A stretch of 56,938 nt of DNA, counting the filler, from Dugesia japonica (taxonomy: Eukaryota), in the NCBI GenBank assembly GCA_001938525.1. It is 5 parts of 5 records of this genome, joined end to end, with 100 filler letters (N's around TTAATTAATTAA, not from the genome) between each part and the next. Parts side by side here need not be neighbours in the genome. Positions count along the whole stretch, not along the records: positions 1 to 8,835 come from MQRL01556183.1; 4 more parts are not named here. One strand, 5' to 3'. The position numbers and the translations under genes were made by a program. Of this stretch, positions 1 through 56,938 are shown piece by piece. The notes beneath the pieces were generated by a model. The model was not told the DNA's origin. It did no database searches and saw nothing but the letters and a program-made list of their open reading frames with translations. The first letter of the stretch is position 1. Every line of letters begins with the position of its first letter.

Positions 1-980
1 TATGTAAATCAACGGAAGTTTGTAAGCATATGTGGATTAATTATGTATTTTATTATTGCAATGATATGTATATTTTATATATTAAGAGAATTTAGTGTAT
101 TAACATATATAGATTTCATTGAATTATTTGCGTTGTATGGACTTATATGTATTACGGTTAATTGTATGAACTGTTTTATTGATTACATTGTGTTTGTTGT
201 ACGATTTTATTGACTATATTGGTTTTTATTGATATTTAGTAACTTCCTTAAAATATTTTATGGACATTCAGTAATTTTTTAAAAATATTTTAGATCAATC
301 TAGTAAATCTTTGAAAACTTTTAATCAACATCATTAAAATATGCAAAAAACAAATTACATGTAANNNNNNNNNNNNNNNNNNNNNNNNNNNNNNNNNNNN
401 NNNNNNNNNNNNNNTAAATCAACGGAAGTTTGTAAGCATATGTGGATTAATTATGTATTTTATTATTGCAATGATATGTATATTGTATATATTAAGAGAA
501 TTTAGTGTATTAACATATATAGATTTCATTGAATTATTTGCATTATATGGACTTATACGTATTAGGGTTAATTGTATGAACTGTTTTATTGATTACATTG
601 TGTTTGTTGTACGATTTTAATGATCATATTGGTTTTTATTGATATTTAGTACCTTCCTTAAAATATTTTATGGGCATTAAGTAATTTTTTAAAAATATTC
701 TAGATCAATCTAGTAAATCTTTGAAAACTTTTAATCAACATCATTAAAATATGCAAAAAACAAATTACATGTAAACCGAGGCCATTATACTTGGGCAATA
801 CAAACACNAGTTAATTAAAGATAGAGCAACACGAATGCAAGTACACAAATTTATTACTACAAATGGTCCATTTGTGTTTTTATGATATTTTAGAGTTTAA
901 TAGGGTTTTCTAAAATTTTTATGATTTTATATGGTTCTTTAGGGTTTTTATAAGGTATTTATAAGGTTTTGTAGAATTTA
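1..980. repeat. Tandemly duplicated ~410-bp AT-rich repeat (1-364 and 415-774, around an N gap) plus flank; left arm of a long inverted repeat
   Basis: 1-364 and 415-774 are near identical (possibly an assembly duplication across the gap). About 500-980 recurs reverse-complemented at about 1895-2411, and 1-40 recurs inverted at about 1060-1100. Confidence 0.8.
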
Positions 981-1894
981 TTTGACATCCATAGAATTAT
1001 ATATATTATATTGAGTTTTATTGTACAATGTAAATATCATTTTATTAATAAAATACACAAAGTCCATATATGCTTGCAAACCTCGGTTGATTTACATATA
1101 AATTTCATTTATATGTAACACACCTCAAACATTTTATTTATTATTTACTGATAATATAGTATACTTGTCACCATTAATACATGTTTATTCGTTTTTAACA
1201 CCAAAGTGATGACATTGATCGTATACGATCCAAGAGTTTTCATGTATATTGAAATTTACATTAAACGTTTTATTTTAAATTTTATTAGTTTATTGATTGT
1301 ATAAATAAATAAAAAATATATTTGTCCTCTTTATTTTCATTTAAAAATTTTCTGGTCACCAACGATCGATTTTGTAAGTTATTTTTAACAAAAAAACATT
1401 TAATTCCGGGGTTAAATTTTATTGTTAACTCTCAATTATAAATTTCATTTTCCATAAATTGTCAATTTTTTCTAATTTATAAATTAACTGATTAATTTTT
1501 AATTTTAATAAGTGTTGAATTTCTCATACAGGCAGACAAAATTTCATTAACCACTCATTCCTATTTACGCGCTCATGATTTATTTATATATTTACAATTT
1601 AATTTTTCTTCATTTTAATTTATTATTAATTCATTTGTTTCTTATTTAGTATACCTAATAAAATTGAGTGAGATTTCAATTAGGATATCATATTAAATTT
1701 TATATTTTAAGAATTAAATTTTTTTCAACTAAAATTGATTCAATCTATTTTCAATATAAGTTTTCAACAGTTTTTAAAATTTTATTGTATTTTATTATTA
1801 TATTTTTATATTTTAAATTTTAAATAAATTTATAATCGAAACTAGTAATCATTAAAATAATAATAACAATAAAAAATAATAATAATAAATAACT

Positions 1895-2411
1895 TATAAA
1901 AACCCATAGAATTATATAAAACCATACATTAAACTCTAAAATATCATAAAAACCCGAATGAACCCTTTGTAAAAATACTTTTATGTACTTGCATTCGTAC
2001 TACATTGTCTTTGTTCTAGTTGCATTCGTTTTTTTTGCACAAGTATAACTCTCGCTCTTTGTTTACTTGCACTCGTATTGCATCATCTTTGTTTAAATCG
2101 CATTTGTGTTGCTCAAGTGTAACTCATGCCCCTAGATTACATGTAATTTGTTTTTTGCAAATTTTAATGATGTTGATTAAAATTTTTCAAAGATTTACTA
2201 GATTTATCTAAAATATTATAAAAAATTACTGAATGTCCATAAAATATTTTAAGGAAGTTACTAAATATCAATAAAAACCAATATAGTCATTAAAATCATA
2301 CAATTAACACAATACACTCAAAGAAAACATTTCATACAATTAACCGTAATACATATAAGTCCATACAACGCAAAGAATCCGATGAAATCTTTATACGTTA
2401 ATACACTAAAT
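1895..2411 (-). repeat. Inverted copy of the 500-980 repeat (foldback/MITE-like arm)
   Basis: For example ttacatgtaatttgttttttgcaaattttaatgatgttgattaaaatttttcaaagatttacta (~2138-2200) is the near-exact reverse complement of ~711-774. Confidence 0.8.
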
Positions 2412-2499
2412 AAACCTAATATGATAACTGAAATGAAATAATAAACCTAACAGAGCTAGTTACATCATATAATAAACCCAATAAAATCACTAGATCAAT

Positions 2500-2502
<3 letters not shown>

Positions 2503-2548
<46 letters not shown>

Positions 2549-2637
2549 TAAAAATAATAATAAAAATAATAANNNNNNNNNNNNNNNNNNNNNNNNNNNN
2601 NNNNNNNNNNNNNNNNNNNNNNATAATAATAATAATA
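2503..2637. repeat. (AAT)n microsatellite spanning an N gap
   Basis: Seen directly; explains the poly-Ile ORF 2490-2702. Confidence 0.95.
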
Positions 2638-4097
2638 AAAAATATTAAACTAATAAATATGGTATTCATATTTCGATTGCTAATTGTTGTTACAGAATTC
2701 AAATTAAATAATAAAATTATAAAAAATTGTCATAACATTAGTTTTGATTTGAATATTCTATTGTAAATACGAAACTAACCAAGTAAACTGAGAAAATTAT
2801 AAAATTAATTTTACAAAAATTGATAAAAACTATTGTCTAATTCAATTGAACTGAACAAAATTAAAATTTTCGACATTAATAATGAATAAGCGTTTCTATA
2901 GTTAACAGAAAATATTTTTAAAAAAAAAGTGACAAAAGATATTTCTCGCTTCCAATAAAACTCTATATAAAAAGCTGGAAGTTTTCTTTTATATTCGTAT
3001 TTCCATATATAATTCGATTTGGGAAGTGATAACTCATTAGTTATGACATACTAATTCAATAATAAACTGCATATTGAATTTGGTAGCTGGAATTACGACA
3101 TTAATTAATCATTGAAGAGAGAAGTTTCTTTTTATCAGAAATGACAGCTTTTTTTAGGAATACAACAGTAATTTTCCATCAAGAACTTCAATATTTTATT
3201 ATCGTTTATCGCCAACTTCAATAAAGTTCTGTTTCTATTTAATACACAGTATTCAATATCTCAACAACATTTGAAGAAAATTGACAACTTACAATTGTGT
3301 ACTTCGCTTTTGTTATTTGTTATGAGGAGTAATATTTTTTTACATGTTTCATTGTTTTTGTTAACTTATAACAATTTCTTTTAGTATAATCGTATCCAAT
3401 GAAATGTTTGAAGTAATTAATTTTTGTGGAATTCTTTGGTTTTTTTTTCGATAATTATTTTTATTTTGATAATATTTTCCACATTATTTTAACTAGGGCT
3501 TATTTTTGAGGAGGGTTTATATTCCGAAAAAGACGGTATCACTATATAAAGATTAAAAAGCAAGTACCATAACATAATTTATACCTTTATGTTACAGATA
3601 TTAACATTAAATTACACCTATATTAGTTTATTTAAAATCTTCCTACTTTGAAAATTCTTAACAATTAATTTTAATTTAATAACAAAGGCTTTTGAAGTTT
3701 CTTGTGGCAGCAATTAACAATTTTATTATTAACAAAGCCATGAAAATGAACTTTTAAGTCTTCAACCAGACTTGGTAAACTCGGTTCAGAAATTCGAAAA
3801 ACTATGGAAAGATCACTAATAAAGATAAAGAAACGAAATAATTTTTGGAAGAAGCGGATTAAACTTATAACAACAACACTCATAAAATTTTGCCTAGACG
3901 GTTTTAACATCAGTTATGAAAGAGATATTATTGCGTCAATATGAAATTATATTCCTATGATGATAAAGTATGGTAATATTGCTGAGAATTTTAAAAATCG
4001 AGTTCATGTTTTGGTTATATATATATATATATATATAAGTAGATATAGGTAGTTACTATCCTAGTCACGTAGTCAAATGCAATATTTTAGATTTATT

Positions 4098-4475
4098 AAA
4101 AAGTGCCATTTTAAGCGAAGCCGCAATATGGCAACTTATGACAAGATTTCAATGTAAAATGTAATAAAATATAGTAAAAAGAGTGTAATATAATAATAAA
4201 AATACCATTTTAGCAAAACCGCAATATGGTGACTCATTACAAGATTTAAATTAAAAATGTAATGATTTAAAAATAAAATGCCATATTTGGCAAATTATTA
4301 CCAATTTTACTACTTTCCCCATAGGGAAGTAACGATCTTGGACAGGTAGTCAACTCAGAAATACTGCTATTATTATTACTACTGATTAATGATTATTAGT
4401 AGTAATTATCAGTAGTAATGATTATTATTACTGATTAATGATTATTATCAGTAGTAATTATCAGTAGTAATTATC

Positions 4476-4524
<49 letters not shown>

Positions 4525-4584
4525 AAAAATATTATGATTACCCCCCCACCTATAGGAAAGTAGCGATCTTGGACAGGTAGTCAA
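4098..4584 (+). repeat. Repeat-rich region upstream of pPolB, probable Polinton terminal/sub-terminal region: ~65-bp direct repeats (4098-4165, 4198-4263), 33-bp direct repeats (4321-4353, 4552-4584), TAC/AGT hairpins and (AGT)16 at 4476-4523
   Basis: ATAGGGAAGTAACGATCTTGGACAGGTAGTCAA vs ATAGGAAAGTAGCGATCTTGGACAGGTAGTCAA (2 mismatches); ATTACTACTGAT/ATCAGTAGTAAT inverted pair. Polinton termini are known to begin with short AG/AGT tandem repeats. The assignment as a terminus is inference. Confidence 0.55.
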
Positions 4585-4649
4585 TCCTAATTTTCATAAA
4601 ATATTTTAAAGAGGTAATAAGAGGTGTGAGTAAATTTATCCTATAGAAA

Positions 4650-5852
4650 ATGGCTACAGCATTAACTACACTAAGAACAATACCACTTAAATGTTGGAAA
4701 TGTAAATTAAGTTTTAAAAATGCCACAGGGTTATTAAGTCATCTTAAATCAAAATCATGTACAAGACCTAAAGATAAAAATTTTAGTTGTGAAAAATGTT
4801 TGAAAAGATTTGAAANAGAATCTGGATTAATGAAGCATAAAAAGTCATCAAAATGTTGGAATCCAATTGATGTGAGTTTACGTTGTGACATTTGTAATAA
4901 AACTTTCAAAAGACAAGATCAAGCTAAAATACATTTTAATGGGGATGAACATAAAAATAAAGTTAGAAGAAATCTACAATTACAACAAATTCAACAATTA
5001 CAACAACAACAAGAAAATGAACTTGAAGTACCCGAACCCGAACCATCAATAACACCAACATTGGAAAATTTATTTAACATTGAAGCATATAATGATTTTG
5101 AAATTCAAATTGGATTAAATTCAATATTGATAATGACAAAGGATATTAGTGAAAGAAATTCACAATCAATTTTGGATTTTCGGCAAGAGATTACAACTAT
5201 TGCAAAAAAAGTTTATGAGAGTCAGGGTAAATACAAATTCCGAATAGTTGCAAATGGAGTATATAGTAAAGAAACTGCCACAGCTGTTTTCCATTCTTAT
5301 TCTAATAATAATATTGTTTATATAAAAAGGAAAATTCCAAATGTTGTAGAGATGGCACTAAAAAATTTACAAANATTTATTAGACATGAAGCTAGAAATG
5401 AATCAAATTGGAATTTAGATTATATTAGAGATTATACAATTGAATTTGTGAGATATGAATCAACAGTTGGGGGTACATATCGAGAATTACCATTTGTAAA
5501 AAATGGGTTAGTTAATATAAAAAATAATGATGATAACTGTTTCTTATATTCCGTATTGGCGCATAGGCATCTAATAAATCTTCATCCAGAACGTGTAAGT
5601 AATTACAAACCATATTTATCAGAATTAATAATAAAAGATTTAAAATTTCCAATGGAAATAGATGATATAAAAAAATTTGAAAAATTAAATAATTGGGAAA
5701 TAAATGTTTTTGAATTAGATAGAAATCAAAAAATAACACCACTTAGAATTAAACATTTTGAGACAAAAACCAATTCTGAAGAAAATAAATGTAATTTACT
5801 AATTTATAAAAATCATTATCTATTATGTAGAGATGTTAATGTTTTTGCATGA
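4650..5852 (+). CDS. N-terminal part of a Polinton/adintovirus-type protein-primed DNA polymerase B: three C2H2-type zinc fingers, Gln/Glu-Pro linker and conserved pPolB N-terminal domain
   Basis: CWKC..F.....L..H, CEKC..F.....L..H and CDIC..F......IH....H fingers. GGTYRELP...LVNIKNNDDNCFLYSVLAH and LKFPMEIDDIKKFEKLN..EINVF...CNLLIYKNHY match the N-terminal region of animal Polinton-type PolBs. Ends at TGA 5850-5852, just before an A10 run. Confidence 0.85.
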   Translation: MATALTTLRTIPLKCWKCKLSFKNATGLLSHLKSKSCTRPKDKNFSCEKCLKRFEXESGLMKHKKSSKCWNPIDVSLRCDICNKTFKRQDQAKIHFNGDEHKNKVRRNLQLQQIQQLQQQQENELEVPEPEPSITPTLENLFNIEAYNDFEIQIGLNSILIMTKDISERNSQSILDFRQEITTIAKKVYESQGKYKFRIVANGVYSKETATAVFHSYSNNNIVYIKRKIPNVVEMALKNLQXFIRHEARNESNWNLDYIRDYTIEFVRYESTVGGTYRELPFVKNGLVNIKNNDDNCFLYSVLAHRHLINLHPERVSNYKPYLSELIIKDLKFPMEIDDIKKFEKLNNWEINVFELDRNQKITPLRIKHFETKTNSEENKCNLLIYKNHYLLCRDVNVFA

Positions 5853-5866
5853 AATAAAAAAAAAAT

Positions 5867-7786
5867 TTGTGTTTAGGTTGTATGAATGTTTATCATAGTA
5901 AAAAATTATTAGAAAAACATCAAACAGAATGCATCCACCATGAACCCGCAAAAGTTTCATTTCCACATGATGATTATTATGAATTTAAAGATTTTGATTA
6001 TATGAATAAAGTTCCATTTGCACTTTATGCGGATTATGAAACTTACACTGATACCACCACTAAAAAACATAAACCATTATGTTTAGGAATTCAAATTGTA
6101 AGTGCATATCCAGATTTAATCCAAAATAGGTATATTAGATTTACGGGTGAAGATCTTATTGAAAAATTTTTTAAATTTCTAAAAGAGTTTGATGAACGGG
6201 TTGAAAAAATTAAGGAGGAAAAATTAATAAAAATTTACACTGGAACTGATCACCCAGAATTCATCCCAAATCAAGATTGTAGATATTGTGAGAAACCACT
6301 ACTTGGTAATGTAGTGAGTAGTGAGCCAGGTAGTGAGCCAGGTAGTGAGTCAGGTAGTGAGTCAGAAAGTAGTAGTGAGGTAAGCAGTAGTAGTGAGTCA
6401 GGTAGTGAGCCAGGTAGTGAGTCAGAAAGTAGTAGTGAGTCGGGTAGTGAGTCAGGTAGTGAGTCAGGTAGTGAGTCAGAAAGTGTAGTGGGTAGTGTAG
6501 TAGGTAGTGATCAGTCAGGTAGTGCAGTAGTAATTGATCATGATCATTTTAATGAAAAATTTCGTGGCTATGCACATCGAGCTTGTAATCTTAATGATCG
6601 ATCAATAAAAAATTTATTCGTCCCACTTTATTTTCACAATGGAGCCGGATATGATAACCATTTATTTTTTAAGGAATTAATGGCAAAATATCCCAAGGAT
6701 ATTAAAAAATTAATACCACATTCCGATGAAGAATACATTTCCTTCCATTATAGAAAAATTAGGTTCCTGGATTCTAATAAATTATGCCCATTCACACCAG
6801 TAGAAAAAATGGCTAAAATATTATTAAAAATAAAAAAATATCCAATTACTAAATCTCATGGATTATTCCCAAGGAAAGCTTTCTATCCCTACTCATATGT
6901 TAAGGGGAAAGATTTTAATGAGGTTCAAGAATTATTAAAAAGAGATTACACCCCAACAAAAGAAGATTTCTATAACGATTTAAAAGAAGCCCCAATGACC
7001 CCAAACGATTATGAACAATTTTTAAAGGACTACAACAAAATGAAAACTGTGGGGACCCAGACAATAAAGAAATTTAAAAATATATTAGAATACACCCTTT
7101 ATTACAATAGGTTGGACGTCACCATCCTAGCTGATTTTATAGAAATACTTAGGGATAATTCTCTAAAGTATTATAAAATAGATCCGTGCTATTGTTATAC
7201 AGCCCCAAGCTTAACGTGGAAAGCAGGAATGAGATTTACTAAAGCAAAACTAAAATATGCGAAACCATGGACTTATGATATATTTTTAATGATAGAACGA
7301 GGGATTCGTGGGGGCTATTCCGGATTATGCGGTAGCAGATTGGTATTGCCATTTAGGAATAAATCACTATATAAAATGTTTACTAAAGATCAAGTAGAAG
7401 AAATGCGAAAGGCGGCACGTCAAGGAAAATCAATAGATCATTATTTTAGAGAATCATTTTTAAAATACATTGATGCAAATTCATTATATGCAAGTGCAAT
7501 GATAATGGCATTATCAACAGGTGAAATAACTATGTCTCCAAATTTAATGTATGAACCTTCAACTGAGACAATGAATTATCTTTATGAAGTTGACTTAGAA
7601 TACCCACCAGAAATTCATAATAAGACATTTGATTATCCATTGGCTCCAGAAATATTAAATATTAGAGAAGACATGTTAGGTCCTTATCAAAAATCATTTA
7701 AAAAGAAATTACCAAAAGAAAATAAAAAACTTACATTAAATCAATATGATAAAAAAAATTATGTTGTCCTTGGTTCAACACTAGAT
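5867..7786 (+). CDS. Protein-primed DNA polymerase B, middle part: Zn finger, 3'-5' exonuclease, endonuclease-VII-like insertion and polymerase motif A
   Basis: CLGC...H...C finger; ExoI LYADYETY; EndoVII-like CRYC...DHDH...FRGYAHRACN; ExoII YFHNGAGYDNH; ExoIII YNRLDV; ERGIRGG; motif A YIDANSLYASAM; YEVDLEYPPEIH..DYPLAPE. Runs into the N gap 7787-8046, which would contain motif B. Confidence 0.92.
6311..6526 (+). repeat. In-frame coding minisatellite (GGTAGTGAGTCA/CCA 12-mer and AGT-derived units) encoding ~72 aa of SE(P/S)G repeats
   Basis: Seen directly. It lies between CRYCEKPL and VIDHDH of the EndoVII-like domain and the reading frame is preserved. Confidence 0.95.
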
Positions 7787-8048
7787 NNNNNNNNNNNNNN
7801 NNNNNNNNNNNNNNNNNNNNNNNNNNNNNNNNNNNNNNNNNNNNNNNNNNNNNNNNNNNNNNNNNNNNNNNNNNNNNNNNNNNNNNNNNNNNNNNNNNNN
7901 NNNNNNNNNNNNNNNNNNNNNNNNNNNNNNNNNNNNNNNNNNNNNNNNNNNNNNNNNNNNNNNNNNNNNNNNNNNNNNNNNNNNNNNNNNNNNNNNNNNN
8001 NNNNNNNNNNNNNNNNNNNNNNNNNNNNNNNNNNNNNNNNNNNNNNTT

Positions 8049-8252
8049 AGATGTAAAGTATTTACTAGGGATAATGAACAAGTTGCGCAAGTTGCGGCAA
8101 TGCATATGCGCAAACCAAATTTAGTATATAACAAATTTCAATATATTGGTTTCATGGTTTTAGAACATGCCAAGGCAATAATGTACAATTACGTTTACAA
8201 TATAATGTTACCACTAATAGGAAGAGAAAATTATAATATTCATTATTCAGAT
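8049..8252 (+). CDS. pPolB polymerase domain up to motif C (N-extein ending ...HYSD)
   Basis: NKFQYIGFMVLEHAKAIMY...HYSD aligns with NKPIYIGFGILELSQLHMY...IYSDTDS of the second copy at 46400-46642. The frame is open from the gap edge (RCKVFTRDNEQVAQVAAMHMRK). Confidence 0.9.
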
Positions 8253-8835
8253 AGTGTAACAGCTGACACCCCAATATTAATAAGGGAACTTGGTGAGAAA
8301 CCTCAAATTAAAATGATATTAGAAATTTCTGAAGATTTTAAAGAAAGATTAGATGGAAAGGAATATGCAGAAATAGAAAATTATGAAATATGGGCCCAAA
8401 GTGGATGGGTAAAATTAAAGAAAGTAATTAGACATTTTACCAATAAAAAGATTTATAGAGTTATTACAAAAATGGGGATCGTAGATGTAACAGAAGATCA
8501 TTCATTATTAGATGAAAATGGTAAACAAATAAAACCCGGGGATTTAACGAATGAAACTAAATTACTTCATAATAGAATTTTTAAATTACATAATGAGAAT
8601 TACTATCATGGTGTAAATAAAATAATAAGAGATAAGTGGAGTCTTGCAAAATTATACTACATGGGATTATCATTAGGGATGAATTTAATTATTGTAGAAG
8701 AAGATGGAGGATTTAATATTTTGGAATCAAAAGAAAATATAGTAGAAAATGTAGTACAAAGTGTTAGATTTTTAAGAGAAGGATTAGAAGATGTTTATGA
8801 TATTGAAACTGAAGATGGATCCTTTAATTGTGGAT
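8253..8835 (+). mobile_element. Intein (Hint domain; mini-intein with remnant of homing endonuclease) inserted in PolB motif C, truncated by the contig end
   Basis: Starts with Ser directly after YSD. Block A SVTADTPILIR; W..SGWVKLKKVIRH.T.KKIYRV; block B VDVTEDHSLL (TxxH); block F EDVYDIETEDGSFNCG. 194 aa are visible; block G and the +1 Thr are not in the assembly. Confidence 0.9.
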
Positions 8836-8935
8836 NNNNNNNNNNNNNNNNNNNNNNNNNNNNNNNNNNNNNNNNNNNNTTAATTAATTAANNNNNNNNN
8901 NNNNNNNNNNNNNNNNNNNNNNNNNNNNNNNNNNN
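8836..8935. other. Artificial contig linker N44-TTAATTAATTAA-N44
   Basis: An identical 100-bp construct with six-frame stop codons occurs four times in the window. Confidence 0.97.
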
Positions 8936-9751
8936 AATAATATTTATTATAATAGTAAATATAGAAGATGAAAACAGAAAATATATTTGTAAAAATGCAT
9001 TCAATAATAAGTCCAAGCATCAATTCAAAATTAATTACTTTTTTTAAATATTAATTACTTAATTTAAAGTAATATATTAATTAAAGGATATATGCAGTGT
9101 GTCAAATAAGATATTCGGATAAACTGGTTTTATTATGAAAATTTACAAATATGAAATGGTAAAATTATAAACTACTTTCACATAAAGAAAGATTAAAAGA
9201 TGTGTGTGAGTGGACAAAAAATTAGAAAAGCGCAAATTATGTGTTTTTTAGATATACACAGGTAGTTTATAGTAGGTACAGATTGATATAACTGAAGCAG
9301 TATTGTCACAGAGAAATAAAGGAACAGAAAGAGTTATTTCGTATAGACATTGTCGGGCTAAAGTTTTCAGGCGCCACGAACAAATTCCTTGTTTGCCGAC
9401 TTTCCCCTCCGTTTCCAATTTTTAAAAAGTAATATATAAATTTCAGTAGCATAGCTTTTTTAAGTTAATTTTGCAAAAATGTAACGTTAAAAGAAANTTT
9501 TTTTTGACCATTATTTTACAAAAATACCAACAATTGATAATGATAATATACAAATATACGTTTTGACAGTAAGGAGTCAATTACACCCTGTACACACGAT
9601 TTTCGAGCAGTTATTAATTTGTAATACCAAAAATGTAAGGATGGTGTCTAAGATCAATTGACGTCAACAATTTTTTTCACGATAAATTTGATAAATCCAA
9701 GATTTTAGTTAAAATACTGATAATTTGTGGGATAGAAGTTTATATTTTATT

Positions 9752-9804
9752 AGGGGGTCATTGAAAGTTTTACAGGGGGTCATTGAAAGTTTTACAGGGG
9801 GTCA
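9752..9804. repeat. 22-bp tandem repeat (AGGGGGTCATTGAAAGTTTTAC x ~2.4)
   Basis: Seen directly. Confidence 0.9.
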
Positions 9805-10354
9805 CAAATTGTCTGATAATTGTTGACAGCTCCTAGTTAAGTTCAGTAGTTACTCTCTACATAACTTTAATTGTAATTATCTATTCCACCAAAATAAGCA
9901 ACGTTCTCTGTCATTTTGACATTACAAATACACTTCAAGTTTCAAATAATATTTCGGGATTTTAGAAAAAAAACGCTACAGAGATAACCAAAATTGTCTC
10001 CTCTTTAATGTTATTATGATATTATTTCTTGAAATAATCCCGAAAATTGAGTCAAGTAAGCAAATTGATATCATATTTATTACCCGGATTGTCTGAGCAT
10101 AATAGGACGTAAAATTGCATTACTAATGTATCGCGTCAGATGTTTTTGATAAATAAAGTTACCCAATGAAAAGGTTATTTAGTTATAAATATATAAATAT
10201 TGGACAAAATCAAAATACTGAGAATTTCTTTGTTATTTTTAGTTGTAGGGATTTCCCTTTTTCCAAGATTTGTGTTTAAACAAAATCTTTGAAGTACATC
10301 ATTTTTTTACGTTAACAGAACAATCGAGTATATCTAGTGATGATAACAAAATAA

Positions 10355-12235
10355 ATGTGCGTTTATTGTCAGATTAGTTATGCAATTTGTATAATTACGC
10401 GCCTTTTTTTATACTTTATGAATTGTTGAGACGTTTTTTCCTCCATTTAAAATAAATAATAATTTGATGTAAATGTGCAATGTGTATGAAATAGAAAGTG
10501 CAAGTAAGCATTAGGACAAAATTTTCAAAACCGAGGTTTGGAGAAAAAAACTTTGGGCCGGTTTTTCGATGTTAGAAAAGATATATTAATTTTGCGATTA
10601 CTTCAAAAAACCAAGAAAATCGATTGATATGAGTGTTGTTCTAAAGTTTTGGAAATATCCTAAATAATAAAGAAAAAAAGCTTTATAAAATCTCTGAAAA
10701 TCCGAGAGTTTCTAGTTTTGCGGAAATCCGTAGAAGGCGCATGAAAAAATGAATTTATATTAATTTTGTATTATTTACGCTAGTTTTTAAATGGAACTTA
10801 TCCTCTGTTTCCATATTTGAATCGTACGCAAAAATATATTCGCGTTTATTGTCAGAATTGTTATGTAATTTGTATAATTACGCTCCTTATTTTTATAGTT
10901 TACGAATTATTGAAACGCTTTAAGAAAAAAATTGATATGAATGTGCATTCTGTATGAAATAAAAAGTGCAAGTAAGCATCAAGGCTTTCGATTTTGGACA
11001 AATTTTTCTAAACCGAGGGCTCTAATGTGCTACCCGAGGTTCCCTGTTTTTCGATGTTAAAGAAGATATAATAATTTTGCATATTACTTAATCAAAAAAC
11101 ATGAAAATCGAAAATTGTTCTAAAATTTTGGAAATATCGTATTTCTTTAACGAATAAATCTACTTAGGTGAGAGGATAAACGCGCAAGCTATCAATGAAC
11201 CCTTCAAAGAAAAAAATTGGGAAAAAAGCTTCCAATGGTTCTTTATTATATCCAAATAAAACAGTTCTACTCATAAAAAACTATTTTAATATGTTTCTTT
11301 TGGAACTTATTTTAATAGTTTTGGAAATATCCCAAATAATAATGAAAAAAGCTTCATAAAATCTCTGAAAAACCGAGAGTTTCTGGTTGCGGGAAATCCT
11401 GTACAAAAGCTGTATAAAAAAATGAATTTTTATTCGCTTTATTGTATTATTTCCACTAATTTTTAAATTCTGGAACTGATCCTCTGTGATGAAAGCGATG
11501 GTATTGAAATCGTACGCAGAAATATATGCGCGTTTATTGTCAGAATTGTTATGTAATTTGTATAATTATGTTCCTTTTTTTATAGTTTACGAATTATTGA
11601 GACGCTTTTTTTCTCCATTTAAAATAAATTATAATTCGATGTGAATGTGCAATTTGTATGAAATAAAAAGTGCAATTAAGCATTAGGACTTTTGATTTTC
11701 GAGGTTTGAACAAAAACTTAATGCTCAAATGTGCTATCCGGGTTTTCCTGGTTTTTCGATTTTAAAGAAAATATAATTTTGCGATTACTTCAATCAAAAA
11801 ACAAGAAAATCGATTGATGAGTGTTAATCTAAAGTTTTGGAAATATTTATCTTTAATGAACCACTTTGAATAAATCTCATTCGGTGAGAGGATAAACGCG
11901 CAAGCCATCAATGGACCATTCAAGGAAAGAAAGTGCAAAATTGGGGGAAAAAGCTTCGCATGGTTCTTTATGATATCTAAATAAAACATTTCTGCTCAAA
12001 AAACTATTTTAATATGGCACTTTTGGGACTTAATTCAATATTTTTGGAAATATCCCAAATAAAAATAAAAAAAGCTTCAAAAAATCTCTAAAAAACCGAG
12101 ATTTTGCTGATTGGGGAAAATCCGATGCAAAAAATGTGATTGGCGAATGAAAAAATGAATTTTTATTCGCTTTATTGTATTATTTCCGCTAATTTTTTAA
12201 TTCTGGAACTGATCCTCTGTTTTCTATATCTATTT
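10355..12235. repeat. Three degenerate tandem units of ~480-700 bp
   Basis: The shared anchor GCGTTTATTGTCAGA occurs at ~10359, ~10843 and ~11530, followed by shared blocks (aaagtgcaa.taagcat, tttttcgat, ttttggaaatat, aaaaaatgaattt). Confidence 0.85.
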
Positions 12236-13206
12236 NNNNNNNNNNNNNNNNNNNNNNNNNNNNNNNNNNNNNNNNNNNNNNNNNNNNNNNNNNNNNNNNN
12301 NNNNNNNNNNNNNNNNNNNNNNNNNNNNNNNNNNNNNNNNNNNNNNNNNNNNNNNNNNNNNNNNNNNNNNNNNNNNNNNNNNNNNNNNNNNNNNNNNNAA
12401 ATTGATTATTCTGCAGAATTTGTGACATTTATTTGTATTTTTCTGTTACCATTGCCAAGTTGTTCTTTATTACTGATAAAAAATCCATTTAGAAACTATC
12501 GATTGTTTTACTGTTTCGTAAGAAGAAAATAAAAATCTATTCCACCAAAATAATCTGTTCAAAATTCATAGAAATAATCGATTTATTAGCCATCAAAAGG
12601 TTTATTGACAAGTTCTAAATTCTCAAGCCCCAATTGATATTTCTCGAATTTTATTAATTTAATGAGGGAAAACGCTACAAATATGGAAAAAACTGTCAAA
12701 ATTTTTACAATTAAAGTTGAAAATTGGGTTTTTTTATAAACAAATCAATTAAATTGTGCTTTATTAACAAGTTAATAATTAGAATATTAAATCTATTTTG
12801 TTGAAACNNNNNNNNNNNNNNNNNNNNNNNNNNNNNNNNNNNNNNNNNNNNNNNNNNNNNNNNNNNNNNNNNNTGTACAAAATTTATCGAAAACGCAAGA
12901 AAACAACGTTTCGATCTCAGTTATTCAAGCTGTAGTTATATCAAGAAGAATTATTGCTTACTGTTTTAAATGTTGAAATTTCGTATTATATTATCAAATA
13001 AAATGTATTTACCATTAATATCGCAATTAATTTACATCTAATTAACCAGTTAACATCAAATGTATTATTTATACATATAAACAGTTTTACATTATCAATT
13101 TGTAGATATTTATCATTATTATATTAACAAACAAATATTTTTATCATCAAATATTTAATTTAAAATATATTTTCAATTTAAATAACGAAAATAACTTTTA
13201 ACTTAC

Positions 13207-13653
13207 CTAACGTTTTAACATTATGTAAAAGTCCAAATGTTAATGGAACTTCTTTAATTTTGTTATTTGATAACAAAATATTTCTCAATTCAAACATAAA
13301 GCCCATTTGTGGAGGCAAAACTATGATATTATTATAGCTGGCGTCTAAATTTTTCAAGTTTTCAAGCTTGCAAATCTCTTGTGGAAGAGTATCAAATAAA
13401 TTGTTTTTTATAACTAATGTAGTGATAAATGTATGTGAACAAATTTTAATTGGAAGAGTTTTCAAATAACCTGAAAATAATTCAATTAGCTTATATTTAA
13501 TTTTTAAGAAATACCGGTTAATTGTAAACGAAACCAGTCACTAGTTTTTCCCTTTTCAATTTCTTCTTTAGTCATTGCTCGGCTTGGCATATTAAATTCT
13601 GCAGAACCATACGCATTTTGTTTACGCATAGATGATATAAATTCACTGGACAT
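13207..13653 (-). CDS. CNOT6: CCR4-NOT subunit 6 (CCR4 deadenylase), first two coding exons: 13653-13515 and 13470-13207, encoding the LRR domain
   Basis: Spliced translation ...MTKEEIEKGKTSDWFRLQLTG|YLKTLPIKICSHTFITTLVIKNNLFDTLPQEICKLENLKNLDASYNNIIVLPPQMGFMFELRNILLSNNKIKEVPLTFGLLHNVKTLG follows the CNOT6 N-terminus pattern (MS.EE...GK.S.W..L.I.G + LRRs ending LQTLG). 44-nt GT..AG phase-1 intron at 13514-13471; GTAAGT donor at 13206. Nuclease exons were not located. Confidence 0.8.
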
Positions 13654-15899
13654 CTAGTATATAATAGAATAACATATTAATCATTCAAAATTTATTACTC
13701 AAATAAGTTCTAAATATCTGTGGCTAAAATTTCTTACAACAATATATTTTTATTAATTAAAGTTTTAAACTTATCAAAAAGAGGTAAAGAAGTTGACAAA
13801 TAATTTAACAATAGGAATCAAAAATACTAGAAAATTAAAACAAATATATAAATGACACAAGGTCAAAATTTAATAGTATAAACTTTTTAAAAATTTTAAA
13901 TGAATATGTAAATAAATGAAAAATAGTTAACTTTTAAAAAACAATTTATGAGAAGTTGCATAACAAATTAAAAAAAATTATTTTCAAATTTTTTTATTTT
14001 TAAAAATTTTATGAATAAATAACTATATATTTTTNNNNNNNNATTTTTTAACTAATGTAAATTTGTTCAAATACGGATCTTTAAAACCTAGAAATTTTTC
14101 TGGAGTTTAACAATTATATAAACTAATACTTTTTTTCGTTATTATTAATGAAATTCAAAACTAAATCGTTATTTTCTCAATTATAATTTTACAAACTAAT
14201 AAAGAAATTTTCAGATTTATTTTTAAAATTTGCCGAATATGAAATATTTTCTATGAAGTTTCTATTATTATTGAAATAATACTATTAAAATTTTTAAAAT
14301 TATTTATAACGCGAGCATTGCAGACAAATTCATATACAGACCTAAGAAATCTAGTGTACATGTGTTCAGGTGTCCGAAAATTCGTTGCAAGACAACTTGG
14401 AAATGAAACAATAAAAATCTTTGTTTAACAATATTCCTCTCATTTTTGTTTTTTGTTGGTAATTACATTTTTCTATTTAACCATATATCGTATTTAATAT
14501 TTCTACAATATTATTAAAAAAACATTATTAGTAATTTAAAATTTATCAGTAATTATGATATTTTAACAAAACATACAGAATTTGAAATAAAATATTTTAT
14601 TTTTACCATCGCTCCCAGAAAGACAGCTTACCATGAATTGTCCGCGTCAAATTTTCCACGCTTAAATATACATATACACTAAATTATAAAACAGCATGTA
14701 CTTACAATATTTTCTTACGTTAAAAATATAAGTTAAATTGGGAATGACACAATAAAAATAAATAAGTAATCTGATTGAAGTGATAATGTAAACCAACAGC
14801 TCTTAAAACCAATGTCCGATACACCAGAATGTTATTTTAACTTTGACTTGTGAGTCACTTCCTCTCAGTTATTGCTCAAACAACATTCACACAAAGTCAG
14901 GATAAATGATTTAATTTGGTGCATTTCTTATTGTTTGAAAAAAATTAGATAGGAATATTTTTTAAATAATTATGTAACCGGTATCATAATAAAATTGATC
15001 TCCGTAATTCATCTTGCTTTCTTGACTAATAGCAAAAAAAGTCCCATCCGTGGGGGATTGTCCCCACCGCCACACCCTTCCTACACCACTAGATTTTCGA
15101 CAAACATTTCAATAAATTAGAACAAAATAATCCTTTGCAAATCTTGAAATTTATAACTAATGTCAATTTTTATACTTAAAACTAAACTAAAAAAATTTAA
15201 AAGAATATTTTTAAAGATTTAATTTTTATTGAGAATTGTATCACAATGATTTAGTTTTATTAATATAAAGTTAAAATTTTTTAAAAACTTTTAAAAAAGA
15301 AAATTAAAAATAGAAAATTTAATCGAAATATTTATATATAAAATATCTACAAATTAAATTTTTTACAAACTAATGTGATTATTTATTTGAAAACCTCGAA
15401 GCTAGTTTATTAAAACAATCAGCGAGAATTAATACAACTACCTAATATTTTATTGTTAACCTTCCCATTGATAGAGTTAAGAAATAGTATAATTTCTTCG
15501 CATAATTTAGCATTCAATTTTTTCAGCGAATTATGTACAATTATGCTATCATATTTTCGGTTGTTGATCATATTTTCAATTTACACGATGAATGCTGATG
15601 CAAAAAATATAGGATCAGAGGAAATGAATTGTGGATGGTTGATTTCGTGTTTTTTGTTGTATGTAATATTTTTTTTAGTAGAAAAGTATTCAAATAGTTT
15701 GTAATAATTTCACCACTAGGGATGATACACTCGCTGATTGGCTTTTGACTTCAAATGTATAACAAACATTGAATTTTGTGGATATTTTTTTAGTATTCAT
15801 TCGTGGATGAGTTTTTAAAAACTTTGATTGATAATCATCCTTCTTCACTGTATCTGCATAATTCTATCGCGTCTCGTCTCATTAATATATCAAACGCGA

Positions 15900-16100
15900 A
15901 TGATTGCTCTATTTGATTATACTCATCAAATTCTTTTGTCGTTTGAATCCATTCATCAGCTGCTTCAGATGAAACCTAAAAAACAATTTGGTTTTGGGAT
16001 AAGCAATTCTTGTGTTGAAGATGGCAGCTTTGCAAAAATCTTTTGGTAATCATCTTTTTCTTTTTTCGTCAATACGCTTATTTTGGCGTGGTCATCAGTT
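15900..16100 (-). pseudogene. Relic of a gag-like ORF, homologous to 40954-41181
   Basis: The minus strand reads KKEKDDYQKIFAKLPSSTQELLIPKPNCFLG, compared with EKDERQKCFSKLSSSTQELLIPKLSFFDG at ~41010-41100. Confidence 0.65.
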
Positions 16101-16456
16101 AAACGATGTGAACTTTCTATAATTATATATGTAAACAAAGAAAACTATTTATTAATAATGAATTATTTAAGCAATCATTTAATATTAACAAATTTAGAAC
16201 TTTATATCATTTTTTAAATGAAATATAACTTTCCACATTGCTGTCGTTTATGTTTCTTTAAATTCTACTTTCGGTAATTTCCTAAATTAGATTTTTTTTC
16301 TGATTCAGTTAGTTTGGCATCCTTTATATTGTCAGCCTTTTTGTTACTATAATTTCTCTTATACTTGTTAGTTTAATCACTTTTCTAAATGCTGATATTT
16401 CTTGTCTGCCTCTTCCTGTTGCTCCTCAGATTTGTTGATTTAATGGCGTTGATTTA

Positions 16457-17872
16457 ATGAATAAGTTTATTTGTGTTTTAATTTTTATGGACATTGATGA
16501 TAAACCTTCTAATGAATTTTATTGGAAGAAAAAGGAGAATCCTTTCTACAATGATTTTTGTTCAAGGTTGTTAACTTTCGAGCGATTTAAAACCATAAAG
16601 AAGGTATTTAATGCATTCGANAATGTGGTTTATACAGATTTGGAATCCCAAAATATATCTCTTTCAAAGCTTGATGGATTGATCAAATATTTTAACAAAA
16701 GGTTTGCAGAAGTTTACGACCCAGAACGTGATCTGGCCGTAGACGAGAATATGTGCCCCTGGTTGGGTAGAGGTAGAAGTAAGGTATATATGCCTTTAAA
16801 GACAGTTAAATACGGAATCAAATCGAATGCACTTTGCAAATCTAAAACAGGATATGCGTGTGCGCTGATTCAATATAACTCTAGAAAACCCGAAAGCAAT
16901 TTAGATATATTATTGCGGTTCACCAAAAAATACCAAAATAAAAACCATCGTCTGTATATGGACAATTTCTACACTAGTGTAAAAGTTGTCGAGGCAATGT
17001 CAGGAAGAGGTACCTATTGTTGTGGAACTCTTAGGGATAATCGGGGTGGTTCTAAAGATCTTTAAAAAACCGTGAAGCGATTTAAAAAGGGAGAAGGATT
17101 GGTTTATACTAATAATTCAATCAACTGTATTGGGTTAATGGATAATGGTCCGGTAGCGATACTTACTAATATACATTCGAACATAATGGACAATAGTATG
17201 GAAGGTGAGGAGGAAGAGAAATTGAGCAAATCCAATGTAGTTAAAGATTATAATTCATATATGGGTGGTGTTGATTTAATGGACCTAAAATTCTGCTTCC
17301 ACATACTCAACATTGCCTTCCATAACAGTTATGTCATATATAAAAATTTAGTTCAGCTTCTCAGAAAAAAACTTATTTAAATTATCTAATTAAATTAATA
17401 TTTGAGTTTGGAGGGAATAGTGTTGCCGACTTTCCTGAAGAAGAATTTAGAATCATGACAGTAAATGCCCCACCCGCCCAAGTAGAACAGATTTCTAATG
17501 GTGAAGACAAAATCATAGTGCATTTTCCTATTAGAATCGAAAAACGAAAGCAATGTGTGGTATGCAAGATATATTCTTCAAGAACTGAAATAAAAACTGG
17601 ATATTCTAAATGTTTGGTTCCTCTATGTTTATTAGGTTGTTTTGAGGAATATCATAATGGGCCTCGAGAATAAAAAGTATTTAGTTTAATACTTTTCAGC
17701 AGTTTTTTACGATATTTTTTGATTTTAGTAAATATTTTAAAAAATACTTTTTTAAGCCCTATTATTTATTATATATTTTAATATTTAAGCCCCAATATTT
17801 TAAAAATAATTTTTGTTTTTAAAACAAATATTTCGACCACTAATTTTTTAGTAATAACCGTGAAAGGGTTAA
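16457..17872 (+). mobile_element. Decayed, 5'-truncated piggyBac transposon with right end ...GAAAGGG|TTAA
   Basis: DDD motifs AVDENMCPW, LYMDNFYTS and YMGGVDLMD; KYGIK; CGTLRDNR; C-terminal Cys-rich domain CVVC...KCLVPLC..GCF..YH (17455-17673). Frameshift at ~17060-17072 and a deletion after GVDLMD. GGG at 17866-17868 is followed by TTAA at 17869-17872. Confidence 0.92.
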
Positions 17873-18059
17873 TTAGTAAATTTCACAATTATGTATAAAA
17901 TCATCAAATTATTTATATTTATTAAAATATCATATTTCTTTACTATTAAAAAGAAATTATATATAAATGGGTTACTAATTATTTACATTAATTAACAAAA
18001 AACCTTTACATTTTTAAAAAAAATCAATTATTTAAAAATTATAAACACAAATTCGAGTA

Positions 18060-18540
18060 GATATAATAGAACGAAAAGAATTAAACAGAAAGTTTTATGT
18101 ACCTTTTCAATTGGAAATCCAGCGAGTGGTTTGCGATTCTTCGAATCGCAAAGGATTGACAATGGGAAGGGTAAGAAAGCATCTGGTGAATTCTTTTCGT
18201 ACTATTATATCTAATAAAGTTCATTCAATTCTTATTTAAGCTGTGAAAGTGCGGATCATAAGAATAAAGAAAAATATAATACAGTCATGAGAGGAACAGA
18301 AAAATTACATGACAATGCTCACTGCACACCTTAATCAGTAGAAGCTTGGGGTCTTGGTATATGGAAAATAGAAAATTATTACAATCGATAGAATTTAAGA
18401 TTACCAAAGTAGATAAAATTTCATGACTGTGAATTTCCAGCGATAAAGAGCTCTCAGAAAATATGGAAAAATTTTAACTTCTGCAGGCAAAGATATGAAA
18501 TTTAGGGAATTTTAAAAAGAAATTTAGAAGAAAATAGAAA
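18060..18540 (+). pseudogene. Possible highly decayed non-LTR retrotransposon fragment (post-RT region)
   Basis: Only a weak ...P....GLGI-like motif across stops (~18320-18365). Confidence 0.25.
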
Positions 18541-19279
18541 GAATCAAGTTTGTGGATTATCAGTCGCATTACAATCTGTAGACACAGACTACAACCAAAC
18601 GGCTCAGCGTAAAGTCGCCTAAGACCTGAGTGTTATTTTTTGTTGTTTATAAAACTTTGTATTATTTCTTTATTATACTTTCTCAAAAAATGTTTCTTTT
18701 ATTTTCGAAATGAATTTATTGCTGCTTTTTATTAAGCAACTAAAATCAGAACCCCAGAACTTTTAAGCGGAGTCATCAACACTGCAGAAAGAACTAGTAA
18801 TAGGATAACAAGGGTGAGCTATGGTCAGAGCTAAGCATTCTTTAAAATCAAACGTTTCTAAAATCAAGACCAAACTCAACATATAAATAAGATATAAGCT
18901 TTTTACAATTCCCTTTAAACAAGTTTTTTTTGAACAATTCACAATTTAAAGTGGAATAAAGTAAAAAAAATTTATTTATTAACTTGCAAAATTTTTATGT
19001 TGTGTATAAAATAACTGGGGATCAAGAAAAGTTATTTCACAGATAATAAAACAATTGAACAAAGCAACAATAATTGATTAATAAATATATTGAATAAAAG
19101 CTAAATGGACTCGACACCATACAAATACAATAACGTATCTGAAATTAAAAAACATACAAATTATCAGAGCGACCAATAAACAAATGATTAACATATGATT
19201 ATTCCATGATTAGATGGAATAAAAGCAGGCAAAGAAGACTAGACGACGACCTATAAAATTCAGCAAATTTTTATAAAAA

Positions 19280-20650
19280 AAATTATTGTTTCTCCTGAAT
19301 CAATGTGGTTCCATATTGCTATTAGTATATTTTCGAATTAATTTCAACCACTCAGAGGAACCTGGACAAGAATATGAAGATTGTTTATACCACAATCCAC
19401 ATATTGCGAGGAAAACAACTATAGCAGCTTGTACTGGTAAGCGATTTAATAATCCACCAAAAGAACAAAGAACTTTGCGATTTGGATTATTAGCTGTGAA
19501 TGTCGATGAATCAATCTAGATAGTAAATCATTGATTACAGTAAATTAATAATATTAATATCACTTCAGCTCCAAAATTAGTGATAACAGGTAAACCCAAT
19601 CTCACTTTCACACTGAGCTCATCTAATAAACATAGTTCTTGATTGAAATTAAATTTCATATTGTCAAAATATTTTTCATTTGACAAGTCAGATATATACG
19701 TCATGCAATTAGTCAGTATTCCTTTATTGTTCTCAAGTCCCAAAAATATTTTCTATATACATCAGAAATTAAAGAAAAATGTAAAATAATCAAAATTACA
19801 CTTGAAAGTTTATCGCAATCAAGCGTTCTGTTACTTTGTGAAAATTTCTTCATTTCACTTTCATAATTTACTCTATCATTTTGACATTCAATCAGCTTTT
19901 CCATACAATTTTTCATGATTTCAAAGTCTTTGTTCAATGATTTCAATATGACAAAAATATTATCAGTCATGATAACTATTCTGTTGCTCAAATTTTTTAA
20001 GTCTTCTTCCAATACATATCGCCCATCGGAACGAATTTTCATTATTTTATCATTCATGTTTAACAACTCCATTTTATATTCCTTTTAATAATAATATTAT
20101 TATTAATATTATTATTATTATGATTATAATTATTATGATTATTAATATTATTATTATTATTATTATTATTATTANNNNNNNNNNNNNNNNNNNNNNNNNN
20201 NNNNNNNNNNNNNNNNNNNNNNNNNNNNNNNNNNNNNNNNNNNNNNNNNNNNNNNNNNNNNNNNNNNNNNNNNNNNNNNNNNNNNNNNNNNNNNNNNNNN
20301 NNNNNNNNNNNNNNNNNNNNNNNNNNNNNNNNNNNNNNNNNNNNNNNNNNNNNNNNNNNNNNNNNNNNNNNNNNNNNNNNNNNNNNACGTGTGATATATA
20401 CAATTATTATTATTTACTTGTAAAATATCAATAGTAGATTTAAGACTATTTAAATCATTGCCCAAGTCAAGATTTGAGATTTTACATTCAATTCTATCTA
20501 TGCTTTCAATAATAGAATCTAAAGTATGATTATTGGCTAGTCTTTCTTGTTTGGACTGAATACAAATAAATTTCTTAATTAAGATTTCCCATTTGTCTTG
20601 GAGAGAATGTATATCCTTCTTTAAATTCTCATTATTTCCACAACAGGGAT
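19280..20650 (-). pseudogene. Disrupted or spliced coding-like region: coiled-coil segment followed by hydrophobic segments; product unknown
   Basis: Overlapping ORFs 19713-20072 and 19528-19743, with further coding-like sequence at 20400-20650 interrupted by an (ATT)n tract and a gap. No recognisable family motif. Confidence 0.3.
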
Positions 20651-21233
20651 CTACAAAATTTGTAATGAAAAATCCAACTGATGAAACAATTATTTAAAAA
20701 TAATATTTCGAATTGAAATAACATGAAAATTTTAATGGACTTTTGGTAATAATGAAATTGCAATAAATACTGTCCGATTGACAGGGTACACTAATTTATT
20801 CGAAACAATTCCGAATTAATTAAAANNNNNNNNNNNNNNNNNNNNNNNNNNNNNNNNNNNNNNNNNNNNNNNNNNNNNNNNNNNNNNNNNNNNNNNNNNN
20901 NNNNNNNNNNNNNNNNNNNNNNNNNNNNNNNNNNNNNNNNNNNNNNNNNNNNNNNNNNNNNNNNNNNNNNNNNNNNNNNNNNNNNATAAATTTATCTTTA
21001 AATTAAATATCGAAGTTCGTGATAAACGAGACTTCTACGGAAAATGTGTATTAGAGTTTCCATACACCACACTTTCTTTTCTGTTGAGTGATTTCAATAA
21101 TTTCACTTCTCATAAAGTGGCAACTGTCTATTAATTTAGTTAAGACGAATTTTCTGTGGTAAAATCATAAAATAATTGGCTTATTATATGATTGACTTAT
21201 TATGATTGGCTTATTTATGATTGAAATATCATA

Positions 21234-21333
21234 NNNNNNNNNNNNNNNNNNNNNNNNNNNNNNNNNNNNNNNNNNNNTTAATTAATTAANNNNNNNNNNN
21301 NNNNNNNNNNNNNNNNNNNNNNNNNNNNNNNNN
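21234..21333. other. Artificial contig linker
   Basis: N44-TTAATTAATTAA(21278-21289)-N44. Confidence 0.97.
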
Positions 21334-23749
21334 CCGCGGATCTTAAGTTGCCGACCCCTACTGTAGATTATTAAGATATGGACATAGTTTATAAATAGCT
21401 TAGCGATAAGGAAGGATACAATAGAGTAAATATAATACTTTAATTATTTATTAAATAAATAAAATACTGTTTTTAGAAATTGTTGAAGATATTTTGGAAA
21501 AAGAATTCCGAGATTTACGAAGTGATTCAGTATACTAGGCTACTGCAGTATGCGAGCATTGTATCAAAATGTATACTGGAGTATACATTGAAGAAGCCAA
21601 CATAATCTACTTTTTTGGAAAAAAACAGTTGTTTCTATTCCTCAACATGTTGTCAACGAAGGAAATTCAGAAAGATTATAAAACAATTTATTTAATAAAT
21701 CTTTAATAAAAACCTTGTTATTTGTTTTTACTATTAAATATTTTTGTAAAAAAGCAATAATACAACAAAATAGTAAATCAAGTAAAGATTACAATATTTA
21801 TTAACATAATGATTTTAATAATCTTTTGACTACTTCTCACTTTCCACATTTGGGCAACATTATTTTACAGTTTCTTATATCCAAATATTTATAATCATTG
21901 ATTTGCTTAAATTATCGTAGATGTTATTGTCTTCTTCCTTTAAAACAAGAAATGATGTATTACATAGTTGCATTAATTCATCGATTGTTGAAAATAATCC
22001 ATTCAGTACTGATTGATTATTCGAGCCTATTTCAGATATAGAAAGCTGTGGGAACATTTCTTGAGTTTTACAGGATTCGTAATCAAAATATCAATAATAG
22101 TAATTGAATAAATAATATTACCTGGAAAGTATAAGTCACTAGTTTATTGAAGAAAACCTTTTCATATTGGTAATAACTTTGAAGTTTCCCACTTATTTGA
22201 AATCAATAGAATATGCATTATCTTTTGCAACGAAATTCATTTTTAAAATAATGAAAACATTAATAAATGTTTGGCTTTATAAATTCTTAAAATCATTTGT
22301 AATTTTGTAAACATTTGTAAGCATTATGTAATAGTTCCAAGGTAGAAACCTCATGTATGTGTTATGTGTGTCATTCTAGAATGTTAAAGTAATTATTTTA
22401 ATTAATATATATATATTGAAGTAAAATATATTAAAATTGATTTGTTTAAATTCATTGTTTGCATACAATGCAAACTTCTTAAAGTTTGAAACTTAATATT
22501 TCTCATGGATATTAAAATGCTAATATTATTATTGAATGGAGAGATCTAATGTTAATATCGCTCAAAGGAAATTAATTTAACTATACTTGTTTTTTTAAAT
22601 ATCTTTTCCATTATATTTTTTCCCGCGTCTAATGATGAATAACTTGACAACATCATTAATTTTACTTAATTTAAACAAGAATTCATTAATTTCATTTAAT
22701 TTTAACAATAAGTTAAATTTCCGACTGATTATGTAATTGCTGTGGAAAATCACATTGATTACATCGTCGACATACATCGATTACGTAACGAATGTATAAA
22801 TTTGTGTTTCATGTTTGTTAATTGCGTAATCAACTAAATTCAATCTGATTGGCTGGCGAAGTGAGGTTTATATATCTATTAAACTTAAATTTAAATAAAA
22901 TAATTTATAAGCCCACACAGAAAGCAGTGAATAATAATACTTATTAAATCGAAATAATTGGAATTATAAAATGACATTTACTATTTATTATATTGATTAC
23001 TTATTTTAATTAAAATTTAGTATAATGCTTATTATAAATGCAAGTCAATGATTTCGTTTGTATTATTTGAATTACTTTTAAAATGTTATAATTCCCATGA
23101 AATTTGTAAACATGACCATTATGCTGAGAAAGAAGTAATAAATACATTCGTTTTTATTTNCATATGTAATTAATTGAATTAAATATGTTTTAGCTTCGTC
23201 ATTATTATAATTTTATTACTGATAAATCAGTTCAACCAAATCAAATGAAATTGGAATTCACAACGAGTTTCAATCCAAAACCGATTCGTATTTATTTTAA
23301 ATATTTAAATGATGGATTTCCATTGTTTAAGGATTTTAATTTTCTGGTAATTATTTTATATTAAATAAATTGTAAAAAATTTGTAAATTAATTTAAATGC
23401 ATCTCGATAATATTATTTCAATTGCTGAAATTTAAAATATTTATTGCAATTAATAAAATTTCCGGAATCATTTTGTAATCTTTACAACTGTCATATATAT
23501 CAAGTTTCACCTAGCAGTGAATGTGTAAATATGAATGCTAAAATACACACTTATAATCGTAGAAAATGTCAGTATAAATGAAAATTATTTATAATAAAAT
23601 TTACATGAAATTTCATATGAAACAAATCATTGCTATTGTAAAAACGAAAAAAAACAATATTAGAAAAATTATTTATGGCATAATTTAATAATAATATATT
23701 GTAGTAAATGGATAATAGCGCCGTATGTAAAGTTATTTATCTTTTACAA

Positions 23750-24470
23750 AAATGTTTTTTTATATAAATGCGTGTATATACATACATACATGCAAGTATG
23801 TATGTATATCCTATAATATAAAAATTATATAATAAAAAATGCATCAATAAAATTAGAATTGATAGCAGAATTTAAAATAATTTTAAAAAATTCGAAATAT
23901 GAACTTGGCAACCGCCAAATAAAACTAATTGGGTTAAGAATATAGAAGAATTGCTACTAAAATTTAAAACCAGAAAAGAAAGAAATTTGGCAATGGCCAA
24001 TTGGAAAATAGAAGCTTTGAATAATATCAAATATTATATAATATCAAATCAGTAGAAAATATAAACCAAAAATAAAATCTTGACGACAAACAAAAATAAA
24101 AGAATTGAAATTAGAATTCAAAATAAAAAAATTAAAAACTTCGGCAACGGCCAGCAGAGAAATATAGTCATCAAAAATATCTAATTGTTTTGAAATTTGG
24201 TATTATCAAATCTATCAAAAACCATCCATTTTAAGCAATTCAACCAAATTCACTGGACAGTTCTTGATTAAAAAATTAGCAAATTTCTTTTAGTTCTATA
24301 TTTTAATAAATTTGTTGGAAGTTCTGTTAACTTCATTTTTGCATTTTTATTAAAGATACTTTAAACTTATTATATAATGTTTTAATCTTTACACACAGCA
24401 TACATCCCGGTTGTCCCAACATAGAGACAGGAGACGCTTCCGGGCTCAACAGACTTCTCTACCGAAATAA
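23750..24470. repeat. Interspersed repeat, copy 1 (copy 2 at ~27640-28250)
   Basis: Shared TATACATAC start, AACTTGGCAACCGC and CCCGGTTGTCCCAACAT.GAGACAGGAGAC....CGGGCTC in the same order in both copies. Confidence 0.7.
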
Positions 24471-25091
24471 TAAAGGTTTAAAGAAAATTATCTTATATTA
24501 ACATAATACCGTGGAATACTTCCCTTCTTCGGCGGGGAAATTTGTTTTTCGGTTTTGAAATTTAGTGCGTAGGCAGATGATGCCATCAGTCTTTGTTGAA
24601 TTTAATGATTTTTGCTTTCGTATTTCAGGTGTGCGACGTCTAATGCTATATTAACCATCTACTCAGAAGAAACTTATTATTCTTCTCAAAAGAAACATTT
24701 CTAGGCATTAGTCCTATAAAATCATAGGCAGTTTTATAATTATGAGTCGAATAGTATCAAAATATTTCAATAAATATCATTTTATATAATTATTATATAT
24801 TTAATAATTAATTATAATAAACTATAAAACAATTTCATAGATGATTTAGATCAGTGGTTGGAGAAAATTTTGTTTGGCTGCACATTAATACATTGCAGTT
24901 TATTTATTTAAATAAATTATGTGTGTAAAATGATTATTTAAAAGAAATTTCATAACGGCATGGTTTTACACTCCTTTCGTTATGTAGTATTTCATTTAGA
25001 TTATTATCACGATTCTAACACGTGATTGATTCAAAAGGTAATTTTTGCTCATTTGTGATTGTTTCACAAAGCAAATTTAACTTTACACGAG

Positions 25092-25243
25092 TCAGACCTG
25101 ACCATATTCTAATTGTTTTTCTACTAATATAAGTATATACCTTCTTTATCTTGAATTTTCGCTTTTACATTTTCAATAGTATCACTTGATTTAACTTCAA
25201 GAATTATAGTCCTGCCAGTAAGTTTTTTAACAAAAATTTGCGT
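25092..25243 (-). pseudogene. Ubiquitin pseudogene
   Basis: [36 protein letters not shown] then, frameshifted and lacking [19 protein letters not shown]. The start codon is ACG and there is no C-terminal GG. Confidence 0.85.
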
Positions 25244-27129
25244 TATTAATGTAATAAATATTAATATAAACTTGTGAAATAGTTTTCAGTAAGTTAAGTT
25301 ACTGTTATCTAATTTCATTTTAATGTATTTAAGAAATTTAAACTTCTGCATTGTTATATAATATATAGTTTTGTAAGTAAATAAGTTATAATAAACAATC
25401 AATTCATATTTTATTGAGATAGATGTGCTTGTTTATGTTGACATATTGAATATAATTTTGGTTCCATACTCGATACACATACAAAAAATAAATATAAACA
25501 TAAATTCGACACTTAACACAGTTGGCCGACTACTTGTTTAGACAGATAAACAATATTTTCTTAGTTACTAATTCTCCTATCAATCTCTAAAAAACAAAAA
25601 AAAATTTTATCGAAGCTTTTATTTTAAATGAATTCTAAAAAACGATCAATGGTTATGTCCAACAATTATTCTCACAATAATTGCAATTGTAAAACAATTA
25701 ATGAAAACATTTGAAATTTATAATGAACTAATTAAATATATTTTTCATTGTTTCAACTAAATAATAAATTATATTATATTTTGTATGCATTATCGAATTG
25801 CATAGAGATTAATGTTTTTATAATTTACCCATAGTTTTGTTGTACAGTAAACTCCTGGATTACTTGTTTTAGAATCAGTCATTTTATGGAATAAATTTGA
25901 AATTAGCGTTTCATTTCCACCTTCACGACTTTAATATTTTCGATTTTCGGTCACTAGAATCGCTGTTTAATAGGATCGATTATAAGTTGACAAATATGAT
26001 CACAATAAGCAGTGCTTAATGTATTTCTTAATTTATAAGTGAAGTATTTTATAGTAATAATAGTGAAAAGAATTATAATTTAATTTATCAAAAGTAAATT
26101 GAAATTTTTATTTATGAACTTAACATTCAGAATAACATAATGAAACCAGCTAAAAATCTAATAGAAAGTCTTATTAAAGTTAAAATTCCAAGTGATAAAC
26201 CGATTATTATTGATAGGTAATCTATAGCTTTTATATATAATATGTCATTAATTTATTTTCATTTTAAATATTTAAATACAAATACATCTTAGTTTTTATT
26301 AAATGAACAGTTGGAAATTGTTAAATATGTGTGACCTTAAATATTTGTTTTAATATTAAAAGTGGTAAATAATATCTTTTGGATAATATTATGTCTATTA
26401 TAGAAAATGTAACTGGAGACCACTGCCATATAAATTCGATATCTAGGAATCAAGCAGCAGGAGTAAAATTTAATTTATGAAGCTTTACTGACAGAATCAC
26501 GAGGACTGTTATTTCCAAAAATTACAAATTCGCAGGAAGTCATTATGAAAATAGAATTGCCTGGTTGAAAGGACTTAAAACGTTCTCAGCCTATAATAAC
26601 TTTGACATCCTGTTAATTTAGGATTTTTTTTTATTAGATGACGACTCTAATAATTTGTGGTTAGCCTGTAAATTATGAACCCAAATAGACGAAAAATCAA
26701 AGAGATTGGTTTAAATTGAGGTTTGTCAAGGATAAATCTTTTCTATGAATGATAGAAGATTTTAGCATAATCGGTCTGAAGAGTGTAGAAAGATTTCAAA
26801 ATTTTGAATCACAAGTTACAAAAAGATGGACGAAATTGTGAAGCAAGTGATTCAAAAGAAAAATCGTTAACGCTTTTTGCCTCGATAATCATAGAGCATA
26901 AATTTGAAATGGGTAAAACATACCTAGTTAAAAATCTTATTAAAATATCAGGCAATCCTATTTTTAGCAACTGATATGGCAACCGATGCATCTGGAAGTT
27001 ATTGTTAGCGATGCCAGATTGAAAATGAAAGAAAGTGTAAAATGTCAAAATTATCTAAGGTAAAATATTTAAATGCTCTGAAGTTTTTCAGAAGTAATGC
27101 ACATAATTACATGACAGAATTCAAAGAAG

Positions 27130-27530
27130 ATTATTATTTAGGGAAATCAAAATTCATTTAATGAACAAAACAATGAAGTTATCAAAAAAAGGAAAAACCT
27201 CCCAGTATTCTAAATATTTAAATAAGTCTTTATTTGAAGACGGCATACTGCTAATAAAGTCGAATGGTGAGCAAAGGATTGTGATTCCCAAAAGATACTT
27301 AACTAATTTTGTAAAAAAGATTAATAAGAATTGAGCCATGTTGAAATAAAAAACAACAAATATGTTTCTCATTACTTCNNNNNNNNNNNNNTGATTATAA
27401 ATATTCAAAATGATGTCAGATAATGTCGTATTGGTATGCAGAGGAAGATTAGTAGTGAGAAGGTTAAGGAAAAATTCATACCAAGTTATGCAGGTGACCA
27501 AAGGGAGCAAATCGTGACAGATGTATGAAT
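27130..27530 (+). pseudogene. Ty3/Gypsy integrase N-terminal region relic
   Basis: EDGILLIKSNGEQRIVIPKRY...IQNDVR*CRIGMQRK...EQIVTD resembles the pre-integrase/HHCC region, with stops. Confidence 0.5.
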
Positions 27531-27639
27531 AACAGTAAATTAAATTAAATTTTATTCAGATCCTTCTTTGGCAAGCTTATACTACTGGAATAAAGTTTTT
27601 CTCGATAGTCACTGATAACCGAATGCTTTTGCATTATTT

Positions 27640-28250
27640 TTATCGTTTTTTTAGGAAATTGTATGTATATACTTGTGTGTATATATATACATACAAACAT
27701 AATAAAAATATTAATATTAAAAAAACAATATTAAGAAATATAAAAGTCAATAAATAAAATTGACTACAGAAATTGAATTTAAAAATAAAATTGAAAAAAT
27801 AAACTTGGCAACCGCGAAAAAAATTTAAAAAACAGACTGATGGAAATAATCGAAAAGAATTTGGTCCCACCATTTATCAATTTCTTATGCATTGGATTCC
27901 CGCAAAATAAACCGTTATAATNNNNNNNNNNNNNNNNNAAGTATTGGCAAAATTAAACAGTAAACAATCCAAACAAAAGGATAATTCCCGATCCAAATAA
28001 TAAAAACAGTAAATTCCTTTTGATTAATTGTTTGGTTTATTTAATAAATTTGTTCGAAAATTATCAATTATTATTTTTTTCTCGTTTTATTAGTATATGT
28101 TGTTTTGGTANNNNNNNNNNNNNNNNNNNNNNNNNNNNNNNNNNNNNNNNNNNNNNNNNNNNNNNNNNAACTATTTTACACAACATTCACCCCGGTTGTC
28201 CCAACATTGAGACAGGAGACTCTGTCGGGCTCTACAACTTATCTAACAAA
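27640..28250. repeat. Interspersed repeat, copy 2
   Basis: See 23750-24470. Confidence 0.7.
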
Positions 28251-30229
28251 TAAAATTAATAACAACAAATAATAATTATAATAATAATAGTAATAAAAAT
28301 CGATCAGATTACTACAAAAGTCAAGATATATAGCTGGTTTAGTTGAATAATAGTTTTCTGGTGGATAAATTTAAAAAAAGGTCTTCTAAAATCACTGGTG
28401 ATATCGGTAAACTTTGATGTTACCAGAGAAATAATTAAAATAGGTTGTCATAAGTATTATCGCGAGACTCAAACATTTTTGGCGTCAGTATAACAAACGT
28501 ACATTCAATTTCACATAAAGATTTAGTTGTAAAACATTTTGTTTCTAACGTATTCCGCATAAATTAACAATTGCTCAATAAAGACTATTGAAAGTTGGTA
28601 GGCAATAAAACTTAAAGTTATACAACAGTGGTTGTTCTATATTTCAAAAAACATCATAAGACCGAGAACGTTTAGATTATGAGAGAGAAATTTAATAGGA
28701 GTTGATTATGCGTGTCTTTTAAGATGAGCCAAACNTGTCAAAAGTTATTCNCATTCGAANCATAGAATAGCTTTTTTTCAGTAAAGATGAACATGCTGCA
28801 AATGAGAATTTAGAAGTTCACATAGTATTAATGCTGAATGGTATACTACTATCTGTTTGCCAGAAATCCTTTGAGAAATAAATAAAATGCGCAATGCCGA
28901 ATCATTCTCTAAAGTGATAAGGCAAACTCCCACAGACCAGTGCAAACAACTAGCTTTTTATTTAGTAATTGAATTAATAGGTTATCTATTGTATAGTCCA
29001 ATTTTGCAGTTAATGAATCATTGATAATGATTTCCTATGTTCTCATATGAACAATTAACTACCTGACCAAATATGGTGTATGATGCGTTGATTAATATTT
29101 ACGGAATGCTTGATTTGCTTTAGCAAAATTATTTTGAAAATCGGTTTTCTTGTATGCAAACTGGTATCTGGACAATATCTTTTTGGAGAACTTTCCCCCG
29201 GACAATATCCCCCTGAATTATATTTTTTTCAATTGCAATTTCCACCCGGACAAAGAAATACAAAGTTTGAAGAAAGTAAAAATTTTCAATTCCAACCATA
29301 ATATAATTAAATAATTTTTCGGGGGATTTTGTCCTAGAAGCATGCAAATGTGTATCAATCAGAAAGAAGAATCTTTTTAAAAACAATAATATAGTTTTTT
29401 AAGTTAGACATTAATTTTCGATACTTATTCACAATGTATATGGAATCGCCTCAATACATATTTAAAAGGTTTTGTTTGAAGATGGAAAATATTTTAATAA
29501 TTTTCATATCAGCAAAACTGCTTTCCTTTCAAAATCACTTTCTAAATAGGTATTGAAATTTAATTACAGTCAATCCTCTCTAAGTCTACACCCTAAGAAA
29601 CTAATGGGAAGTATCGAAAATATAAGTTCGATTGTATAAAAATGTTCACAACTTTTCTAAAGTTCTACGTATACAATAAACTTTGTATATAGAAATTCAA
29701 AGTATCTACATCAAAAGTAAATCATTGTGTTTTTTATAAATTTCAGAAATAATAAAAAAACTTCGAAGAAAAAATGTCTCGAAAACATGATAAAGTAGAA
29801 ATGTGATTTTTGTAAATTTAGTGCAGATTTTAATTTGTTAGATTTTTAATATTTTAATTACTGTCAAATATAAAATTATTCAATAAAAATTGTACATTAA
29901 TAAACATTATTTAAGAACGAGTATTTACCAATAATAAGAACCATAATGATTTTAGAACTTGTGTTAACAATATGATTTATGTTGTTAATTATTCTATGGA
30001 TAATATGGCTTGTGCAATTGACTGCGAACCACAAACCAAATGCTTGCAAACTATAATACCAGATCTTTTTTTAAAAGTATTTTAAATTGATTTAAATTAA
30101 AATAAATATTTAAAAATTAAATTTTCTTTAACGTATATATATTTATAATCGAGAGGTAAAAATATATAAATGCTATGTATTTTAAGATTCATCATAATAA
30201 TTATTATGGGGATCACCGTTAACGCTACC

Positions 30230-30400
30230 GGGTTAATCAGAGCGCTATACTCTAACTATGTCAGCTATTATATTTGCAATAGGATCTCCTCTAATGTAAT
30301 TGCTAACAGATTGTGAGTTAGACATGGCTGTCCTTTATCTTTGTTACTGTTTAACATTGGCATCAATTCAATAATTAATGAGATTTCCAAAACTCTTGGT
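30230..30400 (+). pseudogene. Non-LTR reverse transcriptase fragment
   Basis: LIRALY...VRHGCPLSLLLFNIGINSII corresponds to the GVRQGCPLSPLLFNI motif. Confidence 0.65.
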
Positions 30401-30769
30401 ACTGGTGTTAGATGTGCTGCGATTGGTGCACCTCCATTTTCTACTAAAACTTTGTATGATGGCTCTATAAAATCTGAGCATTGGCATTTCATTGGCAGGG
30501 CAAGAACAAACATCCTCCATGTAGGTAGCAATTACGGTATTCTTTTTAAATTCCAATGGAAGTGTTCTTATCATTTATGGACTCAAGCGCACATTTTTTG
30601 TCACTGTGCAACCTCATCAGTTTTCAGCTCAGGGCGCCACAATGATGTGACTGAGTTGCTTGTTATGTTTGTTAGAGCTACCACAAGCTTCAAAGTCATT
30701 GTCGATTAAACCTGTAACCTTGTTAATAAGACTGATTAAGTAGAAATTGAAACTTTCACAACGAACAGA

Positions 30770-32359
30770 CCGACACTCCTGAGATTTAAGGGATTCAATG
30801 TGAGTTGAGCCGAATTAAGTGATGTAGATGATTTTAATTAGGGTTTCCAAACTTTTATATCATTGTTCTTTTGAAGTTTATGAAAATTATTACTAGAATT
30901 GGAAATAAATTATTAACCATTGTAAGACCACTTTTTTGTTTGAAAAGTTTTTCACCAATGAAAATGCTGTCAGAAAACAGACACAAATTGAAAAGAGATT
31001 TGAAATCATTTTTGGTGATTTCAGGAATATCTGTACGTTTTTTATATCTTTAAAAGAGATCACTAACAATATCGATGATATTAATATTTTTCGGTCTTTT
31101 AATGGAAATTGATTCATAAAAATTTGTTGCATCTAATGAACCAAATTGATCATCGTTCTTCCAATCATAATTTTTAATTCGTTCAACAAACTCAACTATT
31201 TTTCAAATGTGCTGGAATAAAACTTAAAATTATTCTCAAATAATCTGCCATAAGTTTGCATAATGAAGTAGATGGAGTATCAGAAGCATTTACATTAAGT
31301 CTTTCTTTCATTATTGTTTTATTATCTTTAGTAACACAGTACATAGATGATGGAACTGGTTCGTGACATTTNNNNNNNNNNNNNNNNNNNNNNNNNNNNN
31401 NNNNNNNNNNNNNNNNNNNNNNNNNNNNNNNNNNNNNNNNNNNNNNNNNNNNNNNNNNNNNNNNNNNNNNNNNNNNNNNNNNNTCATAATTTTAGCGATA
31501 ATCTTTATGAACTTCATTGAAAATAAAATTACTCTCAAAGCTGAGAAGAAAATACATATATGATTCATATATACGGACGATATTTTTTTTGTTACAAATT
31601 CTCCTTTAGGAAATATTTTAGAACTAGCCAGTAGTATTAACGTTAACATCAAATTCACTTTAGAGAAGTCAATNNNNNNNNNNNNNNNNNNNNNNNNNNN
31701 NNNNNNNNNNNNNNNNNNNNNNNATTCCTTTTCTGGGCACCTTAATTCAAAAGAAACCTGGTGAAATACTAACTACCCAGTTATATATGAGACCATTCAA
31801 CATTGGAGATATATTACCCTGGAGTAGTAATACTGATATCAGACAAAAAATTGGAATAGTCAAGTGTAAATGAATAAGAGCTGAAAGACTATCTTCAAAT
31901 GAAGAAATGAGATTGAATTCCCTCAGGTTGATAAAAAATAAATTTCTAAATAATGGTTATCCAAGTAGAATTGTATGTAAATATCTATTCTCGAATACAA
32001 AATTTAATAAAATCAAACAATGAACAAACATAGTAATTAAACTACCTTTTATTAATGAGAAATGTAGGCAAATTACGCAAAATATAATAAATAAATCGAA
32101 ACTCAAAAACAATCCAAGAATTATATTTAAAACGCAAGTTCTTTTGGGTATCCAATTACAGAAACTAAGACAGAATTTGTGGTCCCAATGTAATTGTGAT
32201 GGTAGAAATATATGCAATAAAAAAATATCACTTACAAAATAACAAGCATCTTATGTAAGATACATATATAGGAGAATCATTGAGAACCATCTGTACAAGA
32301 ATTAAAGAACATTTCAAACAGAAAGAAAGTGAAGTCTTCAAACACTTTAAAAAATCTTT

Positions 32360-32360
<1 letters not shown>
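30770..32360 (+). mobile_element. Decayed Penelope-like retroelement (RT + GIY-YIG endonuclease)
   Basis: LAIIFMNFIE, YTDDIF, INVNIKFTLE, IPFLGTLI, LPWSSN, FLNNGYP, then HIGES.RTICTRIKEH....SEVFKH; multiple stops. The 5' boundary is approximate. Confidence 0.88.
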
Positions 32361-32426
<66 letters not shown>

Positions 32427-32568
32427 NNNNNNNNNNNNNNNNNNNNNNNNNNNNNNNNNNNNNNNNNNNNNNNNNNNNNNNNNNNNNNNNNNNNNNNNNN
32501 NNNNNNNNNNNNNNNNNNNNNNNNNNNNNNNNNNNNNNNNNNNNNNNNNNNNNNNNNNNNNNNNNNNN

Positions 32569-32608
<40 letters not shown>
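32360..32608. repeat. (ATC)n microsatellite spanning a gap
   Basis: Seen directly; source of the poly-S/H/I/M ORFs. Confidence 0.95.
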
Positions 32609-32609
<1 letters not shown>

Positions 32610-32685
32610 TTGGATGATCATCAGCTCATTTTGGAATAACAGCATCTTTTACCTTAGAACTCATTGTTTTACCAAGAAATTTGAG

Positions 32686-32877
32686 TAAATATACATTATA
32701 CACTAAATATACATTATACACTAAATATACATTATACACTTAATATACATTATACACTAAATATACATTATACACTAAATATACATTATACACTTAATAT
32801 ACATTATACACTGAATATACATTATACACTAAATATACATTATACACTTAATATACATTATACACTAAATATACATT
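32686..32877. repeat. 18-bp minisatellite TAAATATACATTATACAC x ~10.5
   Basis: Seen directly; head-to-tail with no spacers. Confidence 0.95.
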
Positions 32878-34235
32878 TGTCAGGATTAATTTTAAAACGA
32901 AATTACTCAATTAGTTCCAACACATTTTATTAGTTAAATTCAAAGTCTCACAACTCGCCATAAGTTTTATTTATTATCACAAGTTTTTGATTCATTATTC
33001 AAACAAATAATCTGAGAAATGTTTAATAAAATATTTTAAAAATATCGATTTCAAATTTTTTTAAATGAATTCTAAAAAACGATCAATAGTTACATCCAAC
33101 AATTATTCTCGCAATAATTGCAATTGTAAAACAAGTTAATCTTTGTTAATCAATCAAAATTGAATTGAATGTAAATTTATAATCTTATAATATTTTTTCA
33201 AATTGAGATACTACTAAACCAAACAGAAGAAATGACTTATCCATGCCTGTTGTACATACAATCAAAACAGTGGATCATTGCAAAATTAATTTGTAGCAAG
33301 TTTCTGAATTAATATGCTTGGCATTAGATGTTATCCTTAATAAACTTTTAGTTGTTCAAAAGAATCTAAACCTGCTATTATCATTTGTACCAAAATCTTC
33401 TTCATTGTATAAATCGTTATCGTAGATTATTTTATAGTTAACAGCAAACTGATCATTATCATCTTCTGGAATAAATGCATTATTTTTATACCATTCCTAA
33501 AGTTCACCTAAACCGATTTTTATATTACCATATATCTTTCCTTTTATGGTTTTACAATTAACTATAATTTTTATAATTGCTTTTAGTTTTGGATGAATAC
33601 TATATTGATTCAAATTTTCTTGATTGCATGTATGCTCTTCATTTGATTTATATACAGATATCTTTTTTATCGTCGTCCATGTTGTATAATAATTGTAATT
33701 TTCATTTGCATTGGCTTTTGTACGTCTCTTAACATTTTTACATCTATAAAAACATCGTTGCTTTTCTCATTTGGACCCACTCTTTATATTTTCAAATGAA
33801 GTGAAACTTTACCAATTTATTCTACTCTTTTTCTCTCTAGAATGTTTTGATGAAATACTAAGGTATATATAATCGAGTGCTAAACATAAAGAAATGATAG
33901 ATAACGAAAATAATACAAGCCTAACTACTTTCAACATCTTCTACTTACCGATAACATAAGGCTTTAATTCAAATGTTGTCATTTTCATATTGATTTTTTT
34001 TATAAAGTTTGAATAGTTTACGTTATATTTAAAACAACATTTTATATACTGCTAAACTTAATTTTTATTCACATATCAAATTACCATCTCATTAAATAAA
34101 TTAATTACTCATTAGTTAATAATACCTCTTATTCAATAATATTACATTTCAATTAATTAATTTTACCTTATGATTAAATACAAGCCTTTCTTTTATATCT
34201 TATATTTTAGTATAACCATTAGTAATAATAACAAT

Positions 34236-37200
34236 TATAAGATAGTCTTTTTAAAAAAGATTTAAATTTTTTGTTGTTTTGAAACGGAATTTATTAAAAT
34301 CAAAAGTATATTTAAATTTGTATCAGGAAAATAAGTTATAAAATAAATCAATAAAATATAAAGATTTTTAAATAAAATAATTATAGATTAAATGAATGAA
34401 ATATGTTAATTTTTTAAATTGTAATATTAATACAATTTAAAAATCCAAATAGATTTTTAAATAAAAACAAATATGATATAAATTAATGAAATAGGTTAAG
34501 TGTTTAAAATGTAATATTAATAAAATGTAAAAATCCAAATAGATTATAAATAAAATAAAATAAAAAATTTCAGGAATGGATTATGGTTAGTGTTTTAAAA
34601 AATTTAATAATAATAAAATTTTAAGAATTTAAATATTTAATATTTTCCGTTTTAAATATGAATTTTTAAATTTGTTTGGTAAATGCAGATTTATGTTTAT
34701 AGTTTTTATTTTAATAAATTTATGGATTTGAATTCTGATGTTAATGATTAAATGAGTTTCCCAAACTCACCTAACATGGTGGCAGTTGTAAACACCTATG
34801 CGATCACAGAAAGATTATTGCCAAAAATATTTTGCAGAGACGATGATCTAGAAAAGTTTATTAAACGGTGTGAAATTTACTTTGAGGCAAAGAACATCGT
34901 TGTTAAGAAATATCAAGAACGTTGGGTATAATGTATGCTTTATGAAGATGTAATGGAAGCATATGTGAAGACACTGAAGAAAGCGTATGGATATCAAGAG
35001 AGATTGCGATTAACTTTTGAGAGCAAGAGAGACATAATAAAAATTTACAGAATCTTGTAAGCTATCAACGTGGTTATGAAAAACTTGAGGTTTTTTTAAA
35101 AAAAAGTGGAAGATTCAAAAAGAGTGTTCAAAAAAGTCTCATGTGGAATGTTGGCCTTGTCACATAAAAGTGCATTTAAGTAGAAATTTTCCAGACAAGA
35201 AACCACCAAAAAGTTTTGGGTGTGATAAGATTGGTAATATCAGAAGGATGTGCACAGAAGTTACATGCGGTAGATGTAAATCTAAAAGCGGAAAACAAAC
35301 AAAAGATTGAGGTCGGACAAAACCAATTCATGTCATTCGAGAAAGGTTTGATGATGAGAATGAAGAATTCCTTAAAATAAAAGGTTTCAAGGATGTGGAA
35401 GTGAACAAAGCAGAAATGATAAAAATAATTGAAGAGAAACAGATTGTAGAAATTTTATATGATACAATCCAAGGGATACCTAGCATTTTAGTCATGATCA
35501 AGGGTGAACAGTTTAATTGTTTGTTAGATACAAGAACAAGAATTAATGTAATGATCATGAAAGGATTTAGTAGACTTGGAAAAACAATGTTTGAAAAAAG
35601 CGAAGAACGATTGCATTGCTCTAATAACAGTTTATTGGAGACAATTTGAAAGATACGTGTCAAAGTTGTAGTTTCAGAGGTGTGCAAGAAAGTAACATTT
35701 ATAATAGTAGAAAAATTAATACCAGTTCTAATTAGTGGAGTGGATTTTCAGAATACTTTTGGTATCATCTTCAGAAAAAGTGCAAGGTAGACATCAATAA
35801 TCATCGAGATAAATTTGTTTGCAACATCTAGGCAAAATTTGGAAGGCAGATACAGACGGGTGAACGATTGAAATATGCAATGTAGATTCTAGAAATTAAC
35901 AAAGATCATAAATTGACTGCGATTATTCAAAATAATGAGGATGTATTTATGGCGGATAAAGGAGACATTGGATGTACATACTTAACAAAGCATCGAATAA
36001 TCACTTAAGGAAGTCCAATCAGCATAAAACCGTATTGCCAACTAATGAATCTTAAAGAGAAGATTGAGAAGGCCATCAAGAATCCATATGATAATGGTAT
36101 CATCCGGAAGTGTAATTCGCAATGGAATACGCCATTAATCTGTGTTTGCAAAAAGGAAAAAAAGTATGCGATTATGCTTAGACTTTAGATAGCTCAATGC
36201 AATAACAGAAAGACAAACTTTTCCTATGCCAAATATGGACAAAATGCTAGATGCTTTGGAAGGTACGCAGTATTTTAGCTCAATAGACTTGGGAAATGCA
36301 TACTACCAAGTGTAACTCAGTGAAGATTCCCAAGAAAAAACAGCTTTTCAACCAAACATGGGCAACTTTGTTTCAATAGAATGCCTTTTGGAATTGCGAC
36401 AGCACCAGGTACGTTCCAGAAAATGATGAATAAAATAATCTGGAAAATAAAAAGAGCGATAGTTTATCTAGATGATATTCTCATATTTACCGAAACAAAG
36501 GAGCAACACTTTGAAATAATCTATAATATATTAACAGAAATTAAGAAGGCTAGTCTAAGAGTTAATCCGGAGAAATATCAATGCATGCGAAAAGAGATCA
36601 AATCTTTGGGACACATTATCAGTATAGAAGGTGTCAAAACAGATCCAACTAAAATAGAAGCAATTAAATACTTTGTTTAACCAAAATGCGTTAAGAAAAT
36701 GAGAAGCTTTTTTGGAATTTGCAATTAATATCGAAAGTTTATTGAAGATTACTCAAAGAAAGTTAGATTTCTAGAACAGCTGTGTAGTGAGTCAAGTAGC
36801 AAGAAAATTGAATGGGCAAATGAATTAGAAGAAGTTTTTAATGGAATGAAAGAAGCACTAATGATTTCTTCAATATTATGTTTTCCAGATATAAATAGAG
36901 GATTTAGTTTGGACACAGGTGCGAGTTTTGATATGATTGGGGCAATACTATCTCAAAAGGACAACAATGGGCAAGAAAGAGTGATTGCATATGGGTCACA
37001 CGCAATAACGAGTCATGATAAAGGATATTGTACTACGCGGAAAGAATTGCTGGCAATTTACTACTTTTGTATTCATTTCAAACATTATTTGCAATATTGT
37101 AGAAGTGGATATTAAAGCTCGGGTGTCCAAGAGAAATTAGAGTTGATTGTGGAATAGCATTTGAGTCAAAATCAATGAAAGATTTCGCAGCTGAACATGA

Positions 37201-38063
37201 CAGTACCCTCAGGTTTTCAAGTCCCTATCCTCATAACACAAATTGGCAAGTCGAGAGACAGTTTAGAACTACGCGGGATCTGATTAATGCAACACCTAAA
37301 GAAAGGAAAACCTCAGATTGGGCTGATGTATTGTCAGAGATAGAATTTACCTTAAATGCTACAAAACAGAAGACTATCGGGAAAGGATCAGCTGAAATCG
37401 TATTTGGGAAGAGAGTAAGCAGAGAATAATGGTACGAAACTGATTTTAAAAAAGAGCACAAAGATCAAGATAAAGAGATATTGATCAAAAGACAATTCAA
37501 GGTTAGGGATGGGGTCTTAGTGAAAGTTAAAACAAGAAACAAGAGCCAAGATCGTTATTAAGGATCCTATAAGATCAAGAGGAAGATTCATGACAGACGC
37601 TACATTCTGAAGATACAAACGGAAAAAGCCTTGAAAGAAACGTAGAGAATATCAAAGAATTTTTTAAAAAGGGGGATATAAGATAATCTTTGAAAAACAG
37701 ATTTAAATGTTTTGTAGTTTTTAAACGGAATTTATTAAAATCAAAAATATATTTAAATTTGTATCAGGAAGATAAGTTATAAAATAAATTACTAAAATAT
37801 AAAGATTTTTAAATAAAATAAATATGGAGTAAATGAATGAAATATGTTAATTGTTGAAAATGTAATATTAATACAATTTAAAATAAAAAATTTCAGGAAT
37901 GGATTATGTTTAGTGTTTTAAAAAGTTTATTAATAATAAAATTTGAAGAATTTAAAATTTCTTTGGATAAAGCAGATTTATGTTTATATTTTTTATTTTA
38001 ATAAATTTACGTAGTTGAATTTTGATGTTAATGATTCGATGAGTTTTCCAAACTCACCTAACA
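34236..38063 (+). mobile_element. Internally deleted, decayed Ty3/Gypsy LTR retrotransposon with both LTRs (34236-34776 and 37677-38063)
   Basis: Both LTRs start TATAAGATA and end CTCACCTAACA. PBS TGGTGGCAG at 34777; PPT AAAAAGGGGGA at 37666-37676. Protease CLLDT, RT MPFGIATAPGTFQ/YLDD, RNase H DTGAS..IGAILSQ, integrase SSPYPHNTNWQVER. Flanks ACAAT/ATAAT. Confidence 0.93.
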
Positions 38064-38069
38064 ATAATG

Positions 38070-38129
<60 letters not shown>
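38064..38129. repeat. (AAT)n microsatellite at the contig end
   Basis: Seen directly. Confidence 0.95.
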
Positions 38130-38229
38130 NNNNNNNNNNNNNNNNNNNNNNNNNNNNNNNNNNNNNNNNNNNNTTAATTAATTAANNNNNNNNNNNNNNN
38201 NNNNNNNNNNNNNNNNNNNNNNNNNNNNN
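38130..38229. other. Artificial contig linker
   Basis: N44-TTAATTAATTAA(38174-38185)-N44. Confidence 0.97.
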
Positions 38230-40953
38230 CACCGGGAATTTTATTTTTGTCTAAGAAAAGTGAAATTAATAATTTTTTTAAAATTTATTAATTTCCATTA
38301 GTTTTAATTGATTTTCATAGAAATGCGGTAGAAAAGTCCATTTGGTTTGAATATTTCATTTTTTTTAATAATTCAAATTTTCATGGGAATCCGGCCCAAA
38401 TTTTTTAAATAATTTCAAAATCATTTACATGCTCAGATTTCTAAAACTTTAATACCAATCCGTTGAGAATTTGGTTCGGGTCATTTTTGGTTTTTTCCAT
38501 ATTTTAAATAGATTTTTTGAAAAAATAAAAAGTATCTCTAATTTGATCTTCAAGCCATCTAATGGGCTGCATCAGCCACGAACTTAAATAAACGTTAATT
38601 AAACTAATAAAATAAAGGAATTACAATGAAGCAAATATTCGAGGAAATTAAGTGCCGAAATATAATGAGAAAAAGAAGAGAAACAAATAAAAATAAATTA
38701 CCACTTAAAGAAATAATTGCTAAAAGAAAATGAATAATAATTAAAATATTGCTCGAAATGGATGGAAGAAATAATTGATAATGAAAGTATTGGACATGCA
38801 GAAATAATTAATAAAAAATAGTATATTGCTCAAAAAGAGAAAAGAATTATTGAAAAATAAATATAGATAAGAAAATAAAACGTATACTCCAGGAAATAAA
38901 TTGAAATAACAATAAAAAACAAAGAAGTTCAATTTTTATTATAAATTTTTTTAATTTTTAGTATTTAATATTTTACACTAGTTAAATAGATCTTAAATTA
39001 CTAAATCAAACTTTCAAACCAAATTGCTAAACCACTTTGTCGGCGGGGGTGTGTTTTAGTGCACCAATTTTTACAATTATTTTTATATTCAATTAGATTT
39101 TTAGATACAAAATAATTTTTAATAATTTTTTTTATTTTTTATATTACCATCCTAATATTTGTGTGTGTCTGTCGTTCGTTATTGTCATATACCTTTTCTC
39201 AATTCGGTTATGAGAGAGGCGATCGCCCCCATCGCTTCCACTGTGGATCCGTCCTTGCATACATCAAATAAAAAATATATCGAATAAATAAGAAATTTAA
39301 AATAAACTAGTGATATAATTACATATTACGTGAATTTTGATAAATGCTGAAACAATTAAAAACATTAGTGTATGGTATTTGCTAGTTTAGATAGTAATGT
39401 AAAGATTTATATAAATGTAAAATTTTAAAAAAATATAAAAATTGTACAATATGGATGTTGAGGATCAATAAGAGAAATTTGTTTATATATCAGGTCAAAA
39501 TTTGAAAGAGAGATAAAGAATGGAAAACAATTCAGAAATAGAATGGCAGCCCTTAAAATCAGAAAGAATCTTATATTGAAATCGTTCAGAATAATTAGGA
39601 TGTATATAATATGTTGTCAAAGAGTGATTGCAATACATGCACGCAGTGCATAATTCCTCGTAGAATGCAGTAGAAACTAGAAAGAAGCAAGAAACGTGGA
39701 TTGACGATAAGATAACGGTGGTAATACTAAAGATACAGTTTTTTGTGAAATAAAAAAGCTAAAACATCAGCACCATACATAAAGCACTTTTATAATAAGA
39801 AATACTTATGGAGTAAAATACAAGAGATAATCCTAATAATTGTGGCATGTCAAAGAGCTAAAGTTCTAACAAGAAAAACAAAAAAGGAAACAAAAAGGCC
39901 AGTAAGCTAAAGTAATCATTCATTATTCATCGATCTTTTTAGTTCAATGAAAAAGATAAGAAGTCCCAAAAGATACTCGGTATAATGAATTGATGCACAA
40001 TCATCATCATTTATCTTAAGTAAATTATTAAAAAGTCGAAAGTTGATAAAAGGAGATGCTGAATAATTTTATTTTATGCTTAACTTAACAGTATCGGTTT
40101 TATTCAATCTTGTTTCACTTAATTCAACTTTCTTGTAATCCTTATCAGCTGTCTATATCTCAAAAGTGTCGAAGTCTACAATAATGAGATGTCCCTTTTA
40201 AGTTGGATCCTAAAGATGGATTATGAGACATTACAATAAATCGTATATATTTGTTCTCTAAGAGCAATCAACCTCGTACCAAAACTTATATTCTCTTTCT
40301 GATTAAGTTATTCGTTTTTCATTGATCTTAAACAATTTCTATGACAAATTATGCAAATTTTATTCACTTAAAGAGTAAAAACACATTTTTATTTCGATTC
40401 GTATAAGATTTATAACTGATAACAAAGTAATCGTTTCTTTTTAACTATTATTACTTGTGGCAGGATTTTGAAATACCATAAAACTTTAATAAATAATCAA
40501 AACTACATGAAATAATATTATTATAATTTTAAAATTTAAATAATCAAAAAATAATAGCAACTTTTAAATAATTAGTTTTAAAGGCCATTTTAAAAAATAT
40601 TTTACAATTTTTGGCAAATTATCTGTCATTTTCAGATGCAATTTTTGATTAATTTAAAAGTTTATATTTAAATCTTGATTAAGTAATCAGTTGTACAATT
40701 TTTTCAACAAATGTAATTGATAATTGATGTTAGGAATTTATAAAGAAACTCCTATGTGTAAATTATCGAAATCATCATTTTTTTTAAATAATTTCAATAA
40801 ATATTATAATGATTATAGTTATATATCAGTTATAAATTGATATATAGTTTATTTTAATAATTTAGAAAATTATTAATATTATTTTAGTTGTAGAATTTTG
40901 TTTAATTATTATTAGTTTTGCAATTATTATTAAAATTTAATAAAAGAATATTT

Positions 40954-41740
40954 ATGGAAGAATCGTATGTTCTAACTGGCGACCAAGTTGCAGTGAACAC
41001 GATGGCAAAAATAGAAAAAGATGAACGACAAAAATGTTTTTCGAAATTATCATCTTCAACTCAGGAGTTACTTATTCCAAAGCTGAGTTTCTTTGATGGA
41101 CTATCAGATACAGCTAAAGGGTGGCTTCAAACAACAAGAATTCGCGTCGTTCAATCAGATGGAATTATCGTTTGCTTTTAATATGCTAATGCGCCAAGAT
41201 ACTAAGGAATTGTAGTTGGAAAAAACTAAAGAAGTTAATAAATTAACTAATAAAATTTGTGAACGTTGGTTTCAAGAATCATTCATTTTTCAGGAAACAT
41301 TGGTTGATAAAGTTTCAACCTTGTCAAAAATAATGTAGAAATCAAATGAAAAATATCAAAACTTGGAAATTAGATTTAAAAAGCTCGTCAATAAAGTATT
41401 TTCAAGTAAAAAGTCATTAAATGAAATAGCTACATTGTTTATAACTAATGGCATACGGAGCGAAAAGATGAAGGAATCATTTGTCCTCCAACCATAGTTA
41501 AGAGATATTCAATGAAGAGAATTCGATACTAAATTGGAAAACCTTATATCAGCACACTCTTTAAGTATGTTGGAAGAGAGTTATGCTTATATATTGAAAA
41601 AGAATATATATAAATTCAAATTTGGAAACAATCACCCAAATATAAGTGTTCAAATGGACACAAATATTAGAGACCGGCCAACTCGCTTTCAAGAAGATCC
41701 ACATTTCAAACAAAGCAAGTCGATACAAAGTCAAGGTTAG
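40954..41740 (+). pseudogene. Disrupted gag-like ORF
   Basis: IPKLSFFDGLSDTAKGW (P..F.G......W capsid-like pattern), later Q..NE....L..RF..L...VF and FITNGIR across stops. Homologous relic at ~15900-16100. Confidence 0.5.
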
Positions 41741-42133
41741 TACAATATTTTTCCGCAGTTTTCTTTGAATTATCTAGCAAATTAACTATATTGTAAGGTT
41801 AAAGGGACGATACCGCCGCGAAATGAAATCCTAAAAACAATTTATAGAAGATGGAAACTGTTTGATATAAGTGTTGGGGTTCCACCTGAATTGGTGATAC
41901 AAAAAAATGGCGGCTGAGAAAAAAACAGCCCTCAGAAACCCGTTCAAGAATTTAATCTTATTCAACACCTTCAACACTTATTTGAGGTGCACTCACGCAT
42001 ACCTTTAGTTTGGTTTCATTATTTTTCCTAATTTGACATTAATAAATCAATTGAGAATTCACTATTACAAGTATTTATTTAGCATGATTTACATAAATTT
42101 GAAGGCACCCGGGTATAACCACTGGGTAGGTTC

Positions 42134-42432
42134 CTAGTCTAAAAAGTTGAAGGTGGCTGTGTCGTCGTTGTCGTTCCAGCAAATCATCGCTTCATTACCA
42201 AATTGTCTGGATAGGTCGTCTATGTAACGCAGTAGGAAATCAATCTTATGTTGCAATAACTCGCCCTGTTTCCGTATTATGATATCCAACTTTTTTATTA
42301 ACCGGTTACGCTGCGTGAGATCCCTTAACAACAAAGCCCTTTCATTTTGGCGCTGGATATGTCTTTCCAACAATAATTTTTGAATCAAGAGATGGCAGCG
42401 GCGCAAGCTATTTGGCAGTTGAATTCGAGGCA
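42134..42432 (-). CDS. Terminal exon encoding a coiled-coil protein segment (unknown)
   Basis: Open 99-codon frame with higher GC than the background; TTTGTTTAG acceptor ending at 42433; AATAAA at 42079-42074. Confidence 0.5.
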
Positions 42433-42587
42433 CTAAACAAATATTATATATTTATATTAGAATATCAATCTATTCATGTTAATAATTAAGTAAAAGAAGA
42501 AATTTCTCTTTTAAGCAACAAAAACCAAAACAAAGTCATTGTCGAGTAGCATCACATTTATTTACCAATTCAACAGAACCTAAAAAG

Positions 42588-42946
42588 TCACGGACGTGAA
42601 GTTTGAGTGCCTTTGTCGATCATTAAAGGTTCCAAAAGCATAGCTTTTATTAGAATGAGGATGTCAGAAATCAGTTTATTTTCTCGGTCATGGAAGGACC
42701 AGATGATTTTTGCGAATGATTCAACCTGTTGCTTCCACAAACGCTCTTGAGCGTGTGAAGCCTCAACTTCCTTACGTAATGCGATACACTTAGCCTTGTA
42801 TCTTTTGGTTTTACTTTCGGCAGTGGAGGTATCGGCCACCCAACCACGCTTGGCGAGACAATAGAGCTCCCATGTCATTTCGGGATCCTCACTATTTTCT
42901 CTTATTTTTTTGGTGAGTGCAGTGGATCGGTTCAACGATGAGTGTA
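42588..42946 (-). CDS. Terminal exon encoding a coiled-coil protein with C-terminal KGTQT motif (unknown)
   Basis: Open ~119-codon frame with higher GC; TTCTCGTTTGTAG acceptor ending at 42947; AATAAA at 42562-42557. Confidence 0.5.
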
Positions 42947-43129
42947 CTACAAACGAGAATTACCATTATCAAATATCGAGAATAATAGATCAGTAAACAC
43001 TTATTATTTAAGAGATTATTACCCATTCTTAATGAAAAATACAAGTAAAGAATTAAAAATTAATTTAATTAATGGACTACAACAGTAAGTTTATTATCAC
43101 TAATTACATAATAACACCGAGCTAAACAA

Positions 43130-43245
43130 TCATGTAGAGTCGGAATTGATTGTTTCCTCCGAGTTCTCATTATTATTACCCTCACTTGTATTGCGTATAT
43201 CCCACAGGTGGTTCTGCACAAAGGTGAAGGTATTGGTAAACATAA
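43130..43245 (-). CDS. Short terminal exon/ORF (37 aa, MFTNTFTFVQNHLWDIRNTSEGNNNENSEETINSDST)
   Basis: TTCCCTCCTTAG acceptor ending at 43246, ATG at 43243, TGA at 43132-43130, AATAAA at 43095-43090. Confidence 0.35.
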
Positions 43246-45189
43246 CTAAGGAGGGAATTAAATTATTGCTCTTCATAATGTTGAAAGATGATAAATCAAC
43301 TCATTCTTTACTTTAGCTAAGAATGATTTGCTAAACCTAAATTAGTTCTTACCAAAACATGAGCATAAAGACCGCTGAACGGCGAGACAAATTATGACAA
43401 TTTACTCCTTGAGAACGAGATACTCCTATTGCGAAAATCATCTTCTTATTTTTCCTGCAACCGGAACAGAAAGTAATTCACTGTACGTGGTGATCTGATG
43501 TTTCGTCAAAAAATCATGTTATTCATTAGTGCCGCCTGAGTATCCATCAACTGATTCGACTTGTCAGGGTTTCACTGCTATAATGGTGTCATGAAGATGA
43601 TCAGACAGGACAAGAAAAGATGATCTGAGACGTATAAAAATTCCACTTCGACTCTGTTGACTCCATAAACTCGATGGGATTATAACAGAATTTACGTATG
43701 GAAATTCCTTTGTAAATACGGAGTTAGACTTAGTTTAAATAGTTCAAATAAAACAGGCACGATTCACCACGACGATGAACATATTTTTGCATAGTACGAT
43801 TAGAAGTAATTAATGACTTATGTGATTGATTCGACACGCACATTCAGATGACTCATATGCTCTGTATTGGAAGTCTGTACGTATATACCTACACATAGAT
43901 TATCGAATTGCTCTACTTTTTTAATCGTGATTTTAACAAAGATATAATGATTCGAAGTCAGCTTTGATAGTACTACTTTCTAGTGAGCGTAAATTGTCGC
44001 CTTACAAGAAACATTTAATTTAGCATTGTTTATGACACACACCCAGCCTAGATATTTCTGCCATTATCTAGACTAACTTTTGCAGATCAATCTAATTAAA
44101 TGAAAATAGACATTAGTCATTAAAACATTTCAATTTCATTTATAATTTATGATTCAAAATGTTGGTTAATAAAATAACTACTAAAATCAATTTTTAAACA
44201 TATTTATTTATAATGAATTAGTTCACATTATAACAACATGATATAGCAAATGTCACTTACTGATAAAATAAGGGTTTCTGCAAAGGATTTGTCTTCAAAG
44301 AAAATGAGAAACAATCCTGATAATTAATATTAATACAATTAATTCAATTACAATATTAATTCAATACAATATTAATTCAATGAACACCTTCTTGTCCGAT
44401 GTCCTCCTTTAGTTATAAAGATATCCTGGCACTATAAATTTGAAATAGACACTGATAAATTAATAAGCAGAATTGGTGAAATTAAGATTTCTAGTGTGAT
44501 GGTTTGAGGCCTACGTTTGTCTTATGAATTTGCTTAGGTTAAATTGCTGTAATCGAATATTGTTGTATTAACAAATCCCAGCAGTTATGAGTTTCTCGTT
44601 AAAAATTTGAAAATGAGTTTTTACGTTTAACTACTATGAAACATTTTCTTGTTTTTAGACTAAAATCATGAGGGTTTTATAGCATTTTCCTATGTATCTT
44701 GGCACCATCGTTATTGGCTTCTATTTTTAATTTAAAATTCTTGCTTCTCATTGGTGATGGTGCCAATTTTCAGATTTTTTCTAAGATTTTTAGAGCTTCT
44801 ATTCGTGTCTATTTTTAAGTCACCATGTGAATTTCTGGCCTTTGTTTTATTTTCTTTTTCTGGTCCCTTATTGGCCCATTCTTCCAACCCTTGTAGAAAC
44901 CCTCTTGATGATGATAAGATTTTCCGGTTGCGAAATCCTATTGCTCCTTGACATTTTCTTTTCAGATTTTCTTGCTACAGGTCCCTGTGATTCTCCTGAG
45001 TGAAGTTAATCGACCAAAACTGATTTTTTTCAATTTACTTTCAACATCAATATATTTAATTAGCATATTAACCCGTGGAACACTGTTGTCGAATTTTACT
45101 ATATGAATATTTCATTGTTTTTATACTTGTTTATATATTCTATTATCTTTTTATTCTTGAGTAATATAAAATGATCTATTACATTATCA

Positions 45190-45790
45190 TATTCATATTT
45201 AAAAATAGATTAAAATTCTACAATATTATTTATGAAGTAAAATAAGTCTTCGTGATTATCTTTATACTTTGTAAATATATTCATTACTTTTTCATCATCT
45301 TTATAATTGATAATGAAATTTATTAAGATATTTATAGATTCCTTTATTTTATAAAAAGTCGGAGTTTGAGTCTGACTGTCCGTCTGAGTCTGCGTGCTGT
45401 TGTAGAAACTCGGAGCCGGACTAGAATTGTTCAGAGTCTGTTTAGAGTTGTTTCGATGCGGCTTTTCAGATGCATTAAAAATATACGAGTTATTAAGACT
45501 CGGATATGAGTTATTAGAAAAATTAGATTGTTAATTAGAAGAATTAAATGGTTCATTTAGAACTTGACTAAATGTTGCTGTTGGATAATCATTTTGATTT
45601 AAAGATTGATTATTGATAATTAAATTATAATTATTTGTTAATTGTGTTTGAAACGAAGCAGGATTATTTAAACAATTAAGTTCTTCATCAGTAAATTTAA
45701 TTTTTCAATATCAATTAATAGTGTTTTATTATTTTCAAGATAATAAATAAAGGGTTCAATTCCTTCTTGAAAATATAATGATTTTAATAT
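45190..45790 (-). pseudogene. Disrupted Asn/Ser/Thr-rich ORF downstream of the decayed pPolB (probable element accessory gene)
   Basis: Reads LKSLYFQEGIEPFIYYLENN...FTDEELNCLNNP...SPAPSFYNSTQTQTDSQTQTPTFYKIKESIN... with a frameshift and a stop; same strand as the polymerase. Confidence 0.4.
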
Positions 45791-46069
45791 TATAATACTT
45801 GATTTTAAAAATTCAATATATAAATGAAATGTTGCTTTCTTCATTTGTACTCATGATTGTTGTGAATACGTTTCTAAGAATTGAGGAACAGTTGGATGAA
45901 CATTTATTTTCTAATAGGAGAACTATTTACATAATTTATATAGAAAATATAAAAATATTTTATTGTATTATGTATATGTTTAAAAGTATATTTCATTTGA
46001 GGCATTTTTATAAATTAAATTTTTTTATAAATAATTTCCATTGCAATATGAAGTGTTAATTATATTATT

Positions 46070-47731
46070 TTAATAAATTATTTTATGATCATAAGGATTT
46101 GAAGATACTTTATTTTGTTTTACTATATAAATATTATGTAATTTTGATTTAATATCATAATTAATATTATATTGTAAATTACGATTATTTATTGCGACTT
46201 TATAATTATTCATATGTATTTCCTTATCAAAAACACTTTTACTTGTCCCTTTATTTTTCTTTTTCTCACTATTATCCTCATTTATAAAACAATAAGATTT
46301 TGATTTTAAAGCACAAAATTCTTTCATTAATTTAACTCTTAATTCATCTGTAAAATAACCAATTAGTTTTTTATGCTTAGTTAAATCTTCAGGAGTTACT
46401 TATAATTCTCTTATAGCAGTACTATTTATATTATAATTACTGAAGTCAAATATTTCTTTTAAATTCTTTTCTCTTATTTCTTTAAATAAATCATTTGATT
46501 TAATTTTAAATACCCATGAATCCGTATCTGAATATATTGGTGTGATATCTAATTTAGGATTTAATTCTTCATAAAACGCTTTATACATATGTAACTGTGA
46601 TAATTCTAATATACCAAATCCAATGTAAATTGGTTTATTCATTTGTATTTGTTTCTTTGTAAAGTGACAAGCAAATAGATTTTAATCAAATTGTTTTAAA
46701 CTTTTGTTGGTTTAGAAGTTCTTGTTATAAATCTTTCTGTTGTATTAATTAATTCTGTTTTTTTTTAATCTTATATTCTCCATTGTTTTTTCCGAAGAAA
46801 CCATTATTCATTAATTTCCACAAATCCTTCTCAAAGTCAGTTTTAGCTGCAGTTCTTTATCTTGTATTATAATATATGTAATCTTTTAACCATGGTTTTT
46901 CTCTAAACCACGCTACTTCATGTATTTTTGTTACAACCATTCCTCTTTGAATATAGTATTCTAGATTACAACGTAATTTGTTTTTGTATTTAAATCTAAA
47001 ACTAATTTTTCTGTTTTAACAAACTTTTGTCCTGATTGATTTAATAAATTTATTTGATAATTAGATAATTCATTTATTTTTTATCTTTTTTTCTGGATAT
47101 TTCCTTTTAGTTAATTTTGCTACATCATCTTTATATTGTAAATGAACTGTAAAAGCACAAACTACATTAAACTCGTTATTATGTATTTTGTTTGCTGAAT
47201 TAAACATAAATGGTAATGCTTGCATTGAATTTCAATTCATGCAATCAATTACTTCTCTCACAGCTTGTTTAAAATTACTTTGAGGTAAAGGTTGACTCAT
47301 TGAATGTCCGTATAAATTATAATAGAAAATTGTATTCTAAATACTCTTTAAGCTTAATTATATTTTCTCCACACATTTTAGTTCATATTTAATATATTTT
47401 GAAATTCTATTTCATCGGGTTAAATATAATATTCAAAATCTCTATAAGTATATTTATTATTTGCTTTAACATATTGATCTTCTAGCACCGTCGGGATTCC
47501 TACTCTTATACCTCTTTCAAAGAATTCGAATAATTCCTGCGTTTGTAATAAATCTAATGTAATTCCTGTGTGTTTTAAACCTTTTTTCCATTTTAAAACA
47601 GAAGCTAAAACAAAATAAGTTGGATCTAATTAATTTATTGTACTAACTTTTTCTATTGCATCAGACATAATATATACGTCTTCTTTATTATATAAGATTG
47701 TGTAATCAAGGAAATTTCGACATCTAAAGTA
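46070..47731 (-). pseudogene. Decayed Polinton-type protein-primed DNA polymerase B (C-terminal half), intein-less allele
   Basis: NFLDYTILYNKEDV (ExoIII), FERGIRVG, NLYGHSMSQPLP (motif A), FEKDLWKLMNNGFFGKTMEN (motif B), NKPIYIGFGILELSQLHMY, YSDTDS (motif C, 46534-46517), EFCALKSKSY, KKKNKG; many stops and frameshifts. Confidence 0.92.
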
Positions 47732-47800
47732 GATAGATAGTAGCGGAAATAGCCAGCACACATTCAGCGAACCCCCCCCCCGCCGTGACGTAACGAAACG

Positions 47801-47900
47801 NNNNNNNNNNNNNNNNNNNNNNNNNNNNNNNNNNNNNNNNNNNNTTAATTAATTAANNNNNNNNNNNNNNNNNNNNNNNNNNNNNNNNNNNNNNNNNNNN
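47801..47900. other. Artificial contig linker
   Basis: N44-TTAATTAATTAA(47845-47856)-N44. Confidence 0.97.
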
Positions 47901-50900
47901 GAATAAATATTTGAATAAGTAACAATATATGTGACGATAACCCATCAGTTATATAATGAATGTCTACCCGGTGATGTTATTTTATTAGCAACAAAACCAA
48001 GTAACATGCATCAAGAACACTGTGGTCAAATATATAAATAACATAAAATTGTAGGAATTGATAAAATTGCAAATAAACTTACTACTATTGCAAAAATCCA
48101 TTTGAAATAATGTAAAATCTAATATTAAATTTTACTTTCACCTCACAATGACCTTATGTGAACTTATCGCAACTTGTTTTCAGTTTAAAGTACAAAAGGC
48201 ATTGGCCAAATCTTATAATCTACCATGAGCCAATGCTGAACATACACACTCACAAATACACACATAAATTCGACTAAAAACATCAATAGCAGCCCAGCAT
48301 AATCGAGAGAATGTATGTGTGTAAACAGCAGTTGCGTTTGTCCTCTCACTTCTGCAATGACAATGATTCATTACTAAACAGCTTATTCAACATTTACTGA
48401 AAATCAATAATTAAAATTATATAATAAAGTCAATAAAATAATTGTAAATCTAAAGTAGATTACAATAAATTTAGAGAATGAATGTCTACCCGGTGATGCA
48501 ATTTTAAAGTCGACATCAAACCGGCTGGACAATCATCGCTAATTTATGTTTAAAATTGCAAACTTCTTTGGTAGTATTCTAAAACGAAATAATTGTAAAA
48601 TAAGGAATTAGAGTGTTACATAAAAAAATAGTTAATTAGTTAAATAATAATATTTTAATTTGAAATTTAACGTATTAATATATTTTTAAAATACAAAGTT
48701 TATGTTTACTAGATATTTTTCTAACGCATTTCTAAATAAAAATTACGGGATTTATGAAAAATTAAAGCTAATTCAGTTCAAAAAATAAAATAAGAACATG
48801 AATTTGTATTGTTCCAAAACCTCAAATTTAATATAAATCTAAAAAAATAAATATGAGAAATTGTAGAAGTTTGTACGATGAAATATCAATATAGTTAGTA
48901 CTTGGTTTGCAATGCCTATAATGGTCGTTAAGAACAATTGTTATCATTCAAATACTTATTTTATAATTGTTATTTTACATGAGTTATTTGATGTTTTTAA
49001 AACCAAATCATACAGCTCTTAAATTTATTGTCGGCATATAGAATTTTGATTAAAGAATCAAAAAACTTAAAGTTTAATATAACAGAAAATTATTAGGTAT
49101 ATTATAAAGAAAAACATATACATCTTTTTCACAATTTAAGCAGCGTGAAAAACATTTTAACCCAAATATTTTCAAAAAGTATTAATAAAAATGAATAATT
49201 TATGGAATTCAATTATTTAGTTAAACTATTTTAATCTCTAAAAATATAGACAGGTTAAATTATATTTTATGTTATTTGTGTTTAAGGTAAAAAAACTGAC
49301 TAATAATATATAACTCATTAATTCACTTTACAACTACTTCAAAACTTTAAAGTTTAATCAAATAATTTTAACATATTAATACATTTTAATTGAATACACG
49401 ACAGGTTGTAGAATATAGAACACTTTTTGTCGATACTTCTAAAATTTATTGGAAATAATTTTTGCTTAATGTTATCAATTGAATCCACTATTTCATACAA
49501 GAAAATTTTAGGTTAAATAATGTCTTTGTTATAGTTTAGTGTTTAACAATGAAGATATTATGTGAATTATAGAAAATAAAACTAATGACGCGTTTCACTT
49601 ATCTTCAGTAATAAAATGATTAATTGGTTCTTCTCCTGGAAGAGGATTATCCTCTTCATCTAATCTAAATTTTATCTAGTTCCTGGTCTACTGTAATTGT
49701 GTTTGAATAAATGTCTCTTTCCTGGATACTTTTCCCATCTAAATGGTTTTAGAATTTTAGTTACAAATGAACAAGATTGAAGACCTTCTTCTTTATGAGA
49801 CGAGGAACTCTTATTCAACTTGTCTTCTTTAAATCCTTAACATGTTTTTAAATGTTTCACTCTATTCTTCATCAAGGGTATTTTTGAGCAATCTTCACAC
49901 TTGTATTTCTTCACCTTTTACTTCCTTCTTTCTTCTTACACGGTTTTAAATTTCTTGAGAAATTTTTCTTCAACATTAATTTATCACAGTTACGTTATTT
50001 TCACATTTTATCATGGTATATAATATCAGAGTTTATATGCAAGAATTGATATCAAAAGATTTATTTAAATTAATTAATCAATAATCCAGTGGTTTAAGAA
50101 ATGGAAATTCACAAAGTAAATAAATAAAAATATCCGAAATTAAATAATATTGACAATTTTTCTTACAGAATAATTATTTCATACAGAAACGGCAGATTAA
50201 AAACTAAATACGGACATCTAATGAATTCCTATTGAATGTAACAATAGATAATGATATTAATGGTTTCATAAAGTCGATCACGAAGTCTAAAAGCAAAGCC
50301 AGTGGAATTTAATTTTGAGATAAGTTTATTTAAAACAAAAATTGATTTTTTTTATAAATCGTCTAAATTCTTGACACAATATTTGTAATTATTTAAATAA
50401 ATAGGAAATAATATGGAAATTTTGAAAGCTCATTTCTTTAATTCCCATCTATATTAATATGAAAATAAACCCTGAAAATAATTATCACTTGTCAATATTT
50501 ATTCTAATAATTCTTCAAAGATTTTCTGTAAAAAAAAATATTAAGTGATTTGAGGAGTATTGAAAATGAAAGTATATTTTAAATATAAATAATTTAATAT
50601 ATCAACTTATTTAAAGAAATGAAACATGTGATTTAAAAATTGATATTACAATTATGATTAATCCTCAAACAGCTAACATGTCTCTAATAGTCACATTTCA
50701 GAATAAATTTGTTTATAACATACTTTTTAAATGCGGAAATTAATTTATTTTTNNNNNNNNNNNNNNNNNNNNNNNNNNNNNNNNNNNNNNNNNNNNNNNN
50801 NNNNNNNNNNNNNNNNNNNNNNNNNNNNNNNNNNNTTATTTTAGTATTTATGATGACATTTCAAAAAATACAAAAATCTTTCAGTTCGTTGAAAGTTAGT

Positions 50901-51265
50901 AAGTTTTTTTGCTATGATGAAATTCAATAATTTATTCATTCAATGAATTTTTATTCAAATTTAAAAACACAATTGTTTAAAATTTTTGCCAATTAAAACA
51001 TTTATTTAATAATTATTCTCTATATTTCTATTCTTTTGCTTTGACAAATATTTCTACAAAATATTTCAAATTTTAATTCTAAGTTTTTATTTCAAAATTT
51101 TCGACTATAAAATTTCCTTATTTGTGCATGTTAAATCGGTAATAAATTAAAATTACAATTTTAGATTTTGCTCTAATTTTTAGATAATAAAACATTGGTA
51201 TTATATTATTGATGTATTTTAAAACAATTTGTAATGCATGCATAATTTTTAAAATTATTCTACAT

Positions 51266-51649
51266 CAGAGTTGTCCAAATTCTGGCCCACGGTCTCTTCT
51301 AGAGAAATTTTTTAAAATTAATATTTATGTATCTATTGAGTTATTTTGAAAAAAATATATTTTAGTATGAAGTATCAGATATTCTTATACGTGTAATTTT
51401 AGTTTTGAATAATTCTTCATTCCATTCTGTTGTGTAGCATTAAAAAAACTAGCATTAAAAATAAAATCGATTTAAATTTTAAATCTATTTAAAATTTATT
51501 TTATTCTTATCTATATTTGTTATTATTTTTAAGCTGGTAGATTTCACGTCAATGTGCTTGTATAATAAGTATAAAGATAAATTTACACGTACGTGTGTTA
51601 TGTAGGGTAAGATAGTGGCTCACGAACCCTGAATGTTTGCACAATACTG
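51266..51649. mobile_element. Non-autonomous hAT-type MITE
   Basis: TIRs CAGAGTTGTCCAAA / TTTGCACAATACTG (11/14 complementary); 8-bp flanks TTCTACAT / CTCTATAT (6/8 identical), consistent with an aged hAT TSD. Confidence 0.6.
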
Positions 51650-54600
51650 CTCTATATGAATAACATTAAGAAAATTCAACTATATATACCCCAGTTTTGA
51701 AAGTCTAATAGTGCTATACAAAAAATTGGAAATCGCCGCAAACGATCTGCAAGATACGCTTTCATAGATCAACTGAGTAAAAATTAAACTAGTAAATTGT
51801 AAATTATTATTTCTAGTCTTATTTTAAACAAAAATATTTTGTTGAATCCAGTCAATTTAATTCGGTTGAGTAGTTTTTAAGAATTATAACTGAGAAAGCT
51901 ATTTTAAAAAGCGTATAAATTCAATTCTTATTTATATGATCAAAAAATTTTCCCACGAAATTAGAGAAGGAAAACATAAAATTGTTTTTAAAAAAACTGA
52001 AAAGAAAATTCGTTCATTGCGTGTTGTTAATAAGAGAGAGAAATAATGTCTACTAGAGTATATTATAAAGTCATAAAATTTACTGAACTGGGAAAGAAAA
52101 ATCTCGATTTAAATGAATTTAACATCGATAAAAAAACAAATGCATCAGTAGAATCAATGGAAAGCTTTTCGTTTAATATAAGAGATTAATAAAAATTTTC
52201 ATAAATCAAGATTTTTAAATATAAATTTCAATAAAAATATTTCATAGATAAGTATAAAATTATTTTTCATTTTAAAAATAAAACCTACTTTTAAACGAAA
52301 GGTTTTTTGCAAAACAAAGTAATATTAGTAATGTTAGAAATGTGTCATTTTTTTTATTACAAAGCAACATCAACATAAATATTTATTGTCAAACAATTCC
52401 ATATTTAAATTTAAATATAATTCTGAACAGCGGCGATTATTAGTTTTGTGCATTAAACATTTCATTTTCATTATGGTAACATATTAACACTTTCACATAC
52501 AACAATCTAGAAATTGGGTCCGCGGCGCTGTTTCAGAAATATTTTACCAACGACTTTGCAGTCCATTCATAAATCGGTTATCCCGAAATATCTCCGTCAA
52601 CTACGCACGAAGCTTAATTATTCATTTACTGAATAACTCTTGCTCAAATCTTAATTTTCATTAGACTACGAAATTCGATGATCTGGCCTAGTTTAAAATT
52701 AGCGAATGTTTGTCTGGATTTCGCTCAAAATTCGGGTAATTATGGTCAATTTTAGTTCATTTAAATTGAAAATTTTAAAAGGATCCGTGAGCCACGCAAG
52801 AAATCCTTAAAAATTGTGAGAACCATTAATCTAGAAACTTTAATGTGAAATTACTACACAATTTTATCATACGGATTGCTGACAACCTAAACCAAAGAAA
52901 TTCTAAAACATTTAAAATAGATTTAGAAAGCCACTTAGTTACTAGAGTAGAAAACATATTCGTAACCGAATGCTTTAAAGATTTACCCGAAAATCAGATT
53001 TAAATTGCTTTATTATTATTTTTTTTACATAAGAGCACTAAATTTCCAAAGAGCAAATTTAAATAAGAAAAGAATGGTTAAAAGTTTTTGTAGATAAAAT
53101 ATTAATAAATTTATTATAAGTTTTGATTATTAATAAACTGTTTCTCATTTTCTGGCAACTTTCCAATAACTAGTTCTGAAATAATTTCATGAAATGTTCA
53201 TATTTCACATGTCTTATTATTTAACAAATAGAATAATTTATTTTTCGTTTCTTATATTATTTTAACATAAATTTTAATAAATTTATAAAATATATTCTAT
53301 TATACTTTGATAAAATGGTTAAGAAGGTATATGAATTACTATGAGTTAAATGGAAGAAACTTTTATCATCCATAGCATTTTACTATCTAAAATATTTGTA
53401 GTATGATTTACAATTTGCCCAAGAAATTAATAAATACAATCTTTTCTTTAAAACAAACACTAAAATTTTGNNNNNNNNNNNNNNNNNNNNNNNNNNNNNN
53501 NNNNNNNNNNNNNNNNNNNNNNNNNNNNNNNNNNNNNNNNNNNNNNNNNNNNNNNNNNNNNNNNNNNNNNNNNNNNNNNNNNNNNNNNNNNNNNNNNNNN
53601 NNNNNNNNNNNNNNNNNNNNNNNNNNNNNNNNNNNNNNNNNNNNNNNNNNNNNNNNNNNNNNNNNNNNNNNNNNNNNNNNNNNNNNNNNNNNAATTTAAG
53701 TGTATCAATTGATCTTTCTAATGTTGGAAAATATAATTTACTTAACAATTTAATTCATAAGAAATTTAGATTAATCGGATAAATTATATATTTAAATCTT
53801 AAGCCAATAATAAATAAACTATATAAATTCACTTTACATATTACTGATATTAATACTAATTTCACAAACTAAGTAAAATTATCGAAAATCATCCATTATT
53901 TTACAAAACCGTAATATTTAAATTTTTTATTTTAAAATTATATATACTGAATAAAAATTATATAATTTTATCAAATTAAAATTCATTAAAGATTGTAAAA
54001 TCAAAATATACCTCAAACAAGATTGACGCAATTATCCAAACTACTAAAAAATTCGTAAAATTTCTTTCAATATAATGAGCCAATAATTCACCTCACAATG
54101 ACCTGATTTGAACTTATATTTCTATTGGGACGCAAAAACGTCAGTTTTTAAAGTGCATATTAATAGCAAACACACAGTCAAATAAACACGATCAGTATTT
54201 GATGAAATCATGGTAACTGCAACTACACACTAACAAGCTCCATTGCTGTATTACTCAAATACAAAATTCATAGTATGTAACTTTCTTAGATTAGATGAAA
54301 TAAATTTTTTCTTCTCCTAGAAAATGATTCATAGCATTTAATGTAAAATTTATTGCATACCCATAAATTTGCTCATACAATGAAAATATATGCTTTGTTT
54401 ATTTGATTCTATGCAACTAGTATGTAATTTAATTTTTAAAACTATATTTGTTATTAATTTTCGTTTCATGCAATACAGTAACAATTCATTTCAGGACAAA
54501 ATTAAATTATTGAGAATATAATATTCTTTTTTTTGTGCAATTAAGGTCATATCTATTACAATTAGTCCAGAAAACAGTTAATCATAAAAATTAGATATTT

Positions 54601-56938
54601 GATTTGAACACAATTAAAGCAATAATGAAATTTCATAAATAAATTAATTTTATAAACAAATATAAATTCAAAAATTCGGAAGTAATTTGGAAAAATAAAA
54701 AACCTACACTCAAAAAGCTATAAATGAGTTTACCCGTTATTTGAAAATTATTGATGGGTTTTTAATTATAAAATTATAGTACAACATAAAATCAATGATG
54801 GAATTCTCTAACTGTAAAAACCATGAGTCTGTGAAACTCATTATTGAATTCAAAAGACTAACTGTTTCATTTCAAAATTTATTACAATATTAGACACAAA
54901 AACAAATTAAAAAATTTGTATTCGAGTTAATTTCAATTTATAAAAAAAATTTTTAAATTTAAAGCTTTGAGTAAAATGTTGTTTCTTTAATATTTTTTTA
55001 GTTGTTGAAATTAATTCAATTTCTGAATAAGACAAAAGTCGAAATTCGAAATACTAATAACAACCAAAAATATATAAATAAAAACAACATTTTTATCGAA
55101 GATTTTAATTTAATTAAATCTCAAATACGATGAATGATTGAGTCCAACATTTATTATCACAATAATTGCAATTGTAAAATTATCAAAAATTATTAATTTA
55201 TTTTAAATAATTCACTAATTTAATTCATTTTCAAATATAAAAAATAAACGTAAAATTTTTAAATATAATGAACAAATGTATTTAAAAATGAATAATTCAT
55301 TATTTCTTAAAAGAAACCCCTTAATAAATTTAAAAACAAAATTTAAATTATTTATAATTTATATTTAATAATGTTGAGATTCGAGGTTTTTGTTGTTAAT
55401 AGTTCTTCGTGGACACTTTCTCTTTGCTCTTCTTCTGTAATATGTCCTTCTTTATGCACTCACTAACTTAACATCTTCTTAGGGTAGATACTCTGAAGCC
55501 GACAGTAATTTGACAATGTCTTGTGCATTGTGACATCTACCCCGAGTGCGTGTGGGACTATGCGGTATCCCGTCTTTGAATTTCTCTGGCTGCAGTTATT
55601 TCCTTTCCTGTCGTTATTTAATTACCTTACTTTTAGTCATGACTTAACAGTTTACAAGATCATTTATCCTAACGGAAGATTTATTTTTATGAACACAAAG
55701 CTTGTTATAACATATCGTCAATGGCAATGACTTCCTTCCTTTCTTCTCTTGTAGCCTTCTCAGTGCTTCGAGAGACTTGGCTTAAGGTGCATACAGTTAC
55801 AATCAAAACACCGTCTTTGTCTGTATAACCTTTGATTATATCGGCTATCATCCGGATTGACTGAGGCAAAGCTAGGCCCCTCACCTTCAGTTTGATGTTC
55901 TGCTACCGGAGCTTCTGTTTTGATGGAGCTCCATTATCTCAGCCTGAAGTTTTTTGTGTAAGGAGCACAAATTATTTCGTATTTCCGCCATCGAGTGATA
56001 GTATTAAATGTCTTATTAATAATAATCTCTGTTGCACATCTGATATAGTTGTTGTGGTGAAACACCTGGTATAGAAAATAAAAATAGCGATAGGTAAACC
56101 CGAAATTTGAAAGAATGTCACAAGAAAAGAAAACGAAGAATCCAGACCAAGGAAGGATACAGTTTAGTTAAAAAAAGAAATAATTAAAGAGAAAACCAGG
56201 TCATGGCGCTAAAACTTTCTAAATAACCAACAAAATCTAGAATTATAGCAGGAAACCACTCAGAAAGAAGAAAGCCAAAGAAGAAAAGACGTAATAAAAG
56301 CTATTAGCAGGACAAAGAAAATAATAAATAACAACCAATCAATTAGTTCATTGGGCAAAAATAAGGAAATCATGTTGAATTAATAATTGAAGAAAGAAAA
56401 AATAAATAAAATGAATTAATTAGTGAAAGAAAACGGCGAAATTAAATTAGTTTTAGATCAGAAACAAAAATGAACATCTAATTTATAATTAAGAGGAAAA
56501 TAAAACAATTAATTTATTTATTTAAATAAAATAAATCAAACAAAGTAAAATGATTTATTATAAAAAAGAAAATTAAATTTGTACGAAAATATAGGAAAAT
56601 GAAGACAAAATTAGCAATTAAGCAAATTATAGTCAAGAAAAAATCGGAAATTTTGAAAATCCAAGTTAAAAAACCATAGCAAGACTAAGAAAAAAGATAC
56701 AGGGGTTTTAAGATAGACCAATGGCACTCCAACAATTTTGGAATTCCAAAATTTCAACCAATTAAAAAAGTCAGGTGTCAGAACTAGAACAAACCAAACA
56801 GTAAAAACGCCAAAATTGCATATTAACCAAAAAAACAAAGAGGACGTATAAGAAAACCGGTATAAATGTTGGGGTGAAACACCCCTAAAGGAAAAGAAAT
56901 AAAAAGAAAAGCAACCAGAAAAAAGAAATAAAGAGAAA

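Follow-up and report, generated by a model that had tools for sequence, protein, structure and literature searches.

The window analysed here is the whole stretch of 56,938 nt from Dugesia japonica (assembly GCA_001938525.1). It is a pseudo-scaffold of five joined records, and positions 1-8,835 are MQRL01556183.1. This first contig is followed by an artificial linker of the form 44N-TTAATTAATTAA-44N (8836..8935). There are four such linkers in the window, with the repeats at 21234, 38130 and 47801, and the DNA past the linker belongs to another contig. The first contig ends inside a polymerase gene, and any integrase, capsid, packaging ATPase and protease genes of the element would lie outside the window.

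The likely left end of a Polinton element was found at 4038..4646 (+). It starts with AGTAG right after a (TA)n run and is non-coding with short repeats. The summed contig depth of three DNA-type runs was 19-51 over 4000-4161 and climbed to 1300-1800 beginning at 4648. The Polinton features used for comparison were taken from passages of PMC6431247 and PMC8097293, and in the latter AGT-type end motifs are given as a feature of vertebrate Mavericks. Of the terminal inverted repeats with an AG/AGT end motif and the 6-bp target-site duplication expected for a Polinton, only a candidate left terminus (the AGTAG at 4038) lies in the window, the right end being outside it. In addition, we found short direct repeats in the candidate terminus (4094-4165 with 4194-4263, and 4318-4353 with 4549-4584), an AGT microsatellite ahead of the polymerase start and, to the left of the element, a 410-bp tandem unit with an inverted copy (5-849 and 1886-2427).

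The polymerase gene lies on the plus strand. Its N-terminal part (4650..5852) contains C2H2 zinc fingers (Pfam zf-C2H2, E 4e-9), shares 32% identity with the N-terminal part of two protein-primed polymerases (pPolBs), P0296 and P0219, and ends with a stop codon. The next part (5858..7786) is 33% identical to P0219 (E 1e-55). It includes what we take to be an ExoI-III-like exonuclease, an endonuclease VII-like zinc region and motif A (DANSLY), with positions read from the alignment. The N-extein (8049..8252), which covers the palm up to the Tyr-Ser-Asp of motif C, is 35-46% identical to Beta-like pPolBs whose sites are either empty or filled with an intein. Between the last two parts there is an assembly gap of 260 N (7787..8046) where motif B is expected, and residues 864-967 of P0296 are unmatched in that part of the window. 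The reading frame is broken in this copy by a stop codon and a frame change at about 5850-5860. An intron was considered for this break and excluded, because the matching part of the homolog P0296 codes for protein. Meanwhile, the endonuclease VII-like zinc region includes a Ser/Gly/Glu-rich in-frame 12-bp tandem repeat (about 6295-6529) that is skipped in the contigs of other copies.

The first-pass annotation had called this enzyme a protein-primed polymerase of Polinton/adintovirus type, and the comparisons agree with it. In the ESM Atlas, the product of 5858-7786 fell with DNA_pol_B_2 clusters (score 0.96, 86% Eukaryota), and in blastp the polymerase matched the pPolB-like proteins P0219, P0235 and P0296 (E 1e-55 to 1e-45). 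No match was found between it and the exteins of giant viruses. The assignment of the host protein as a Polinton-type protein-primed PolB holds. The absent pfam03175 match would fit the divergent Beta type described in passages of PMC8502044, where the Beta label is our own reading of the criterion of that paper. In addition, a second, degenerate, Beta-like and intein-free pPolB from another Polinton family of the same assembly was found at 46082-47731 (-). It has an empty YSD-TDS allele at 46517..46534 (-), and the 9 bases preceding it are identical to those preceding the intein.

The other contigs contain a degenerate piggyBac-like transposase at 16439-17670 (+) (DDE_Tnp_1_7, E 6e-33) and a degenerate Gypsy-like retrotransposon with RT, RNase H and integrase at 34750-37560 (+), the latter with a direct repeat on either side (about 34236-34776 and 37677-38063). 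A Pfam search with 117 further ORFs gave zero matches, and no recognisable host gene was found in the left flank of about 4 kb on the intein contig. CCR4/CNOT6 deadenylase exons were identified at 13181-13653 (-), with a 44-nt GT-AG intron at 13471-13514, on another contig than the intein. A homolog 83% identical to this CNOT6 scored 293 bits to the human and 147 bits to the yeast protein, the only two that were compared. From this gene on another contig of the pseudo-scaffold, the host genome is likely animal-like, on a thin basis.

The insert in motif C

The translation of 8049-8834 is a stop-free frame that reads to NIHYSD and then continues with SVTADTPILIR...GWVKLKKVIRH...VDVTEDHSLL...VYDIETEDGSFNCG, in agreement with the first-pass annotation, which had reported HYSD followed by intein blocks A, B and F in an open frame of 194 codons. 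The insert (8253..8834, +) follows HYSD in frame (YSD|S). It was claimed to interrupt catalytic motif C, and this is borne out by the in-frame junction and by the empty YxD-TDS of homologs. Block A provides Ser1 at 8253 as the N-terminal nucleophile, a residue found in 219/219 complete homologous inteins. Block B has TEDH within 8487-8504, and T80, E81, D82 and H83 (Thr80 and His83 being the block B residues) are invariant across 61 aligned sequences. Block F is VYDIET at 8793-8810, and its Asp183 is conserved at 90% or more in the same 61-row alignment.

The insert scored 29.9 bits with the NCBIfam model TIGR01445 (intein_Nterm), for which the cutoff is 24.5. Furthermore, an HMM made from 219 homologous inteins, with the window sequence left out, gave it 180.2 bits, whereas the best of 200 shuffles reached 5.7; no second significant match to this HMM was found in the six frames of the window. 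Pfam gave a different answer, for the insert had no intein match there (Intein_splicing included) and the polymerase pieces had no DNA_pol_B_2 match. A phmmer search of the PDB with the intein or the polymerase as query returned nothing significant. The GC content was continuous across the junction at 8252 (0.29 vs 0.27).

The contig stops at 8835, so the Asn of block G and the C-extein are outside the window, and the insert is cut about 8 codons short of where the terminal Asn is expected. In the homologs, the part that corresponds to the missing end is 8 residues long in 164/219 and 7 residues long in 18/219, while 37/219 were unmatched by the pattern. The earlier estimate of 7-8 residues missing past 8835 is consistent with these values.

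A full-length homing intein would contain a LAGLIDADG endonuclease, and about 150 residues of the inteins of P0006 and P0040, including this region, are missing here. In the alignment to endonuclease-bearing relatives, two short stretches at 8595-8678 (+) appear as remnants of the LAGLIDADG region. By this comparison, the insert is a mini-intein of pol-c type that derives by deletion from the endonuclease-bearing type.

The fold was also predicted. A single-sequence model of the insert had a pLDDT of 34, and the AlphaFold model based on the 61-row homolog alignment had a pLDDT of 89.8; the latter is built on homologs and so overlaps with the evidence from sequence similarity. In a Foldseek search of a viral structure library, the best matches were the PolBs of giant viruses (Pithovirus, Megavirus courdo11 and Heterosigma akashiwo virus; TM 0.88). 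In addition, the alignment profile matches solved inteins, with PI-PkoII as the best (E 6e-17). The insert is thus predicted to have a Hint fold. The view that it is a true intein gains from the TIGR01445 match, the score in the 219-intein HMM and the predicted likeness to giant-virus PolB inteins.

Relatives and origin of the intein

There were 1,004 intein homologs within longer proteins, 120 of them listed. In the profile search, 287 proteins were sorted by their exteins into 215 giant-virus-like, 16 pPolB-like and 56 unclassified; the pPolB-like set includes two from the window itself. All 219 complete homologous inteins start with Ser and end with Asn, and 211/219 follow YGD. An intein at the same codon was found in the pPolBs P0006, P0040, L001, P0142, P0185 and P0125/P0127. 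For instance, P0006, a PF03175 (pfam03175) type polymerase, reads YLD|S...KN|TDS, P0040 reads YMD|S...HN|TDS, and both carry LAGLIDADG_3. In the closest relatives (P0006, P0040, P0142 and L001), the intein ends with KN or HN and is followed by TDS, a junction that would lie beyond the end of the window contig.

Meanwhile, empty YxD-TDS sites were observed in P0179, P0194, P0219, P0235, P0241, P0245 and P0287. Some of these are close to filled ones. In the 60 residues that precede the site, P0287 (source name Mytilus coruscus; empty) shares 92% identity with P0006 (filled), and P0245 (empty) shares 88% with P0040 (filled). The window intein shares 61% identity over 108 aa with that of P0006, and the exteins of the two have no BLAST match at E 1e-3. 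Its splicing domain is up to about 50% identical to pol-c inteins of giant viruses and archaea.

Scans of viral contigs with P0001, P0006 and P0296 found no relative. The scans of metagenomes and prokaryote genomes gave 80 and 17 loci, and among these 97 only L001 encodes a pPolB. P0040, P0142, P0158, P0185 and P0259, from long ENA contigs of 8-761 kb, belong to a single LAGLIDADG-intein pPolB family whose copies are in fragments. These contigs probably come from another eukaryote in which the copies are endogenous. In addition, close pol-c intein relatives were seen after DQD in type II topoisomerases (P0060, P0061, P0063, P0072, P0077, P0099, P0104, P0105 and P0119), which suggests, from sequence, that the intein jumped to a non-allelic site.

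In the FastTree analysis of 220 inteins, the window intein grouped with those of P0006 and P0040 (0.936). The IQ-TREE set had 55 rows and 169 columns, with 48 inteins that were nearest or evenly spread and 7 pPolB inteins, 4 of them partial. In this tree, the 7 pPolB inteins formed one clade with moderate support (UFBoot 90) among the giant-virus pol-c inteins, with carrier pPolBs of widely differing types, and the giant-virus sister group of the clade had a support of only 56-71. On the extein tree of 16 rows, where a long branch (2.04) leads to the window extein, the intein label changed 4 times, and in 200 bootstrap trees it never changed only once.

The simplest reading of these trees would be that the intein entered once from giant viruses and then homed from one pPolB lineage to another; the direction from giant virus to Polinton is taken from the nesting and a midpoint root. 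A LAGLIDADG-bearing pol-c intein may have passed once from a giant-virus PolB to the pPolBs of Polintons. It would then have homed between pPolB lineages, and the endonuclease would have been lost afterwards in the window family. Without an endonuclease, the intein can spread only with its element, and from then on it would have been a passenger of the multiplying element.

Copies in sequencing runs

The intein stretch was present in 20 listed runs of 8 studies from 2014 to 2025. Nineteen of the 20 runs have one species label, and the shares were below 0.2 in 10/20; of these low-share runs, only those whose contigs were placed on the stretch are used here. Three DNA-type runs, each of a separate study, gave about 7,300-7,500 contigs apiece on 4000-8835, mostly 85-95% alike and with similar depth, where contig depth is not the same as copy number. 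For run X1, there were 2,182 contigs on a stretch of 789 bp around the intein with 85-100% identity, and 1% of them run on into unlike sequence. By identity, 280 of the X1 contigs were at 99% or above, 505 at 95-99%, 907 at 90-95% and 490 below 90%. The element is therefore dispersed and multi-copy, as is expected for a Polinton. Run X11 (organism B, from the study of X6) is not counted as a second species, for the depth along its 240 matching contigs follows that of X1 at a far lower level, and carry-over is possible.

The contig depth was high on both sides of 8252. Among the pieces listed (16 of about 2,400 in one set), none bridged 8252 by 31 letters on each side, and no loose end at 8252 was seen among the 14 listed of 145. 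There is a weak hint that empty alleles are uncommon in the window family. Variants at third codon positions accounted for 14/26 variant places over the intein and 8/11 around block B, among the 40 listed of 101 variant rows. The listed indels inside the intein were few: two places in one table, and two places in one contig in another.

No transcript was seen in the raw RNA reads of X21 (about 6% of the run) and X22 (about 25% of the run), where 1 and 7 reads were found, all of them partial and less than 90% alike. In addition, the run search listed no RNA run among the holders of the intein stretch. Run X7 has contigs over the stretch, and its RNA type is a guess, as it may be DNA.

Splicing, alternative explanations and meaning

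An insert of 194 codons with blocks A, B and F lies at the motif C site of a Polinton-type polymerase in a multi-copy element, and complete relatives have Asn|Thr ends. Taken together, it is probable that this is an endonuclease-free intein, in frame at YxD|TDS of a Polinton-type pPolB, in a likely animal genome, and that working copies would self-splice and restore the active site, while the window copy is a broken relic. Class 1 splicing chemistry is established. From this chemistry and the homologs, we infer that Ser1 would undergo an N-O acyl shift aided by the Thr and His of block B. The +1 Thr of the C-extein would then attack, with transfer to this Thr, and the terminal Asn would cyclise. 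In this way, YSD and TDS would be joined, and both aspartates of motif C brought together. An unspliced polymerase would have a divided motif C, and splicing was thus required in every copy that used its own polymerase to replicate.

The intein could be real and the whole family a fossil, in which splicing was lost, all copies are dead and an intein relic remains in an animal genome. The broken frame of the window copy, the 85-100% identity among copies, the lack of a transcript in X21 and X22 and the loss of the endonuclease are all in line with this. However, the catalytic positions visible in the window are intact, the variants around block B are mostly at third positions, and few indels are listed within the intein. 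Multiplication through the family's own polymerase would also need splicing, unless a polymerase was borrowed. Passages of PMC8532177 report that Polintons are silenced by piRNA in planarians, which would explain the silence if the host is a planarian. We therefore regard a dead family as unlikely.

An element from a protist, symbiont or free virus that was co-sequenced with the animal, and does not sit in animal chromosomes, appears more improbable again. There is no recognisable host gene in the 4-kb left flank, the window is a joined pseudo-scaffold, and the nearest inteins are giant-viral. On the other hand, the stretch recurs across the 8 studies and 20 listed runs under nearly one species label (even with the low shares in half of them), thousands of diverged contigs have similar depth in the three DNA-type runs, and the frameshift of this copy, the TA-repeat junction and the fall in depth outside the left terminus agree with an integrated repeat. 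The first-pass annotation had itself raised contamination or a chimera at 8253, and both are judged unlikely given this recurrence and the same junction in independent pPolBs. It is hardly credible that the insert is a Hint domain (Hedgehog- or BIL-like) that does not splice, or that a giant-virus intein and a Polinton were wrongly joined in the assembly. The C-terminal junction lies beyond the contig end and Pfam Intein_splicing gave no match, but both readings are largely refuted by independent pPolBs that carry this insert at the identical codon, with N|TDS complete at its end. In addition, an unspliced insert would part the catalytic aspartates, there is no break in GC content at the junction, and contig depth is high to either side of it.

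The self-splicing intein favoured here can be compared with known systems. Passages of PMC549080 describe the Mimivirus PolB intein as the pol-c allele at the YGD|TDS site, and also inteins in free invertebrate iridoviruses. The window intein is like the pol-c inteins of family B polymerases from giant viruses and archaea in its insertion point (YSD here), Ser1, TxxH, block F and predicted fold (TM 0.88 to the Megavirus and HaV01 PolBs). However, those polymerases are RNA-primed, whereas the present host is protein-primed and belongs to an apparently integrated element; the endonuclease is deleted here, and the gene has many copies in nuclear DNA.

Inteins in endogenous viral DNA polymerases are described for Klebsormidium, Tetrabaena and Honda, and in PolB paralogs of Anaeramoeba, in passages of PMC10710043. 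In those cases, as here, a virus-type polymerase brings an intein into eukaryotic nuclear DNA. Their hosts are algae and protists, a labyrinthulid among them, whereas the carrier here is of Polinton type and likely in an animal; the words 'polinton', 'animal' and 'metazoa' are absent from that paper. The window polymerase resembles the Beta-type adintovirus/Polinton PolB in passages of PMC8502044, in that pfam03175 is missed and yet it clusters with DNA_pol_B_2, with an AGT-type left end and many copies. It differs from the Polintons/Mavericks there in being interrupted by an intein, and the word 'intein' is absent from the paper.

Furthermore, HNH and VSR nuclease inserts are reported for pPolB2 of nematodes, oomycetes and molluscs in passages of bioRxiv 10.1101/2023.08.22.554363, and one sentence of PMC11071308 suggests that pPolB nuclease inserts stem from intein invasions. 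Like the present insert, these are mobile-looking inserts in a Polinton pPolB. No splicing domain is reported for them in the nematode paper ('Hint' 0, 'intein' 0), whereas the window insert has a predicted Hint fold and sits in motif C. Intein-bearing pPolBs are likewise not described in passages of PMC12220804, PMC3671162, PMC13768754, PMC5718144 and PMC9939771. A literature search, with supplements, most subscription papers and Repbase outside its coverage, did not turn up any account of inteins in pPolBs or Polintons. Inteins of free invertebrate iridoviruses being known, what is new here is that the host is a pPolB and that it belongs to an apparently integrated, multi-copy element; the pPolB intein group is apparently undescribed.

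On balance, we lean towards a wider reading. Polinton polymerases may host their own undescribed intein clade, which came once from giant viruses and is still homing between distant animal Polinton lineages, and within one flatworm Polinton family a splicing-competent mini-intein may have been carried into hundreds of chromosomal copies or more. True inteins would then live in metazoan nuclear genomes, and splicing would gate the replication of an animal transposon. A multi-copy intein in animal nuclear DNA would be an exception, reached by a route from giant virus to Polinton to chromosome, with the caveat that it resides in a selfish element and not in a host gene. The finding would imply past contact of giant viruses and Polintons in one cell, and pPolB inteins would allow gene exchange among distant Polinton lineages to be traced. 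Should the host be a planarian, the protein splicing of a natural intein would be testable in a laboratory animal.

What the first reader, a model, noticed from the sequence alone, without database searches (positions are those of the whole stretch)
8253..8835. The intein looks giant-virus-derived and has lost most of its homing endonuclease
Seen: only about 55-60 aa separate the N-terminal splicing region (ending KLLH) from the C-terminal region, with no LAGLIDADG blocks C/E, although SLAKLYYMGLSLGMNLII resembles a residual block H. From recall, SVT.DTP, W...GW.K.K.VIRH.T.KKIYRV.T..G..DVTEDHSLL and VYD.ETE.GSF..G closely follow the Mimiviridae-type PolB intein at the same site. Inference: the intein crossed from an RNA-primed NCLDV PolB to a protein-primed PolB, which implies co-infection or a virophage-like association, and then decayed to a mini-intein.
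Basis: partly seen in the sequence, partly recalled or inferred. Interest (0 to 1): 0.75.

Follow-up and report, generated by a model that had tools for sequence, protein, structure and literature searches.

The report
Giant-virus-type mini-intein in polinton polymerase
A self-splicing protein insert (intein) of the family that fills giant-virus DNA polymerases sits at the matching active-site position of a polinton-type protein-primed polymerase, which shows that giant viruses and polinton-like elements have exchanged DNA.

Summary
From base 8253 to the piece's edge, an intein interrupts motif C of a polinton-type protein-primed family-B polymerase (pPolB). It starts with Ser straight after "HYSD". 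NCBIfam recognises the N-terminal splicing region, the AlphaFold2 model is a confident HINT fold, and the best PDB matches are inteins.

Its nearest relatives (E down to 1e-37, 40-52% identity) are inteins split as YGD|...|TDS in classical RNA-primed PolBs. Those sit on giant-virus-like contigs, GVMAG contigs and named Nucleocytoviricota such as Megavirus, Klosneuvirus, Heterosigma akashiwo virus, and pithovirus- and marseillevirus-like MAGs. None of the 150 best protein hits or the 80 IMG/VR loci is a pPolB. The extein matches only polinton-type pPolBs, and the nearest one that can be read across motif C has an uninterrupted YTDTDS.

The endonuclease core is absent. One helix plus a hairpin remains, and it aligns with the end of the LAGLIDADG domain of longer relatives.

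Decay after the crossing is not shown, because mini forms of the same layout are common in giant-virus PolBs. I found a second pPolB-borne intein (L006/L007, about 339 aa, with an endonuclease remnant). It is not clearly sister to this one, so capture may be recurrent. The intein's last residues and the C-extein lie outside the piece.

The parts
4650..8835 (+). Polinton-type protein-primed family-B DNA polymerase gene (pPolB), given as one part. It is interrupted by the intein, broken (one change of reading frame in the readable sequence), holds a 260-N assembly gap and two single N, and is cut by the piece's edge.
   Evidence: 782 relatives at E<=1e-3, best 8.9e-64, many carrying PF03175 (DNA_pol_B_2) and PF02945. 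Named examples come from animal genomes; all three readable extein pieces hit these proteins, and both the N-terminal and the polymerase piece align to the single protein P0152. Pfam itself gives no polymerase hit on the window's protein.
4686..4955 (+). C2H2 zinc-finger region at the N-terminus of the pPolB
   Evidence: zf-C2H2 at E=4.1e-9 and zf-met at 5.4e-8. Some pPolB relatives also carry PF00096 (P0154, P0165).
6293..6530 (+). In-frame 12-nt tandem repeat encoding a Ser/Glu/Gly/Pro-rich low-complexity insert in the pPolB
   Evidence: 11 to 18 copies. GC is 47% against about 28% around it. This insert swamped the first word search.
6506..6619 (+). Endonuclease-VII-like Zn-binding motif, typical of polinton pPolBs
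   Evidence: phrog_423 endonuclease VII, weak at E=3.5e-3. PF02945 is precomputed on many relatives and found on L007's pPolB.
6530..7786 (+). Exonuclease and palm part of the pPolB, up to the assembly gap
   Evidence: 33-42% identity over about 400 aa to PF03175 proteins.
7787..8046 (.). Assembly gap of 260 N inside the gene. It was not filled.
8049..8252 (+). pPolB palm segment running up to motif C (N-extein, ends ...HYSD)
   Evidence: hits 87 of 120 pPolB relatives (51% identity to P0153); no hit to any of the 150 intein-bearing classical PolBs.
8253..8835 (+). Mini-intein, 194 residues visible, cut inside block F. By the family pattern about 8 more residues are expected.
8253..8570 (+). 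N-terminal splicing region (block A with Ser1, block B with T80-x-x-H83), residues 1-106
   Evidence: TIGR01445. S1, H61, K65, T80, D82, H83, L85, P95 and L104 are invariant across 49 family members.
8571..8747 (+). Linker that stands where relatives carry the LAGLIDADG endonuclease: a loop (residues 107-127), then helix 128-140 and hairpin 145-158 (8634-8726)
   Evidence: secondary structure; pLDDT dips to 65 in the loop; in longer relatives the extra domain lies between query residues about 110 and 127; the retained element overlaps their LAGLIDADG_3 / Hom_end matches.
8748..8834 (+). C-terminal splicing region, first part (strands 167-176 and 179-186, block F up to ...FNCG)
   Evidence: V181, Y182, D183, T186, F191 and G194 are invariant in the family. 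The block-F form is the 'G-x-F' type, which in relatives goes with ...KN|TDS.

Best explanation
The feature is a class-1-type (Ser1) mini-intein of the family that occupies the pol-c site (YGD|TDS, motif C) of giant-virus RNA-primed family-B polymerases. Here it is inserted at the equivalent Y-S-D| position of motif C in a polinton-type protein-primed polymerase. Shown: the intein identity and fold, the insertion point on the N side, the giant-virus affinity of the intein, the polinton-pPolB affinity of the extein, and the absence of the endonuclease core with a retained C-terminal remnant. Inferred: the intein came horizontally from the giant-virus intein pool. Motif C is the one stretch that is nearly the same in both polymerase families (TAT-GGx-GAT|ACx-GAT-TCT against TAT-AGT/TCA/ACA-GAT|ACT-GAT-TCT/AGT), so a LAGLIDADG endonuclease of that family could plausibly cut a pPolB gene present in the same cell, with repair copying the intein in. 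After translation the intein would excise itself and restore Y-S-D-T-D-S, so the polymerase stays usable. Without its own endonuclease this copy can no longer home by itself. Whether the endonuclease was lost before or after the jump is unresolved.
For: Intein identity. Family and site: one search gives 1683 relatives at E<=1e-3, best 1.7e-37. All 13 hits scanned with Pfam (the top six and seven near neighbours) are PF00136 proteins, and the full-length ones also carry PF03104. Flanks in the hits are YGD|S...(H/K)N|TDS. Giant-virus origin of the hits: gene contexts with D5 primase-helicase, topoisomerase II, thymidine kinase, MutS and an 814-kb contig. The best BFVD matches are PolBs of Pithovirus LCPAC302, Marseillevirus LCMAC201, Megavirus courdo11, Heterosigma akashiwo virus 01, Klosneuvirus and Megavirus 'balcon', with TM 0.72-0.88 on six of them and 22-43% identity. 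IMG/VR holds at least 499 relatives. Of the 80 kept, many are GVMAG contigs; flanks could be read in 78 (YGD in 65, DAD/DQD in 11), and none of the 80 carries a pPolB. Nesting: in 90 of 100 NJ bootstraps the window's sister group is made only of PolB motif-C inteins of the '...KN' subclass. Extein; the intein-free relative L004 reads ...HYTDTDS... without interruption. Conservation: the window keeps every invariant and near-invariant family position it covers and has an open frame. Independent second case: L006/L007, a pPolB with ...YSD|S...KN|TDS, next to a Pox_A32-like ATPase. Published context: the Mimivirus PolB intein lies at YGD|TDS as a pol-c allele (PMC549080), and endonuclease insertions in polinton pPolBs have been attributed to intein invasions (PMC11161782).
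Against: The last ~8 intein residues, the terminal Asn and the C-extein are outside the piece, so a complete in-frame insertion is not shown for this copy. Identity to the nearest relatives is only 40-52%, so no donor is identified and the event is not recent. The trees are neighbour-joining on about 113 columns. The host gene has one frame change, so this copy may be decaying. Block F carries Gly where the canonical subclass has His-His, and in the relatives that share this block-F form the penultimate residue is Lys; the splicing competence of that subclass is inferred only from its abundance in polymerase genes. No other polinton hallmark gene or terminal repeat lies in the piece.
Confidence: 0.78

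Rival explanations
1. One reading: the intein entered the pPolB with a working LAGLIDADG endonuclease and lost it afterwards inside the polinton lineage.
For: A pPolB-borne allele of about 339 aa with a weak LAGLIDADG_3 match exists in L006/L007. It shares the block-F motif ...FNCG with the window. The NJ point estimate joins it to the window's intein. An intein normally needs an endonuclease to invade a new site.
Against: Support for that grouping is 21 of 100 bootstraps. In the C-terminal part the two have different nearest neighbours. Their pPolB exteins are not sisters. Minis of 190-225 aa with the same linker length and the same retained helix-hairpin are common among the giant-virus relatives, including near neighbours P0013, P0021 and P0001.
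Confidence: 0.35
2. One old invasion of a pPolB, followed by spread among polinton lineages and many losses, rather than repeated capture from giant viruses.
For: The insertion point is the same, both flanks read Y-S-D rather than Y-T-D, and both have ...FNCG in block F. The NJ point estimate gives monophyly.
Against: Bootstrap support is low, the C-terminal neighbours differ, and the exteins are as distant from each other as from intein-free pPolBs. No further pPolB host appears among the 150 best hits or the 80 IMG/VR loci.
Confidence: 0.3
3. The intein is a dead relic: this polinton copy is decaying and the intein no longer splices.
For: There is one frame change in the host gene. Both L006 and L007 copies of the other pPolB-borne intein have disrupted frames. 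Block F is non-canonical.
Against: All family-invariant residues the window covers are kept. The frame is open over 262 codons in very AT-rich DNA. The same block-F/G subclass sits in 36 of 75 motif-C inteins of giant-virus polymerases, genes those viruses depend on. A single frame change could also be an assembly error.
Confidence: 0.25
4. The direction was the reverse: the family arose in pPolBs and moved into giant-virus polymerases.
For: Nothing specific, only that the direction is inferred from distribution.
Against: There are hundreds to thousands of giant-virus hosts at several sites (PolB motif C, PolB motif B, topoisomerase II) against two pPolB lineages, and the window's intein is nested inside the giant-virus clade.
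Confidence: 0.04
5. Assembly chimera that joins a giant-virus PolB fragment to a pPolB.
For: A 260-N gap lies about 200 bases upstream of the junction.
Against: The junction itself lies in uninterrupted sequence. The 68 residues before it are pPolB, not classical PolB. Composition is even across the junction. The same arrangement occurs independently in L006 and L007.
Confidence: 0.03

Closest known systems
PolB inteins of Nucleocytoviricota at the pol-c site (Mimivirus/Megavirus, Heterosigma akashiwo virus 01, Klosneuvirus, metagenomic pithovirus- and marseillevirus-like genomes)
   Same: Same intein family: up to 43% identity to named examples and 40-46% to metagenomic ones over the full length. 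Same fold (TM 0.72-0.88). Same Ser1 and the same insertion point after the first Asp of motif C. Same mix of endonuclease-bearing and mini forms (PMC549080).
   Different: The host protein is a protein-primed polinton-type polymerase (PF03175 lineage), not a PF00136/PF03104 polymerase. The flank is Y-S-D instead of Y-G-D. The Mimivirus intein is 351 aa with an endonuclease (PMC549080), whereas this one is about 202 aa without the core.
pPolB-borne intein in L006/L007 (ENA sample ERZ25070786), found here
   Same: Host of the same kind (PF03175 + PF02945 pPolB in a polinton-like element). Same site (...YSD|S...). 51-52% identity over the first 110 residues. Same ...FNCG in block F.
   Different: About 339 aa with a weak LAGLIDADG_3 match in the middle, and disrupted frames in both copies. 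Its C-terminal part and its extein are not close to the window's.
Archaeal pol-c inteins and the Nanoarchaeum equitans split Pol intein (NEQ068, PDB 5oxx)
   Same: Same insertion point in motif C, and Ser as first residue in NEQ068 (PMC549080).
   Different: Only marginal sequence similarity (E=0.2 against the PDB set), compared with 1e-37 to the giant-virus-type relatives.
Solved mini-inteins (Aes123 PolB1, TFIIB Mvu/Mja, TvoVMA, PolB16 OarG)
   Same: HINT fold of mini-intein size (Foldseek E about 1e-6 to 1e-5).
   Different: 13-18% identity and TM only 0.46-0.57. These lack the helix-hairpin remnant in the same form.
Endonuclease insertions in polinton pPolBs attributed to intein invasions (PMC11161782). 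From my unverified memory, also an intein reported in a Glomus polinton polymerase by Kapitonov and Jurka (PNAS 2006).
   Same: The same general phenomenon: inteins or homing endonucleases inside polinton polymerases.
   Different: The held paper names neither this site nor a giant-virus origin. The 2006 paper is not in the library, so I could not check whether it describes this very element. The 2018 survey of eukaryotic inteins does not list a pPolB or polinton intein in its Table 1 or in the supplementary files searched.

Membership tests
Intein (HINT splicing domain) | N-terminal nucleophile (Cys/Ser) as first residue, block A | tested here: met
   Ser at 8253. TIGR01445 aligns from profile position 2 at the next residue. 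S1 is invariant in 49 family members.
Intein (HINT splicing domain) | Block B T-x-x-H | tested here: met
   T80-E-D-H83, with T80 and H83 invariant in the family.
Intein (HINT splicing domain) | HINT fold | tested here: met
   AF2 pLDDT 93. All significant PDB matches are inteins.
Intein (HINT splicing domain) | Block G: terminal Asn followed by a Cys/Ser/Thr +1 residue, with in-frame continuation of the host protein | not testable with these tools
   The piece ends inside block F. Relatives end ...(H/K)N|TDS.
Intein (HINT splicing domain) | Protein splicing actually occurs | not testable with these tools
   Inferred only from conserved residues and the open frame.
Giant-virus PolB pol-c intein allele | Closest relatives are inteins of Nucleocytoviricota PolBs | tested here: met
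Giant-virus PolB pol-c intein allele | Insertion between Y-x-D and T-D-S of motif C | tested here: inconclusive
   The N side is met (HYSD|S). The C side lies outside the piece.
Giant-virus PolB pol-c intein allele | Host is an RNA-primed family-B polymerase (PF00136/PF03104) | tested here: not met
   The extein matches only PF03175-type pPolBs and none of the 150 classical PolBs. It is a homologue of those inteins but not an allele in the strict sense.
LAGLIDADG endonuclease-bearing (full-length) intein | Endonuclease blocks C, D, E (two LAGLIDADG helices) | tested here: not met
   No LAGLIDADG or Hom_end Pfam match. Only about 60 residues lie between the splicing halves, as one helix and one hairpin. 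Relatives carry 90-220 extra residues there.
Polinton/Maverick protein-primed PolB | [quoted passage not shown] | tested here: met
   Met through homologues, with the layout taken from PMC11161782. The Pfam model itself does not reach the window's protein.
Polinton/Maverick element | Integrase, packaging ATPase, protease, capsid genes and terminal inverted repeats | not testable with these tools
   None lies in the 8.8-kb piece: 1-4649 has no ORF of 80 aa or more. Relatives L004 and L007 do have Pox_A32-like ATPase genes nearby, and L004 also a DJR capsid gene.
Hedgehog/Hog or bacterial BIL Hint domains | Closest similarity to Hog/BIL domains rather than inteins | tested here: not met
   The only BIL match is weak (E about 6e-3) and ranks far below the inteins. 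No Hog match is seen.

The most novel reading that the evidence does not exclude
Polinton-like elements have captured giant-virus PolB inteins more than once. Giant-virus intein endonucleases may cut the near-identical motif-C DNA of a co-resident pPolB gene, and carrying the intein would then protect the element's polymerase gene from that cut. On this reading the intein is both a molecular record of, and a defence in, conflict between giant viruses and polinton-like elements.
Probability: 0.15. Interest if true: 0.8.

Novelty: new member of a known kind. Interest (0 to 1): 0.5.

Why it matters
Inteins normally move only between alleles of the same gene. Here an intein family typical of giant-virus replicative polymerases sits at the structurally equivalent catalytic motif of a very distant, protein-primed polymerase in a polinton-type element, and a second, independent-looking case exists. 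That is sequence-level evidence that giant viruses and polinton-like elements have shared a cell and exchanged DNA. It gives a concrete marker (insertions at Y-x-D|T-D-S of pPolB) for charting such contacts across eukaryotic genomes and metagenomes. It also bears on the idea that giant-virus homing endonucleases act against competing elements. The caveat is that intein or endonuclease insertions in polinton polymerases are already mentioned in the literature, so this refines a known picture rather than opening a new one.

Tried and rejected
1. Pfam, PHROGs and PDB sequence searches of the polymerase pieces gave no polymerase hit. The first word search failed because the Ser/Glu/Gly repeat took up the words. 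A search restricted to residues 225-639 solved this.
2. A single-sequence scan of IMG/VR with the intein found nothing. The alignment-based scan found at least 499 relatives.
3. The PDB sequence search of the intein gave only NEQ068 at E=0.2.
4. I looked for the intein in the nearest pPolB relatives L003, L004 and L008. No intein was found in any of them; only L004 can be read across motif C, where it is uninterrupted.
5. I tested whether the two pPolB-borne inteins form one group. The result is unresolved: 21 of 100 bootstraps, different C-terminal neighbours, and exteins that are not sisters.
6. Literature: the 2006 polinton paper could not be fetched by DOI or PMC id. Other polinton and intein papers mention inteins only in general terms. 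The 2018 eukaryotic intein survey lists only IF2 and SRP-alpha inteins for Rhizophagus.
7. tRNA and Rfam scans of the piece were empty.
8. The source organism was not identified, and no close paralogue of this locus was found.
9. Rejected: Hedgehog/BIL affinity, prokaryotic origin of this copy, assembly chimera, and transfer in the reverse direction.

Full report
What is in the window. The piece 1-8835 is very AT-rich, 14-36% GC per 500 bases. Bases 1-4649 hold no ORF of 80 aa or more and consist of repeats. From 4650 to the edge runs one gene on the + strand, and its readable pieces all match polinton-type protein-primed family-B polymerases (pPolB). The restricted word search found 782 relatives at E<=1e-3, the best at 8.9e-64. 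Many carry PF03175 (DNA_pol_B_2) and PF02945, and the named ones come from animal genomes. The N-terminal piece, the polymerase piece and the 68 residues before the intein all hit these proteins, and the first two align to one and the same relative, P0152. This fits the TP-vOTU-EXO-PALM layout described for polinton pPolBs (PMC11161782), here with added C2H2 zinc fingers. Pfam's own polymerase model does not reach the window's protein, so the assignment rests on homologues. In the readable sequence the gene has one change of reading frame. It also has two single-N codons and one 260-N gap, across which the frame relation cannot be known, and it is cut by the edge. I neither bridged nor filled any of these.

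The observation. At 8253, directly after ...H-Y-S-D, a Ser opens a 194-residue stretch that runs to the edge without a stop. Chance for the whole 262-codon open stretch at this composition is about 8e-13. NCBIfam's intein N-terminal model matches above its cut-off, with model position 2 on the residue after the Ser. An AlphaFold2 model built on 49 family members is confident (pLDDT 93, pTM 0.88), and its best PDB matches are all inteins. Pfam finds no LAGLIDADG or Hom_end domain. In the model the linker is a poorly defined loop (107-127) followed by one helix (128-140) and one hairpin (145-158). The piece ends inside block F (...FNCG). Block G, the terminal Asn and the C-extein cannot be seen.

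Whose intein is it. The exhaustive representative search gave 1683 relatives at E<=1e-3 and 946 at <=1e-10, the best at 1.7e-37 and 42% identity over the full length. All 13 hits scanned with Pfam, the six best and seven near neighbours, are classical family-B polymerases with PF00136, and the full-length ones also carry PF03104. Several carry more than one intein. None of the 150 listed hits shares any extein similarity with the window. In the hits the intein lies between Y-G-D and T-D-S, the pol-c site described for Mimivirus (PMC549080). The same family also sits at the PolB motif-B site and in topoisomerase II. The hosts are giant viruses. The contigs carry D5 primase-helicase, fused topoisomerase II, thymidine kinase and MutS, with dense intron-less ORFans, and one contig is 814 kb. 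The best BFVD structural matches are PolBs of Pithovirus LCPAC302, Marseillevirus LCMAC201, Megavirus courdo11, Heterosigma akashiwo virus 01, Klosneuvirus and Megavirus 'balcon' (E 1e-15 to 4e-8, 22-43% identity). An alignment-based scan of IMG/VR found at least 499 relatives. Of the 80 kept, many are GVMAG contigs. Flanks could be read in 78 of them: Y-G-D in 65 and D-A/Q-D in 11. None of the 80 has a pPolB. In a neighbour-joining tree of the N-terminal part, the window's sister group consists only of motif-C PolB inteins of the '...KN' subclass in 90 of 100 bootstraps. Archaeal pol-c inteins are far more distant (NEQ068, E=0.2).

The endonuclease. Inteins of this family range continuously from 190 to 420 aa, and about half are minis of 190-225 aa. 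In the longer ones the extra 90-220 residues lie between window residues about 110 and 127. The segment from about 123-131 to 194 aligns directly upstream of their C-terminus. In P0042 and P0094 the Hom_end and LAGLIDADG_3 matches overlap the part that aligns with the window's helix-hairpin. The core (blocks C to E) is gone.

Timing and number of events. The giant-virus minis share the window's linker length and its conserved helix-hairpin, and near neighbours include minis such as P0013, P0021 and P0001. The loss could therefore predate the jump. On the other hand, the last word search turned up P0288 and P0289, which come from two 96%-identical copies (L006, L007) of a polinton-like element in one metagenome. 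There a PF03175 + PF02945 pPolB, with a Pox_A32-like ATPase nearby, carries an intein at the same place (...Y-S-D|S...). That intein is 51-52% identical to the window's over the first 110 residues, spans about 1018 nt, has a weak LAGLIDADG_3 match in the middle, and ends ...FNCG...KN|TDS. Both copies are broken, with at least two frame changes in the L007 polymerase gene and at least five in L006. A longer pPolB-borne allele therefore exists. Whether it stems from the same invasion is unresolved: monophyly with the window's intein gets 21 of 100 bootstraps, the C-terminal parts have different nearest neighbours, and the two pPolB exteins are no closer to each other than to intein-free pPolBs. 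The nearest relative that can be read across motif C, L004, has an uninterrupted Y-T-D-T-D-S, and no intein was detected in L003 or L008.

Mechanism. Shown: the anatomy above. Established knowledge: inteins excise themselves after translation and rejoin the exteins, and LAGLIDADG endonucleases cut the intein-less allele so that repair copies the intein in. Inferred: motif C is the only stretch nearly identical in both polymerase families. The DNA flanks read TAT-GGx-GAT|ACx-GAT-TCT in three giant-virus loci, against TAT-AGT-GAT|ACT-GAT-TCT in L006/L007, CAT-TAT-TCA-GAT| in the window, and TAT-ACA-GAT-ACT-GAT-AGT in the intein-free L004. An endonuclease of the giant-virus family could thus have cut a pPolB gene lying in the same cell. 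This copy keeps every invariant family residue it covers, so it probably still splices, but it cannot home on its own. Composition is even across the junction, 27% against 29% GC, and identity to the nearest relatives is modest, so the event is not recent. Co-residence with a giant virus follows from this logic but is not tested here.

Novelty. The Mimivirus-type pol-c intein is long known (PMC549080). Endonuclease insertions in polinton pPolBs have been ascribed to intein invasions (PMC11161782). The 2018 survey of eukaryotic inteins does not list a pPolB or polinton intein in its Table 1 or in the supplementary files searched. From memory only, I believe the original polinton paper (Kapitonov and Jurka, PNAS 2006) reported an intein in a Glomus polinton polymerase. 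The paper is not held, so I could not check this, and the window's source organism is unidentified. I therefore file this as a new member of a known kind, with moderate interest.

Every motif quoted here comes from tool output or a cited paper. The N- and C-terminal parts of inteins were analysed separately and never concatenated.

Noticed in passing
window 5-2422: Composite repeat upstream of the gene. A 300-nt direct repeat (5-304 and 415-714, 96% identical) has inverted copies at about 1928-2422 (82-94% complementary), giving a foldback or MITE-like arrangement. Two 50-N gaps lie inside it.
   Followed up: no
window 4369-4524 and 2502-2572: Microsatellites: a 13-nt repeat followed by (AGT)16 just upstream of the polymerase start codon, and an (AAT)n run.
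   Followed up: no
window 6293-6530: An in-frame 12-nt tandem repeat inserts a Ser/Glu/Gly/Pro tract into the pPolB just before its endonuclease-VII-like motif. GC is 47% in a roughly 28% GC gene.
   Followed up: partly
proteins P0003, P0007, P0008, P0012, P0014, P0038 and others: The same intein family occupies at least three sites in giant-virus genes: PolB motif C (YGD|TDS), PolB motif B (...SAN|S) and topoisomerase II (D-Q/A-D|...|TDG). Some polymerases carry two or three copies.
   Followed up: partly
family-wide: The motif-C inteins split evenly into two block F/G types: H-H-F with ...HN|TDS (36) and G-x-F with ...KN|TDS (36). The window has the second block-F form. Whether a penultimate Lys changes the splicing chemistry is unexplored here.
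   Followed up: no
L007 1-19798 and L006 1-11997: Two 96%-identical copies of a polinton-like element carry the second pPolB-borne intein. L007 also has reverse-transcriptase ORFs upstream, a PDDEXK_3 gene and a Pox_A32-like ATPase, which suggests a eukaryotic genomic contig.
   Followed up: partly
L003 2-1543: The nearest pPolB relative (GCA_043755215.1, 2.7-kb contig) has part of the polymerase present on both strands, head to head. This is either an inverted duplication or an assembly artefact.
   Followed up: no
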